A DNA stretch of 64,000 nucleotides from Candidatus Bathyarchaeia archaeon (GTDB lineage Archaea; Thermoproteota; Bathyarchaeia; 40CM-2-53-6): the NCBI GenBank assembly GCA_049513715.1, contig JBEKVV010000001.1, forward strand, positions 768,001-832,000, in the 5' to 3' direction. Of this stretch, positions 1 to 64,000 are shown in pieces (position 1 is the first letter of the stretch; the number at the start of each line of letters is the position of its first letter). The notes under the pieces were generated by a model. It was not told the DNA's origin and ran no database searches. It was given only the letters and a program-made list of their open reading frames with translations. The position numbers were made by a program, and so were the translations under genes.

Positions 1-24
1 GTTAACGAGGGCGACCGTCTTGCT

Positions 25-534
25 TCACCTATCCACCTTTGCTAGGATCAAGGCTCCGAGCAACGCCGATGAGAGTAGCAATGCAAGTATGATGAGTGGC
101 ACAGGATATAGAGTGGCCAGGACCGGGCCTAAGCTCGAAACGGGCAGGTCCGCGGGTTGTGGTTCAGCAGGCAAGTTCGGCCCTACCAAAGCGGCTACGC
201 CCGCGATTCCAATCGCAAGTAACCCAGCAAGCCAGAGCCCAACGGTGCCTTCACCGCCCTCACCTCGATCAGTCATCTCGTCAAGTGACCCTCTCCGGAC
301 GAGCATTATTGTGAAAAGAATCAGAACAACAACTGCTCCCACATAGATTGCTATTTGGAGCATCGCAAGGTATGGTGCGTCGAGAAACACGAAGAACCCG
401 GCGATTCCGATGAAACTTATCGCGAGTGCGACAGCGCCGTAGATCAGCTCCTTCGCCTGCAGTGCCAAGATCGAACCAATGATCGTCACAGCGGCCAAGA
501 TGACGAAGATTAGATCAGGCGGAACCAGGTCCAT
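25..534 (-). CDS. nuoJ: NADH-quinone oxidoreductase-like subunit J
   Basis: Hydrophobic ORF with the NuoJ motif AMLQIAIYVGAVVVLILF; follows nuoH; ATG at 534 chosen as start. Confidence 0.9.
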   Translation of the reverse strand: MDLVPPDLIFVILAAVTIIGSILALQAKELIYGAVALAISFIGIAGFFVFLDAPYLAMLQIAIYVGAVVVLILFTIMLVRRGSLDEMTDRGEGGEGTVGLWLAGLLAIGIAGVAALVGPNLPAEPQPADLPVSSLGPVLATLYPVPLIILALLLSSALLGALILAKVDR

Positions 535-535
535 T

Positions 536-1567
536 TCACAAACCCCAAGGAGCCAATATTCCACTGCTCAGAAGGATTACGGTGACGAAAAGGTTCGCTA
601 GTGCGATGATCAGCAATCTACTCCAACCCACCTTGATCAGCATGTCAACTCTAATTCGTGGATAAACGCCTCGAGGAATTATGATCAGCGTAGTGACAAA
701 GATGGTCTTGATGATGAACCAGACGGGTTGGGGTAGAAAGGCAGGCCCCCACCACCCTCCAAGGAACAGAACGGTGACGAGGGATGACATCAAATAGAGT
801 TTCATGTACAGCCCTAAGAATAGCAACATGAAAATTGCGCCGCTTGATTCGGTTTGCCATCCAGCCACGAGTTCGGGCTCGGCCACGGGAAGGTCAAACG
901 GAAGACGCTCAAGTTCAGCCATTATTGAAATGAAAAAGACGACACAGGAAAGGAAGGCAGGTATGATAAACCAGAGTTTTGCTTGAGCGTTCACAATGTC
1001 GACCAAGCTGAGCGACCCCGCGAGCATCACAACGCTCAGAGTGGCAATCCACATTGGAATCTCGTACGCCACTTGCTGGAACAGGGAGCGAAGGCCTCCG
1101 AGGAACGGGTATTTGCTGTTGCTGGCCCACGCGAAGAGCAGGATCATGGCAGGGAACACTGAGGTCACAGCAAACACGAAAACGATGCCAACATCTAGGT
1201 TCGCGATGACCCAGTTTTGGCCGAAAGGAACCACTGCGAAAGGTAACGCAGCTAGGAAGACAAGGGCCAATGGAATGCCGAGAAAGAGTGGCTTGTCGGC
1301 CTTGTAAGGAACCATCACTTCTTTGAAGATTAGTTTCACGCCATCTGCTATCGGCTGGAGAATTCCCCACGGGCCGCCAGCGTACAGTGGCCCAATTCTT
1401 AGTTGAATTCGAGCGAGAATCTTCCGCTCATACCAAGTCAGAAACATCGTAATCAGCATCAAGTGAATGAAACCCGGAAAGAAGACGATAGTGATGAATG
1501 CGTGTGAGGTTATGATTGCGATTATGAATGGGAGGACATCGGCGGGCGTTGTGGGGAGCGCGACCAA
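536..1567 (-). CDS. nuoH: NADH-quinone oxidoreductase-like subunit H
   Basis: NuoH motifs ERKILARIQLRIGP, GILQPIADGVKL, RLPFDLPVAEPELVAGW. Confidence 0.95.
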   Translation of the reverse strand: MVALPTTPADVLPFIIAIITSHAFITIVFFPGFIHLMLITMFLTWYERKILARIQLRIGPLYAGGPWGILQPIADGVKLIFKEVMVPYKADKPLFLGIPLALVFLAALPFAVVPFGQNWVIANLDVGIVFVFAVTSVFPAMILLFAWASNSKYPFLGGLRSLFQQVAYEIPMWIATLSVVMLAGSLSLVDIVNAQAKLWFIIPAFLSCVVFFISIMAELERLPFDLPVAEPELVAGWQTESSGAIFMLLFLGLYMKLYLMSSLVTVLFLGGWWGPAFLPQPVWFIIKTIFVTTLIIIPRGVYPRIRVDMLIKVGWSRLLIIALANLFVTVILLSSGILAPWGL

Positions 1568-1568
1568 G

Positions 1569-1931
1569 TCACCAATTCTCCCTTTGCAGCGCCAGGTGCA
1601 ACGCGTACCCTAATGGTGCCCCAAGCAGAACGACGAATAGGAGAACATAGATGGACTCGCTTAGCGGTATCGCAGTGAAGCTGATGCCCCAAGCAAAGAG
1701 GAACATTCCGACAACGTCAAAAACAACAAACATGAGAAGGAATGGGTAATATTGCATCACCAGCCTCGTTCTCGCCTCACCTTGCGGAACCTGCCCAGAT
1801 TCAAAGGGCATGTCGCGGAATGGGTCAGGTTTCTTGCGGGACCAAAATATGGGCAAGGTCAGCAGAGGGCCAGTAAGGAGAAGGATAAGAACGCCCCAGA
1901 TTGTGATTGCCAACCAAGGGTTAAGTGCCAT
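1569..1931 (-). CDS. nuoA: NADH-quinone oxidoreductase-like subunit A
   Basis: PFESG and QYYPFLLMFVVFDV motifs, three predicted TM helices. Confidence 0.92.
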   Translation of the reverse strand: MALNPWLAITIWGVLILLLTGPLLTLPIFWSRKKPDPFRDMPFESGQVPQGEARTRLVMQYYPFLLMFVVFDVVGMFLFAWGISFTAIPLSESIYVLLFVVLLGAPLGYALHLALQRENW

Positions 1932-2139
1932 AATGAGTCACAACGTGAGACCGTGACGACTTCCCTGAGACTAAAACTACCGAATATAAATCATCCGTAA
2001 ACCTGAAGCCAACAAACCAGACTTCTTTCGACGACAAACACGTGACGAGCTGAGGTATTTTCTTAAGCAACCGAAGTATTACGCACCTTCGAAAACCGAA
2101 GCGCAATTCTGTCTGCAACCATTTGAGGCATGGATCAAA

Positions 2140-2292
2140 ATGGCATGGCACTCCGCTGGAACAACTCACTTCTGGTGCGCAAAGTGCAAAAAGCAGGTCG
2201 CGGCTGAGGCTGAGTTCGTATTCAAGGAAGGCAAAGTGCTTTGGAAATGGAAGTGCGGCACGTGCGGTACCGATTACCTGACCGATGCTTGA
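2140..2292 (+). CDS. small zinc-ribbon protein (50 aa)
   Basis: Read manually: MAWHSAGTTHFWCAKCKK...WKCGTCGTDYLTDA, two CxxC pairs; below the ORF-track cutoff. Confidence 0.65.
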   Translation: MAWHSAGTTHFWCAKCKKQVAAEAEFVFKEGKVLWKWKCGTCGTDYLTDA

Positions 2293-2299
2293 TTGGGGT

Positions 2300-3217
2300 C
2301 TAGAAGGTTCTCTCCAAAGAGTAGTCAGCGAATTCTTCGAGAAGTTTGCTCTTGCTTGGGTCGCGTAGGCCCTTCAACTCTCGCTTCGCCCTCTCTACAT
2401 GTTCTTTGGACTTCTTCAATGCGAACTCTACGGCCTTCTCTCTAAGAGCCGCCAGCTCCACCGACTTCTCCTTGTTGTTTTCAAGAATGGCGCTAACGCT
2501 TCCCCTCTTTGTTGCTTCATCTAGGTAATGCATCAAAACCAAGTTGATTCTGTCTTGCCTCTCTGGGTCGCCTGAAGTGTCTAAAACGTCGTCTTTGATT
2601 TGGAACGCGATCCCTACCGCCCTGCCATAGTTATAGAGGGAATCAACCTCTGGTGCTGTTGCCCCTCCAAGAACACCCCCAATGCCAGCGGCAGCGCTGA
2701 ACAGGGACCCTGTCTTCAAGTCCGCTATGGTCAGGTAGTTGTCGACGTCGATTGCGAGCTCAGTGATCACGTCCAATATCTCGCCCTTGCTAAGGTCGAC
2801 CAGGCCCCAGCCCGCCATTTTCGTTATCCGCGAATCTTTGTATTCGGAGAGTATTTGGACACCTTTTGAGGCAAGGAAGAGCCCAGCACTAATGGCCTTG
2901 TCGTCAGCGAACGCGTGTTGAGTGGTCGGGAAGTTGCGTCGCAACCTATGCTTGTCAATTAGGTCATCAAAAACCAACGAGGCCGCGTGGAGAAACTCCA
3001 TTGCCACCGCGGCGTCAAGCGCATGCTCTGTCTTTCCCCCCACACTGTCGGAGGCGAACAGAACGAGAATTGGCCGCAGCCTTTTCCCCCCGGTCTTGAA
3101 CGTGTACTTCACGAGTTCGTTGGCTTCGGTTTGTTCAAACCCCGTGGAAAGTAGCTCATCAATTCGCTTGTTAATCACTATGCGTTTCTGGTCGAGTAAC
3201 TCTCGAAAGTTGTTCAT
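2300..3217 (-). CDS. polyprenyl (probably geranylgeranyl) diphosphate synthase
   Basis: GGKRLRP, first Asp-rich motif DDLID followed by RR, KT motif, second motif FQIKDDVLD. Confidence 0.9.
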   Translation of the reverse strand: MNNFRELLDQKRIVINKRIDELLSTGFEQTEANELVKYTFKTGGKRLRPILVLFASDSVGGKTEHALDAAVAMEFLHAASLVFDDLIDKHRLRRNFPTTQHAFADDKAISAGLFLASKGVQILSEYKDSRITKMAGWGLVDLSKGEILDVITELAIDVDNYLTIADLKTGSLFSAAAGIGGVLGGATAPEVDSLYNYGRAVGIAFQIKDDVLDTSGDPERQDRINLVLMHYLDEATKRGSVSAILENNKEKSVELAALREKAVEFALKKSKEHVERAKRELKGLRDPSKSKLLEEFADYSLERTF

Positions 3218-3322
3218 TGCATTCCACAGGTTGGTATGTTGTTATGTTATGTTGGTATCGAATGATTGTATGACCCGTTATAAATGGTAGCTAGATTGTG
3301 CCAAGGCTGAGAGTATGTAATC

Positions 3323-4003
3323 TCACGTATATTTCAGAACGGCTTGGCAGAAATCCATCATCACATTTTCAGGCTTCGGCGCTTTTACTACACCACTTGC
3401 CACCAAGATTCCCTGCGCCCCCAGTTTGAGCGCAGCATAAACATCCTCCCCCGTGCTGATTCCTGCACCGCACAAGATCGTTGCATTTGGGTTGACTGAG
3501 CGGATCCTCTTCACGGAATCAGATATGACCTCAGGCCGCTCCTTTGAGACTGCGCGCCCGGACCCAATCAATTCGGGTGGCTCAATCGCCACCATGTCCG
3601 GCTCAGTCAATGCTACTGCTGCAGCAAGTTTGGCAGTTCCAGCACATATGACCGCCTGCAAGCCAACTTCATGAGCTCGCCTCACGCCAGACTCGATTTC
3701 GGACAGGCGCACGTTTCTTTCAGAATGATTAATCAGAGTTCCAGAGGCGCCTGCCGCTCTCACCGACTCCGCTAGCACGAATCCTGTGTAAGCGCCTGGG
3801 CTCACCGAATCGATATGCTGCGCAAAAACTGGAATATTCACACTGGTGGCTACTTGCTCTATGTCGCAAAACTGGGGCGCCACTCCCACTTTCACGCCAG
3901 TGTTGCGTCCAACTTCTTGTATTTTCTTGGAAAGGTCCACGGCGCGTTTACCAGTTGATTCCAGATAGGCTTTGAAGTTAACGAGGAGAAAAGGTTCGGA
4001 CAT
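3323..4003 (-). CDS. tpiA: triosephosphate isomerase, archaeal type
   Basis: NFKAY, NHSE, EPPELIGSG, GAGIS, ASGVVKA motifs. Confidence 0.96.
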   Translation of the reverse strand: MSEPFLLVNFKAYLESTGKRAVDLSKKIQEVGRNTGVKVGVAPQFCDIEQVATSVNIPVFAQHIDSVSPGAYTGFVLAESVRAAGASGTLINHSERNVRLSEIESGVRRAHEVGLQAVICAGTAKLAAAVALTEPDMVAIEPPELIGSGRAVSKERPEVISDSVKRIRSVNPNATILCGAGISTGEDVYAALKLGAQGILVASGVVKAPKPENVMMDFCQAVLKYT

Positions 4004-4162
4004 TGGATTTCTTGACAAGATTCGTCAACCGCCTAGATACAGAACACGTGTATGAAACTTTGGTGGCGAGACATGGCAGCGAAAACGGACAGGGGGGCTC
4101 GCTGGTAATACGACGGCATGATTAAATACCGACCGTCAAATACTCGCGGCCGGTATATCGAA

Positions 4163-5269
4163 TTGAGTTCACAAAAAGTAACAGTCTCCGTTATCAAAGC
4201 CGACGTAGGCTCCTACCCAGGCCACGGCACAGTTCATCCCAAGCAATTGGAACTTGCAAATACATGCTTGGACAAGGCGAGGAAAGAAGGCCTAATCGTC
4301 GACTTTTTTGTGACGCATGCTGGCGACGACATTGAACTCATCATGTCCCACCGCAAAGGTGAGAACAACACGAAAGTTCACGAGTTGGCGTGGAACACTT
4401 TCAAAGAGATAACCGACAAAGTCTCCAAACCCATGAAACTCTACGGCGCTGGACAGGACCTTCTTGCCGATTCCTTCTCAGGAAATGTGAAGGGAATGGG
4501 CCCTGGAGTCGCGGAACTTGAATTCGAAGAGAGACAAAGCGACCCCCTCCTTGTGTTCATGGCAGACAAAACTGAACCCGGAGCTTGGAACCTTCCACTG
4601 TTCCGGATTTTCGGAGACCCGTTCAACACGGCCGGGCTGATCATTGATCCTGCTCTCCACTCTGGTTTCACATTCCAAATCCTTGACGTGATGAAGGACC
4701 AGACCGTCAGCCTGAAATGCCCTGCAGAAACCTACGACCTGCTCGCCTTGATTGGGACCTCCTCACGCTACGTGATATCCAAGATCTACCGAAACGACGG
4801 CATGCCAGCAGCAGCCGCAAGCACCACCCGCCTATCACTCATCGCCGGCAGGTACGTTGGCAAGGATGACCCCGTCTGCATGGTCCGAGCCCAGCACGGC
4901 TTACCCGCAGTTGGTGAAGTGCTGGAACCCTTTGCTTTCCCACACCTTGTGGCCGGATGGATGCGTGGATCCCACGTAGGGCCATTGATGCCCGTCAGCT
5001 TGGCAGACACACAAAACCGCGTAACTCGATTCGATGGGCCACCACGCGTGGTCTGTGCTGGATTTCAAGTTTCAGATGCGAAGCTGATTGGGCCAGCGGA
5101 TATTTTCGGTGACCCTGCGTATGATCGTACACGACAAATGGCCAGTGAGATCGCTGACTACATGCGCCGACATGGACCTTTCATGCCACACCGCCTGGGG
5201 CCTGAGGAGATGGAGTACACAACCCTCCCCGAGGTTCTGGAGAAACTGAAGGGCAGGTTCAAGAAATAA
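4163..5269 (+). CDS. fbp: bifunctional fructose-1,6-bisphosphate aldolase/phosphatase
   Basis: SVIKADVGSYPGH, YGAGQDLL, YVGKDDP, GWMRGSH, EYTTLP motifs; TTG 4163 taken as start. Confidence 0.96.
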   Translation: MSSQKVTVSVIKADVGSYPGHGTVHPKQLELANTCLDKARKEGLIVDFFVTHAGDDIELIMSHRKGENNTKVHELAWNTFKEITDKVSKPMKLYGAGQDLLADSFSGNVKGMGPGVAELEFEERQSDPLLVFMADKTEPGAWNLPLFRIFGDPFNTAGLIIDPALHSGFTFQILDVMKDQTVSLKCPAETYDLLALIGTSSRYVISKIYRNDGMPAAAASTTRLSLIAGRYVGKDDPVCMVRAQHGLPAVGEVLEPFAFPHLVAGWMRGSHVGPLMPVSLADTQNRVTRFDGPPRVVCAGFQVSDAKLIGPADIFGDPAYDRTRQMASEIADYMRRHGPFMPHRLGPEEMEYTTLPEVLEKLKGRFKK

Positions 5270-5294
5270 TCCATTGAGCAATTGACTGCAACGC

Positions 5295-5738
5295 CTAAGG
5301 AGAACCTTTGCTGCGTGCAGCATGCTCGACCATGATACATCGGTCCATAACCACATCCATTCCCTCGGCTCTTGCTTTTTGGGCAGCGGCATCGTTCACG
5401 ATTCCCAGCTGCATCCAAACGGCCGTAGGCCGCCCCAGTTTCCTGTGAATCTCCAGCGCCTCGTCAACAATTGGTGGAATATCCTCAGACCGCCTGAAAA
5501 TGTCCACCACATCCAACTCTCTCTTCAGTTCATCTGGAATATCTGTAAGGGACTTGTAGGATTTCGCGCCCAAGACTTCGTCGACCGTTGGGTTCACTGG
5601 CACGATGCGGTACCCCTGTGCTTTCAGGTACTTGGCCACGCCGTGACTGGCCTTCGCAGGATCCTTAGAGAGCCCGACAACTGCAATTGTCCGCCCTTTC
5701 AGAACACGCGTTATGATGGCCTCTTCGTCAGGTTGCAT
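5295..5738 (-). CDS. CoA-binding protein (YccU-like)
   Basis: IAVVGLS, PVNP, DVVDIFR, VWMQLG, VVMDRC motifs. Confidence 0.9.
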   Translation of the reverse strand: MQPDEEAIITRVLKGRTIAVVGLSKDPAKASHGVAKYLKAQGYRIVPVNPTVDEVLGAKSYKSLTDIPDELKRELDVVDIFRRSEDIPPIVDEALEIHRKLGRPTAVWMQLGIVNDAAAQKARAEGMDVVMDRCIMVEHAARSKGSP

Positions 5739-5840
5739 GATGATCTAGCTCAAGCACTCGTTGGGTTGCAGATTAATTCATCTTTGAAATTCACCAAAAT
5801 TCATTAAATTCGCTGCCCGAACCAAGTCAGGCGATGTCAT

Positions 5841-6773
5841 TTGCCGATTAAAGTACTCGTTTGCGACCCAATCCACCCTGACGGGGTGGCGATGTTGAAG
5901 AAGGCCGGTTTCGAAGTTGAAGAGAACAAGACTCTGACCCCTGAGCAACTCGAAAAGCGTATCGCTGAGTTCGATGGCGTCGTTGTTCGAGGCCGAACCA
6001 AGATCACTGCATCAATCATCAACGCCGGCAGCAAGCTTCGGGCAGTTGCAAGATCAGGCGTGGGCCTTGACAATATCGATTTGGAAGCTGCCCGGAAGAA
6101 GTCGGTTAAAGTCATCTCGACCCCAGCAGCACCCACAACCAGCGTCGCCGAGCTAGCGATAGGCCTCATGCTATCCGTTCTGAGAAGAGTGTCGTACGCG
6201 GACAGCGCAATGAAAGGCGGAAAATGGGTAAAAACCGAACTGATGGGTACAGAGTTGAAATCCAAAACAATCGGCGTCATAGGCGCAGCCGGACGAATTG
6301 GCTTAGAAGTAGCCCGGATAGCCGTCCAAGGGTTCGGTGCCAAAGTCATCGGTTACGATGTTGTCGAGTACGCCGACAAAGCGAAGCAAGTAGGTTTCCG
6401 CACGGTCGACAAACTTACAGACCTTCTCAAAGAATCAGACATAGTCTCAATCCACGTACCATACATGCCCGCCACGAAACACCTCATCGACGAGAAGACG
6501 ATGGCCGGCATGAAGAACGGAGCAATCCTGGTGAACACGTCACGGGGTGATATTGTCGACGGTGAAGCGCTCCTACGAGCCCTCAAGTCAGGGAAGCTAG
6601 CAGCCGCAGGCCTAGACGTATTCCACAAGGAACCCCCAGTCGATGAGTGGGAAAAAGAGCTCAGCAAACTGGCAAACACTGTATGCACCCCACACATAGG
6701 CGCTCAAACAAGCGAGTGCCAACGCCTTGAGAGCACTCAGGTGGCGGAACAACTAATCGCCGCCTTGAAGTGA
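5841..6773 (+). CDS. D-3-phosphoglycerate / D-2-hydroxyacid dehydrogenase (no ACT domain)
   Basis: RSGVGLDNID, SVAE, NTSRG, GLDVF..EP, TPHIGAQT. Confidence 0.9.
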   Translation: MPIKVLVCDPIHPDGVAMLKKAGFEVEENKTLTPEQLEKRIAEFDGVVVRGRTKITASIINAGSKLRAVARSGVGLDNIDLEAARKKSVKVISTPAAPTTSVAELAIGLMLSVLRRVSYADSAMKGGKWVKTELMGTELKSKTIGVIGAAGRIGLEVARIAVQGFGAKVIGYDVVEYADKAKQVGFRTVDKLTDLLKESDIVSIHVPYMPATKHLIDEKTMAGMKNGAILVNTSRGDIVDGEALLRALKSGKLAAAGLDVFHKEPPVDEWEKELSKLANTVCTPHIGAQTSECQRLESTQVAEQLIAALK

Positions 6774-6780
6774 CGAGTGA

Positions 6781-7110
6781 GTGGAAATGAGTATCACCTT
6801 CCAAGATTTCGAGAAACTATCCTTCAAAGTGGGGAAGATCAGCGCGGCAGAGAGAATCCCTGGCATGAAGAAGATCCTGAAGGTTCAGGTGGATTTAGGC
6901 GATAATGTAGCCCAAGCAATAGCTGGAGGCGCTGAGTACTACCCGCCTGAAAGTTTCGTTGGAAAGCGCGTTGTCGTCCTCACGAACATGGAAGCCAAGA
7001 CGATTGCAGGCATCAGATCAGAGGTCATGCTGCTCGCCGCGGATGTGCAGGGCAAACCGGTTTGGATTACGGTGGAGGGAGATGTTCCGCCAGGTACGAA
7101 GGTTCGCTAG
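6781..7110 (+). CDS. tRNA-binding OB-fold protein (CsaA / MetRS C-terminal type)
   Basis: ITFQDFEKL.FKVGKI, TNMEAKTIAGIRSEVMLL, PPGTKV. Confidence 0.88.
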   Translation: MEMSITFQDFEKLSFKVGKISAAERIPGMKKILKVQVDLGDNVAQAIAGGAEYYPPESFVGKRVVVLTNMEAKTIAGIRSEVMLLAADVQGKPVWITVEGDVPPGTKVR

Positions 7111-7215
7111 CCCATGCAAAGATTCCATGCACGCCACTGGTTTGTAATCTCCGTACTCTATGAACTAAGGAATCATATTCTACTTGCTGGTTCAAGACCA
7201 TAGGATGATTAGATT

Positions 7216-8427
7216 TTGGATTTCAGACTTACCCCCGAACAAGAGCTCTTTAAGAAAACCGTAAGAGCGTTCGCCGAGGAGAAATTATTCCCTCGGTCTA
7301 GAGACATAGATGAGAAAGCCGCAGGCATCCCTGAGGACATTGTCAAAGAAATGGTTGAGCTAGGAATTTTCGGTATCACAATACCTGAAGAATACGGAGG
7401 CTCAGCCAGCCCAGGCGAAGAGATGGTCTATGCCACACTCGCGGTTCACGAGATTGCCCGAGGTGAACTATCGATGTCTCTGCCAGTCTATACGTTACTC
7501 AACCTCGGCTGGAGCCGCCTCATCGCTAAACACGGCTCCGAAGAACTGAAGAAAGAACTGCTTCCGAACGTCGCCTCCGGAAAATGGTTCATTGGAATCT
7601 GCACAACAGAAGCAGGAGGTGGCTCGGACTTGGCGAACGTCAAGACGACCGCCAAGAAAGCGGGCAACGAATACGTGATCAATGGAGAGAAGACGTACAT
7701 TAGTGGCGTCGTCGAGGCAACCAAAATGGGAGGGGGACACCTCACCCTGTTTCGAACAGCCCCTGAACTTGGCAACAAGGGCATGACATTCGCCTACGTC
7801 CCCGCCAAGCTTCCAGGCATGTCGTACACTGTATTCCATGACATGGGCCGTATGGGGCTCTCCACAGGTGGCTTCACATACAAGGACGTGAAGATTCCAA
7901 CAAAGTACGTTTTGGGCCAAGAGAACAAGGGATTCTACGTGAACATGGAAGGCTTCAACGTAGCCCGAACCCTCGTTGCAAGCGCATGCCTCGGTGGAGC
8001 CGAGAAGTGCCTCGAACTTGGAGCGGACTATGTGAAACGCCGCGTGCTTTTCGGACGACCACTTGCGAAGTTCGAAGGGATCTCATTCGAGATAGCCGAA
8101 GATCTTGCGGAACTCGAGATGCTCAAGAGCTTCCTTGTGAGAGGAGCTTGGATGCTTGACCAACACTACAAGGATGGAAGCTTCAGCAACAAGGAGATCA
8201 ACCAAGCAATCGCCATATGCAAGTTGAGAGCGCCTTTGATGAGCCTTGACATTGTGAAACATGCGATGATGTACCACGGAGCTCTTGGCTACAGCAAAGA
8301 AAGCCCATTAGAGATGTGCATGCGGGGGCTCATGTCCTACGTCGTCGGAGCGGAAGGAGGAGCCAACATAATGAAAATAATAATCGCCAGAGAACTCATG
8401 GGAGACGTAGCAATCCCGTACAAGTAG
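7216..8427 (+). CDS. acyl-CoA dehydrogenase
   Basis: IPEEYGG, TEAGGGSD, NGEKTYIS, R.LFGRPL, HGALGY motifs. Confidence 0.93.
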   Translation: MDFRLTPEQELFKKTVRAFAEEKLFPRSRDIDEKAAGIPEDIVKEMVELGIFGITIPEEYGGSASPGEEMVYATLAVHEIARGELSMSLPVYTLLNLGWSRLIAKHGSEELKKELLPNVASGKWFIGICTTEAGGGSDLANVKTTAKKAGNEYVINGEKTYISGVVEATKMGGGHLTLFRTAPELGNKGMTFAYVPAKLPGMSYTVFHDMGRMGLSTGGFTYKDVKIPTKYVLGQENKGFYVNMEGFNVARTLVASACLGGAEKCLELGADYVKRRVLFGRPLAKFEGISFEIAEDLAELEMLKSFLVRGAWMLDQHYKDGSFSNKEINQAIAICKLRAPLMSLDIVKHAMMYHGALGYSKESPLEMCMRGLMSYVVGAEGGANIMKIIIARELMGDVAIPYK

Positions 8428-8501
8428 CTCAAAACGAGACTCTCTTTCGCGGAATCGGAGATGAATAGCGAATAGGCGCATAGCCGACCTGGGGATCGCA
8501 C

Positions 8502-9791
8502 GTGGAAAGAGTTGACGTCGCTGTTGTAGGGGCAGGACTAGCCGGCTTATCCTGCGCTTACACTTTGGCGAAAGCAGGCCTAGATGTTCTGGTTGTTGAG
8601 CGAGGCGACTATCCGGGCAGCAAGAATGTCACGGGGGGCAGGTTATACATGAACCCTGTCCGACAGTATCTTCCTGGGATTTGGCAGGACGCACCCTTTG
8701 AGCGGCACGTCACCAAAGAACGGTTGTCTATGTTGTCTGATGACACTGCAATTACGATGGAGCTGAGGCCAGAGGCGTACAACAAGGAGCCGTATCACAG
8801 CTATACACTCCTCCGACCTACCTTCGACAAGTGGCTCGCAGACAAGGCGACAGCGTCAGGTGCAGCCATAGTTTCAAAGTACAAAGTCGAGGGTCTAATG
8901 CGCGAGGGCGGCAAGGTCGCAGGGATCAAGGCTGAGGGCGAAGATATTGCTGCCAACGTAGTGGTCGCCGCAGATGGAGCCATGTCATTCACTGCTCAAG
9001 AAGCCGGACTTCGATCCAGACACAACCCGGAGCACTTCGCCGTAGGAGTCAAGGAAACCATCGAATTGCCAAGGAAGGTGCTGGAAGACAGGTTCAACCT
9101 GCGCGGCGAAGAGGGAGCAGCCCAGCTTTACTTCGGGAGTGTTACGAAGGGCATGACGGGTGGAGGGTTTCTCTACACGAACCGAGAGAGTATCTCGCTC
9201 GGAATCGTAGTCAGTATCGGGGCCCTGATGGCGAACCCAGCACAGCCTGAGACATTTCAGTTGATGGAGGAGTTTAAGCATCGGCCGGAAGTTTCAGCGC
9301 TCATCGAGGGCGGAGAGACAGTCGAATACTCGGCTCACACAATTCCCGAAGGGGGCATCGAATCTGTACCCACCCTGTACTCGGATGGGATCCTCGTTGT
9401 CGGTGATGCGGCCGGGTTCGCGTTGAACATGGGAATGATTGTGAGAGGCATGGACCTGGCTATTGCGTCAGGAGCGATGGCGGCTGAAACAATTAAGACA
9501 GCCAAGGCCGGAAACGATTTTTCCGCAGCGTCTTTGGCTTCTTACGAGGCGAGGCTGAACAACTCTTTCGTATTGAAAGACCTACGAACCTTCAAGAATG
9601 TTTGGAAAGTGCTGAACAACCCAAGGCTCTTCGATAAATACCCTCGCCTGGTTGCTTCACTCTTCACGGAGCTTATGCACATTGGGCCTGAACCCAAACC
9701 GAAATTTTCAACAACCGTTCTGCAGCAGGTCAGAAAGAACTTTCTTAATCTGACAACTTTGAAGGACATGCTGGGTCTACTCAAAATATAG
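8502..9791 (+). CDS. fixC: FixC-like ETF-quinone oxidoreductase flavoprotein
   Basis: GAGLAG, ERGDYPGSKNVTGG, GGGFLYTN, VGDAAG; precedes fixX. Confidence 0.92.
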   Translation: MERVDVAVVGAGLAGLSCAYTLAKAGLDVLVVERGDYPGSKNVTGGRLYMNPVRQYLPGIWQDAPFERHVTKERLSMLSDDTAITMELRPEAYNKEPYHSYTLLRPTFDKWLADKATASGAAIVSKYKVEGLMREGGKVAGIKAEGEDIAANVVVAADGAMSFTAQEAGLRSRHNPEHFAVGVKETIELPRKVLEDRFNLRGEEGAAQLYFGSVTKGMTGGGFLYTNRESISLGIVVSIGALMANPAQPETFQLMEEFKHRPEVSALIEGGETVEYSAHTIPEGGIESVPTLYSDGILVVGDAAGFALNMGMIVRGMDLAIASGAMAAETIKTAKAGNDFSAASLASYEARLNNSFVLKDLRTFKNVWKVLNNPRLFDKYPRLVASLFTELMHIGPEPKPKFSTTVLQQVRKNFLNLTTLKDMLGLLKI

Positions 9792-10079
9792 ATGGCTTGG
9801 GCGTTGAAAGTAGAAGAAAAGCTTGGGAAGAACGTTTTCAAAGTCGACAAAGAAGGCCATATCAAAATAAACAGAGAAGTGTGTCGCTCCAAATGCCAGC
9901 CCAAGTACTGCCTCCATGTCTGCCCAGCAAAAGTTTACTCGCTCGATAAACAAGGTGACATACTGCCAAACCCAGACGGTTGCCTGGAATGTGGGGCGTG
10001 CGTGATCGCATGCCTCGAAGAGGCTCTAAGTTGGCACTACCCGAAGGCAGGGTATGGGGTTCAGTATCGGTTCAGCTGA
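9792..10079 (+). CDS. fixX: FixX-like ferredoxin
   Basis: C..VCPA, CLECGAC, WHYPKAGYGVQYRF. Confidence 0.92.
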   Translation: MAWALKVEEKLGKNVFKVDKEGHIKINREVCRSKCQPKYCLHVCPAKVYSLDKQGDILPNPDGCLECGACVIACLEEALSWHYPKAGYGVQYRFS

Positions 10080-10102
10080 AAAGAAAAATGAGGTGAAATG
10101 AA

Positions 10103-10888
10103 TTGCACGTCATAGCTTGCATGAAACAGACCGTTGACCTCCAACAGATCAGAATCAAACGGGACACTCGCGAGGCTGTTCTCGAAGGTTTGCCGCTTGT
10201 CTTCGGTGACATGGACAAGAACGCACTGGAGGAAGCTGTTCGCATGAAGGAAAAGCATGGAGCTAAGGTAACCGTCCTCTCTGTCGGAACCTCGAAACTC
10301 AAAGAGGGCATTCTTGAAGCCCTGGCGATGGGTGCTGACGAAGCATGCATAGTCGTGGATCCCGCATGTGAAGGCTCTGAGCCCAATTCCTCTGCGTTGA
10401 CACTCGGCGAAGCGGTCAAGAAGATTGGGGCATACGATGTCATACTCGTTGGGGAAGGTTCCGCCGACAACTACTCAGGCCAAATAGGATCTAGACTCGC
10501 TGAGATTTTGAATGTTCCATTAATCACCTACGTTAGGGAACTCTCGATAGATTCGAGCACAGTCACTGCCACCAGAGACCTGGAAGGTGCACTCGAGCTG
10601 GTCAAAGCAAAGACGCCACTGGTCATCTCAGTTACGAGTGAAATCAACAAGCCAAGAAGAGCACCACTGACACAAATACTCAGAGCCTCACGGAAACCGG
10701 TGAACCTGTGGACGCTGAAAGACATCGGGCTCGATTCCAGTGCAGTAAAGTCAGCGTCCTCCGCAATCCAAGTCATCAGCAACCTCGCACCAGAACAAGA
10801 GCGCAAAGGCATAATCTTCGAGGGAGAACTGGAGGACTCGGTAGAGAAACTTGTGAACGCCCTAAAGAAGGAGGGAGCCCTGCCATGA
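10103..10888 (+). CDS. fixA: electron transfer flavoprotein beta subunit
   Basis: ACMKQ, D.NALEEA, ALAMGAD, G..S.D..SGQ, INKPR. Confidence 0.93.
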   Translation: MHVIACMKQTVDLQQIRIKRDTREAVLEGLPLVFGDMDKNALEEAVRMKEKHGAKVTVLSVGTSKLKEGILEALAMGADEACIVVDPACEGSEPNSSALTLGEAVKKIGAYDVILVGEGSADNYSGQIGSRLAEILNVPLITYVRELSIDSSTVTATRDLEGALELVKAKTPLVISVTSEINKPRRAPLTQILRASRKPVNLWTLKDIGLDSSAVKSASSAIQVISNLAPEQERKGIIFEGELEDSVEKLVNALKKEGALP

Positions 10889-11835
10889 GCGGCGGAATCA
10901 TCATCTTTTCCGAAACTGATCAAGGAGCGTTCGAGCTCCTCACAAAAGGCCGCGAACTCTCGAAGGTGCTCAACATGGAACTCTTAGCACTCACCATTGG
11001 AAGGAAAGCTGAGAACCTGAAGCCCTATCTTGAGTATGGAGCGCAGAGGGTGCTGCTAATCCCGCACGATGGAGTTTTGGACACGGACGCCTACACTCAA
11101 ATGCTATATGAAGTAGCCAAGGACGACGGCCCAGATATTGTGCTAATTAGGTCCACGCGCGCAGGTAAGGAATTAGCCGGCCGAGTGGCACAGAAACTCC
11201 AAGCCGGATGCGTAACGGACGCACTCAACCTAACCGCCAAGAACTCAGACCTAGTGGTCGACAGATACGCGCTTGGTGGGAATACTATTTCCTCAGAAGT
11301 CATCAGGACCAAAAAGAAAGTGATTTCAGTGATGCCCGGAGCCTTCGAGGCTCAAAAGGCACCAGCGCAAGGCAAGATTGAGACATTGAGTATTGCACCC
11401 CCACCGAGACGTGTGGAATTGGTCGAACGCAAAAAGAAAGAGAGTGAATCAGTCAACATAGAATCGGCCGAAGCTCTAGTCTGCGTCGGGAAGGGCCTCT
11501 CGGCCAAGGAGGACCTCGCAATAGTTAGGGACCTCTGTGCCGCCTTGAAAGCAGAACTGGGATGTACTCGGACCCTCTCCGCCGACTACCACTGGCTCTC
11601 TGAGGACAGAATGGTGGGAATCTCAGGCAAGAGGTGCAAACCGAAACTTCACGTCTCAATCGGCATCTCTGGCCAAATCCAGCACACCGTAGGAATAATG
11701 AGCTCCAAGCTAATCATCGCGATAAACAAGGACAAAGAGGCACCAATATTCAAGATGGCAGACTACGGAATAGTCGGAGACCTCTACCAAGTCGTTCCAA
11801 AGCTCGTTCAGAAAATTCAAACACGCGGAAGTTAG
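10885..11835 (+). CDS. fixB: electron transfer flavoprotein alpha subunit
   Basis: VGISG, GISGQIQH.VG, AINKD.EAPIF, DYGIVGD; ATG overlaps the fixA stop (ATGA). Confidence 0.93.
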   Translation: MSGGIIIFSETDQGAFELLTKGRELSKVLNMELLALTIGRKAENLKPYLEYGAQRVLLIPHDGVLDTDAYTQMLYEVAKDDGPDIVLIRSTRAGKELAGRVAQKLQAGCVTDALNLTAKNSDLVVDRYALGGNTISSEVIRTKKKVISVMPGAFEAQKAPAQGKIETLSIAPPPRRVELVERKKKESESVNIESAEALVCVGKGLSAKEDLAIVRDLCAALKAELGCTRTLSADYHWLSEDRMVGISGKRCKPKLHVSIGISGQIQHTVGIMSSKLIIAINKDKEAPIFKMADYGIVGDLYQVVPKLVQKIQTRGS

Positions 11836-11979
11836 ACTTCAGTCGAACATTATGCGAGCCCGCGAAATACTTGGAAAGAGTAGCGCAGCTCACCGCTGAA
11901 ATCAGGACTTTGAACTTTAAATAGCAAGCATCTGTTTGGTTCGACTAACCCATACGAATGAGACGAGCAGTGCTGAATA

Positions 11980-12906
11980 TTGCGCCCTACAGCAATCATA
12001 ATCTTACTAATGGTGATCGGTTCTGTTTTCGTGGCCCCCGCGCACGCTTCCGCCATAACATTCGACGTTGGAAAAGACCACGTGCAAGTGAAGATGGCTC
12101 TTTCACTTCATCAGAACATGACCACTCTCCCCCATCAGAGAAGCACAATAACGCTCAGCCAAGACTCGAACATGACCACCTCGTTCACACAGGCTCTTGC
12201 GAAACTCGAACCTACCGCAACACCGTCCGATGCAACTTTGAACATCGTCTCAACAAATAACTTGCTGAACCTCACGCTCACCGTCGACGTTGCGGGGATA
12301 ATTGACCAACATGGCGACGTGGCAGTTGTGAATATGACGTGGAAATCTTTCCAAGTTACCACGGATCTTCGAGACGGCAATTTGAGCTATAATGCGGTGG
12401 GCAACCGGTACTTCCGGCCGCTTGTCGAATTCTACGCAAACGCCACCAAGTTCGAGAACACCCCGAACGCCACAATCAGGGCAGTGAATTTCTTCGTCAA
12501 CGGAACCGAAGCCGTTTCAGGAAGCGTCGCCGAGAACGCCGTAGGAAACTTCACTCTTCTCGACTTCAGGCCACTAAATCTCCCCATCGACCAATGGACA
12601 CGGACTTACAATCTGTCAAACAACACGACAAATTGGACCTACATCCCCGTCACAACTTTCGGTGCCGCTGTAACCGCTCAGCAGAATAACCAGACAGTAA
12701 AGTTCTCTTCAGACTACTCTTACGATGCTGAGGTAACCGTTCCGGGATTAGCTCGTGCGTCGGGAAACAATCTTCTCATCGACATCGGATCTGGTGGGAA
12801 AGAGTGGGTTATGGCAGGGATAGTGGTTCTGGCTTTAGCTCTCGGAGTAATCGTTCAAATATTGTACAGGTCTAGGCGAAAGGCCATTAGATTAGGGCAC
12901 AAGTAA
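11980..12906 (+). CDS. secreted, C-terminally anchored surface protein
   Basis: N-terminal signal peptide, many N-x-S/T sequons, C-terminal TM helix with basic tail. Confidence 0.75.
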   Translation: MRPTAIIILLMVIGSVFVAPAHASAITFDVGKDHVQVKMALSLHQNMTTLPHQRSTITLSQDSNMTTSFTQALAKLEPTATPSDATLNIVSTNNLLNLTLTVDVAGIIDQHGDVAVVNMTWKSFQVTTDLRDGNLSYNAVGNRYFRPLVEFYANATKFENTPNATIRAVNFFVNGTEAVSGSVAENAVGNFTLLDFRPLNLPIDQWTRTYNLSNNTTNWTYIPVTTFGAAVTAQQNNQTVKFSSDYSYDAEVTVPGLARASGNNLLIDIGSGGKEWVMAGIVVLALALGVIVQILYRSRRKAIRLGHK

Positions 12907-12907
12907 C

Positions 12908-13456
12908 CTACCCGCGGACCCGTTCCTTCGCAACTCGCTCCAGATCAGGAATGTCAAAAACTCCTTTGAAGTGTTCCTTCAGGACGCCTATGTAGAGAGA
13001 GACTTCGTCATCAGTCATGTACTGGAACATGTAATCCCCTTTGTACGGGGACGGTTCACCTTCTCGCGAGATGTACTCAATATGCATCAACTGGTCGCCT
13101 CGCTTAATCGTAATGGAACGCCGGTCGTTGCTCAAATTGACCAATTCCAAAATCAGGCGCCCAACGAAACCACTATGAACTTTCGCGGCGTTCAAGAACG
13201 AGAGCCCCATTCGTCCATACTTACTCTTAGCGGTCAAATGGGACACGAAATTTGGTGGGGTGAAAACCACTTCGTAGGAGATGAGGTTCTTGTGTTCTAG
13301 GTAGTGTAATGTTGTTTCGTCTCGGACGGTGAGCACGTACCCATCGCCGTCGAGTAGCCCGTAATCGAACGGGTAGATGCACTTGTAAGCTTGAATCAGC
13401 TTCGTAAGTTGCTCTTTGCCGGCTACACCCATCGCTGCTCCCCGCACTCCCTGCAC
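12908..13456 (-). CDS. dCTP deaminase / dUTPase family protein
   Basis: AKSKYGRMGL, VHSGFVGRLILELVN, YKGDYMFQ; true start may be a few codons downstream. Confidence 0.8.
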   Translation of the reverse strand: MQGVRGAAMGVAGKEQLTKLIQAYKCIYPFDYGLLDGDGYVLTVRDETTLHYLEHKNLISYEVVFTPPNFVSHLTAKSKYGRMGLSFLNAAKVHSGFVGRLILELVNLSNDRRSITIKRGDQLMHIEYISREGEPSPYKGDYMFQYMTDDEVSLYIGVLKEHFKGVFDIPDLERVAKERVRG

Positions 13457-13485
13457 TGCAATGACTATTTTTACGTTAGCATTCT

Positions 13486-13989
13486 CTACGAATTGGAAGT
13501 CGCGGTCAATGTCGCAGCGAGCGAGCTGGAACCCTCTAGCTGGTCCTTATGGCCGCTTATGACCAAAGTAATCGACGAGCCACCGCCGACCCTCACGACA
13601 AAATCAATGTTCGCCTGCAAGGGAGGGGACTCTACCAGAAGGTTTGTAGAAGTCTTGTTGTACACCCAAGTTACGTTTACAACGTTCAGCCTAATCCCAT
13701 CGTAGCTCGCCAGCGAGAGGTCCCCCTTACCCAAGGTTGCGGTTTGGTCCTGGAGGTTCACCAAATCAAGCGCTTGCGATTGATTCGCGATTAGCTTCCA
13801 TCCCTCCACATCCGATTGCCCAGATTGGTGCGCCCAGACCTCCTTTACCACAAAGTACACATGGTCTGCATTTTCGAATTTCATCGATTTCAAATAAACC
13901 GTGACTGTTCCCGTTGAGACAGCCGGGTAGACAATTATCAGGACAAGGGCAATGGCCCCCACTACTGAGACGATCTGCTTCGAGTTCAC
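13486..13989 (-). CDS. membrane-anchored DUF4382-like protein
   Basis: N-terminal TM helix; HVYFVVKEVWAH and LDLVNL..Y..IRL pattern. Confidence 0.6.
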   Translation of the reverse strand: MNSKQIVSVVGAIALVLIIVYPAVSTGTVTVYLKSMKFENADHVYFVVKEVWAHQSGQSDVEGWKLIANQSQALDLVNLQDQTATLGKGDLSLASYDGIRLNVVNVTWVYNKTSTNLLVESPPLQANIDFVVRVGGGSSITLVISGHKDQLEGSSSLAATLTATSNS

Positions 13990-14070
13990 TTTAGATCAGC
14001 GCCGCACCTATACCGACCGTTTTCTTATAAGCGTCATGAAACCTTCTGAAAAACCCTTCAGGTCTGGGCT

Positions 14071-14826
14071 TTGAATCTCGATGAATTGACCGCAGGCCTC
14101 CCTAAGACAGAGCTGGTCTATCTAAGAGAAACGACGACCCAAAAAGGCGATAGCAACGTTCTGAGGGTTGTGCCAGAGAAGCGAACCCACGCTTACCTGA
14201 TTCTTGACCGCACGGTCTTTCATCCGAAAGGAGGCGGCCAACCCTCAGACAAAGGAACTATTCACTCAACCGATTGCACGCTCAACATCAAGAAGGCCAT
14301 TTACCATCGAGGCGTCGTCGTTCACTGGGCGAAAATAGCTTCAGGCACACCTAACACAGGGCCCGTTACCTGTGAACTAAACTGGCCATTCAGATATCTC
14401 ATCATGCGACGACACACGGCAGCCCACCTCCTAGACCACTGTCTCTCAAAGACAACCGAAAGCCAAGTGCAAACAACAGACTCGTGGCTTGACGAACCCT
14501 GCTACGTCGGATACGCTGGCGAACCACCGAGCACTTCCGCCCTTCCACGAATGGAGCAACTGGCAAACCAGATGATCTCCGCGGGCGGCAGGGTCAAAAT
14601 CGATTTCCTCACCGGCGAGGCGAGCAAGAAGCTGTTGCTGAATGCGCCGAACTTTGAACGCCTCCCCGACTTGGACGTGGTTCGCACCGTCACAATTGAA
14701 GGCTGCGACCCCATCCCCTGTGGTGGAACACACGTAGCAGACATCAAAGAGATAGTGGGACTCACGGTTGCCCAAGCCGAAGAAATGCCGGATCAGAAGT
14801 TCCGTTTGCACTTCCAAGTGAAATAG
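14071..14826 (+). CDS. alaX: AlaX-type alanyl-tRNA editing protein
   Basis: T.FHPKGGGQPSD, HTAAH and CGGTH zinc-binding motifs. Confidence 0.9.
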   Translation: MNLDELTAGLPKTELVYLRETTTQKGDSNVLRVVPEKRTHAYLILDRTVFHPKGGGQPSDKGTIHSTDCTLNIKKAIYHRGVVVHWAKIASGTPNTGPVTCELNWPFRYLIMRRHTAAHLLDHCLSKTTESQVQTTDSWLDEPCYVGYAGEPPSTSALPRMEQLANQMISAGGRVKIDFLTGEASKKLLLNAPNFERLPDLDVVRTVTIEGCDPIPCGGTHVADIKEIVGLTVAQAEEMPDQKFRLHFQVK

Positions 14827-14858
14827 GCTGATAGGGAAATTGCCGCACCCATTAACTC

Positions 14859-15101
14859 TCACCTGCGGCTTCTCTTGAGCCTGCCAAACCGCTTCAACAC
14901 CTCTCGGGGAGCCCGTTCCACTACCAAGCGTTTCCCTGAAACTCTCACGTAAAGCTTCACTGAGCCTTTCATGAACGGGAAGTTCGAATCCGTGGTTAGC
15001 TTCGTTGGCAGGTATATCCGCGGGGATTCGTAAACCCGCCCGTTTTCCATCCTTTTCTTCGTTACGACGAAACTTGCGACCGCTTCTTTCATTTCTTTCA
15101 C
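14859..15101 (-). CDS. small AbrB/SpoVT-like DNA-binding protein
   Basis: PRIYLP...DSNFPF...VRVSGKRLVVE; visibly similar to the ORF at 58075. Confidence 0.6.
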   Translation of the reverse strand: MKEMKEAVASFVVTKKRMENGRVYESPRIYLPTKLTTDSNFPFMKGSVKLYVRVSGKRLVVERAPREVLKRFGRLKRSRR

Positions 15102-15263
15102 TTCGGGTTCAAATTCAGGTCCTATTTCCGTCGCAAATCACGTTTAGTGGTTACAGCCATCAACACGGCAATTTTCGCGGGCAAAACTTGCATCCTGAGG
15201 CTGCCGTGTGACAATGTTTAAAGAGGAAATGACTCTCCCGGTGAAATTCAACGTGTTAGAAGC

Positions 15264-15695
15264 TTGATACAAGTCAATGTTCTTGTGACCAGCATGTCGG
15301 CTGAGAGATTCTGGGAAATGGACCGGCAACTGCCAGCCCAAGTTCAGATAGGAGTCAACATCAACATGCTGGATATCGATCAGAAGCCTGACGGCACCTT
15401 GGACGCGCCATTCGTTTTCACCGTTAACTATACACCATCCATAGCCCAAATCAGCATCAAAGGCAAGGCCAAAATCACCGGCAGCGCTGAAGATACGAAG
15501 AAGATCGTGGACGAACACAAAGCTCAAAAATCTCCGCCCGTGCAGCTCATTCAGGCCGTTTCGAACGTGGCAATAGCAGACGCGATTCTCATATCGCGAA
15601 GCTTGAACATCCCTCCACCCCTGCCCCCAATTCCTCAGCCGCAGACAGCACCAACCCAACCGGTCAAGCAGGCGGACTCCCGCTACACCGCCTAA
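15264..15695 (+). CDS. conserved archaeal protein, possibly SecB-like
   Basis: Beta-rich core, long helix, then the LNIPPPLPP tail. Confidence 0.55.
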   Translation: MIQVNVLVTSMSAERFWEMDRQLPAQVQIGVNINMLDIDQKPDGTLDAPFVFTVNYTPSIAQISIKGKAKITGSAEDTKKIVDEHKAQKSPPVQLIQAVSNVAIADAILISRSLNIPPPLPPIPQPQTAPTQPVKQADSRYTA

Positions 15696-15697
15696 GG

Positions 15698-15739
15698 TCC
15701 AAAATATTGGAGTGTTATGGGATGGTCCACAAAATTGGA
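15698..15739. repeat. direct-repeat copy 1: paired TCCA-N6-TGGA palindromes
   Basis: tccaaaatattgga (15698) and tccacaaaattgga (15726), 28 bp apart; second copy at 17860. Confidence 0.7.
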
Positions 15740-15741
15740 CC

Positions 15742-16200
15742 TCAGTTCATTTTCTTCGCAGCCAGATAGTTGTCCCAGTATGAGGCCAAGTCCCTCAATC
15801 GGTTAGCAAACTGGATGCTGAGCTTTGTTGGCTCATTGCGGTATTTCTTCTCGAGAAGGCCGCTCCTCAGCATCGCTTTGTATGTGTCGCTGAGTGTTTG
15901 GGCACTGATCTTGATGCGTTCCGCAACTTTATGGTGAAGATCCATAAGGTAGAGTGGGCGCCTTTCTTCGACCAGAATTTGTATTATCGCCCTGGCGACG
16001 CCCTGCTTCTTGATACTGTGCGGGAACAGGATCGCACAGAAAATATCCAAGTCGACGATCTGGTTTAGTGTTGAGTGCTTGTCAATTTTCGGGAAAACCC
16101 AGACCCAACGCTTCTGTCGCTCGGCATAGTAATCCTCCCTTGGGATTCTGCCAATCTTACTTCTGTCGAGCAGCATGATTTGCTTTGTACGATTCGCCAT
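15742..16200 (-). CDS. putative winged-helix DNA-binding protein
   Basis: ISAQTLSDTYKAMLRSGLLEKK resembles a wHTH recognition helix and wing. Confidence 0.55.
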   Translation of the reverse strand: MANRTKQIMLLDRSKIGRIPREDYYAERQKRWVWVFPKIDKHSTLNQIVDLDIFCAILFPHSIKKQGVARAIIQILVEERRPLYLMDLHHKVAERIKISAQTLSDTYKAMLRSGLLEKKYRNEPTKLSIQFANRLRDLASYWDNYLAAKKMN

Positions 16201-16580
16201 TGGAAACCAAGGGCTTCAAACCTACCCGGCAAAGAAAGCGGTTCAGAACACAAAGCGACCTAGAATAAGTCGAGGGAATTCGCGGAATTGGCTCAAACAG
16301 CTCAATTCTGATACTGTTATGGTTAAGGGCATTTTGGGCTCGGTCGCTCAATATCTGATGGATGTTAGAATGTAGGGGGCCGTGCGGCAAAGAATCCCCA
16401 TTTCCCATGCAAGCATTCCAGCGACTGATGAATTCTACAGGATGTAAGAATATGCCGAAAAACCCCAACCTCCAACGCATTCCAAAAACGACAAAGGCAA
16501 GCATTGGGATGAGGAAAAAGTGCTGAGAGATCCCAGGTTCCTGACTGAGACATGGGCCGAGAGATGCGTATAGAACCACA

Positions 16581-17033
16581 TCACGATTTGAGCGGGCTTG
16601 AGCGTTTGCGGGACGCAATCATGACTGATTCCTGCGCCTTCGCACAAATCAGCAAGCCCTGGCGCAGAGATTTGTTGTATGCCTCGTTGCGTGAAGCACC
16701 CCACATTTCAGCGAGAATGGCGATTTGATCGCAGACGGAGTTCGGGAGACCAAAGGTAATCAACGCGGATTTCCGACCTAGAATCCTCTGAGCATAAGGC
16801 CGTGCGCCAAACTTGAAGCTAAAGCTCCTTGATGGTCTGAGGAGCTCCAACCCACCCAGAATTGTGCTCGCGGCTGTTTCGGCCTCGGGGTTGTCTACGG
16901 TTAGGAAGAAGAATGCTGCACCGAGAAAGATGACCACTCGAAGGAAATCGGCCAGTTGCCAAGCTCTTGCAAGTTCTTTACATTGAGCTGCAATCTGCCT
17001 CGGAACCCTAACCGTAACAGCTAGGTACGGCAG
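16581..17033 (-). CDS. putative tandem ribbon-helix-helix protein
   Basis: Frame is open upstream of the track ORF to a CTG at 17033 preceded by GGAGG; two RHH-like segments (VTVRVPRQIAAQCKELA, ITFGLPNSVCDQIAILAE). Confidence 0.45.
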   Translation of the reverse strand: MPYLAVTVRVPRQIAAQCKELARAWQLADFLRVVIFLGAAFFFLTVDNPEAETAASTILGGLELLRPSRSFSFKFGARPYAQRILGRKSALITFGLPNSVCDQIAILAEMWGASRNEAYNKSLRQGLLICAKAQESVMIASRKRSSPLKS

Positions 17034-17338
17034 GTTAGTTCCTCCGAAGTTGTACCACTTCGTGTACGAATGTATTGGGCAGCATACACATTACATCATA
17101 GGGTGTCAGACACCCCACCACGATAAACCCTGAAGGGCCAAACGCCATGTGAGAGAGATGGTTCACGGGCCTCGCTCGGAGCACAAAAACAAGGGCTGGA
17201 AAGCCAAGTTTTTCCATCCAAGAGAGATGGGCTTCTAAAGCATCGGTCTTCCTTGGTACTAACTTCCGAAAGGGGGCTAGACTAGGAGACGCCGAAGCAC
17301 GTAAACGAAGCTACACTGATATTCAATCAGTTGAGAGC

Positions 17339-17718
17339 ATGATCATTTTTCGGTTGCGATACACAGCCATTGAGGTCACTGACCTAGACCGGTCCGGTTC
17401 TATACGGAAATCCTTGGAATGAGGATCAGAAGCCGCCAGAAAGTGGTTCAAACAAACGGGGAAATGGCTGCCATCGAATCCGAGGATTCCGACCATCGGT
17501 TGGAAATTAACCATTATGGAGGCCACAAATACACCCCTGGAGACCAGCTCGACCACATAGCCTTTGAAGTCGAAAACTTGGATGAAGCCCTACCTGAACT
17601 GAAAGCCAAAGTAATTGAACCTGTGTCATTCGTCAGAAAATCAGAAAATGCCAAGTGGACGTACATTGCCGACCCCGACGGAATATGAATAGAATTCTTG
17701 CAAGTCAGGCATATCTGA
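17339..17718 (+). pseudogene. VOC / lactoylglutathione lyase family pseudogene
   Basis: YTAIEVTDLDRS, frameshift near 17395, RFYTEILGM, DHIAFEVENLD, DPDGI*IEF with TGA at the conserved Trp. Confidence 0.8.
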
Positions 17719-17859
17719 CGATTCTTGAATCCATGCACGAAGAACACTCACCAAAACCACTATGTCAAGTGTCGCACCGGTTTTCCCGCTGACGCCGGCT
17801 ACGATCTTTCCAGTTGAGTTTTCGGATTAGATTTCAAAATCCGACTATTGTCCACTTTC

Positions 17860-17901
17860 TCCAAAATATTGGAATGTTCTGGAACACTCTGAAAAATTGG
17901 A
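17860..17901. repeat. direct-repeat copy 2: paired TCCA-N6-TGGA palindromes
   Basis: tccaaaatattgga (17860) and tctgaaaaattgga (17888), same 28 bp spacing as copy 1. Confidence 0.7.
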
Positions 17902-18419
17902 TGAGCTACGCAAATCGCCAAACTGAGCAGATTGTCGGCGGGTATCGTTCCGTGGGAAAATCCGGTTCATATTACTAAGTAAATTCCGACGGAATTTACC
18001 GTACGCGGCTTTTTGGCGCGAGAGATCGGAAAGGGGCAGGAAGGAAGAAAAAGGAAAATCCGGGGGCGACGGCCGAAAAAACGCCGAGCGAGGCAGATTG
18101 GCCGGCCGAAGCGAAAGGAGGGCAAGGAACGAGAACCGGTTGGTGAGAGAGGAAAGGGTATTTTCAGCCGCCTCCGATGGCAGCAGGACCACACCATTTC
18201 ATTAAACAGCCATAGCTACGTACCGAGAGGCCAAAGTGATAGGTGAAATGGAGTGCTGAACGAACTGAACTGGGGAAAGGAACCTGCTAAGAAGAAATAT
18301 TAGCCGCCGAGATTGTTAGATTTGAAGAGAAAAGGGGTCGCACCTTAGCATAGAAATCAGCTAACTGCTAAAGAAGAACATTCACGGACACCCTTGAAAG
18401 AACCTGGAGCATAAAGAAC

Positions 18420-18791
18420 TTGGAGAAAACAAGCCGATGCGTCATTTGTGGCCAGCAGCTCCAGTACATCTTCGGCAGGCCACGAAAGCTATGCGGAAAC
18501 AAGGCTTGTTACCTAGAGTGGAAGATGCGCCGATACCAGAACCTGCAATTCATCGCCCGTACGAGGCGACTGTCCAGCGCCGATTTCGAGTATGCGGAAC
18601 CCATCTGCATCTGTGGAAGCGACCACTTCGCCTGGACCATGGAAGGCGTATTCTGCCTCGAATGTGGCCTGCAAGAGCCTCTGTTCTCGATTGAGCCTTG
18701 GATTCCAGCCGAATTTGCGCCCAAACCGGCCTGCACTTGCACCCAGATCTGTAAGCAGTCGGCTCCGTACAAGCTTTGGGCCTACGTCTAG
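18420..18791 (+). CDS. Cys-rich zinc-finger protein
   Basis: CVICG..GRPRKLCGNKAC and CICGS..CLECG motifs. Confidence 0.6.
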   Translation: MEKTSRCVICGQQLQYIFGRPRKLCGNKACYLEWKMRRYQNLQFIARTRRLSSADFEYAEPICICGSDHFAWTMEGVFCLECGLQEPLFSIEPWIPAEFAPKPACTCTQICKQSAPYKLWAYV

Positions 18792-18864
18792 CAGGGATTT
18801 CGCACAGCTCCTGGTTGGCGCGGACCTACATTAGCCAGCAGAAAAGATGTCTAGACTATGTTAT

Positions 18865-19073
18865 ACACCGCTGAACACCCCGAAGTGGTCCCACTTCAGA
18901 AATGAAGTAATGCCACTTGTCGAGCTGTAGGCGGGGCCCACCCTTCTTTTGGGTAGAGTGTACCCTCCTGTGTGAATGTGTGTGGTGGCGCATACATTCG
19001 GGCAAGATGAAGGACCACTTTCACCGCAGGGACCCCCCTCCTAGGGGGGGTACCAAGTAGCTCAGAGCGGTGT
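18865..19073 (+). ncRNA. candidate structured non-coding RNA, family unknown
   Basis: Nested complementary helices with G-U pairs that favour the + strand; no credible ORF. Confidence 0.35.
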
Positions 19074-19197
19074 TGGGCGGAGTTTGTGATGGACTTTCTG
19101 CCCATCAAAGTGGGTATTATATGAAGTTCTAACGTGTGTTTGTGCGGCACTGAAAGCGCTGTCCCGCTGAGAACAGATTCAAACTGTTTTGAACGCA

Positions 19198-19719
19198 TTA
19201 ACGCATCATTCTGCCTTCACGGTCAATCCGGCCTCGTCGAATCCGGGTTGAGGAAATTGGCCGTCGGTCGTCCGCGAGGATCAGGTCAATCGGAATAATC
19301 GCAAGCGGTTTCAGCCCTCTCGACTTCCTTTTGGCGTTGATTTCGTAGGCGGTTTTGATTGTTCGACGGCTGACGACCAGAGCTTGGATGCGCGGATCGG
19401 TTACGGTAGGCCCGAAGCGGTCCTGCAGTGGAACAATCGTGGCTCTTGGTCTAAGTTTCAATCGTGCTAGGAGATGGGCCAAGTCTCGCTCGCGGCGTGC
19501 GTAGCTGTCGACCTTGTGAGGCTTGTGGAGTCTGCGGACGAATATTTCGCTAGAGACTCCTATCATGACTTTGCGGCCGACCTCGAATGCTTGTTTGAGG
19601 AGTTGACGGTGACCGCGGTGGAGGACATCAAATGTCCCGCCCATCGCGACGAGCTTGAATTGGGGTTGATGTGCAGGTTCGGCTTTTCTTTTGGCCGAGC
19701 GACCCGCTAGCCGCGCCAT
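19198..19719 (-). CDS. coaD: phosphopantetheine adenylyltransferase, archaeal type
   Basis: GGTFDVLHRGH, IN..R...GL.PL, ISSTRIR. Confidence 0.92.
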   Translation of the reverse strand: MARLAGRSAKRKAEPAHQPQFKLVAMGGTFDVLHRGHRQLLKQAFEVGRKVMIGVSSEIFVRRLHKPHKVDSYARRERDLAHLLARLKLRPRATIVPLQDRFGPTVTDPRIQALVVSRRTIKTAYEINAKRKSRGLKPLAIIPIDLILADDRRPISSTRIRRGRIDREGRMMR

Positions 19720-19773
19720 CTTTGATGCAATGGCTGCTCTCCAGCAAAGACATTTAGTGCTTTGGATTGGCTT

Positions 19774-20787
19774 TCAGCTACCCGAAAGCCGCACGCCTCT
19801 ATCATCGAGTCGACTCGCGAAAACCCTTGCCGACGGAAATGCCGAGTGAACAGCCCGCATTACGCGAGGAACCCTGGAGTTTTCAGCAACTGCATGAACA
19901 GCCTTTCCGATCATGTTCTGCCCCACCCCCACGACTCCTGCAGACTCCATGATCCTCACAAGTTGCGCAATTTCCGGTGTTTGAAATCCTGCGTTCTCAG
20001 CGAATCTTCGCACTTCGCTGAGAAATGTCCTCAGGTCCGGTTTGCTGCGAATAGATTTCATAGCATGTCGGGCAGGAGGGTTTACTCTCGCAGCCAAGTC
20101 AGATTGCGAGAGAGCTTCGCGAGTAGGAATCGATCCCAGATACACGCATACGATTGAATGGTTCTTTGGAAAGATCAGTCGGTCAACCAGACCTATGCCA
20201 GGCGGGCCGGGCTCGGTAACTAGAACGAAGCCTCCAATGAGGACAGGGTATGCGGTTCCCAAACCCGTATGGTTTAGGACCTCAGCGACGTGCGTCAGTT
20301 CGCCGATCTCGTTTATTGAAATCGGAAGCTGAGCGGCATCGGCAAGAGCGAGGCATGAAGCAGCTGTTCCTCCAGCACTTGTGCCATATCCAGCCCCGAT
20401 TGGAACCTTCACTTTCAGGTTGACTCGAACATCTTGTGTCGAACCGACTCTTTCGAGCAAATGCTCGAGTGCCCATCTTGTTGTGTGGGCTTCTGGTGCA
20501 GGTCTTCCGTTTATTCGGATTGCGATGGTTGTCTTTGATGCTTTGTTGGCTGTGATGGTTGCGGAGATTCCAAGTTTGAGGGCGAAGCCGCCACCCCTGG
20601 CGCCAATTCGGATGGGATCTGTGATGGGTTTGCCTTCGGCATCGGTTGTGCAGATTTCGAAGAAACTGGATATGGCGGCAGGGGATACTGCTTCCGAAGA
20701 GGGCAAAGTTCTCTTCCTAGGACTTGGCGCGGCTGGAACTCTGATGATACTGCAGACTCGGAAACGCTGCTTTGCACGCCGCCACAA
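19774..20787 (-). CDS. pantoate kinase (GHMP family)
   Basis: SPAAISSFF, PIGAGYGTS, AEV...TGLG, GQNMIG; real start probably near 20700. Confidence 0.85.
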   Translation of the reverse strand: MWRRAKQRFRVCSIIRVPAAPSPRKRTLPSSEAVSPAAISSFFEICTTDAEGKPITDPIRIGARGGGFALKLGISATITANKASKTTIAIRINGRPAPEAHTTRWALEHLLERVGSTQDVRVNLKVKVPIGAGYGTSAGGTAASCLALADAAQLPISINEIGELTHVAEVLNHTGLGTAYPVLIGGFVLVTEPGPPGIGLVDRLIFPKNHSIVCVYLGSIPTREALSQSDLAARVNPPARHAMKSIRSKPDLRTFLSEVRRFAENAGFQTPEIAQLVRIMESAGVVGVGQNMIGKAVHAVAENSRVPRVMRAVHSAFPSARVFASRLDDRGVRLSGS

Positions 20788-21493
20788 CGGGCGGCGTTAG
20801 CAGAATCAAGAATGGGATCTCGGAAAGGTACGTGAAGGCTGTAGTTGCGTACATGAAGGCCGTTGGCAGCGCACCATTGCCGAGCCCTAGCACGCCTGGC
20901 AGTGTGAAGATTGTGCTGTAACCTACAATCCCAAGGCCAATGATGATGCTTCCAACGCCGAGCCCGATTGAGGAGGCAACCTCAAAGTCAGCCCACCGAT
21001 TTCGTTTCACCGTGAACCCGAGTATCACGATTACGGCCAGCAGACCTACAAAGGAGACGAGAAATTGCGGGCTTCCGAAGCCCCCGGTTCCAGACAGTAA
21101 GTATACGCCGTAGGCAGTTAGGACAATTGGAATGAGAAGACTCAATCCCAACAGGACACGTTTCACTGCTGCGGACGGGTTTCTGTGCGTCAACCAGCCG
21201 ATTAGAAAGAACCCGACGAAATTCGAAGGAACACCTACTAGGAGACTTAGGAGTGGATCATGATGGCCGTAGAAAACGTCGGCAATGAATATTCCAATTG
21301 CGGCTCCGACTCCTCCGGTCCATGGCCCGAAGAGGACGCTAAAGGCTGCGGGGACGAACACTTGAGGCCAGAACCGAACCCCAAAGACCGTCACGGGGAA
21401 AACGGTCCATAGAAGCCCAATGAGCGCATAGAGTGCGGCGTTTACGACTGTAGTTGCCAACCGCAACGACGCGGGGAGAGTTTTGGTTGCCAA
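20717..21493 (-). CDS. ECF transporter S-component-like membrane protein
   Basis: NAALYA, VRFWP, LFGPWTGGVGAAIGIFIAD pattern; multiple TM helices. Confidence 0.7.
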   Translation of the reverse strand: MATKTLPASLRLATTVVNAALYALIGLLWTVFPVTVFGVRFWPQVFVPAAFSVLFGPWTGGVGAAIGIFIADVFYGHHDPLLSLLVGVPSNFVGFFLIGWLTHRNPSAAVKRVLLGLSLLIPIVLTAYGVYLLSGTGGFGSPQFLVSFVGLLAVIVILGFTVKRNRWADFEVASSIGLGVGSIIIGLGIVGYSTIFTLPGVLGLGNGALPTAFMYATTAFTYLSEIPFLILLTPPVVAACKAAFPSLQYHQSSSRAKS

Positions 21494-21790
21494 GATGATT
21501 CCCCCCGGAGATATTTCGTTTGACTATTCTAAGCTTGCCCTGAGGATTTGTATGCGAGGGTCGCCTACTACGAGCCATCTTTGAGAGTGCTTTGCGTGCT
21601 CTCTAGAATTCAGGCAACGCTTCATTTGCAGGCAGCATCAAAGCCGACGAAAAGTAACAGCCCAACAGAACAGACGAAGAGGGACAATTATCATGTTATC
21701 CAGATTGGGGGTTGGAGTCGCGGCAATTCCAGCGCGTCGTGGCCTCAACGAAACGTTAAGATACGGTGGTTAGTGGGCATTAGCGCTTGT

Positions 21791-21953
21791 AGCCCGGTGG
21801 TGTAGTGGTCAAACCAGCAAATGGGACTATGCATAGCAATGGCGCCAGAATAGAACTGCCACTAAACGGCTCTGGATCCCCTCCACCAAAAGGAGAAACC
21901 TGCCGACGGGAGAACAACCAAAAACCCGAATTCGAATCTCCCCCGGGCTACCA
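21791..21953 (+). tRNA. tRNA-Gln(CTG) with four introns
   Basis: Removing 21813-21830, 21839-21867, 21876-21897 and 21913-21930 gives a 76-nt cloverleaf: AGCCCGG/CCGGGCT acceptor with ACCA, GCAGG/CCTGC anticodon stem, CTG anticodon, GGGAG-TTCGAAT-CTCCC T arm. Confidence 0.9.
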
Positions 21954-22152
21954 ACAACCATTGTAAATATCTTCGGTCGGGGTACCATTGAGTTCAGATT
22001 GAAAGTCTCCAATGTGAGATGAAGCTTACGAGTCACCATTCCTGAAGAAAAACACAGCCTAAGGCACCCACCGTCAATTAATCATGGGCCGAACCGGATC
22101 CTCTAAGGGTGCCATACACCTATGCTGGCCCTGCATCATCTAAAAACACGTT

Positions 22153-23691
22153 TCATTCCAGGGAACCAATAGCTTTCTCCACTTCCACAAGGATTTCGCA
22201 TGACTTCACGAGTTCCTTCATCTTGTTGTGATCGGGATGAAGCGGGCGGTCGATGTCGAGATACTTGACGTGTTTACGGATCACATTATGAGCAACTTGT
22301 GTTCCCTTTCCGAATTCGTATGGTGTTTCATATTTTTTACGTAAGTCAAGGGCTTGGGCAGCGGCCATGAATTCAATTCCCAAAATGCCATAAGCATTGT
22401 CGAGTATCTGGAAATTCTTCAGGGCGGTGTTCATGCCCATGGAAACGAAATCTTCCTGGTCGGCAGCAGCCGGGATCGACTGCATGGAGGCCGGCATGCA
22501 AAGGATTCGCTGTTCTACGATCTGCATATCAGCGGTATATTGGCTTAACATTAGCCCGGAGAACATGCCGGCGCCCTTAATCAGGAAGGGCGGAAGCCCC
22601 ACGCTGAGTGCCGGGTTATTCAGGCGGTTCATGCGGCGTTCAGAAAGTACGCTTACCATTGTTACTGCAACACCTATCATATCCATAGGCAAGGCAATGG
22701 GCGAGCCCTGGAAATTGGCGCCTGAGAGTACCAAGTTTTCATCCGGGAAGAAAAGAGGATTATCCCCCACACCATTGAGTTCGATCTCTACCTGTACTCT
22801 GGCAAAGCCAAGCGCATCATGTGCTGCACCAATCACCTGCGGTGTGGAACGCATTGAATATGCATCCTGCACTTTCACTTTTAGACGGCCTTCAGATAGG
22901 TCACCGCCAGCTGCTACCGTGCGGATTGATTTTGCACTGCGGACGCCACCGGGGAAACCGCGTACTTCAAGAATTAATCCATGATACGGTTTGAGGTTGG
23001 CTTTCAGCGCCTCCAGCGACATGGCACAGGCTATTTCAGCCTGCTTAAGCCAGTTGTTGGTGTCATATATCATCAGCGCCGACATGGCGGTAAGTACATT
23101 GGAACCATTGATAACGGCCAGACCATCGCGTACCTCCAGTCCGGGAATGGAGATACCTGCGCGTTCCATGGCCACATGGCCGTCCAGAAATTCACTCTTG
23201 TAATAGGCATGCCCTTCACCCATCATAAGCAAAGCAATCTGCGACATGGGTGCTAAATCACCGCAAGCACCCACCGACCCTTTGGTGCATACATAGGGCG
23301 TAACACCCTTGTTCAACATATCCACTAAAGTTTGGGTAATCGCCAGGCGGCAACCGGAATTCCCGTGTGCATGAACGTTGATACGCGCCAGCATCGCACC
23401 ACGTACCCAGTCAATGGGCATGGGATCGCCTATGCCTGCAGCATGATTGTAAATCAAATACCTCTGAAAATCCTTTACCTGATCATCGTTGAGCACTATC
23501 TCCGAAAATTCGCCTATACCAGTATTGACACCGTACATGATCTCATGGGCTTCAACTTTTTTCTCAAGCATCGCGCGGCACGAATTGATCCTTTTAATGG
23601 AATCGGGATGCAGTTCCACTTTTTCGTCATGACGTGCAACGCGTACAACGTCTTCAATGGTCAATCCTGAACCACTGATCACCAGTGTCAT
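22153..23691 (-). CDS. MIO-dependent aromatic amino acid ammonia-lyase (histidine ammonia-lyase family)
   Basis: YGVNTGIG, GSVGACGDLAP, QDAYSMR, DNP, GANF, DQEDFVSMG. Confidence 0.92.
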   Translation of the reverse strand: MTLVISGSGLTIEDVVRVARHDEKVELHPDSIKRINSCRAMLEKKVEAHEIMYGVNTGIGEFSEIVLNDDQVKDFQRYLIYNHAAGIGDPMPIDWVRGAMLARINVHAHGNSGCRLAITQTLVDMLNKGVTPYVCTKGSVGACGDLAPMSQIALLMMGEGHAYYKSEFLDGHVAMERAGISIPGLEVRDGLAVINGSNVLTAMSALMIYDTNNWLKQAEIACAMSLEALKANLKPYHGLILEVRGFPGGVRSAKSIRTVAAGGDLSEGRLKVKVQDAYSMRSTPQVIGAAHDALGFARVQVEIELNGVGDNPLFFPDENLVLSGANFQGSPIALPMDMIGVAVTMVSVLSERRMNRLNNPALSVGLPPFLIKGAGMFSGLMLSQYTADMQIVEQRILCMPASMQSIPAAADQEDFVSMGMNTALKNFQILDNAYGILGIEFMAAAQALDLRKKYETPYEFGKGTQVAHNVIRKHVKYLDIDRPLHPDHNKMKELVKSCEILVEVEKAIGSLE

Positions 23692-23829
23692 ACTATCTCT
23701 CCTTATTTTCAATACATCTTAATTTGTTATGAATGTTCCCAAATTTCAAAGGGATACCATCATCCCGGTCTAGCGGTGCACGCACACACACAAGAAAATA
23801 ATCGGAGCGTTGTAGAGTCTGTCTTGTCA

Positions 23830-24294
23830 TCATTTCCTGTGGCCATAGTCTCTTTCGAGCGCTGCCACATATTTGTCCCAGACTTCGTGGGTATGCTTTA
23901 CATCTTGTGCTTTGGTCGGCGCCTTGCGTATCTTGTAATGTTCTATGAATTTCATGTCGAGCTTAGTCCTTCGAGGCCCAAGTTTTGTCAACACGTAGTC
24001 GCCTGCTTCGTCATCCTCATCGCTTATGAAGTCGAGGTGCCAGGCCTTTGGCGGATAGAGTGTAACTACATTCACGGCGCTTCTGGGTTTACCACTGCTC
24101 ATATATGCTGAAGTGTAGATCACCCGATGCCACGTCTTTAGCAGGATTTTTCGCTTCCGTTTTGAACCTGTTATCTTAGGGTCGCTTTCTCGATAGTCGG
24201 TACACCAATCATAGACAAATCGAAGTGGAGCTCTAATAGTCTTTGAGACGTGGAAAGTGTGAGTTTTGGTATACCTAACGCCTTTCAAGTCCAA
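23830..24294 (-). CDS. hypothetical protein, possibly SRPBCC-like
   Basis: VSKTIRAPLRFVYDW N-terminus resembles START/SRPBCC proteins. Confidence 0.55.
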   Translation of the reverse strand: MDLKGVRYTKTHTFHVSKTIRAPLRFVYDWCTDYRESDPKITGSKRKRKILLKTWHRVIYTSAYMSSGKPRSAVNVVTLYPPKAWHLDFISDEDDEAGDYVLTKLGPRRTKLDMKFIEHYKIRKAPTKAQDVKHTHEVWDKYVAALERDYGHRK

Positions 24295-24582
24295 TATCCC
24301 TGTATGCGAGTGACGCCTCGGGGGTATTTACTATTGCGCAAGATCAATGCAATCAAAGAGCTGGGCCATTCAACAAAGGGCGCTCAAGCGGAATTTTTGG
24401 CCATTCACTTTTTCATAGGTGTGGGTCTAGTGTAGGGGACCAAGAAACTGCCGACACGCCCCCCTCATAGAGCCTACGCATCAAGGTCGGGGAAGAATTA
24501 CGGCTTGGGATGCGTTCAATTTGCGTTTTGAAATGGAAAACGGGGGTGACTGGGAGCGTATCCTCCCAAAGTTACTTTCGGT

Positions 24583-25107
24583 TTATGCCTTAAGGTTAGG
24601 CTGGTACGCGAATAGTGTTTCGCTTCTTGCGATCCCATCAGTATGGGCTAGCTGTTCGACGGTTGATTTCATGAGTTGCTCGTAGTTCTGAGCCTTGTAA
24701 CTCATGATGATGTCGAACTGACCTGGAATACTCCACGCGTCGTATATGGCAGGTATGCTCTTCAGCTTCTGTAAAACTTCCGGTAGTGGCCTGTTGACTG
24801 ATAGTAAGCTGAATCCCCAAACGCCCTGCGCGTCAAGCTTCTGACCGTTAACGAATCCATCATTTGCCGTGAAAGTACTGGTAACATTTACACCGTGGAT
24901 ACTGCGTATTTTGTTGACCATATTGAAAACTTGCTCTGGGTTACTGTTCTTGATTCGCATAATGATATCGTATCGACCGGTCACTGGTGCGCTGAACTCT
25001 ATCTCGCTGTACTTGCGTAGCTCCTCAACCACTTGTGGCACACGGTCACGCTGGACCTTGGCGAACACGTAAGTCGGGAACATTTTGTTTGCTTGCATTG
25101 TATTCAC
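24583..25107 (-). CDS. tandem Lrp/AsnC ligand-binding-domain protein without HTH
   Basis: Two repeats with VTGRYDII and IPGQFDII motifs. Confidence 0.8.
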   Translation of the reverse strand: MNTMQANKMFPTYVFAKVQRDRVPQVVEELRKYSEIEFSAPVTGRYDIIMRIKNSNPEQVFNMVNKIRSIHGVNVTSTFTANDGFVNGQKLDAQGVWGFSLLSVNRPLPEVLQKLKSIPAIYDAWSIPGQFDIIMSYKAQNYEQLMKSTVEQLAHTDGIARSETLFAYQPNLKA

Positions 25108-25215
25108 CTACTAACTCCAAGTATCGATAACGCCAGTCATACCTGTATCATGCTTATAAGACTTGTTACCAAAAGATATATCTGTAACATTACCTAATTC
25201 AGACATGAACGAGCC

Positions 25216-25893
25216 ATGAAAACGGCAAGACCAACGATATCCGGAGTCGTAGTGGACCTCTTAACGCGAAACCATCCCGTTTACGAACACATTCGGATGG
25301 GGCTCATCAACTATCACGCCTTGGCCGCGAGAATCAAGCCTACCGTGGACCGGACTACTGGCAGGGACGTGAACGTTAACACGATAGTCGTAGTCATCAA
25401 GAGGTTTTCAGACGCACAGTCCAAGCTAGGGCTACCGCTCACCATGTCCGTACTTAGAAATTCGAAAATGACATTGAGTAGTGGAGTGGTCGACGTAACA
25501 ATTACCCCTAAGCGAGAAGCTTTCATCACCGAATTGAAGAGACTCGTGGATCTATCTACTGAGCTGAACGAACGCCCTCACATCTTCCCACTCGTAAGCT
25601 CCATCAAGATCATAGCCGATGCAAACGATTACGGAAAACTGAAAACGACACTGAAGAGTCGATACCCCCTAAAACCTCGACTGAACGCGGCGAAGATCAC
25701 AATACATCTATCCGAGGAAGCTGGGAGGTCACCTGGAATCGCAGCGTACATAACTGACCTGCTCTACCGCAACGGAATAAACATCGTAGACGCATTCCTA
25801 GGATACGAAGAGATCATCCTGATCCTCGATGAGTCAGATGGACCACGAGCCTACACGATATTGGAAGAGGAGACCGGCAAGGGTCGCAAGTAA
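25216..25893 (+). CDS. ACT-domain putative regulator
   Basis: N-terminal GLINYHALA..I helix motif; C-terminal PGIAAYITDLLYRNGINIVD ACT domain. Confidence 0.8.
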   Translation: MKTARPTISGVVVDLLTRNHPVYEHIRMGLINYHALAARIKPTVDRTTGRDVNVNTIVVVIKRFSDAQSKLGLPLTMSVLRNSKMTLSSGVVDVTITPKREAFITELKRLVDLSTELNERPHIFPLVSSIKIIADANDYGKLKTTLKSRYPLKPRLNAAKITIHLSEEAGRSPGIAAYITDLLYRNGINIVDAFLGYEEIILILDESDGPRAYTILEEETGKGRK

Positions 25894-27361
25894 GCTTGCT
25901 ATTCCGCTATTCGATGGATGGGGCAACAACTCCTCCATCTAATCGCCTCGCTTGAATCGCTGACCTAATCCACTTAAGGATCGCTGGGGGTAAACGATGC
26001 GCTCTACGATAAGGACCTCAGATTCGGCAGAGACTTTGATTGCAAAACACGCACTATTCACTCTACCCTGAAACTCATTTTTCCGGCCGCCTCTAATCTA
26101 GCGCAGCTTACGCAAAGACCATCCACCGAGGGCAATCCCATAGAGACGACAGGGCCGCCACATTCCCTACATTTTGTTGGAACCATCATAAGAAAATCAT
26201 TCATGATCGTTAGAGATGTCGCTAATTACTGGGCAAGAGGCCGAACGCCTCACCCTAACCAACACGCACCTCAAGACGGACTGCTTTTCGATGGAATGCA
26301 GAAAAAACTACCCTACGGCTGTTGAATTCGCTCGAAGTTTGTTGGTAGATTGTGAATTAACCTGGCTCGGTGTCCGAGCGTTTAGTGTTTGAGCTACAAT
26401 TGCAGCACTTGTTGCAGTTCCCGCAGGTTCCACAGAGATAGTAGGCTGATTGATGGCAACTGGGGCATAATCGATCTTCAAGGCCCTTCACAACTTGCTT
26501 CAAAGTCTACCGCGCCCTGCCGCTCGCTTGACCCGCTCTATTGGCCATTCTCTTCCGTTTCTTCTGCCATTCAGGTCTCGTCAAATCAAGACCCTTTCCA
26601 TCAGATTCAGTAACATGCTGCAAACTGAAGAACCTTTCCTGTTACCCTTTCCCTCGAATTGCAAAACAGGGTTCTGCATCCATCATGCCGTCAATCCTTC
26701 ATGCACCCGCGAGGTGCTCCGAACCCCTGACCACTTATGCTTCTGGAATTAAATAGGAAAAGTTCTATTCGCGCGCCTGCTTCAATTCCGTGAGACCTCG
26801 ATTTGACGAAAGGGGTTCTTAGCAGTATCTAGTGTGGGATCGGCTGTGAAAGGAAAGGAGCGGGGTAGAGTCAGAAGAATGAGAAGGACCAGCCGCAGAA
26901 AGGAAGAGAGGAAAGAACACAAGAAAAGGACAGAACGAGGGCTACTAATCCTATAACAAAAAGGAATTACGAAAGAGAGTCGCAAATTCCTAGCTGCGTG
27001 ACATAATTGCCTCAAACTCAAGAGAATAAGACGAGAAGAAGAAAGAGAAGGAAAACGACGAGAGCTCACAACTAAAACCAAGGGTTGCTTCGAGCCCTGC
27101 GACACGAGAAATAAGAAGGACTATTCCCGTTAGAAGGAGGGCTCCTACGGTGGTCGAGGGCTACTGTGACCGTTGTGGGTCATGGTCTTACAGTTTATTC
27201 AGACGTAACGCTCAATACTTGTGTGAGCGGTGCGTCGAGCATCGATTTTGATTTGCTTAGGCAGTGAAGTCGTCTTTGCAGATTTGAAATCGCATGAATT
27301 TTCAGAAACAGGAAAGCGTGTGGTTATCGGATTGGGGCTCGGAAGAAAGCGTATTGTGTAG

Positions 27362-27401
27362 TTAATATAGCGCGGATGACATATGCGTTACCAGAGGTAA
27401 C
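27362..27401 (+). promoter_or_regulatory. TATA box and palindromic operator upstream of the thermosome gene
   Basis: ttaatata at 27362; gttacc-aga-ggtaac at 27387-27401. Confidence 0.45.
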
Positions 27402-27516
27402 AGCCGGAAACCATGTGGCGTAGGCCACACAATCTTGAGGCTCTCTAAGACGAGGCCTCTGAGTCTAGGTCAAGGTCGTTACCTCACACATAGAAGTTAC
27501 AATTTGATGATCTAAT

Positions 27517-29175
27517 ATGTCCGGACAAGGAATGCAAGTCATGATTCTGAGAGAAGGTTCTCAACGAACAACTGGAAAGGATGCGCAGCGAAACAACATA
27601 CTCGCGGCGAAAGTTATCACTGAAACCATAAAGACCACGCTCGGCCCGCAAGGGATGGACAAAATGCTGGTCTCTGGTATGGGTGACGTAGTCATAACAA
27701 ACGACGGAGCTACCATAATGAAAGAGCTGGATGTTCAACATCCCGCCGCTAAGATGCTTGTTGAGGTAGCAAAGAGCCAAGATAGTGAAGTGGGCGATGG
27801 TACGACCACCGTCGTTGTTCTCGCCGGCGAACTCTTGACGAGGGCGGAGAAGCTTCTTGACCAAGATGTTCACCCGACCGTCATCGTTGAAGGTTACAAG
27901 AAGGCTTCCGACAAAGCTTTGGAGATCCTCCAAAACCTATCAATCGGCATACAACCTGACGACGAAAAGATGCTCAAACTCGTCGCAATGACCTCGATGG
28001 GCACAAAGGCAACTGCTGGAACGAGCGAACACCTCGGAACACTAGCCACGAAAGCCATCCGTCAAGTCATGGAAGAGAGAGATGGCAAGATTACCGCTGA
28101 CATAGACCGAATCAAGGTCTTGAAGAAAAAGGGCGAAAGCATGGAGCAAAGCGAGCTCATCAAGGGCATCGTTGTCGACAAGGAAATCGCACACTCCCAA
28201 ATGCCAAAACAAGTAAAAAACGCAAAAATCGCCCTACTCAACGCGAAACTCGAGATTGAGAAGACCGAATTCGATGCGAAAATTAACATCAATTCACCAG
28301 ACCAAATGAAAGGTTTCCTTGACGAAGAAGAATCAATGCTCCGCGAAATGACGGAAAAGGTAGCGAAGAGCGGGGCCAACGTGATCTTCTGCGAGAAGAG
28401 CATTGACGACCTCGCACTGCACTTCCTCTCCAAGAAGAACATAATGGCTGTCAAAAACGTCAGCAGCGGAGACATGGAAAAACTAGCCAAAGCCACAGGC
28501 GGAACCATACAAGCCAGCACAAAGGACATACCCACCGAAGGACTCGGTGAAGCAAAACTCGTCGAAGAAGTCAAGATCGGAGACGACAAACTCGTCTACG
28601 TTCGCGACTGCAAAGACCCTCACGCCGTCACCGTGATGATCCGGGGCGGTTCCGAACATGTTGTGGACGAAGCCGAACGCTCTTTCCACGACGGTCTCTG
28701 CGTAGTCAGAAACGCCGTCGAGGATGGCAAGATTGTTGCTGGTGGAGGAGCCCCCGAAGCTGAAACAGCAAAGCAACTTCGCGACTACGCTCTAAAAGTA
28801 GGAGGACGCGAACAACTCGCGATCGAAGCCTACGCCGAAGCACTGGAAGCCATCCCCCTCACAATAGCTGAAAACAGCGGACTCGACCCAATCGACATAA
28901 TGGTTGAACTTAGATCAAAACATGCAAACCCAGAAAACAAATGGTTTGGCGTCCAAGTCAAAACCGGCAAGATCGCTGACATGCTCGCGAATAACATAAT
29001 CGAACCACTAAGGGTAAAACAGCAAGCCGTCAAATCCGCCACAGAAGCCGCCTGCATGCTACTACGAATAGATGACATCCTATCCTCAAAAGGCACGAAG
29101 GAAGGAGGTCCTCCAGGAGGCCCCGGCGGGATGCCGGGAGGCATGCCTGGCGGAATGCCCCCAGGCATGATGTAA
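27517..29175 (+). CDS. ths: thermosome (group II chaperonin) subunit
   Basis: [30 protein letters not shown]-terminal GGMP repeats. Confidence 0.97.
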
Positions 29176-29181
29176 CCACCC

Positions 29182-29301
29182 TTAAGTCCTCATGATGTTT
29201 CGACCCGCTCGACGTTTCCTCACAGGACCGCGTCCACCAGCCGACTTAGCGGCACGCTTCTTAGCCGCAGTCATTCTGCCGCCTCTGCTTTTCTTTGCCA
29301 T
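29182..29301 (-). CDS. 39-aa Arg/Lys-rich basic microprotein
   Basis: MAKKSRGGRMTAAKKRAAKSAGGRGPVRKRRAGRNIMRT with a GGTGA RBS upstream. Confidence 0.65.
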   Translation of the reverse strand: MAKKSRGGRMTAAKKRAAKSAGGRGPVRKRRAGRNIMRT

Positions 29302-29348
29302 TTTCAAATCACCCCTTGAATCTCTTTTTCAGGTTTTGTCTCTTCTCT

Positions 29349-29567
29349 CTATCCTGAAGGGTTCGCTTCGTACGTGCTCATTTTTGAGCCGCATGTGGGG
29401 CAATCAGCCATTGCGTAGTCGGTTCGGTGCTTATGCTCTGTGGCCACGACGGTTCTAGGGGCTTTGCACTGAAGGCAGTAAAACAGCATGGGGTGGTTCT
29501 CACGGAACTGGAACTGGGGCTTCAGGTTGGCCCCGCACTGATCGCAGTAATTACTCGAATAACTCAT
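29349..29567 (-). CDS. small zinc-ribbon protein (three CxxC)
   Basis: CDQC, CLQC, CPTC; start at ATG 29567. Confidence 0.6.
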   Translation of the reverse strand: MSYSSNYCDQCGANLKPQFQFRENHPMLFYCLQCKAPRTVVATEHKHRTDYAMADCPTCGSKMSTYEANPSG

Positions 29568-29578
29568 AGGAGAGGCCT

Positions 29579-29734
29579 CTATGACAATATACGGCGCCCT
29601 TGAAGTAGTCTGATGATTATTACGATGAGTGCGATAACGAGCAATAGATGGATTAGACCTCCGCCGATACCGCCAATGAGTCCCAGTAGCCAGAGAATTA
29701 CAATAACCACGACTATGGCCACTAATAGGTCCAT
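29579..29734 (-). CDS. lmo0937/DUF5670-like small membrane protein, copy 1
   Basis: MDLLVAIVVVIVILWLLGLIGGIGGGLIHLLLVIALIVIIIRLLQGRRILS. Confidence 0.8.
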   Translation of the reverse strand: MDLLVAIVVVIVILWLLGLIGGIGGGLIHLLLVIALIVIIIRLLQGRRILS

Positions 29735-29757
29735 CAACGATTCGCCTCACGACGTAT

Positions 29758-29801
29758 CATAGTTGAATTGCGCTAATAAACGCTACATATTTATATCGTT
29801 A
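29758..29801 (-). promoter_or_regulatory. conserved upstream element, copy 1
   Basis: Near-identical to 35156-35198 and 43473-43515; about 24 nt upstream of the ATG. Confidence 0.7.
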
Positions 29802-30053
29802 GACTGGCAGACCCAAAAACCTAGTGCGCCGATGTTGTCACTGCAATCCCGACGAACAACGACCAAATTCCAAAAACACATGACCGATTTGTCACGTCCG
29901 CTCGGGTTGAGTTCATACGACCATAAGAGATCGTGTCACGTGACATACTTTTCTGAAAATAAATATAAGATCATAGCGGATCCGGACACATCATGTTCCG
30001 AACGTGACGCGTGCATCGTTTTCCCGACGCCAATAATCGAAGGGTCGCGGGTG

Positions 30054-30563
30054 CTAAGTATCTTTGCTGGCGCGTAATCTGGACATGATCAAATCAGCTA
30101 CCTTGTCCGGGTTCGGAACGTCGACCATTTCTGCGACAATGTTTTCACCAGGCTCCGTCCCGCGAACTAAGCCGTAGCCACTCTTTGTCACAGGAACAAC
30201 GTCCCCATACTTCGCCAATCGACCCACAATACTCTGCGAAACCTGCACATCGCTGATAGACGAGAACGGAATGCGCCGAACACTACGACGCAACAACTGC
30301 TTCTTCACAACAACATCAGAGTCAGTAATCAGATACGTGAACGCGTTCCTACGAACAACACCAATCAACACGCCCAGGAGGCCTATGCCAATCAATCCCA
30401 AGGCTGCATAGCGTAGGAGAGAACCAGCAGATGAAAGTGGAGACTGGAAAAGAAAGCTCACAACGTAAACCACGAGACCCAACAATACTACGACAAAACC
30501 CTTCCAAGCGAACGGCACAAAACTCGGTTTAATCTTAATGTCTTGTTTCGCTTGAGCTGACAA
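30054..30563 (-). CDS. membrane protein with bacterial-type PH domain
   Basis: Two TM helices, then Y.ITD..V, IP...I.DV...QS..GR...YGDV. Confidence 0.8.
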   Translation of the reverse strand: MSAQAKQDIKIKPSFVPFAWKGFVVVLLGLVVYVVSFLFQSPLSSAGSLLRYAALGLIGIGLLGVLIGVVRRNAFTYLITDSDVVVKKQLLRRSVRRIPFSSISDVQVSQSIVGRLAKYGDVVPVTKSGYGLVRGTEPGENIVAEMVDVPNPDKVADLIMSRLRASKDT

Positions 30564-30971
30564 AACCTTTCGGCTGGTAAAACAGAGGCTTGCTCCGATA
30601 AGGGTTTCTATTAACGATTCGGTTCAACTCAACTGGTGGGCCCGCCCCGCTTCATTAAATGGCTGTACTGTTTGGGTCTCGCCGCAATTCTGTAGGCTAT
30701 CGCGTGGCCACGTGTAAATGCCTCTATTCACTTGCAGTTCCCACAGCGCCTAACGCATTCTCAGGCTTCCGATTCGAATCGCGTCGTTGACCTGCACCTA
30801 GGACAAAGCGAATAAAACGGCGACATGGATGAGTCAGACATCTACGCTCTAGTAATCGACTGCGTCAAGAGCTGGATTACATAGTAACATTCATGCCCCC
30901 GGTTATGCAGAACAATGCTTACATATGTGTACTGATATCTATATATCAGGCAAGGAAGGTGAAAAGAAATC

Positions 30972-31121
30972 ATGAGGGGTAAAAACCAGCAGATAAAGGG
31001 TAAACTTCGTGAACTAGAAGGCAAATTAACATTGAATATGGGCCAAGAGATTAAGGGTAAGGCTGAACAGCGGGTAGGAAAGGTTCGCGAAAAATTGGAA
31101 AAGGCTAAGGCATCGATTTGA
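30972..31121 (+). CDS. CsbD-family stress microprotein
   Basis: MRGKNQQIKGKLRELEGKLT...EIKGKAEQRVGKVREK, GGTGA RBS. Confidence 0.7.
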   Translation: MRGKNQQIKGKLRELEGKLTLNMGQEIKGKAEQRVGKVREKLEKAKASI

Positions 31122-31255
31122 GTTGGATTTCTAGGTGACGATTAAGCGAATAGCTTAATCGTACGTTTTTTCTTTTGCATCATAGACCTGCCACAGTAGA
31201 CTAAGGGATGGTGGCGGACACCAACGGTTAACTCCTGTCGCAGTCATTCGAGGCT

Positions 31256-31573
31256 CTAGCTTTTTTCTCCGGGCTTGCTTCGCGAAAATATGTCCCGTAC
31301 CTTTGAAAGGATTCTTTGTGATACAGAACCGCTTTGAAAACGTGTCTTCTTGTAATCTCTAACTTCCCCTGTCCCGGAAACGGTTACATTGGCGTATTGG
31401 GTGCCCTTTGTTTTTTCCGTCTGCATCGCCCAGGAAATTTCCAATACCCATATGTCTTGCCGTTCTACTGATTTGATTTCCGCTTGTGCGCCTGATTCCT
31501 CTTTCTTGACATACTCCAGGGCGATTTTCTTTGCTTCAGCTTCATCGATCGTTCTTGGCATAGAGACATTCAC
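31256..31573 (-). CDS. hypothetical protein, PepSY-like
   Basis: IDEAEAKKIALEYV...V.V..TGEV pattern. Confidence 0.5.
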   Translation of the reverse strand: MNVSMPRTIDEAEAKKIALEYVKKEESGAQAEIKSVERQDIWVLEISWAMQTEKTKGTQYANVTVSGTGEVRDYKKTRFQSGSVSQRILSKVRDIFSRSKPGEKS

Positions 31574-31780
31574 GTTGCCTCTACAAGTTTAACCCTTTCG
31601 GGCCACTATCCTTCGTTCAGACCATCGTCAAATGTAAGCTTCGGTGGTGAGTCTCATGGTGCGCGGGATCTAGATCGATTGGCTCCTTGCTGGGTACGTA
31701 GGTACTCTGAAATTCGACGTATAACTGAGACTTAATACTCACCGAATGGCATGTGGTGGTTTTCTGTTGAGATTTGGTTT

Positions 31781-34468
31781 CTAGAGTCGGCTGCAGATTT
31801 TCTTTGATACTATTGCTGAGGATATGAAGAGCGTCGATAGCACTATTGTGGCTGTGGATATTATGAGGGCTGGTTGTGATGCGAGTAGCTCTCCGAACAT
31901 CAGAGCCCCTAATCCGCCGAAGAGCATGGCGGCGAGCGCTCTCTCAAGCATCCCCTGACCCTTCCAATTGCGGAGACGCCTGAACCTGGCTCTTAGGACT
32001 CCTAATGGTACTCCCAAGTAGAAAGCGCCAATCAGGAAACTTGCCAGTAGGCCGGATATTAGTACGGCAAGCTCGGGGTAGGCGGAGGTTGCTGAGAACA
32101 GGTTTGATGTTAGGTATAGGATTCCTACGAGCGGATAGAGCACGCCCTTCATCACCGTTCGCTCAACCCAATGAGTGTTCAAGTACGCGGCAACGCTGGG
32201 GCTGAACGAATAGTACCAAGCGTTGAAAACCAACATGAAACTGGAACCAGACTTGGTGCCCATAATTGAATTGTCACGGAAGTTGCGGAGCAACTGAACC
32301 TCAGGCGCCACTTGCGAACCATAAGTTGCAGTCGCGATGAGACACAACGGTTTTTGTGGTGGCGCGGTGCTGGATGTAATCGTGGATGTAATCGTAGTTG
32401 AAGAGGACGTGACCTGAATAGTCACATTCGCTGTATGTATAAGCAATCCACTGAACCCGGTGACCTGTAGCAGGTAGCTTCCCGTTGTGGATGTGAGGGA
32501 AGTGGTTATGGTTAGAGTCGAGGAGGCGACTGCGTTTGACAATGGGGTTACAGGTCCATCGAGGTTGATCGTGACTCCGTCAGGAGCTATGCTACTCCAG
32601 GAGGCTGACAGTGAGACGCTGGAACTGAATGCGTTTTGTGAATAGACAGATATCGTTGCCGTCTTTGAACTTCCCTGATTTATCATGATCGTCGCTGACG
32701 AAACTCCAATTGCGAAGTCTTGCAAGCCAGCCCGAATCACGGTTACCGTCAAGCTTGTGGAATGCGACAGGGACCCGCTTGCTGCAATAATCGGTATAAT
32801 GTAAGTTCCCGTTGGTGTTGATCCTGCGACTGATACGATAAGCTGGGCGGCTGCGGTTCCCGCTAACGGCACAAGCATAGGGCTCGCAGTGAAGCTAAGG
32901 CTCAATCCGTTCACGGCGGTTGTTGTGAGAGTAACAGGAGAGGAGAATGTGCCGGAAGCTTGCAATGTTACCGTTGAGGTTGTTTGTGAGCCCTGGATCA
33001 CATTAATCGTTGTCGGTGAAATTGAGATGCTGAAGTCGCCTCCTGATACTATGACCTGGATCAAGATATTCACCGCATGGCTAAGTGAACCGCTCGTCCC
33101 TACTACGTTGAGCGTGTAGGTTCCCACTTGAGCAGTAGTCGAGGCGGAAAATGTTACGGCAGCAAGAGTCGACCCATCGTCCGGCGGGGTGGCAGATCCA
33201 GGAATAGTGAAGGATAGCCCTTGAGGGGATATGCCAAACCAGGATGCGGACAGGGTGATGGGCGACGTAAAGTGGTTAATTGAGGACACATAGACGGTTC
33301 CTCCCGAGCTCGCTCCTTGATTAATTCCGATCGGAGCAGACAAAGAGGTGATGGAAAAGTCTGGGCTCGCAGCTTGCGATACGATAATTGTGATGGTTGT
33401 GCTATGCGTTAACCCTCCGCCGATTCCAGTAATCAGCATCGGATAAGTTCCCGAACTAGCCGACGGACTAACTGATATGACCGCGGTTGCAGTTGCTGCC
33501 CCTCCCGGCAATTCGGTCATCGGATTTGGTGAGAAATTCAAAGACACCCCGGAGGGACCATTGGCTGTTAGTTCTACGGCAGAAGAGAATCCGCCGAAAG
33601 AGCTCACGGTTACAGTGGCGGTCGTAGATGTGCCAGGCCGCATGCTGAGGCTCGAAGGCGCAACTGCGATAGTGAAATCCATAGGTAAAACCACCTGCAA
33701 AGTGAACTGGGTCGAATGAACGATTACGCTTTGAGAGACACCTAACGGGTCGCTTGTACCGGTCACGGCGATAGGGTAAAGCCCAACAGCAACCCATGAC
33801 GGAACGGAAACCGAAAGGAATGAGGTAGCTGATGTACCATAAGGGCTCGAAACGCCTGACGGCGGAAACAAGTGGCTTTGCGAGAAACTCAAAGACACAC
33901 CCGAAGGTTCCCCGCTATGTATCAAAGATACGCCTGAAGAGAAACCGTTGAAGGAGAAGACGGTGACGGTCGAGGATCCGTGTCCACCGGGTGCTATGTT
34001 GAGGACTGGCGGGGAGACAGAGATCCCGAAGTCCTGCGGGACAGTCCTGGGTGTTACTTGCAGGCCAAACGCATAAGTGTGGATAGTTGAACCACTCGAT
34101 CCAACAAGCGTGAGATAGTATGTGTTACCGGACACACTTGAATCAACCGTGAACGACGCGGTTGTGGTCACGGAACCTCCCGCAGGCGGCGTAACAGGAT
34201 TTGAGCTGAGATTAACCGTCACACCAACCGGAAGGACTGAGAAAAACAGTTGCACCGGACCACTGAATCCGTTCACCGAAGTAACGGTTACAACCACGCT
34301 CGCTTGCGAACCTGCCACCAAATTCAAACTGGAAGGTGAAGCGGCCAGCGCGAATGTAGGAAGCAGTTGCGCATTTACCGCCATGGCGAAAGAGGAAAAT
34401 AACGTAAGGAGAATTATTACTGTTTGAAGGAAAGCTCTTTTTCCTTTCTCACTCAAGTTGCTCCACAC
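31781..34468 (-). CDS. large Ser/Thr-rich surface protein with about six Ig-like repeats and a CFI-box-CTERM-type domain
   Basis: Signal peptide; repeats of DF.I...P...GTY...V.G.SG.L.H; CLIATATYGS..PEVQLLRNFRD; C-terminal TM helices. Confidence 0.85.
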   Translation of the reverse strand: MWSNLSEKGKRAFLQTVIILLTLFSSFAMAVNAQLLPTFALAASPSSLNLVAGSQASVVVTVTSVNGFSGPVQLFFSVLPVGVTVNLSSNPVTPPAGGSVTTTASFTVDSSVSGNTYYLTLVGSSGSTIHTYAFGLQVTPRTVPQDFGISVSPPVLNIAPGGHGSSTVTVFSFNGFSSGVSLIHSGEPSGVSLSFSQSHLFPPSGVSSPYGTSATSFLSVSVPSWVAVGLYPIAVTGTSDPLGVSQSVIVHSTQFTLQVVLPMDFTIAVAPSSLSMRPGTSTTATVTVSSFGGFSSAVELTANGPSGVSLNFSPNPMTELPGGAATATAVISVSPSASSGTYPMLITGIGGGLTHSTTITIIVSQAASPDFSITSLSAPIGINQGASSGGTVYVSSINHFTSPITLSASWFGISPQGLSFTIPGSATPPDDGSTLAAVTFSASTTAQVGTYTLNVVGTSGSLSHAVNILIQVIVSGGDFSISISPTTINVIQGSQTTSTVTLQASGTFSSPVTLTTTAVNGLSLSFTASPMLVPLAGTAAAQLIVSVAGSTPTGTYIIPIIAASGSLSHSTSLTVTVIRAGLQDFAIGVSSATIMINQGSSKTATISVYSQNAFSSSVSLSASWSSIAPDGVTINLDGPVTPLSNAVASSTLTITTSLTSTTGSYLLQVTGFSGLLIHTANVTIQVTSSSTTITSTITSSTAPPQKPLCLIATATYGSQVAPEVQLLRNFRDNSIMGTKSGSSFMLVFNAWYYSFSPSVAAYLNTHWVERTVMKGVLYPLVGILYLTSNLFSATSAYPELAVLISGLLASFLIGAFYLGVPLGVLRARFRRLRNWKGQGMLERALAAMLFGGLGALMFGELLASQPALIISTATIVLSTLFISSAIVSKKICSRL

Positions 34469-34532
34469 CTATTGGTCGAGGGAGGTACACAAGATAATCG
34501 CATGTTCCTTCGCTCGTTCATGCTGAGTTCAT

Positions 34533-34850
34533 TCAGAGGTACTTCGATGCTAAGCCGACTATGCCGCCGATGAGTACGAGTACACCGCCAAGGCCGCCTC
34601 CGATCAGTCCTACAACTATGAGAACAATATCCCACGTGAGGTCGGTAGCACGTTTGGCGCCATAGATGGCAACAATGCCGAGGATGATTTCAATGATTCC
34701 CCAAAAGGCTCCACCGAGGGACCCAAGCACCGATGGCATGAGCATCATGAAAGCCATTCCCACGAAGCTCAGGAGACCCTGGATTACGAGGATTACTCCG
34801 CCAATCAGTGCGAGAATGTACGCAAGCCTTCCTAAGGAAGCTTTAGCCAT
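34533..34850 (-). CDS. Gly-rich small membrane protein
   Basis: Three to four hydrophobic Gly-rich helices. Confidence 0.7.
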   Translation of the reverse strand: MAKASLGRLAYILALIGGVILVIQGLLSFVGMAFMMLMPSVLGSLGGAFWGIIEIILGIVAIYGAKRATDLTWDIVLIVVGLIGGGLGGVLVLIGGIVGLASKYL

Positions 34851-34873
34851 CGAGGATCATCCAACTTTAGATT

Positions 34874-35134
34874 CTAAAAGAGTTTCAGTAGGTACGGCAG
34901 GGCTAGGAAGATTATTCCCACGATGACCATGATGATGCCGACCCATTTCGCTAGCTTCCCCGCGAAGAACACGATCACACCTAGAATTATCACAACGATT
35001 GGGTTCAGTGTCAGCAGCCACTGGTACGCTGAATTAGCCATGGAACCTGCACTTTGATTCGCACCGAATTCGTTAAGGATCCTAAACAGACTTACACCAA
35101 GTAAAGGCGCTATCATAGAATAGATCTTGCTCAT
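34874..35134 (-). CDS. small membrane protein
   Basis: C-terminal hydrophobic helices; ATG 35134 lies 22 nt from conserved element copy 2. Confidence 0.6.
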   Translation of the reverse strand: MSKIYSMIAPLLGVSLFRILNEFGANQSAGSMANSAYQWLLTLNPIVVIILGVIVFFAGKLAKWVGIIMVIVGIIFLALPYLLKLF

Positions 35135-35155
35135 ATCAATCAAGTCACGATGTGA

Positions 35156-35198
35156 CATAGTTGAATCGTGCTTATAAGGCTATATATTTATATCGTTA
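35156..35198 (-). promoter_or_regulatory. conserved upstream element, copy 2
   Basis: catagttgaatcgtgcttataaggctatatatttatatcgtta. Confidence 0.7.
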
Positions 35199-35233
35199 AT
35201 GCTGAAGGTAGCGTATCTCCGGGAATCTAGACT

Positions 35234-35452
35234 TTGGGCAAGATGTACATGGTTCTTTCTGACGAGACGGAACGCACACTCCGACTGGCCGTTGTCACAA
35301 TTCTCCGCTGAAGGAAGGGCGATCTAAGCAGTGCAATCGAGGTGGCTATCAAAGAATGGCTGGACAAACATGCCACAGAAGCCAACATTACCAAATGGGT
35401 GCGCGGCCAGCTGCATGAAAGAGGTCCAGGGAGACCCCGTGCTTCGAAATGA
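35234..35452 (+). pseudogene. ribbon-helix-helix regulator paralogue with an internal stop
   Basis: MGKMYMVLSDETERTLRLAVVTILR*RKGDLSSAIEVAIKEWL; TGA at 35309; similar to the ORF at 35867. Confidence 0.65.
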
Positions 35453-35866
35453 TCTTTGTGGATCATGTGCGACCAATATTGAACCTCGAATTCAGATGGT
35501 TAGCTTCAAGGTTTACTGTTGTTAGAACTCATCGCTCCTCTTTCATAATTCTGGCATACTCTAAGTCATTCTAATTACTTGTAGGCGGAAATCCCTCTTC
35601 TTCACGCATTTCTGGAACCGCAGTATCTCTGCATGAGTATTACGGGAATCGCCCGTAACCGGGAAGAAGTTTGAGCTCTAACGAAGAATCAACCAAGGAA
35701 CGAGAACAATGAGCATGATCCCAAAAAGACCGATGTGTACACGCATTTTGAATCTCCCTCCAAGACCTACTGAAATTCAGCCGCAGTTATAGAGCTACAT
35801 CTGTATGACGTTAAATATACAAGCTTATATCGTGCTTTGCGTGTATACAGTTCAGCCAGATATCCT

Positions 35867-36034
35867 TTGGGAAAAATCTACGTGGTACTCTCGGATGACA
35901 CAGAGCGCCGACTGCGATTGACAATCGTGAAGAGGCTCGGAGGGAAGAAAGGAGACCTCAGTGTCGCGATAGAGGAAGCTGTCAGTGACTGGCTAGGTAA
36001 GGACTGGTTGAAGCCTGGAGATCATCGGACGTAA
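35867..36034 (+). CDS. ribbon-helix-helix DNA-binding protein
   Basis: MGKIYVVLSDDTERRLR...KGDLSVAIEEAVSDWL. Confidence 0.7.
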   Translation: MGKIYVVLSDDTERRLRLTIVKRLGGKKGDLSVAIEEAVSDWLGKDWLKPGDHRT

Positions 36035-36055
36035 GAAGGGAGGTGAAGAAAAGAA

Positions 36056-36346
36056 ATGTCATGTGCATGTATTGGGAACAATTATTACGGTCGCAGACCG
36101 GACTATATGTTCGCTCCGTCGTATGGTTATCCTTCGTACGGTTACGGCTACGGTTCGTATGGATATCCTTACTACAATAACTATTATGGACAGGGTTCGT
36201 ATGGTTATCCGTCGTATGGTTATCCGTCGTATGGTTATCCGTCGTATGGTTATCCTTCGTACGGTTACGGCTACGGTTCGTATGGATATCCTTACTACAA
36301 TAACTATTATGGACAGGGTTCGTATGGTTATCCGTACTATTGGTAA
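36056..36346 (+). CDS. Tyr/Gly-rich low-complexity repeat protein
   Basis: GGAGGTGA RBS; SYGYP repeats. Confidence 0.7.
   Translation: MSCACIGNNYYGRRPDYMFAPSYGYPSYGYGYGSYGYPYYNNYYGQGSYGYPSYGYPSYGYPSYGYPSYGYGYGSYGYPYYNNYYGQGSYGYPYYW
36116..36335 (+). repeat. intragenic direct repeats
   Basis: Two identical copies of about 97 bp (36116-36212, 36239-36335) linked by 15-bp cgtatggttatccgt units. Confidence 0.9.
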
Positions 36347-36360
36347 TCAGAGCATCGAAA

Positions 36361-36408
36361 CTAAACCGACTAGACCGAGCACTGATGGTGCTCGTCCTCT
36401 CTTCTCTC
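36361..36408 (+). terminator. conserved 3' hairpin with pyrimidine tract, copy 1
   Basis: cgagcac-tgatg-gtgctcg followed by a C/T tract; second copy on the - strand at 46915-46964. Confidence 0.55.
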
Positions 36409-36509
36409 ATTCAATTGAAGCGTTGAAAACACAGGCTGTTAGCTCAAGAGCAGCATAAGAGTCATGGGTATCGCATCAAAACGATACGGACCAAACAGGC
36501 TATGGGGAA

Positions 36510-36935
36510 GTGGAGGTTGTGACTCCAAGGAACAAAACTGCCGGTATCCTGTGCATTGTGGGTGGTGCTCTTCTTGTGGTCGCAGGAACCACCGGCATGA
36601 AGCCCTTGCTGGAGGAAATCCTGAAGTACATTCAACCAACAGTTGATGCGTTCCCGATCCTCGCCACAATTTTCAAGGCGCTGATATTCATAGCCGCCCT
36701 TGGTGGAATCTCTGTCATAATAGGTGGGCTCTTGACCTTCCACGTCCCAAGGATAGGAAAGCTCTTGGTAATGCTCGGTGCCGGATTAGGTCTGCTCGGT
36801 TTCATGATCCCCATGAGCCTCGCTTGGCACCAAGGAATACCAATCAACGAATTGTTCGAAGGATATGTCTCATCGACGGGGGGGTACGTGCTGGGCATCA
36901 TGCTTACGATAATTGGGCGCCTCATCGCGAAGTAA
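36510..36935 (+). CDS. small membrane protein
   Basis: Four hydrophobic helices, IAALGGISVIIGG. Confidence 0.7.
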   Translation: MEVVTPRNKTAGILCIVGGALLVVAGTTGMKPLLEEILKYIQPTVDAFPILATIFKALIFIAALGGISVIIGGLLTFHVPRIGKLLVMLGAGLGLLGFMIPMSLAWHQGIPINELFEGYVSSTGGYVLGIMLTIIGRLIAK

Positions 36936-36997
36936 ATCATAGCTTACATGGTAGCGCGCCAACCATCTGCCCAACCTGCTGCTGAATCATTCTGCTT

Positions 36998-37234
36998 TCA
37001 TGGAGACTTTCTCTTGGGTTTCTTGACCTTCACTAGCTGTTGCCCATTCAGCCGTGTCCCTTCCCGTTCACGCTCTTCCTCATCCTGCTCCAGTCTATCC
37101 TCGTCCTTTTCCTCTTCGGCACTCTCATCAGCGCCTTCCCGTTCACGCTCTTCCTCGTTCTCCTGTTCCCGCTGATCTTCTTCCTGCTCTCCCTCACGCT
37201 CCTTTTCCTCTTCCTCGTCGGACTCTTCACTCAA
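36998..37234 (-). CDS. Glu/Arg-rich low-complexity protein
   Basis: EEEREREG repeats; 23-bp direct repeat at 37059 and 37134. Confidence 0.45.
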   Translation of the reverse strand: MSEESDEEEEKEREGEQEEDQREQENEEEREREGADESAEEEKDEDRLEQDEEEREREGTRLNGQQLVKVKKPKRKSP

Positions 37235-37504
37235 TAGTATCGCCTCCGCAGCATTTTCCAGCCTTGTCTCCTTCCGCTCTATGATTAATGGCTTTTTCTT
37301 GGGGCCTTTTCGCGGCTAGGCGCAGAGACTTGTCGGCGTTCGCATGTGTGAAGGCCCATAACCATTCCTGGGTACATGAAGACCCGGCTTCCAGCTAACA
37401 TAATGTCGTTTGGAGTTTGCACATGGAGCGACCCACCTAAATGGTCTAGAAGCTGAGTTGTGTAGCTATTTCTCTCTCTATCAATTTCGACCGGAAGTGA
37501 CCCA

Positions 37505-38791
37505 TTAGGATACGTTTTGTTTAGCGCCGCATTGGGAACAGAATTTGACGTCGGCGGGCAAAAGGGCACCGCATTGGACGCAATGCCCTGCTTGAATGCG
37601 AGGATACTGAGGAGAAGGCAAACCCGAAGGACCGAGACCAGGGCCCAGCTCGAGCTCTTGCCGCGTCTGGATCGTGCTGACAACGTCCTCACGGGTTGCC
37701 ATGCCAACCAGTCGACCCCCGTCGATCACCAAGACGCGCCCGACTTTGTTCCGAGCCATCTTCTGCATTGCATCCAAGGCGGTCACAGAAGACTTCACCA
37801 TTACCGTGTGTTCGAATGGAACCATCGCTTCCCGAACAGTCACGGAATCCCTCTTTTCCTTAGGAACAGTCCGTACGCACTGCAATGTGACTACGCCCAG
37901 AACCTCACCGTTCTTCACAACAGGGTAGCCTCCATGGCGGTGCACAAGGAGATAATCTGAGACGAGCTGCTGAACCGTGATCTCCGGCGGGACGGTCAAG
38001 ACTTCTCTAGTCATGATGTCACCAACCGAAACCCCCAAGAGAGCTTCGCCAACAAGCGTTTGCTTGAGACTGGTTTGCGCCCCGGACCTGATGAACCAAC
38101 CTAGCACTATTACCCATATTCCATCAACGAAGTCTCCGAAGATTATGAACGCGAACCCTCCGAACATCATTAGCAACGAAATGACCTCACTAACTCTTAT
38201 AGCGGTCCTGGTGGCTCCGACGAAATTGTTCGAATGCTTCCAGATGCTTCCACGGAATACCCTGCCGCCATCTAGCGGAAACGCGGGAAGTAGGTTGAAT
38301 GCTCCCAGAATTCCATTGATCAGTGCCGCATAGCCGAGTGTAGCAATTATCGCGACCGGTGCATGAGCAGACTCTCCTAGGTACCATAGTGCTCCCAAGA
38401 CGCCTGCGATTAGGAAACTCATCAAGGGGCCCGCGGCAGCCATACGAACCTCTAAGCCCGGGTCTTGAGGCTCTTCAGTCATCTCAGAGACACCTCCAAA
38501 GAAGAAGAGTGTAATTCTCGCAATCGGAAGTCCGTTTTTCTTCGCTATGTAAGAATGAGAGAGCTCATGTACAAGGACGGAAACGAAGAGGATTATTGCG
38601 GACGCAATACCAATGGCCCAGTAAGTCACGGTGCTAAGGCCCGGATATTGATGAGGCATGTACCCAACCGCGAGCGACCAGGCGATAAGAATGAAAACGA
38701 ACCACAACGTGTAGTGAATTCTGATCGGAATCCCCATGATTCTTCCGAGCCTCACAGACGTCGCTGATAACCTCCTAGGCGGGACCCACAT
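37505..38791 (-). CDS. site-2 (M50) metalloprotease with a CBS pair and C-terminal zinc ribbon
   Basis: HELSH, NLLPAFPLDGG, two CBS domains, CVQCG..CSQCG. Confidence 0.92.
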   Translation of the reverse strand: MWVPPRRLSATSVRLGRIMGIPIRIHYTLWFVFILIAWSLAVGYMPHQYPGLSTVTYWAIGIASAIILFVSVLVHELSHSYIAKKNGLPIARITLFFFGGVSEMTEEPQDPGLEVRMAAAGPLMSFLIAGVLGALWYLGESAHAPVAIIATLGYAALINGILGAFNLLPAFPLDGGRVFRGSIWKHSNNFVGATRTAIRVSEVISLLMMFGGFAFIIFGDFVDGIWVIVLGWFIRSGAQTSLKQTLVGEALLGVSVGDIMTREVLTVPPEITVQQLVSDYLLVHRHGGYPVVKNGEVLGVVTLQCVRTVPKEKRDSVTVREAMVPFEHTVMVKSSVTALDAMQKMARNKVGRVLVIDGGRLVGMATREDVVSTIQTRQELELGPGLGPSGLPSPQYPRIQAGHCVQCGALLPADVKFCSQCGAKQNVS

Positions 38792-38999
38792 GATTCAGGA
38801 CCAATAGAAAAACCCCTTTGGTTGAACAGCAGTCTTATAATTAATGCTGTAACCCGGAGGAGATTCGAGATTCTTTACAGCTATAACTAACGGTTCTAAA
38901 GGCTTAATCTGCACACACGGTTCCAGATCCTTTCAAAAACGCATCGCATACGATAGATTGATGAACACGAGGTGTATGGGTGAATAAGTGTGAGAGAAC

Positions 39000-39398
39000 A
39001 TGAAAGGATACGTAATCCAAATTGAGAAAGAGACGAGGAAGAATGCAGATTTTCGGCGTGTGTTGTATACTGGGAAGCACAGTCAGCTCGTACTCATGAG
39101 CCTTAAACCATTAGAAGAGATTGGTGCAGAGACACACGAGGATGTCGATCAATTCTTTCGATTTGAACGCGGAGAAGGAAAAGTAGTCATTGACGGCGTA
39201 GAACACCTTGTTAAGGACGGGAACGGAATCATCGTTCCTGCGGGCGCTAGACATAATGTAATCAACACCTCTAAGCGAGCGACCCTTAGACTATACACGA
39301 TTTACTCCCCACCTGAACACAAGGATGGTGTGGTCCGCCATACGAAAGGAGAAGCGATGGCAAGTGAGGAGCACTTCGACGGGCGAACCACGGAGTAG
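39000..39398 (+). CDS. cupin domain protein
   Basis: EEIGAETH..DQFF, VPAG..HNV.N, LYTIYSPPEH. Confidence 0.9.
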   Translation: MKGYVIQIEKETRKNADFRRVLYTGKHSQLVLMSLKPLEEIGAETHEDVDQFFRFERGEGKVVIDGVEHLVKDGNGIIVPAGARHNVINTSKRATLRLYTIYSPPEHKDGVVRHTKGEAMASEEHFDGRTTE

Positions 39399-39756
39399 CA
39401 GAACTTAGCCCACCCCATAACCGAATGTCGTTGTAGTGTGGACACGCAACGAATCTCCTTACGAGAGCGTCAATTCGCAATAATCAGAATGACCTCTCGA
39501 CAAAAGAACGGACATACACCCTAAAATAAGCTGCAAATCTCCGACCGCTGCAGCATACCCCATTCTTTCACATTCCCGAGGCCAGGATCCAGATACCGTT
39601 CTGGCGAAACCAATCATAAAAGCCAAGAAAACAGTAGGCATAGTTCATCGTATTCGGATTCAGCTAGTGCCGAATCTTACTTTCTACTCCCTGACTACTT
39701 TGTAGTTAGCGTTTATCTAGCAACTTAGTCATGATGGGATATAGTGATGCCACAGA

Positions 39757-41289
39757 ATGATCGACCATGTTTTTGTCGTAATGTTAGAGAACAGAAGCTT
39801 TGACCATATGCTTGGTTTTTCGCAAATTCAAGGCACTGATCCGTCCGGAAAACTAACGAAGATCGAAGGGCTCACCGGGAAAGAAAGCAACATTCCACTG
39901 AGTGGCGACCTCGTCAACGTCTCGTCGCCAGCAGATTTCATACTGGCTTACGGTCCAGGTCATGAATTTAATGACGTGAAAGAGCAACTCTGTGGAAAAG
40001 GCCACACGTATTCTTCGCCTGCTCCGTCGCCAGGCCAAATTGATCCTAACATAAACAATAGCGGTTATGTTTCTAACTACAGCGTATACGATCGCAAGAA
40101 TCCCGGAAATATCATGAAATGTTACCTGCCAGAACAGTTGCCAATCCTGACGACGTTAGCCAAGGAATTTGCAGTGTGCGACCGCTGGTTTTCATCAATG
40201 CCCGGACCTACGTGGCCCAACCGCTTCTTCATACACGCTGCCTCCTCTGGAGGTTTGGACGACAGCCCCTCCTTCTCCCGCGAGTTCAAGTCCATACTTT
40301 ATGATGGCTTCAAGTTCGACAACGGCACAATCTATGACCGGCTAGACTCTGAGGACCATGATTGGATGATTTATTGCGATGATGAATTTCCTCAAGTGCT
40401 CTCGATCGCTGGGATGCGTTCCCATTTCACTAAACACTTTACACCATTCAATCTATTCAAACAGGACGTGAGTAATCCTCTTTTCTCAAAATCTTACGTA
40501 TTCATAGAACCGGATTATCATGCCTTCACGGGTAATTTCCGAGGTGGCAATTCTCAGCATCCAATGGACGACATAACTCGGGGGGAGAAGATGCTTAAGG
40601 AAATTTACGAAACCATACGTCAGTCTCCCCACTGAGAAAGCAGTCTACTCATCATAACCTACGACGAGCACGGCGGATTCTATGATCACGTTGTGCCACC
40701 CGCCACTGTACATCCAGGAGATTCTATCACCGACCCGGGTAACAATCATAACAACTTTGACTTTCAACAACTCGGTGTTAGGGTGCCGACGATAATTGTC
40801 TCACCGCTAATCCCTAAGGGCACGATTGATCACACCGTTTACGACCACACTTCTGTTCTCGCTACGGTTGAGAAGCTGTTCAAGCTCAGCAGCCTAACTG
40901 AACGGGACGAGAAAGCAGAAACGGTGAACGATCTACTCACGCTTAGCGATCCTCGAACCGATACACCTGCGGTATTGCCTAATCCGGCTGACTCAGGCTT
41001 TAGCTATAATGATGAAGACGAGAAACCAAAGAACGCTATGGTGTCGTTTCTCAGCGGCATAATGTCCGGCCGCATTTCCATCCTGAACCGTGAACCGGTT
41101 GATCCATCATTGCGAGGGTTCCACCACGTCGCTCTCTTAAGAGATCTTGGAGATTCACCTTCAACTGGAAAGGAGCAACATTTCGAAAGATTCTTGAGGC
41201 ATAAGAAAGTTGATGCTGTAAGATACATGCAGCAGGTCAGACAGAAGGTAACCGCCAAAGGTCACGAAGTATCAGCCAAGGAATCATAA
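39757..41289 (+). pseudogene. phosphoesterase / phospholipase C family gene split by one in-frame stop
   Basis: MLENRSFDH, PGPTWPNR, then SPH*ESSLLIITYDEHGGFYDHV, GVRVP, YDHTS all in one frame; TGA at 40633. Confidence 0.85.
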
Positions 41290-41773
41290 GAGCATGAGCT
41301 GCCGGATGATGAATCCTTTAAGTTCAAAGCGATGCTAAGTACGGGAATGCAAGCAGCTAGGAACCGCTCAGTCGCTCGCACGAATGATGGGTCAAATCCA
41401 AGACATTGAGGTTCTAATGAAGGACTTGTTTGCATTTAAATGGAAAAAGAAGAACGCGCAGCAAGCTGTAGATGAAATTTGATTCGATCTTGAACGAAGA
41501 AAAACTGACGCTGCTCAACGCTTTCTAAGAGCTATTCCTAAGTTGGGGAACATCTGGAAACCAATAATCCATGAACAAACAGCCTTCAGATATAGAGTAG
41601 ATGTTCATTGAAAGTTCTGAGGATTAGTCCAGACGCACTCTTCGTGCAATGGTTTCTAAAGTCGTTTCTGCTCCGAGAGAAAACGCTGAATTGCAGTCGT
41701 CTTAGAGATGTGAACGATCCGGTTGGGCGGTAGTGAAAGGGGTGTGCTATCAGTGTCCTCTATAGGTTTCGGA

Positions 41774-42124
41774 TCAGAATAGTGATACGATAGCTAGCCC
41801 CAGTAGGAGTGCGAGCGCGGCGGTCACTATTGCGAGGGCAACCAACGCTATGATGCCAACTAGTGCGGCTTTGCTCCACCCGGTGTCGAAGAAATGCTTG
41901 ATCAACCACACCCAAACGACCAGCGTTACCAGTAACCCCAACAGGCCAGAGACGAACATGCTCAATACTGCGTTTATTATAACTCCAAGCACTACTATCC
42001 AGAGTGCGTCCGTGAACTTCGCTTTCTCCTTGCCGACCATCGCTCGACCTACAAGCCACAGAAATGGGGCGACGAGTATGACGTCTGCAATGATTTCGCC
42101 TAGTAACGATGTTAGACTCACCAA
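41774..42124 (-). CDS. small membrane protein
   Basis: Four TM helices, IKHFFDTGW motif. Confidence 0.75.
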   Translation of the reverse strand: MVSLTSLLGEIIADVILVAPFLWLVGRAMVGKEKAKFTDALWIVVLGVIINAVLSMFVSGLLGLLVTLVVWVWLIKHFFDTGWSKAALVGIIALVALAIVTAALALLLGLAIVSLF

Positions 42125-42634
42125 TCCATTTTCCTCACAAAGATACCCTTACGAGCTGAATCAGCTGAAGTAGACCTGCGACCAGAAATGTGATCGTGAC
42201 ATTTACGACCAAGACCAAGAGACCAAAAATTATTCCCAACCTTTTCCGCCTGATCTGCATTCTAAATTTCATCAGCTTTCTGGCCGCCGAACTATGGATC
42301 CGTAAAGAGATTTATGTTATTCGTACTTATCTGGTTCTTGCGTTTCTCCTGAGAGTTCTTGGACTAAGGATAGTGATTCGATACCAGTTTTAATGACTGT
42401 CGTATCGAGGCCCCCGCATGTCTGCACGAGATTTTACACGTTTCCACAGGAGGCTACAAGGACTAGGGATTAATTGTGCCATCAAGCATGCTATTGATAG
42501 GAATGTAGCAAACCAGGATGGATTTGGGAGTACTGCAGTTTGAAAGATCAATACAACCGAAACGACAGGGGCTCACCGAACTCAGAAGACTATGGTCAGA
42601 ATCCATCATTGTAGGAATGGAATCAGGAGCGGGA

Positions 42635-42802
42635 TCAGATCGCTTTCATGATTTCTTTGATGTGTTGTTTCGCGCTCTCCTTGATTTGCTGGAGTTCCTG
42701 GTTCTTGCCGAATTCCCCAAGACTTCGTTCAACCATGTCGAAGAGTTTGTCGACATCTCGCATAAGTCCTGTGAGTTCTTCACGGATCTTTCCCGTGTCC
42801 AA
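42635..42802 (-). CDS. small helical hypothetical protein (55 aa)
   Basis: MDTGKIREELTGLMRDVDKLFDMVERSLGEFGKNQELQQIKESAKQHIKEIMKAI. Confidence 0.5.
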   Translation of the reverse strand: MDTGKIREELTGLMRDVDKLFDMVERSLGEFGKNQELQQIKESAKQHIKEIMKAI

Positions 42803-43293
42803 TTTTGATCTAAATTGAGGACTGGTTTACGCCTAATAAGACTTTGCGAGAGATGGGAAGGGCGTTGGAGCTCTGGATGAACCTACTTGACTTTTGCGGA
42901 GTAGTTGTCCGCGTATAGTTCGATTTCTATGTTGTAGTTGTTCCCGAAGTCTTGTGCTAATCGGGTGAAGCCGTCCTTGTTCCCAGGAGGATTGGTCGAT
43001 CTTGCGTTTGGTCTCATCACGGTAGATTTCTCCTAGTTTGAGTTTCTGCCCAAGGGGGATCTGATATAGCGCTTTGTCCGATGAGACCGTTGCTGGAGAT
43101 TAGTCTGAACAGGAATAGTTCTACGCGGAATGCTCCTACTCTGACTTCACCGTTGCTGACAATGAGGTCTAGCTGGCGCGCTCAATCAGAGAACAAACCA
43201 CACTGCGAAAGAATGCATCGCAAAGTCAACTTCCGCGCCGCAGCAGCAGAAGTCACAGAATCAACGAATAATTAAGCCAATAACTCATAGCAA

Positions 43294-43449
43294 CTATGAC
43301 AATATACGACGTCCTTGAAGTAGCCTAACTATTACTACGATGATGACAATCACAATCACGATGTGAATTAGACTTCCGCCTATACCACCAATGAATCCCA
43401 GTAGCCAGAGAATAACGAGAATCACGATTATAGTAACTAATAGATCCAT
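43294..43449 (-). CDS. lmo0937/DUF5670-like small membrane protein, copy 2
   Basis: MDLLVTIIVILVILWLLGFIGGIGGSLIHIVIVIVIIVVIVRLLQGRRILS. Confidence 0.8.
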   Translation of the reverse strand: MDLLVTIIVILVILWLLGFIGGIGGSLIHIVIVIVIIVVIVRLLQGRRILS

Positions 43450-43472
43450 TAACGATTCGCCTTATCACATAA

Positions 43473-43515
43473 TACAGTTAAATTGCGTTGATAAGGTTAT
43501 CCATCTATATCGTTA
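43473..43515 (-). promoter_or_regulatory. conserved upstream element, copy 3
   Basis: tacagttaaattgcgttgataaggttatccatctatatcgtta. Confidence 0.65.
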
Positions 43516-43600
43516 ATGGTGAAGGTGGAAATGTAGGCCAAATCTTAGGAACCTCTTCTCCAGAAGAGACTGTTGAGATAACCATAAAGTCCAATTCAGC

Positions 43601-44377
43601 TCATTTCCAGATTAGACGAATTCTGCACCAAGGGCACATCGGGGCCCCCTTAGGAACCGGTTTCTTGCAAGTCGGACATGAAGTAGTTTGTGCTCTCTTC
43701 TTAGTGTGAATGACAGCTGCTCCTGTAAGCAAGCGGATGTGAGGCAACTCCCTAGGTTGCCTCTTTGGCGCTCTATGCCTTGCGTCGAATACCACTGAAA
43801 TTGAGAATATGCCCAAGTATGCCAGTGTTCCAAATTGCCAGCCTGTAATGAATAGTTGAGAAAGATTAGCTGAAATCGCTATGAACCATACAGCCGCAAA
43901 TGCCTGAACAACCCACTCCCACATCCCTGCAAAATGAATAAGACGCCTAGACGGCAACCACTTTCGCGTGATATGCTCGTAAATTCCTTCATCAGGATGG
44001 TCATCTCTCCAACCGTCAAGCGGATCCATCAGGGAATGAATCCAAGCTCCAAGACTCCAGCACGCGCCGGCGATAAGCCAGAATACATATTTCTGAAAGA
44101 AGATTGCCAAAATGACTAAGCTAGCGCTCAGGAGTAGGTAGCCTGTGATGTAGTGGGTTGTCTTCTTGTGAGTAAAGTACTTCCCAATTGATCTGGGCGC
44201 CCAGAATTCTGCCTGATCAATATCAGGAAAGATCCCACCGATGGCTCCTGCAAGCGCCAAGAGGGCTGTCGCGGGCATTAGGACAAGATAAGTGGACGGA
44301 GCAATCCACATGGCAAATGTAACCGAAAGGACATATCCTGTGACGAAACCATACGCCATGTGCGTTGACATCATCAA
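43601..44377 (-). CDS. membrane metal-dependent hydrolase (YdjM/DUF457-like) with C-terminal zinc ribbon
   Basis: TH, PDID, H...TH, H...D motifs; CPTC..CPWC. Confidence 0.75.
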   Translation of the reverse strand: MMMSTHMAYGFVTGYVLSVTFAMWIAPSTYLVLMPATALLALAGAIGGIFPDIDQAEFWAPRSIGKYFTHKKTTHYITGYLLLSASLVILAIFFQKYVFWLIAGACWSLGAWIHSLMDPLDGWRDDHPDEGIYEHITRKWLPSRRLIHFAGMWEWVVQAFAAVWFIAISANLSQLFITGWQFGTLAYLGIFSISVVFDARHRAPKRQPRELPHIRLLTGAAVIHTKKRAQTTSCPTCKKPVPKGAPMCPWCRIRLIWK

Positions 44378-44549
44378 ATCATAGACCCCAACATATCTAA
44401 TTCCGTGAGCTACTTATTGATATGGCGAGAAGCCCAAACGGGTTTTCAGCTAGAACCATGACGCGATCAATAGCACGGGCCAACGCGAAGCAACGACAGA
44501 CATCTTTCAGACCACCGTAAAAAATCAACGTGACACGATTTTCGTTTCT

Positions 44550-45292
44550 GTGAGTTGGACTCTGTGGAGTGTGGATGGCGTAACTGATGGAGATCAGGGG
44601 CGTCGTATCTCGCCTCGAATTCAATCTGTCTTGATGTTCTTAGCCGCTATTGCAATGATAATTGCTGTTGAGTTTGTCGATGAATTCTACCTGGTTGGAT
44701 TTCAACCTACAGGAACCAGCTGGTTCATTCCAGCTTGGTTACAGAGTTGGGACATCGCGGGTTTCGAGCTGGTGCACGAGAGTTTAACGTCACCGTTTCT
44801 TGACATCGCCATGTGACTGATCACTCGTACAGGTTCAACTGTCTTCTAGTTGCTCTTGGCAGCCGTTCTTTGGCTAGCGAGGAGGAAGCGACAGGCAGCG
44901 CTACTGGTGTTCGGAGTGATCGTTGGAGGCGTGCTTTTGCTACCGGTCAAGATCCTACTCCCGAGACCTAGACCATATTCGATTATGCAAGGGCTTAGAA
45001 TAATAGAAATTGAAGGCGGCGGAAGCTTTCCAAGTGGACATTCAAGAACGGCTTCACAGCAGCCGTCATACTTGGTTCTACTTGGAGGAGACTGAGAGCG
45101 TGGCTCTACATCTTGGCGTTCTTGATAGCATTAAGCAGGATTTACTTAGCTCAGCACTGGCCTTCCGATGTGATAGTTGGTTCGCTGGCTGGTTGGATAG
45201 TCGGCAAGATTACAATTCGTTACGAATCCGAGATCATCACAATTTTGAAGGAGGTCAAACTAGATGAAGAGCACCTGACGCACAACCTTTGA
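44550..45292 (+). pseudogene. PAP2-family phosphatase pseudogene
   Basis: K...RPRP, SFPSGH, SRIYLAQHWPSDV; stops at 44814 and 44847 and a frameshift near 45045. Confidence 0.85.
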
Positions 45293-45825
45293 GTTTGCTT
45301 TAGATTCGATTGTGGCGATGGTTAGGGCCCTAACTACGAGAAGCTAGTAACCGCTTATAGTCATCATTTAGGGAGATGTCAATCGCAACTTGCAAGAAGT
45401 AACAACTGACAGGAACTTCTCATCGCTTGTCCGGACTTCGTGTGCCTAGAAGGCTGGTAACGAATCTCGGCCCTTAATGTGGAGAACTGCTTTCCTTTTA
45501 TTACCTCGTAATGCTATTCGGTTTCTTGAGAGGGGCGTCCAATAAGCGGCTGAAAACGAATGGGTCAAGCACCCTTGCCAGTTTCAGACCGTTTTTCTGT
45601 GTCCTGGGAACCCCTTTCCCTGCTTTGCGACGAGAGTAGAGTTGCCATGGTAGCCCGCTTGGTTTGGGAAAAAAGAAGATTTGGGCTCTCTTGAAAGGCG
45701 TGAGAAAGTAGGCCTAGAGAGCTGTCACTGGACCCTGAACGGTTGATACGAGTACATCTGGGTAGGCGGCTGCTAGGAACTAGAAAGATGAGGGGAGGTT
45801 AGAGTGGAAATGGGTTTGATAGAGC

Positions 45826-46035
45826 TCAGCCGTATCTGATTAGCGGTGAACTGCATAAGCCGCAGAAGCGTGCTTCACCAGCGTTTTGGGTTCCGCATAT
45901 CAGGCACTGTCCTCGTTGTGGCTGGTCAGGAAAATTACTCAGCACAGTTCTACACCAGTTGCAGTAATTATTACTGTCTGAATTCTGTTTACTGCAGTAT
46001 CTACATGTTTTCAAACAGAGAACACCACGATGCAA
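45826..46035 (-). CDS. double zinc-ribbon protein
   Basis: Four CxxC pairs in DZR spacing. Confidence 0.6.
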   Translation of the reverse strand: MHRGVLCLKTCRYCSKQNSDSNNYCNWCRTVLSNFPDQPQRGQCLICGTQNAGEARFCGLCSSPLIRYG

Positions 46036-46419
46036 TGCGCCCTATCGCATAGAAAAGTCTTTTGTTATGACGAAAAGATTCATCATCTCTTTCGCGCGTG
46101 GCATGGAATGTCTCTTCGGCAAGTACGTAGTCTACAATCTGCTGCGGTTGGTTCACTTTGAACTGTGGCATCCCACAAAGCCGGAGGATGTGAACGATTT
46201 GCTGAAGGCTTGCAGGAAAGCAGAATCACACCTGAAGGTTCAGTAGATTCGATCTTCATCTAGAAAGAGACGCGTGTCAGGTCTCCACCTATGCCTTACA
46301 ACTTATGCTGAGACTTCGTATACTAGCTTCTGCCTCGCTTCTCTAGATCTACCTTGGCGTGTCATCCTTTATGCCGGAATCTAAATCTACTCTGGTTGCG
46401 TACTATTCGTTGAACCATC

Positions 46420-46869
46420 TTGGGATGGAAGGAAAGTAAGGTTGGCCGCAAGAGAAGGAGGAAGGTTGAGTTTGACCTGACCTTGCTTGCAGGCAGAGCG
46501 AAACGCGGGGGCATTGGTCTAAAACCTGTTAGGAGGAAGAACAAGAAGAAGCGCGGAGACAAAGCAATACGGTCACACAATACAGAGAGAGTAATACGAT
46601 CACATATGACAGACATAACAGACATTGTTCCAGTTGGCGGCAAGGAAGCCAAGAAGCCCATGAAAGAGTTTGGCAGCCCTGCTGCGTTGGCACATGAGAA
46701 ACAGACGAAGAAGCGTCTCGATCTAGATCATCCCATATTGCTCATGTGTCAAAACTGCGGATTAGAGGGCCTTCAGAGCGGGTGGGTTAAGCGGGGAGAA
46801 AACAAGCAAAGCAAACCCGAGCTCACATGCCCCAGATGCGGTTCGTCAGAGCATAAGGAAACCGAGTAG
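46420..46869 (+). CDS. basic protein with C-terminal zinc ribbon
   Basis: CQNCG..CPRCGS; start uncertain. Confidence 0.45.
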   Translation: MGWKESKVGRKRRRKVEFDLTLLAGRAKRGGIGLKPVRRKNKKKRGDKAIRSHNTERVIRSHMTDITDIVPVGGKEAKKPMKEFGSPAALAHEKQTKKRLDLDHPILLMCQNCGLEGLQSGWVKRGENKQSKPELTCPRCGSSEHKETE

Positions 46870-46914
46870 TGGATGGCGAACGAGAAAAAGACCTTAGCGA
46901 AAAAAGGATTGAAT

Positions 46915-47117
46915 AAGAGAAAAGAGAAGACGAGCACCATCAGTGCTCGGTTTGGTCTGTTTAGTTAAGATGTCGTAAACACCAGCGGTTATTGAGTGTT
47001 TTAATCGAGTTGTTTGTACCACAGGTGGGGACAGGCACAACTATTGTACGGATGCCCATACGAACCATAGTCATAATAAGACCAGCCAAAGCCGTAACCA
47101 TAGGACGGATAATCGTC
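46915..47117 (-). pseudogene. remnant of a second Tyr/Gly-rich gene plus the conserved 3' hairpin
   Basis: DDYPSYGYGFGWSYYDYGSYGHPY...* at 47117-47001 with no in-frame start; hairpin at 46931-46949 identical to 36376-36394. Confidence 0.6.
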
Positions 47118-47230
47118 CCCTGCGACCGTGACGCTTCTCTGCTTGTCTATCCTCTGAACTGAAGGGGTGGCGAAGTCCGACTGTTGCCGGACTGCTTATG
47201 TTATTCCAGAGAGTGAGTGGTAGGTCTGTT

Positions 47231-47593
47231 CTATAGTAGTTCTGTCCACTTCTCTGGTTTCTCTATGACCTTGACTTCGCTGACCGTTCGCATCATCCTT
47301 GACTTTTGAGGTCTTGTCTGGTCGATCATGTCCCAAGTCTTGAGAGTCCATTCCGCTATAGCCTTGCAGTCACGCATCTTGTCTAAGGAGGCCCAGTCGG
47401 GCGCAGCCCACCAGTCCTCAGCATCATAATCGCCAAAGCTTTGAATCGTGGTGTAGGTGTTAAGGTACTTCATGCCAGTTTCCTTCTCTATTTGAGAAGC
47501 CAAAAGCTTTGCCTCGTCTGACTTCAACCATTTCACGTACTCTGCAACTTTCCCTGGTTTTCCATAATAGCTCCATACCCAATATATCGACAT
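47231..47593 (-). CDS. hypothetical protein, possibly a NIPSNAP-like dimeric alpha/beta barrel
   Basis: KPGKVAEY..W, W.APDWASLD pattern. Confidence 0.6.
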   Translation of the reverse strand: MSIYWVWSYYGKPGKVAEYVKWLKSDEAKLLASQIEKETGMKYLNTYTTIQSFGDYDAEDWWAAPDWASLDKMRDCKAIAEWTLKTWDMIDQTRPQKSRMMRTVSEVKVIEKPEKWTELL

Positions 47594-47867
47594 ATTTCCC
47601 TCCCCGATCTCCTTGGTCGCGGCATGATGTAATTAAGGATGCTTGGTTCGTGCGCGCACACATACGAAAATCCCCTAGCAACCCCTCCCCTGCCAAATCG
47701 CAAAATGCTCTTCACAAAGGTCACATCAAGTGACACGTCCGAAAGGACGCTAAGGCAGTGTTCTTCCGGTTAGGAATAATTCTTGAACGCGCTGGCGCTT
47801 AGGAAGTGGTCCGAGATTCTTCTCCTTCTGTCCGGATCTTCTCCTTCTTCCGTCTCTCGGCAAGCCG

Positions 47868-48080
47868 TTAATGAACTGCCGATGGACGCCATCCGCCCGG
47901 CGGAAGGCCCTTCATTATTCGTCGCGCTTCCTCCAAGCCCGCAATGTAGCCTTGTATGTATTGTGCGTCCAATTTGTATTCCTCGTAGGGCAGCTTATCT
48001 TTTTCCGCCTCCCTCTTGGCGATTAGGTTTTCAATTTTCGTCAGTAGAGTCCTCTTTCGAAAACTGTCTTTCTCGCGCAT
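47868..48080 (-). CDS. hypothetical protein
   Basis: Helical ORF, GYIAGLEEARRI. Confidence 0.5.
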   Translation of the reverse strand: MREKDSFRKRTLLTKIENLIAKREAEKDKLPYEEYKLDAQYIQGYIAGLEEARRIMKGLPPGGWRPSAVH

Positions 48081-48601
48081 GACTCACACAAAGCAAAGAG
48101 AGCTCGACGCGATATGAAAACGCTCGCTCCAAATCGCGTTTACTCTCCGTTACAGGGCCAGTTCCGTGACCACTTTCAACGAGTGGGCGTTTTGCGCGAT
48201 ACACGCGCGCACATAAAAATCATGGTACATCAATGAAAAAGGTATAATGTTGGCCGGAGGCGAATGCACTCTTTCTCAAGGCACTCCCGAGTGCAACAAC
48301 TTGGTTCTGCCCATCTTTCAGGGCCGACCATGTTTGCGCACGGCCAGCAAACCATATTTAAGTCTTACATCATTAATAAGGTTATGGTTGAAAAAATAAT
48401 TGACCTCGCACGACCAGTCATTGCCGGGAGTCTCATCAAGAACCGGAACCGAGAGCATGCCACTTAGTGGCATCCAGGCAAATTCGTACCAGCGATTTCA
48501 CGCAGGATTTGGTCAACGAGTCATCAAGCGAATCGCAACAACCATTAGACCGTGAAACGTAGAGGCTACGGAACCAGAAACCTCAAGCCGCGTGGAAAAG
48601 T

Positions 48602-48775
48602 TTGACTGAGATAGTCAACGACACTCATGCGAAGTACTGTTCGAACTGCGGCAAGAAAATCGAGAAACCCATTCAGTTCAAAGGCTACTTTTTCTGCTCA
48701 CAAGAATGCCGAGAATCCTTCGCGACCCCACGTGGACGAGTGAGAGGCGGAAAGGCAAAGCGAGCAGCAGGGTAA
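48602..48775 (+). CDS. TRASH/YHS-like metal-binding microprotein (57 aa)
   Basis: CSNCGKKI...FFCSQECRESF, read manually. Confidence 0.6.
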   Translation: MTEIVNDTHAKYCSNCGKKIEKPIQFKGYFFCSQECRESFATPRGRVRGGKAKRAAG

Positions 48776-49036
48776 AACAAAACCTGCACGCGGTCTCTCT
48801 AAATTGTAGTTCTTTCCATATCTCTCGGATAAAGACGGGATTAAGGATTCTGTTCAAATCGGCGCCAAGGATCCTCAATGGTGCGCACACACAGGAAAAC
48901 GACTGCTCGAATTACGATGCTCGCACTATTGATACTACACATACTTTTCTTACGACAAACGACAATCTAGTCATACCGTACCTGAGCGAAGCTTCTTTCT
49001 AAAGGCTTTTAGGGGCACGATGGATGAGATGAGGTT

Positions 49037-49330
49037 ATGCCAACATATGTATTGCTAGTTAACTTTACGGAGAAAGGTAAGAGGAACATTAAACAGGAAT
49101 ACACGGCGACCCGCGATCAGTTCAAGAAAGCTGCCGAGCAGGCCGGCGGCAAGCTTACCGGCTACGTAACCGCTGGACCGTACGACGCTGTTGAAATACT
49201 TGACGTGCCCAGCGACGATGCTGCACTCGCCATGCTTCTCGGCTCGCTCTCAATAGAAGCTGTGAAAATCATGAGCCTCAGAGCGTTTCCAGAGGATCAG
49301 GTAAAACAAGCTCTAAAGAAAGTACCTTAA
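49037..49330 (+). CDS. GYD-domain protein
   Basis: MPTYVLLVNFTEKG, GPYD, LRAF. Confidence 0.85.
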   Translation: MPTYVLLVNFTEKGKRNIKQEYTATRDQFKKAAEQAGGKLTGYVTAGPYDAVEILDVPSDDAALAMLLGSLSIEAVKIMSLRAFPEDQVKQALKKVP

Positions 49331-49406
49331 CGATCCCTCAACGGTCACCAAAGTGAACCTAGCTGGCAGCGTCCAGCATGTTTCGCCTAGTTCATTCCGG
49401 CTTTAG

Positions 49407-49438
49407 GTGTGTGTGCGCACCTTTAGTCGCACACACAC
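49407..49438. terminator. 11-bp inverted repeat between convergent genes
   Basis: gtgtgtgtgcg ... cgcacacacac. Confidence 0.5.
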
Positions 49439-49469
49439 TTGAAAAATCCAATATTCCCCTAATTTGACG

Positions 49470-50804
49470 TTAATTCCTTGCAAGCGAACACATCGGGTCC
49501 CAGAAGGGCAGAACCACCGGCTCAGTATCAAGGAGGTTGGTGAGTTCTGGAGGCAGATGCTTTTTCCTCACAACAACCTCGTAGAGGTATTCGTCGAACC
49601 ATTCATCCATCATGTACATGTATCCTTGATCCCCTATTGCTGCTCCCCAGCTGTTTTCAACTCGCCATTTCCTGGGGTTGCCTTGCTCATCGAGGTCGAC
49701 TCCAGTAATCACCATTGCATGAGTTATCTCACTATCGCCATACTCCAATCTTGCAGCTTTGTCAAGTTGGAACTTCGCACCAAAGACTAATTCGTAGTCA
49801 TAGATGCTTAGGTCCATTGCACCCATCTTCGTCTCCAGCATTTTAGCCACGTCACATCCGAACCATACAGCCTGATTATCTTCGATCATGTCTACAGTTG
49901 CTTTCTTCAGCGTCTTCAGGTCGACATTCAGGTAACGAGGACCTTGCCCACCGACCACATTGCCGAAATGTTGGACAGTGTAGAGTTTGTTGAATGGTTT
50001 GTTGGGTGCGTTGATTAGACTCACGAAATCATCAAGTTCTATTCCGACGTATTCATGGTAGAACTCAGCAGGGGTAACGTTTCCCCTTCTATGGAAAACG
50101 CCGTCCTTGTCCCGCCACTCCCAGTAAAACGTCTCTGGAGGAACGCCAAGGTTGATGCACAGCAACTTGTAGAATTCTTCCATGAACCCTCCCTTTCTCT
50201 CCCTTAGTTCAGTTGTAGAAGCTCCTTGCTCACTCATCTCTCGGAGAACCTTAGCGTATTCTCTTAATTTCGAGGCGAGTAGAGCATTCATTGGGTCAGA
50301 ATTGTTGCTGTTGGCTGTTTCTGGCATGAACGTTTTTGGCAAAATTCCGTACTTCTTTATGAGGTTCACAAACATGTTCCATTGACCGCCATCGGTTAAC
50401 GGATCCGAAAGAAGCGAACTGACTAGTCTGCCATTCAAGGGCTCTGCCTTCGATTCGATGATGTTCTCAAGGAAGTAGTTGGCTTTCTCTAGTTTATCCC
50501 AAAACATCTGATATGTTTCAGAGAGTTCGAACGTCCTTAGGTTCAGCTTTTTCATGGCTTCAAGAGCCAGTAGGCTTAGTCCAGAGAATAACCAGCATCT
50601 TCCAGTTCTTTCTTGGTTGGTGGCATCTGGAGATTCGATAAGATGACTAAAGGTAAAGTTCTGTCTGTCCACCTCTTTTCTACTTAGGGCAACTGCGGCG
50701 ATGCCATTCTCTGTGACGGCATTCAAGGCGAGTGTGTTTTTCGGGTCCTTATTGAAGGCTAGTGAGAAACGTCTCAAATCCTCAATACTCAAACGTTTTT
50801 CCAA
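49470..50804 (-). CDS. pepC: aminopeptidase C / bleomycin hydrolase (C1B)
   Basis: QERTGRCWLF, THAM, VENSWG, WDPM. Confidence 0.94.
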   Translation of the reverse strand: MEKRLSIEDLRRFSLAFNKDPKNTLALNAVTENGIAAVALSRKEVDRQNFTFSHLIESPDATNQERTGRCWLFSGLSLLALEAMKKLNLRTFELSETYQMFWDKLEKANYFLENIIESKAEPLNGRLVSSLLSDPLTDGGQWNMFVNLIKKYGILPKTFMPETANSNNSDPMNALLASKLREYAKVLREMSEQGASTTELRERKGGFMEEFYKLLCINLGVPPETFYWEWRDKDGVFHRRGNVTPAEFYHEYVGIELDDFVSLINAPNKPFNKLYTVQHFGNVVGGQGPRYLNVDLKTLKKATVDMIEDNQAVWFGCDVAKMLETKMGAMDLSIYDYELVFGAKFQLDKAARLEYGDSEITHAMVITGVDLDEQGNPRKWRVENSWGAAIGDQGYMYMMDEWFDEYLYEVVVRKKHLPPELTNLLDTEPVVLPFWDPMCSLARN

Positions 50805-50929
50805 GAAGTACCCACTGAACGCTTACTTTCATTCTTAGCTAAAGAAACTTCTCTCCTTATATCGTATGGAATGATTGTAGAGGAAAAGCCTCATACACCT
50901 CTCAACAGGTACATTCGGAATAGGAGAAA

Positions 50930-52264
50930 ATGCGAAAAGTCAGGACGAAGTTCTCGAAGGACCTAGGTCTCTTTGACTCGGTCCTTCTTGGGATTGGTTT
51001 CATAATAGGGTCGGGCATATTCCTCTTCCCAATCTTAATGGCCAGCAAAGCAGGAACCTTTTCTCTAGTTTCATGGGTCATCGCTGGCATCTACTCGATT
51101 CTGACCGGTCTCTGTTTTGCCGAAAATGCCCAGAAGATGCCGCGGGCGGGAGGGCTCTACGCGTATGCTCATGGCGCTCTGGGAAATGTTGCGGGGTTCC
51201 TGACTGGTTGGGCTTTTTGGACTGGGTATTGGATGACCCTCGCCACCGAAATGGTTGCCACCTCACTATACCTGAAGTTCTTCCTTCCGTCCTTGTCGGA
51301 TTTCTACAGGATCGTCATAGCCACCGTTATTGCCTTGTCCCTCACTGCGATAAACTACAGAGGAGTGAAGTCTGGAGGAAGAACTGAAGACATTTTAACG
51401 ATCGGTAAATTGGGTCCGCTCGCAGTCTTCATTATAGTCGGTGCATTCCTGGTCAGCTACAGCAACTACTATCCTCTAGCCCCGGCAAATGTGAGTCTTC
51501 TCCCAGCCGTAGGTTCAGCTACAATCTTCGCCCTTTGGGCGTATCTTGGCGTCGAAATAATCACAGTCCCAGAAGAGGAGATAAAAGATGCAAAGCGCAC
51601 AGTGCCCCGGGCCATAATCATTTCAGTCTTCACCGTTATGAGCATCTATCTGCTTGTAGCGGCGGTGGCACTCGGGCTTGGGCGCTGGGGGAACTTCGTC
51701 AACTCGCAGGCTCCACTTGCTGACATCTTTCAAGCAGCCACACAGCGATACGTCGGAAACGCCGGAGGGATCTTACTGGCACTTGGCGGGTTAATCGCCA
51801 TTCTTGGTTCCATCAATGCGGTAATTCTCGGGGCTGCGCGTATATCATACGCCATGGCAAGAGACCGACTCTTCCCCCAAATCATCAACCATCTCCATCC
51901 CAAATTCAAAACTCCTGACCGCGCGATCATACTCCAAACAATCCTAGCCATTTCACTAGTCTACGCATTATCGGACTTCACGATATTGGCTTCACTTGCA
52001 GTTCTATTCACAATAGTCCCCTATCTGTTCAGCTGCTTGGCCACGATCATGCTCATTTCAAAAGCCGGGTGGAAGACGCATGTGCTACACACTCGGTGGA
52101 CACCCTTTGCCGCAGTAATTTTCTCAGTCATCCTGTTCTATTACATTGACCTGAAGGTTCTATTGCTGGGCTTAGCCTTCATACTGGGAGGCCTGTTCTT
52201 GTATTACTTGTCGGTTCACGGAAAAGCAAAACCACCTCCGCTCGCCAGTAAATCAACTGATTAG
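50930..52264 (+). CDS. APC-family amino acid permease
   Basis: IIGSGIF, AGGLYAY, WAYLGVE, EEIKDAKRTVPRAI, about 12 TM helices. Confidence 0.92.
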   Translation: MRKVRTKFSKDLGLFDSVLLGIGFIIGSGIFLFPILMASKAGTFSLVSWVIAGIYSILTGLCFAENAQKMPRAGGLYAYAHGALGNVAGFLTGWAFWTGYWMTLATEMVATSLYLKFFLPSLSDFYRIVIATVIALSLTAINYRGVKSGGRTEDILTIGKLGPLAVFIIVGAFLVSYSNYYPLAPANVSLLPAVGSATIFALWAYLGVEIITVPEEEIKDAKRTVPRAIIISVFTVMSIYLLVAAVALGLGRWGNFVNSQAPLADIFQAATQRYVGNAGGILLALGGLIAILGSINAVILGAARISYAMARDRLFPQIINHLHPKFKTPDRAIILQTILAISLVYALSDFTILASLAVLFTIVPYLFSCLATIMLISKAGWKTHVLHTRWTPFAAVIFSVILFYYIDLKVLLLGLAFILGGLFLYYLSVHGKAKPPPLASKSTD

Positions 52265-52428
52265 TGCTAGACCTCCAAAGAATTCAAGGGCAATCGCAAC
52301 GTAGGTTGGGGCTGCAGGAACTCCAAGACTCTTAGTCCATTGGATGATCTGCAGAGTACCCTTTTGCTTAGGAGAACCGTTCATAACGAAACTGACATTG
52401 TAACGTGAGGTAGGGTACGTAAGCTTCA

Positions 52429-53142
52429 TCAATTGTCCTTATTGCCAAACCGGTTATGGTGCATGAAGTCCTTTACGTCGCGGCGCACTCGCAGATAGTT
52501 AGTTACCGCAGACCGAGGGTAACCCAGTCGGGCGGCAAAGGCAATTTTCATGCATTCAGGAATATTGAGAATCTTTTTTACCTCTTTCTCGACGGCGATT
52601 CCGCTGAAGACACTCAATATGTGAAAGCCAATCCCCAGAGATTGAGCCATGAGCCACATATTCTCCATAACGCAGCCGAGACTCATAATTCCCAAGACAT
52701 CTCCCTCCGAAGCAGGCGCCCTTTTCCTGGAGTCATAGAGCACTATCAAAAGCGTTGGGCTGCCCTGAATGCGTTCCTGCAGGGGCCACGGCCCCTCCCG
52801 AACAGCTTCATCCAGCCTAGCAGGATCAGTCCATGACGGGGGAAACATGGCGGCAAGAATTCCAACCTTCTTTTGGAGGAACTCCTTCTTCGAGAACGAG
52901 AGTTGTTCATAGTTTTCCCTGATGAACTCCTCTGATACCTGAGACTTTATGTGCCCTATTTCTTTCAGAACTTTCTCGTTGTCGATGACGATGACTTCGA
53001 AGTTCTGCATGTTGTGTGCCGTGGGAGCCCAGCGCCCAGCTTCAAGAATTTGTGTTAAATCCTTCTTGGTCACAGAGTGTTTCCGATCGAAAAGCCCCCT
53101 CGACGAGTGCCTTTCCTCGATGAGCTTCAGGAGATTAGTCAT
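52429..53142 (-). CDS. nitroreductase family protein
   Basis: RHSSR, WAPTAHNMQ, ENMWLMA..LGIG, LGYP. Confidence 0.88.
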   Translation of the reverse strand: MTNLLKLIEERHSSRGLFDRKHSVTKKDLTQILEAGRWAPTAHNMQNFEVIVIDNEKVLKEIGHIKSQVSEEFIRENYEQLSFSKKEFLQKKVGILAAMFPPSWTDPARLDEAVREGPWPLQERIQGSPTLLIVLYDSRKRAPASEGDVLGIMSLGCVMENMWLMAQSLGIGFHILSVFSGIAVEKEVKKILNIPECMKIAFAARLGYPRSAVTNYLRVRRDVKDFMHHNRFGNKDN

Positions 53143-53200
53143 AATGGCCGTCCCACATTCAGAACCGCCAGAAAATGAACGTTTCCGACAAGCATCACAC

Positions 53201-54523
53201 TTAACTCAGTAGCGCTGGTAGGGCGAGTACTCCTGACAAGAGTACGAGACCTAGCATTAGCCAGTAAGCCATCCTCCAAGCCCCTTTCATTGCATTCTTC
53301 CCCATGACGCTTTTGTTTGATGAAAGCATGCCCTGAAGCACCGCGGGAAATATGAGAACAAAGACGAAGATGACCATCAAGTTCAACATGAGCTTCACTA
53401 AGTCCGCGAAGAAAAATGGAATCAAAACCGCGGGCAACGTTTCCAGCAGATACACAACGTAGAAGTTCCTGGCCAACGAGAATCTTTCACCGATCCGTGT
53501 CCTCCAACCCAAGGCTTCAGCGATTCCCCAAGTGCTGGCGAGAGAGATGACTACGAGGGCTAGGAAGCTTGCGGAAGCTAACCCAACCCCGAATAGAAAG
53601 TAAGCATATCCACCGGCTAATGGTTTCAGCGCAGCGGCTAGTGATGTTGGTGAGAGAAAGTCGACGGCGCCTAGTGAAGATGATACGACGACTATTGCGA
53701 TCATGATGATTTCGCTGGCCACAGCACCCAGTAGAGTTTCCAACCTTTCATGCGAAATTTGGCTTCCGTTCAATCCTTTTTGGGCAACTGCACCGGCTTG
53801 ATAGAAGAGCATCCAAGGCATGATTACTGCGCCGACATTGGCGGCTACCATGTAGCTAAAGGAACGATCCAAGTAAGGATGAATTGGCGTCAAGGCCGTG
53901 CCTAGTAGGCCTTTGATGTCTGGTTTGACGAGGATGGCTGCGAGAATATACGAGGAGAGTAGAACTCCCGTTACAAGAAGCAGAACCCTCTCTGTGTTTC
54001 TATAGCTGCCCGTGAAGACTAGCGCGGAATGGAGTATGAATACGATTGGAAGGGAAACTATTGGGGGAATACCGAGCACACTCAAGCCTACCGCTATCCC
54101 AGTGTATTCAACCGCGTAGCTCAGAAAATCCGTTGCGAACATGGGGAGGGAGGCTACGATTGCCATTTTCTGCGAGTAGTGGTCTTTGATTATGGCAGCT
54201 AGGCCCTTGCCTGTAATTATGCCCAGTCGTCCAGATGCTTCTTGAATGAAGAAGAGGGGAACGATCAAAACTAGAAGTATGAAGGCCATGTGGTAACCGA
54301 ACCGGGCGCCACTTTCCGCCGCTGTAATCACGCTGGCTGCATCCACGTCGGCAATCATCACAATCCATGCTGGTCCCAGAACTGCGAGAAACGCCTTGAA
54401 TGCGGAAGGAAGCCCTAGCTTAGTCGACCTGGATCGCGACTGAAGCGAATGTGCTCCCTCGCACATCGAATTGCGAGTAATTGTAGAAAGCCTCTTGGCA
54501 TGTACAATAAGTTCCGTATTCAC
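53201..54523 (-). CDS. NRAMP-family divalent metal transporter
   Basis: GPAW...ADVDA, GA.IMPWM.FYQ; real start probably downstream of the track start. Confidence 0.88.
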   Translation of the reverse strand: MNTELIVHAKRLSTITRNSMCEGAHSLQSRSRSTKLGLPSAFKAFLAVLGPAWIVMIADVDAASVITAAESGARFGYHMAFILLVLIVPLFFIQEASGRLGIITGKGLAAIIKDHYSQKMAIVASLPMFATDFLSYAVEYTGIAVGLSVLGIPPIVSLPIVFILHSALVFTGSYRNTERVLLLVTGVLLSSYILAAILVKPDIKGLLGTALTPIHPYLDRSFSYMVAANVGAVIMPWMLFYQAGAVAQKGLNGSQISHERLETLLGAVASEIIMIAIVVVSSSLGAVDFLSPTSLAAALKPLAGGYAYFLFGVGLASASFLALVVISLASTWGIAEALGWRTRIGERFSLARNFYVVYLLETLPAVLIPFFFADLVKLMLNLMVIFVFVLIFPAVLQGMLSSNKSVMGKNAMKGAWRMAYWLMLGLVLLSGVLALPALLS

Positions 54524-54629
54524 CGTGGCAAGAATCGAGACGACGCTTCAGGATCATTCGGAAGATGGAGACAACCGTTGTCCCCAGTCACGATTTCAAC
54601 AGCGCGAATCATGCGGCCCTCGTCACTCG

Positions 54630-54848
54630 CTAACCACCAGCGACGAGTGGTATGAAATCCACTTCGTTTCCGTCCTCCAACCCTGCACCGGTTTTCGCCG
54701 GAGCGCCGTCAACCAAGATCAACATAGAAGCCATCATTTGTGGTGAAATAGATGGATGTCTCAGTAGGACCGCATCTAGGAGATCAGGGAGGTAAGCTGG
54801 GTTTTGGAGAACGAAATACTCGCCACCCTTGCTGACATATTGGGCCAT
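54630..54848 (-). CDS. MoaD/ThiS (SAMP-like) ubiquitin-fold protein, N-terminus possibly disrupted
   Basis: ILVDG..LEDGNEVDFIPLVAGG with C-terminal di-glycine. Confidence 0.75.
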   Translation of the reverse strand: MAQYVSKGGEYFVLQNPAYLPDLLDAVLLRHPSISPQMMASMLILVDGAPAKTGAGLEDGNEVDFIPLVAGG

Positions 54849-54934
54849 GTCACCTCATCCTCAGGTGATTTCACCCTTGACCAACCGGATAAACCCAACT
54901 CGTACCGCTTTGGCTAATTTACCGGACCGTCACT

Positions 54935-55318
54935 CTACAGTCTCTTAATGATTGGAAAGAGCTCTTCTTCCGATCGTTCGAAAGCATCAGATACCTCTGC
55001 CAGTTTCCTTGAGGTTAGGTGAAGCTCGATTCCTTCGATTCCGTTCTTAACTCGAATTACGCCGTCGCGGGGCTTCACGCATTCCACCTGCCCCTTGTCA
55101 AGGCCCAGCAGAGCCTTGAAAGCATCTGCTAGGCATTCCTTTGCTCCGACTCTTACTTGTAGAGCGCTCCTATCATTGGTGATGCGCAGTTCTCGTTCCA
55201 CGATGTCCACTGCTCTAATTCCTATTGCTAGCCCGACGCATTCATCGCCATGAAGTCGGGCCGCCTCCTTCAGCCTCTGCTCCCAGATCTCATTTTTTGA
55301 CAATTCCAAACACCGCAT
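54935..55318 (-). CDS. FmdE-like protein
   Basis: LHGDECVGLAIGIRA, CLADA, EEELF. Confidence 0.65.
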   Translation of the reverse strand: MRCLELSKNEIWEQRLKEAARLHGDECVGLAIGIRAVDIVERELRITNDRSALQVRVGAKECLADAFKALLGLDKGQVECVKPRDGVIRVKNGIEGIELHLTSRKLAEVSDAFERSEEELFPIIKRL

Positions 55319-55969
55319 CGCATTGAAGTTAGAATGACGGCGAACAAGAAGGCGTTGGCTGGAAACTTGAAAACGTCAAGATCTTCCTGATCAACGCAAT
55401 CTCCATTTTGCGGAGCGCTGCGGCCAAATTCAATCCGCATATCCCTCAGATCTCGTATCGGTGGCAGCTGTGGCAGTACCATCTTTGGAACTGTTCCACG
55501 TAAGTGAGGTCCCCACGGCAAACAGAGCACTGGGGAATCTCCGATTTCTTCGTCGCTTTTCAACTCGCATTTCGATAGTGGGCCCACTGACAAAACTCTT
55601 ACGTTGAGCCACGTTCGGCACAACGTTCCTAGGTCTGAACCACTAGGTGGAATAGTGGAGCTTGTTCCACCCTGCTTTAAGTATAAAGTACCCCTAGCTA
55701 CCTGTTGAAAGCGAAAGGGTGGTGAATTGAAGATGGCGAAGAAACGCAAGGTTAAGATGCGAGTTAACGCAGACGCTCCAAGATCCGAGAAGGGCAGCAG
55801 CGAATACGTAGCATAAGCCCAACGAGGCTAATGCTGCTTGGACGAGGTTCCTTCGGGAACCTTCCCGATTTACCCTTTTTCCGGTAAACCCACGAATTTC
55901 CAGCGTGCAGGTCTGATGTTGCGAGCAACTAATCCGTAATTGAGCAAGCATGTTGTATAGATGTCTGAG

Positions 55970-57001
55970 TTAGCCCGCGTGGACAGCCGTGAGCACGCTG
56001 ATCGCATCGCATGTAACGAATTCATTCATTCTTCGCTGGCTTACTCCTCCCCAACCTACGAGAGAACGTCCACTAGTCAGTCTCTTTGTCCCTCGATAAT
56101 ATGCCTCCTCAGCCGAGAAGCCTCCATCGTCGAGTCCTTTCGATTGGAGTAGCGCGACTGCGTCCAAGCACCTTGTGTCTTGTATGAACCCAACCTCCAT
56201 CATGACTTTCAGACCGAATAGGAAATCGTAGTGCCAGTAGCACGGGTAGTGTAACTTAGTGAACTTCCCAGAAATTATCCTTCCGTCGCGTTTTCGTTTG
56301 AATAGCCTCCTATCGAGGAAGAATTCCGCGGCCCTCTGGACGGCAATCGTGTACGAGCTTGCGCCCGAACTTGCGTGGTGCGCCAAGCCACGGAGTGGCA
56401 GAAGACTCTCTGTGAAGGAAGACGTGTGAGCCTTGGGTTTCTTGTCGCAATTCCAGCCTCCGTCTGGCCATTGCCACTCGACCAGCCTATCAGCCAAGGC
56501 GTGTGTTCTTTCGTCAGCGAGACCTAGCGCATGTAAGTAATAGATTGCGTTTCCCTCCATTGACGCGTGAGCCCTGACTAAGCCGCGTGTCTTCATGATT
56601 GGCCCGGCGTAGGTGTCATGGTGCCTAGTGTACTCCAAATGCTGCCTAGAAAACAGCCATTCGTATACCTGCTCTCTCAAGGGAACGAGTGTTTTGTCTT
56701 CAGGAGGGTAGCGCAGGTCGGCCAGCGCTGAGAGAACCCAATGGGCACCGTACCACTTGGCATACGGGTGGTAGGGAATTCTGCCGTTCTTGCTCTCTGA
56801 CAGGAGCAGTCTAACACGTTTGGATCGCCTCACCTCTTTCTGTAGCCTCGCAACTTCCCTCGAACTAGGAGACTCTCCGAGTATGTCAACATGAGTTCTC
56901 AGGCGTATCGAAGGTTCGTCGGATGCCAACAGCATCTGAATCACACCCTCCATATTGGCGGTGTGTGACCCAGGCAATTTAGGTGAGAGCAGCTCCAGCA
57001 C
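55970..57001 (-). CDS. prenyltransferase/terpene-cyclase-like alpha-barrel protein
   Basis: QW.DGGWNC, YPCYWHYD motifs. Confidence 0.65.
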   Translation of the reverse strand: MLELLSPKLPGSHTANMEGVIQMLLASDEPSIRLRTHVDILGESPSSREVARLQKEVRRSKRVRLLLSESKNGRIPYHPYAKWYGAHWVLSALADLRYPPEDKTLVPLREQVYEWLFSRQHLEYTRHHDTYAGPIMKTRGLVRAHASMEGNAIYYLHALGLADERTHALADRLVEWQWPDGGWNCDKKPKAHTSSFTESLLPLRGLAHHASSGASSYTIAVQRAAEFFLDRRLFKRKRDGRIISGKFTKLHYPCYWHYDFLFGLKVMMEVGFIQDTRCLDAVALLQSKGLDDGGFSAEEAYYRGTKRLTSGRSLVGWGGVSQRRMNEFVTCDAISVLTAVHAG

Positions 57002-57037
57002 CAGATGGAAACGAGCGCGACGGTGAACAAAACGAAA

Positions 57038-57388
57038 TCAAGATGAGTTACCCGCTTCCAAATGAAAGTGGTGCAGGAAGCGGTGGACGACTGGGGCGAA
57101 AAGTACCCCTGCAACAACGACAAAGACCACGCCGCTGTACAGAGCATAGAATGAGGCGAACAATTTTCCGGCGGTTGTATGCAATTCATTGACCGGCCCC
57201 ATGCCCCCGAGGATCATCGCCGCGTTGAGAAGTGAATCAACCCATGGGATACCTTCGAAGAAATGATACCCGAGCATGCCGATGACCAAAGAACCTAGGT
57301 CGATTCCAAGCGCGATTACTGCGTACCGCGCCAGTCGTCGCAGAAACGCAGACGCAGGAAGTAAGGGTTCGCTACGATGCTCAAACAT
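57038..57388 (-). CDS. small two-TM channel-like membrane protein
   Basis: DSLLNAAMILGGMGP, GKLFASFYALYSG. Confidence 0.75.
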   Translation of the reverse strand: MFEHRSEPLLPASAFLRRLARYAVIALGIDLGSLVIGMLGYHFFEGIPWVDSLLNAAMILGGMGPVNELHTTAGKLFASFYALYSGVVFVVVAGVLFAPVVHRFLHHFHLEAGNSS

Positions 57389-57565
57389 AGGCGTTCCTCC
57401 GATTAACGAGACCTACCCTTGCCGCCGGCCCCACCTTATCAAGATTCTCACAACCGATTTGCATTATTCCCGCCTGGCCTCCCAATATCGGGAAGAATCT
57501 TATGTCAATCTTCTCACATGTTTCGGAGGTAGTCTTATCTCTGCGCCACTCGAGAGCAACTGTGA

Positions 57566-57829
57566 ATGCCAATGTTGCTCATCATTGACGCGTTGTCCAG
57601 AGGGGACAGTTTCCCGGTTGATTCCTTGAAAGAAGTTGATGCGGCTTTGGCTACGCTGGAGTTCAAGAAAGAGATCCACTCGGTCGTAAAACCCGGGAAG
57701 CAATATTCCCTAACTTACGATGGCCCCAGCACTGAAAAGAGCAGAATCGAAGACGCCCTACGACCAGTTGCGGAGAAAAACAATATCGGCCTGTCTTTCG
57801 AGGTTGAGGAATCGGTTAAGTTCCCCTGA
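57566..57829 (+). CDS. hypothetical protein
   Basis: Clean ORF with typical composition. Confidence 0.55.
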   Translation: MPMLLIIDALSRGDSFPVDSLKEVDAALATLEFKKEIHSVVKPGKQYSLTYDGPSTEKSRIEDALRPVAEKNNIGLSFEVEESVKFP

Positions 57830-58074
57830 TCAGACGGATGTCTCAGCGATCTTGTCTTCGTTCGACCAGAGTCGTAGAACGAACAGAGCTTTCGTTGCAC
57901 ATTTTCTGGATAGCGATAACGGAAACTGTGGCTTAAAATCATCGTAGAGTTTCATTTTCGTATCTTTGTGCGATTAGTTTCACTTAGCTCACCGACCACC
58001 GGGCACCTCAGCCGCGTTATATCGTGAATTTCGGTCTGCTATTCCATATTGCAGCTTGCATGGTGAAGTAGCAG

Positions 58075-58251
58075 ATGCTTGAAGGTTTCGCAAAAATCGT
58101 CCTCCCCACCAGAAGCGACCGAAGCAAAACAGGAATCCTGTACATTCCTGCGGACGTGGTCAAAGACTCATCCTTCCCGTTCGAACCAGATCAAGAGGTC
58201 GTCATCCGCATTGACGGAAAACGCCTCGTAATCGAGGAGTCGAGAGCATAA
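58075..58251 (+). CDS. AbrB/SpoVT-like microprotein (58 aa)
   Basis: MLEGFAKIVLPTRSDRSKTGILYIPADVVKDSSFPFEPDQEVVIRIDGKRLVIEESRA; its TAA overlaps the crenactin ATG. Confidence 0.75.
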   Translation: MLEGFAKIVLPTRSDRSKTGILYIPADVVKDSSFPFEPDQEVVIRIDGKRLVIEESRA

Positions 58252-59519
58252 TGGCCCTTGACAATTACAGAAGCCACTACACATTCGCAATGGATTTCGG
58301 AACGAGCGACTTCAAGTTCGGCCCGATCACTTGCGGCGAGAACCCTAGAATCGTAAACAACCGGGGCTACTTCCCCGACAAGAAGTCCGTCATGTACCGC
58401 GCCTTCGAAACCACCTCAGACATCATTGTCGGCGAAGAGGTACCGCTCTATCTCCAATCCATCGATGACCTTTCCTCCCGCCTCGTCTACCCAATGAGGA
58501 ACGGCGTAATCGACAAAGGAGACGACAACGCTTGGCGCGTAGTCAGCGCTCTCTCCCGCTACGGATTGGACGCCTTCAAAGAGAGACCGAACGATGGCTT
58601 TCAGGGATTCTACGTGGTAGCATCCCTCTCCTCAGTTTCACCCAGATACATGTACGAGCACCTGATGGACATTTTCAAAAACCTCAATGATGGCACCATC
58701 AAAGCCGTAACGATAATTCCACAACCCTTCGCTGTAGCAATAGGTCACGGAGTCACCACGTGTGTCGTAATCGAATCCGGCCATGGAAACAGCCAGATCT
58801 GCCCGATATCCAAGTACCCCATCCGAAGCGCGCAAGTGGCACTCAACCGCGGGGGCGGCGACGCGAACGCGATAACATCTGAGATCCTCAAAGACGCAGG
58901 ATACGGAGACTTGACCGGTGAGGAGACGCTAATTCGAAAGGTCAAAGAGAACATCGGACTTGTCCCCGCCGACCTTGACTCCGCCATTGCCGAAGCAAAG
59001 AAGCTACCCCGAAGGTTCCGGGCGAAATACAAAGTCCCAGGAACACGCGTAGAAATTGATCTGGAAAAGGACTCATGGGCTAGGTTTCTGATTGGGGAAT
59101 ACGTCTTCAACCCCAATCATGAAATTTTCGAAAGTTACTTCGGGCGCGGAATGCCTCGGCCAAAAGACGTGAAGATGGGTGAAACAACCTTCCGCGGCAT
59201 GCTTGATTTCGGCGATGCAATTGTGGCCTCCGTTGAAAGATGCCCAGTCGAGCTCCAACCCATGCTCTACCGTGAAATCCTCCTATCCGGAGGTAACTTC
59301 AGCTGGAAAGTGCCAGAGCGAATGGAAGAAATTGCGGTTGATGCTCCCACAAAAGTGAAGCTTCTCCTTCGCGATAAAGGAATCAAGAATGTTTCAGTGA
59401 AGATGACGCAAGCACCGCAGTTTTCCGTGTGGCATGGTTGCATAATCTACGGGTTCGCAGTACCAGAAAACTACGAATGGGATTGGCAGAGATTGGAGGG
59501 GTGGATGAAGCTTAGCTAA
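58251..59519 (+). CDS. crenactin (archaeal actin)
   Basis: DFGTS phosphate-1, YPMRNG, IIPQPFAVAI, ESGHGN phosphate-2, LNRGG.DAN, RFLIGE.VF.PNHE, LSGGNFSW, QFSVW.G, EGW; matches crenactin as I recall it. Confidence 0.92.
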   Translation: MALDNYRSHYTFAMDFGTSDFKFGPITCGENPRIVNNRGYFPDKKSVMYRAFETTSDIIVGEEVPLYLQSIDDLSSRLVYPMRNGVIDKGDDNAWRVVSALSRYGLDAFKERPNDGFQGFYVVASLSSVSPRYMYEHLMDIFKNLNDGTIKAVTIIPQPFAVAIGHGVTTCVVIESGHGNSQICPISKYPIRSAQVALNRGGGDANAITSEILKDAGYGDLTGEETLIRKVKENIGLVPADLDSAIAEAKKLPRRFRAKYKVPGTRVEIDLEKDSWARFLIGEYVFNPNHEIFESYFGRGMPRPKDVKMGETTFRGMLDFGDAIVASVERCPVELQPMLYREILLSGGNFSWKVPERMEEIAVDAPTKVKLLLRDKGIKNVSVKMTQAPQFSVWHGCIIYGFAVPENYEWDWQRLEGWMKLS

Positions 59520-59559
59520 TCTTCCGATCGAGCAAAGACTCCTGCACTACTTCCTCGCT

Positions 59560-60171
59560 ATGGGTGCACAACAAGACACGACTCAACCCGCAGAACAAGG
59601 AATCCTCTCACTTGTCGCCGGCAACGAGAAACTACGCGTTGCCATATTGAAGAATGATGCCTTCATTCAACGAAACAGAATCCTCGAATCCATATTAGCT
59701 CTAACTGCACAAAGGGGCGCGTTCAGCCAAGTCTACTTGGCTGTGCCTAGGCTCCTCGGCACCGCAATAGACGCTGCCCTATTCCGCTCACATGGCATCG
59801 GATTAGTGCTGTTTGACGAACGTAGAATCGAGGAGGTTGTTGCCCCTCAACCGATTCAAGCGCCACCACCCCAAGAACCGTCGTCCCGTGGTCCCGACCC
59901 AGCAGTCGTGACAGAGCTGGCGACGCTGAAATCAATGTACGCCGAGATGGAAAGAAGCATCACAAGGCTTCGAGATGAATTGAAAGGATTCCAAGAAATG
60001 CCTAGGGCCGCTTCCCCCACTATAGAACCAATCACCCGACCACCGTCGCTCCAACCCAACCCAATCTTCGCTGGCCAAGGTGGTCAGCTGCCATCTTTCT
60101 TCAGCAATAATCCGTGGTTAGATGTCCTCTCGAAACGTGGAAGAGTTGAGGAAGAGCAATTTGCCGCCTGA
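59560..60171 (+). CDS. arcadin-2-like protein
   Basis: Directly after crenactin; coiled coil and C-terminal NNPWLDVLSKR helix resembling the arcadin-2 actin-binding tail. Confidence 0.7.
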   Translation: MGAQQDTTQPAEQGILSLVAGNEKLRVAILKNDAFIQRNRILESILALTAQRGAFSQVYLAVPRLLGTAIDAALFRSHGIGLVLFDERRIEEVVAPQPIQAPPPQEPSSRGPDPAVVTELATLKSMYAEMERSITRLRDELKGFQEMPRAASPTIEPITRPPSLQPNPIFAGQGGQLPSFFSNNPWLDVLSKRGRVEEEQFAA

Positions 60172-60436
60172 GACCGTCATCAAAGTACCAATACGAAGAA
60201 TCCCGGTCGTCATAGATACCAAAGACCCTCTGGCACCTGAGCTTGGGCTCGACGATTTCCGCAAACTGTTCGGCCAAGATCCTCAACCTGACAGGTACAG
60301 AGTGATTAGTATCGAGGTGATTACGTCCCCGGACGACCAGCAACCCATGCTCGTTTCGGAATGCGGCAGATATTCGAGGTTTTTGCGCAGGGAAGCCGAC
60401 AATATTTACTTTAGAAGGGAACTCGATGCTCTATAG
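60161..60436 (+). CDS. hypothetical protein in the crenactin operon
   Basis: TTG start overlaps the end of the arcadin-2-like gene. Confidence 0.6.
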   Translation: MPPETVIKVPIRRIPVVIDTKDPLAPELGLDDFRKLFGQDPQPDRYRVISIEVITSPDDQQPMLVSECGRYSRFLRREADNIYFRRELDAL

Positions 60437-60737
60437 GCCCGAAAACGCCTTGAAGGTCCCCTAGTGATTTCAGAAATCCCAAAAATGAACAAATTCAGAC
60501 GTGTTCAGGCCTACAGCATGTATCACATGTATCTACAACTTGAATATCGGTGGAGCGCGTCCTGTTGGGCGGTTTGCCTCGAAAATGCTAAGATCCAGCG
60601 CAAGGCTTAAATACGATTATGCCAGGATTATTATAGCTTTCGGGCCGGATGACGTGTTCTGAAGCAGAACGACGTCCGTGGTTGTTCTACTGAGGAGAGA
60701 TGGCTCGAGCGTTAAGCATGGAAAAGGTTGAACAAAA

Positions 60738-61670
60738 ATGAGTACGAGCACAACAACAAGGAAAGTTGGAAAAGTAACCAATTGCCCCGAATGTGGCAGT
60801 GCGAACCTCGTAGAGGATTATGATCTCGGAGAAATCATCTGCCATGACTGCGGCTTGGTCCTTAGCGAGCATGCCCTGAACCAGGGACCTGAATGGCGGG
60901 CCTTTACCAAAGAAGAGAAAGATGAGCGTGGACGCGTAGGTATTCCGACGTCATTCTCGATTCATGATAAGGGACTTTCAACCGTAATAGACCGAGTAAA
61001 CAGAGACGCCTATGGCCGACAACTTCCGCTGGCCACGAGGCTTGAAATGCTGAGGTTGAGGAAATGGCAGATCCGAACCAGGGTGCATTCCTCAGCTGAC
61101 AGAAACTTGGCTCAAGCGATGGCTGAGCTTGACCGCCTGACAGACATGCTCCACATCCCAGCCTCAATAAAGGAACGCGCCGCAATTGTTTACCGCAAAG
61201 CCTTGGATAACGGCCTAGTTAGAGGTCGCTCAATCGCAGCAATTGCAGCCGCATCACTGTACGCCGCATGCAGAATGTCCGAAACCCCAAGAACGCTCAA
61301 AGATGTTTCCGCGGCAAGCAGAATCCGCAAGAAAGACGTCGCCAGATGCTACAGACTACTAGTCAGAGAGCTAGACTTACGAATGCCAGTTGAAGACCCA
61401 GTCAAATGCATCTCTAAGATCGCAACGAAAGTGGAGATATCAATGCCAACGCAACAGCGCGCAATCAAAATCATCAACGAGGCCAAGAGGATGGGCATTG
61501 TTGCCGGCAAGGACCCAATGGGATTAGCTGCTGCATCGCTCTACGTGGCTTGTGTGCTAGAAGGGGAAAAGAAAACCCAGAAAGAGATAGCTGAAGTAGC
61601 CAACGTCACCGAAGTTACCGTTAGAAACAGGTACAAGGGTCTCAAAGAAGCCCTGAAACTTGACATCTAA
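60738..61670 (+). CDS. tfb: transcription initiation factor B
   Basis: CPECGS zinc ribbon, GPEWRAF, GRS, GKDPMG, VTEVTVRNRY. Confidence 0.97.
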   Translation: MSTSTTTRKVGKVTNCPECGSANLVEDYDLGEIICHDCGLVLSEHALNQGPEWRAFTKEEKDERGRVGIPTSFSIHDKGLSTVIDRVNRDAYGRQLPLATRLEMLRLRKWQIRTRVHSSADRNLAQAMAELDRLTDMLHIPASIKERAAIVYRKALDNGLVRGRSIAAIAAASLYAACRMSETPRTLKDVSAASRIRKKDVARCYRLLVRELDLRMPVEDPVKCISKIATKVEISMPTQQRAIKIINEAKRMGIVAGKDPMGLAAASLYVACVLEGEKKTQKEIAEVANVTEVTVRNRYKGLKEALKLDI

Positions 61671-64000
61671 CACGGTTGACGCGGCTTAACAGCTGTCTCA
61701 AACCTTTCTTTTATTTTCCCGATGATTTCCCGTTCGCTCATGCCGAACACTATTGCTTTGCATTCCAATGCGTTCCGTATTGGGTGAACCTTCACTCCTT
61801 CATCCGTTAGGATCCGCATTTCGTCTGAGGCGTTTTCGAAATTCGCTGAAGGCAATACTAGATCCGTCACGCGAACACGACGTGACTTCAGGATCCCAAT
61901 AATTTTCCCTGTCTGCGTCCCGTAGCCACCCAATCCTCCGACGGGCCCAATGTCGAGCTTTACTCCAATCGTTCCTGTGGCAACGATGGACGGCGAAATT
62001 GACAATCCTGAAAGCTCTGATACGAGAGAAAGGACCATAGCCAATCCTGCACTTGGCCCAGAAACACCTTGGCCTAGCCCGCCCTCCAGAATGCTGCGCA
62101 CTTGGAAGTGTACGTGCACCTTGCTCAAGTCGATGCCACTAACGCTCCAGAGCCATGACCTGACCGCTTCGGCCGCGTTTTCAGCACTTTGAGGTACCGA
62201 CTGGTCCGGAATTACTGCTTGACCAATAACAGCGGATGTCGAGTTGCCTGTCACAGACACGGGCTGCTCTCCGGCAACGATGGGTCTGACAGAGCATTCG
62301 ACCGTAATGATCCCTCCACTGCCGTCCTCTGTGGCATACAATCCGTAAGAGGCTCCGGCGATCGGAGTCGTCGGAATCAGCGCCTCTTCCATCTCCCTCC
62401 GCTGATGCTCTTGGGTTGACTCCAACGCTTGGATTGCTTTCTCGAAATGATAGAGTCGAATGGGGTAATTTGATTCATCTATCCCGCTGAGGTCTGGCAA
62501 CGGTTTCTCGCTTTTTGAGATTTCGATGACATCTTCCAGCCGTTTCAGGTCTGCTTCGTATCGTTTTCTGACAGATGAGGCTTCGACGCCTTCCTTCTTG
62601 GCTCTGAGCTCATATACTGCGCTAAGCTCGGACGCCCACAACCGGTGTGCCTCCGATATGGTCTCGGCGGCTGCTCGCGGGCTAAGGATCCGTTGCAATC
62701 TGAACAGGCGTGTGATTTTCGGCGCGTCAATCTCTGCGTGGAGAAAGCGTTTGAATTTTCTGAGGTGAATTTCTACAACCTCGTTCCATTCCCTGTCGTT
62801 GAGGGGCGTGTGAATGTAGAAGACGTTTGGTTCAAAGCGGTCCCTGGTTGCATTGTCTATGAGATTTTCTTTGTTCGAGGCTGCGATTATGACAATTCCT
62901 TCGTCCGGTTTGATTTCACTTAGCTCCGACTTGACCTGGGCGAGGATCTTGTTCCCGGTCGGATCTGCTCCCCAGAAAATTGCGTCTGCCTCGTCGAGGA
63001 ACAGTATGCACGGGGACCGTTGCCTTGCCACGGCAAACAGGTCCTTAATGCGCTTCTCTGGTTCACCGATGTAGCTTGCGCCGCTCATGAGTTCGCCGCC
63101 TCTGACTTTTATGAAAACAACTTTGTTCTCAGCAGCCGCGACTGAGGCCAGCAACGTTTTCCCTGTACCTGGTGGTCCGAAAAGCAAGAAACTGCAGTTC
63201 GAAGCGTACCCTAGCTCCGACATTTTGCGGTTGAAAGCGAGCGATATGTGGTTAAGCACTTTGTCGCGAACATCATGCAACCCCCCGATATCGTCTCGGG
63301 AAACCTTAGGCGCAACAATGTAAACGGAGTCCATGATTTCCTGGGACTTCCCCTGCTCAACGTAGAATTTCATAGAGTGGGCCGCTAGAGCGAAATCCTC
63401 TAGGGTTACTTTGTAGATTGGTTTGGTCCACTTTGAAAGCGGGCCAGGCATCGACCTTCTTATCGTCTCCAGCAGGGGCACTTCTTTGGCCCGTTTAACT
63501 TCCCTGAAGACGCTCATGATGTCGTTGGGCGTTATCGAGCCATGCCGTCTTAGCGCTGCCTCCCGTTCCATAACCTCCAACACCTCAGTAGGTGAGACGC
63601 CGCGCCACCCTTCTTCGCTCAACCTTTCCGTAACGATGACCAAATGCATGTCCCTTGTTACACCCGAGTCCAAATCTACACGCGTCAGGCGCCTACGAAT
63701 ATCTTCCCGGGTCTGTTCGTATGAGTTTGTGGCCACGATCACGAGCGTTCTTGAATCATTGTTGAGAATCTTGTCGAGCCAGCGGTTGATTTCATCCTGA
63801 ACTCGCGTATCTTCCAGTTCGGTGCCTGTATCTCCTCGAACTTTCTTGCCGAAGCTTTGAAACTCGTCTATGTAGATCACAGAAGGTGATGTTGATGCTT
63901 GCTCCAATAATCGCCCAATCTGTTTCGTGCTCCTGCCGTAGTATTCTGAAAAGACATCTGACCCTTTGATGATTATGGGCGATACGAGGACGCCGTTCTT
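61667..64000 (-). CDS. tandem AAA ATPase fused to a Lon-type (S16) protease domain, 5'-truncated by the window edge
   Basis: Frame open to 64000; first AAA module with SEYYG and IYIDE; second with GPPGTGKT and LFLDEAD; C-terminal GPSAG and PVGG. Confidence 0.88.
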   Translation of the reverse strand, partial: KNGVLVSPIIIKGSDVFSEYYGRSTKQIGRLLEQASTSPSVIYIDEFQSFGKKVRGDTGTELEDTRVQDEINRWLDKILNNDSRTLVIVATNSYEQTREDIRRRLTRVDLDSGVTRDMHLVIVTERLSEEGWRGVSPTEVLEVMEREAALRRHGSITPNDIMSVFREVKRAKEVPLLETIRRSMPGPLSKWTKPIYKVTLEDFALAAHSMKFYVEQGKSQEIMDSVYIVAPKVSRDDIGGLHDVRDKVLNHISLAFNRKMSELGYASNCSFLLFGPPGTGKTLLASVAAAENKVVFIKVRGGELMSGASYIGEPEKRIKDLFAVARQRSPCILFLDEADAIFWGADPTGNKILAQVKSELSEIKPDEGIVIIAASNKENLIDNATRDRFEPNVFYIHTPLNDREWNEVVEIHLRKFKRFLHAEIDAPKITRLFRLQRILSPRAAAETISEAHRLWASELSAVYELRAKKEGVEASSVRKRYEADLKRLEDVIEISKSEKPLPDLSGIDESNYPIRLYHFEKAIQALESTQEHQRREMEEALIPTTPIAGASYGLYATEDGSGGIITVECSVRPIVAGEQPVSVTGNSTSAVIGQAVIPDQSVPQSAENAAEAVRSWLWSVSGIDLSKVHVHFQVRSILEGGLGQGVSGPSAGLAMVLSLVSELSGLSISPSIVATGTIGVKLDIGPVGGLGGYGTQTGKIIGILKSRRVRVTDLVLPSANFENASDEMRILTDEGVKVHPIRNALECKAIVFGMSEREIIGKIKERFETAVKPRQPC

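Follow-up and report, generated by a model that had tools for sequence, protein, structure and literature searches.

In this work we analysed a stretch of 64,000 nucleotides of a Bathyarchaeia genome (hereafter the window), and its sequence confirms that positions 21791-21953 (G000:C1:789791-789953) are a real tRNA-Gln(CUG) gene with four introns of the bulge-helix-bulge (BHB) type. The gene is 163 nt long and is composed of five exons (22, 8, 8, 15 and 23 nt) separated by introns of 18, 29, 22 and 18 nt, which lie at 21/22, 29/30, 37/38 and 53/54 in tRNA numbering. The features of the locus are as follows:

21749..21763, plus strand: putative BRE and TATA-like promoter, a block kept about 30-40 nt upstream of the gene in 17/17 genus-g1 orthologs
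21791..21812, plus strand: exon 1, tRNA positions 1-21 (in-silico splice and scanner parse)
21813..21830, plus strand: intron 1, 18 nt, in the D-loop at 21/22, HBh' motif (scanner parse and ortholog alignment)
21831..21838, plus strand: exon 2, 8 nt, positions 22-29 (in-silico splice)
21839..21867, plus strand: intron 2, 29 nt, in the anticodon stem at 29/30, relaxed BHB (3/4 central pairs, helices on both sides)
21844..21849, plus strand: intron-2 loop hexamer, identical in 40/40 family-f1 loci
21868..21875, plus strand: exon 3, 8 nt, positions 30-37, with the anticodon CTG at 21872-21874 (in-silico splice)
21876..21897, plus strand: intron 3, 22 nt, at the canonical position 37/38, hBH motif (scanner parse, folding and ortholog alignment)
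21898..21912, plus strand: exon 4, positions 38-53 (in-silico splice)
21913..21930, plus strand: intron 4, 18 nt, in the T-arm at 53/54, hBH motif with 4/4 Watson-Crick central pairs (scanner parse)
21931..21953, plus strand: exon 5, positions 54-76, including the encoded CCA (in-silico splice)

The gene is surrounded by a gene for a membrane protein with a weak match to the substrate subunit of ECF transporters (20717-21493, minus strand), a histidine ammonia-lyase-like gene just below the family cut-off (22153-23712, minus strand) and a gene for a thermosome subunit (27517-29175, plus strand); we saw no link between these three neighbours and the tRNA gene.

When the exons are joined in silico they form 76 nt that ARAGORN recognizes as tRNA-Gln(ctg); the acceptor, D, anticodon and T stems are all complete and the CCA is encoded. 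A canonical cloverleaf with the conserved bases and the matching identity is obtained in this way, as expected of a tRNA gene interrupted by EndA-processed BHB introns, and all five exons lie in order within the 163 nt, which is not the arrangement of a split or permuted tRNA gene. The introns account for 87 of the 163 nt (53%). The initial annotation had described four inserts of these lengths at these positions, an exact 76-nt cloverleaf after cutting, and introns that occupy more than half of the gene; it was accurate on each point, coordinates included, and a scanner blind to the coordinates agrees with it.

As that annotation had anticipated, standard finders miss the gene: on the raw window ARAGORN reports 0 genes and Rfam 0 matches. 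Run with its intron option on the whole genome, ARAGORN missed tRNA-Gln(CUG) and mis-called many other genes, including a false Gln(ctg) at C1:468231, and these calls were excluded from the counts. Detection relied on a custom spliced-tRNA scanner, which fits a tRNA model, allows BHB-scored introns anywhere and was supplied with no coordinates. Its top parse in the window consists of exactly these four introns (score 62.9; next parse 57.3), accepted real tRNA genes score 43-65, and no match with a score of at least 30 was obtained on 900 kb of order-3 Markov-resampled sequence. Because the scanner itself uses the BHB motif, the spliced tRNA was also aligned to homologs under a scheme that leaves long gaps unpenalized and uses no motif term to detect introns; this motif-free alignment recovers the same junctions. 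In addition, homologs that lack single introns join at identical exon ends: L007 and others have neither the 21/22 nor the 53/54 intron, intron 1 is absent with the same junction in orthologs of genera g2-g4 and family f8, and intron 2 likewise in those of families f2, f6 and f9. Across 29 exon-anchored orthologs the exons are near-invariant and the introns variable, save at motif positions.

A BHB-like context had been claimed for each of the four sites. This is correct in the sense that every exon-intron boundary lies in a relaxed motif, cut after the second bulge base, but not one of the four is a full hBHBh' with four central pairs. Motif 1 (21/22) has 4/4 central pairs, one of them G-U, with a 3-bp intron helix and no exon helix; motif 2 (29/30) is the relaxed one; motif 3 (37/38) has 4/4 central pairs, again with one G-U, a single base pair in the intron-side helix, and an exon helix that attains 5 bp only once intron 2 is gone; motif 4 (53/54) has a 3-bp exon helix. 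Since none of them is complete, a lenient endonuclease is needed, as far as the available part of the review PMC4090602 goes. In six of the 17 genus orthologs (L023, L025, L045, L050, L051 and L056), intron 2 has just 2/4 central pairs, flanked by purine-purine oppositions, and would be scored as non-BHB by motif-based tools.

The gene was recovered in 17 of the 23 genomes surveyed in genus g1, with four introns in 17/17. Fourteen of these orthologs have the 21/29/37/53 layout, one of them (L054) with an altered last junction, and in the remaining three a 59/60 intron replaces the one at 53/54. L023 and L050 show three introns in the motif-free alignment, where exon 2 is merged into a gap, and four in exon-anchored parses; the apparent five introns of L054 are a pattern artefact of its altered junction and were counted as four. 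In L054 (G012:C34) a clean cut leaves the T-loop unrestored, as in a broken copy or an assembly error.

A separate Gln(CTG) gene, which the initial annotation had named as a possible objection, was looked for in the 99%-complete genome by a 5' motif search and a genome scan, and none was found: the motif has two exact matches, the tRNA-Gln(CTG) locus itself and the Gln(TTG) gene, and the scan yields one CTG gene among 45 tRNA genes. Upstream of the gene, the flanks of the BRE/TATA block vary among the 17 genus orthologs while the block itself is conserved, and established archaeal promoter anatomy suggests that this block is the promoter of the tRNA gene (a sigma-70 scan was discounted as inapplicable to an archaeon). 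One could argue that the tRNA is silent or decaying, or that chance or faulty assembly produced the four-intron parse, in keeping with the blank results of ARAGORN and Rfam and with a bin contamination of 8.8%. Nevertheless, no other gene for this tRNA was found, the layout and the promoter are conserved in all 17 recovered genus orthologs, and the null scan gave 0 matches. These comparative data all but exclude such a reading, which we consider highly improbable.

The machinery required for splicing, an endonuclease and a ligase, is encoded in the genome, which carries two EndA-family (PF01974) genes and a gene for the ligase RtcB. The candidate EndA alpha subunit (186 aa) has its best solved relative (E 2.5e-41) among crenarchaeal catalytic subunits; its K39/K41 align to the specificity-loop residues K44/R46, and its His131 aligns to a position that is Ala in the near-identical solved chain. 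We take Tyr123/His131/Lys162 of this protein to be the catalytic triad, and the top solved chain is presumably the Aeropyrum enzyme, judging from numbering and length. The second EndA-like gene (192 aa) lacks the His, and its matches to beta-subunit models are weak, below the cut-offs. With separate catalytic and structural genes and a loop containing the conserved Lys, the pair would form, at the gene level, an (alpha-beta)2 EndA of broad specificity, the type of enzyme that the initial annotation had called for. According to the available part of PMC3241643, it is K44 of the crenarchaea-specific loop that confers broad specificity.

We propose that the gene's own BRE/TATA promoter would drive a single precursor transcript of tRNA-Gln(CUG), in which each relaxed BHB motif would be cut by the heterotetrameric (alpha-beta)2 EndA, with RtcB joining the exons into the 76-nt tRNA. 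The precursor would refold between splicing steps, the T-arm intron (intron 4) would be removed independently, and intron 2 would leave before intron 3, removal of intron 1 probably easing that of intron 2. The anatomy of the gene, its conservation, its single copy and the enzyme genes are observed; from them we infer transcription, splicing and its order, and we are highly confident that this is a functional, single-copy Gln(CUG) gene spliced stepwise by EndA and RtcB.

The proposed order comes from the overlap of two motifs and from folding. Exon 3 is part of both motif 2 and motif 3, which are mutually exclusive; because introns 2 and 3 share this exon, the four motifs cannot form simultaneously, which implies that the precursor would refold between steps. 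In the full precursor, constrained folding at 37 C, in a model without pseudoknots or proteins, puts the cost of making motifs 1-4 accessible at 4.2, 6.0, 7.9 and 1.0 kcal/mol, respectively. The cost of motif 2 becomes 3.1 kcal/mol without intron 1 and rises to 8.2 kcal/mol if intron 3 is removed first, while that of motif 3 goes from 7.9 to 2.4 kcal/mol without intron 2; folding also indicates that an internal hairpin of intron 3 competes with its own central helix. Among 14 orthologs of the same layout, removal of intron 2 eases motif 3 by more than 1 kcal/mol in 13 and the reverse help is seen in one, and removal of intron 1 eases intron 2 in just seven. The folding model thus predicts that intron 2 leaves before intron 3, in line with the ordered splicing that the initial annotation had considered possible. 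Motif 2 as modelled is weak, since it has 2/4 central pairs in 6/17 genus orthologs and since exposing it costs 6-12 kcal/mol across orthologs in the nested-fold model. In genus g2, motif 3 is favoured already with intron 2 present (P ~0.84 in most), and therefore the 2-before-3 order is not general in the family. In the Gln(TTG) genes of L022, L033 and L060, the fourth central pair of a 24/25 intron needs the upstream 20a/20b intron to be still present, which implies the opposite, downstream-first order.

Intron 2 has a second property. The hexamer at 21844-21849 is present in 40/40 loci of family f1, from five genera (26 of these loci were chosen by exon-1 pattern and 14 by whole-gene similarity, a criterion that may favour the hexamer). 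When the 29 distinct versions of the intron are compared, entropy is 0 bits at all six positions of the hexamer and ~1.5-1.7 bits at the six that follow; its distance from the start of the intron ranges from 6 to 22 nt, and the loop around it is otherwise variable. The Gln codon CAG lies within its last five bases, which are reverse-complementary to U33-G37. The helix between the hexamer and the anticodon loop is present in the minimum-energy fold of the window precursor, and its probability is 0.86 in the intermediate without intron 3 of the window gene and 0.76-1.0 in 14/15 g1 loci folded.

The reading that we favour over a cause other than cis pairing, and that we put forward tentatively, as one whose chances we place well below even, is that the hexamer pairs with U33-G37 in cis and hides the anticodon loop of the precursor, either blocking the cutting of intron 3 until the 8-nt exon 3 is joined, or forming an intron-anticodon duplex for anticodon modification. 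The invariance of the hexamer in a loop that otherwise varies, the presence of the helix in the minimum-energy fold and its dominance in the g1 intermediate without intron 3 all point in this direction, and guides do occur in introns of this lineage, for example the C/D-like boxes in the Trp 37/38 intron. Against it, the hexamer is absent from 10/10 orthologs outside f1 that have a 29/30 intron (families f5, f7, f8 and f10), and therefore splicing at this site does not need it. Its first G is invariant yet faces A38 or the first intron base and has no Watson-Crick partner, in-silico replacement of five bases shifts the costs by just 1-2 kcal/mol, and the nested pairing probability is ~0 in g2-g4, where a pseudoknot would be needed. 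Covariation cannot be seen, because the target is the invariant anticodon. Elsewhere in the genome, anticodon-stem introns are not enriched in complementarity to their anticodon (sum 49 versus a null of 50.1), so that anti-anticodon elements as a general feature of this genome were rejected. Finally, no C/D or H/ACA boxes are visible around the hexamer and Rfam has 0 matches in the window; an intronic guide of either class would have such boxes and a guide of about 10 nt or more, and here five bases are complementary and the following ones are variable.

The hexamer might instead be kept for a cause other than pairing in cis, as a protein site, by pairing with another RNA after excision, or as a DNA site of a mobile element that spreads introns, which we regard as a real possibility if still short of an even one. 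Such a cause would fit with an invariant unit of six bases, one beyond the pairing with the anticodon, with the varying placement of the hexamer relative to the stem, and with the extra tRNA 3' ends, typical of integrated elements, that are common in these genomes. It would however leave the five-base match to the gene's own anticodon loop as a coincidence, when one in 20 comparable introns of the genome reaches five, and no partner was found. Three other proposals were set aside. The conserved start of intron 3 is not kept to pair with intron 2, as families that lack intron 2 conserve it to the same degree; compensation of the weak motif 2 by the hexamer is unsupported, as the central helix is just as weak in f5, which has no hexamer; and no register of an alternative BHB built from the hexamer helix yields the correct cut sites (checked by eye).

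Outside genus g1, the Gln(CTG) gene has two introns in genera g2-g4 of the same family (16/16), three to four in g5, and three or four at varying positions in other families, and Gln(TTG) has 0 to 4. Over the order, Gln genes thus carry 0 to 4 introns at six positions at least, with swaps such as 53/54 for 59/60 and 10/11 for 21/22. A set of at least 120 named loci, of which 115 were parsed and 81 of these were intronless, overlaps with the ortholog set, and the two were not summed. It contains three four-intron Gln(CTG) genes (L092, L149 and L186), all titled Candidatus Bathyarchaeota or Bathyarchaeia, and, among the matches listed, 40 of the 115 parsed loci are intronless Gln(CTG) homologs with the same layout. 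A five-intron parse of L150 was dropped as a mis-parse.

The tRNA census of the genome gives 45 genes with 108 introns, a mean of 2.4, and 44/45 genes are interrupted: one gene has no intron, seven have one, 19 two, ten three, seven four and one five. These numbers include 44 scanner parses, four of which were corrected by hand (Trp, Arg-CCT, Val-GAC and Thr-TGT), and the Asp gene, added by hand; three low-scoring matches (score 37-38, seven introns, ~410 nt) were dropped as artefacts. Introns have accumulated in tRNA genes throughout the lineage, and the tRNA-Gln(CUG) gene is one instance of this. The view of the initial annotation that four introns are exceptional is not supported, given the 17/17 genus orthologs, the seven four-intron genes and the five-intron tRNA-Trp of this genome, and the genes with up to five introns in Asgard archaea. 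The survey of related genomes, set beforehand as the test that could refute its novelty, found a four-intron Gln gene to be routine, being present in every ortholog recovered in the genus; the gene is ordinary for its lineage, and genes with more introns have been reported.

The five introns of tRNA-Trp(CCA) (locus L206, G000:C1:372218-372443, minus strand) are located at 10/11, 28/29, 37/38, 45/46 and 59/60, and the 37/38 intron, of 59 nt, carries the C/D-like guide elements. Parsing C1:372218 as a 'Lys(TTT)' gene with six introns was discarded in favour of Trp(CCA) with five, which scores 54.1 versus 54.6, supplies the anticodon that would otherwise be missing and comes out best in the relatives. 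Of 30 loci fetched by the Trp 3' end, 22 were parsed and 20 have five introns (own locus included); in two families of the order a 17/18 intron replaces the one at 10/11.

Several other observations were made on tRNA genes. Two tRNA-Arg(TCT) parses have C at the nearly universal U33 (G000:C3:44654-44785, minus strand, and C4:128581-128724, plus strand), and in a likely tRNA-Arg(CCT) a run of C is one base short of a 7-nt loop, which may reflect C33 with a homopolymer error, or a deletion. The tRNA-Asp(GTC) gene (G000:C4:144551-144656, plus strand) has an apparent 30-nt intron in the 3' acceptor strand (68/69). No tRNA-His(GUG) was found in the whole genome by two genome searches; an interruption in its acceptor stem or its absence from the assembly may account for this. 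Among the Gln(TTG) genes, the D-stem intron (23/24 or 24/25) of genera g2-g4 (L009, L010, L012, L013, L015, L036, L037 and L039) fits no standard BHB, and a four-pair helix forms there only with a 5-nt bulge (by eye); in L059 (G001:C36) the 37/38 site holds 170 nt that may be a long or nested intron; and the 37/38 intron of L060 (G020:C32) resembles the Gln(CTG) type, which suggests that an intron moved between isoacceptor genes. Contigs C1-C5 of G000 carry many orphan tRNA 3' ends, as is typical of mobile-element integration sites (for example at C2:50933, C2:54893, C3:153916, C3:166057 and C4:150564), and Trp 3' ends are duplicated in several relatives.

Because ARAGORN and Rfam miss the tRNA-Gln(CUG) gene outright, the tRNA sets of these Bathyarchaeia are under-annotated, and the lineage-wide intron burden is apparently unreported. 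The best-ranked literature matches, most subscription journals being outside the scope of the search, include no study of tRNAs with several introns in Bathyarchaeia, and no description of a sequence complementary to the anticodon within an intron of this kind. The word 'Bathyarchaeia' occurs 0 times in the available main text of a 2024 Asgard paper (PMC11291895), 'Bathyarchae' 0 times in that of an October 2026 bioRxiv preprint (10.64898/2026.10.13.758758), and PMC7714728, in its available part, names the Bathyarchaeia group in a footnote only.

Ordered removal has a precedent in Cyanidioschyzon merolae, where the D-arm, 37/38 and T-loop introns of three-intron tRNAs are removed sequentially, 37/38 last (PMC3728597, available part). 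There the enzyme is eukaryotic, the introns number at most three and the order was seen by RT-PCR, whereas in Bathyarchaeia the order is a prediction. Two 8-nt exons between overlapping motifs make the present gene a compact and inexpensive substrate on which to study stepwise cutting and joining by EndA and RtcB, and whether one intron may steer the removal of its neighbour. For the hexamer, the closest known case is the box C/D guide located inside the intron of archaeal pre-tRNA-Trp (PMC4090602, available part), with which intron 2 shares a conserved sequence complementary to the anticodon arm of its own tRNA. Unlike this guide, the element in intron 2 has five complementary bases and no visible C or D boxes, and it therefore lies outside the box C/D guide class.

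Multi-intron tRNA genes are known from Pyrobaculum and Thermofilum (Sugahara et al., 2008, as cited in the available parts of PMC4033280 and PMC4090602). The genes of Thermoproteales resemble the one described here in having short introns of the BHB type, at the canonical position and elsewhere, together with relaxed motifs and an (alpha-beta)2 EndA with the crenarchaeal specificity loop. They belong to a different archaeal class, with 1.54 introns for each tRNA gene in P. calidifontis (10.64898/2026.10.13.758758, available part) and a maximum of three per gene according to the 2014 review (PMC4033280, available part), versus four in the Gln gene described here, five in tRNA-Trp and a mean of 2.4. 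The three-intron maximum on which the initial annotation relied is indeed what this review states, but it is exceeded both here and in Asgard archaea. In three complete Asgard genomes, introns interrupt 92-95% of the tRNA genes (PMC11291895, available part), and Asgard families have a mean of 2.2 introns and up to five per gene (10.64898/2026.10.13.758758, available part). On the basis of these partial texts the two situations are much alike: 92-97% of genes interrupted, a mean of 2.2, a maximum of five and many genes missed by standard software in Asgard archaea versus 44/45, 2.4 (a mean obtained by a different method) and five in our genome. A reading that joins a gained role of intron 2, whose codon-bearing loop would pair with the anticodon loop and gate splicing order or anticodon modification, to a further, unreported lineage of near-total tRNA fragmentation, with up to five introns per gene and equal to the Asgard extreme, is as a whole doubtful. 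How archaeal tRNA introns arrive is a question left unanswered in the available part of the Asgard preprint (10.64898/2026.10.13.758758), and the 0-4 introns found across the Gln genes of the order provide a dense natural series to address it. Asgard archaea and Bathyarchaeia are separate lineages, and the accumulation in Bathyarchaeia looks like a further one, independent from that of Asgard archaea.
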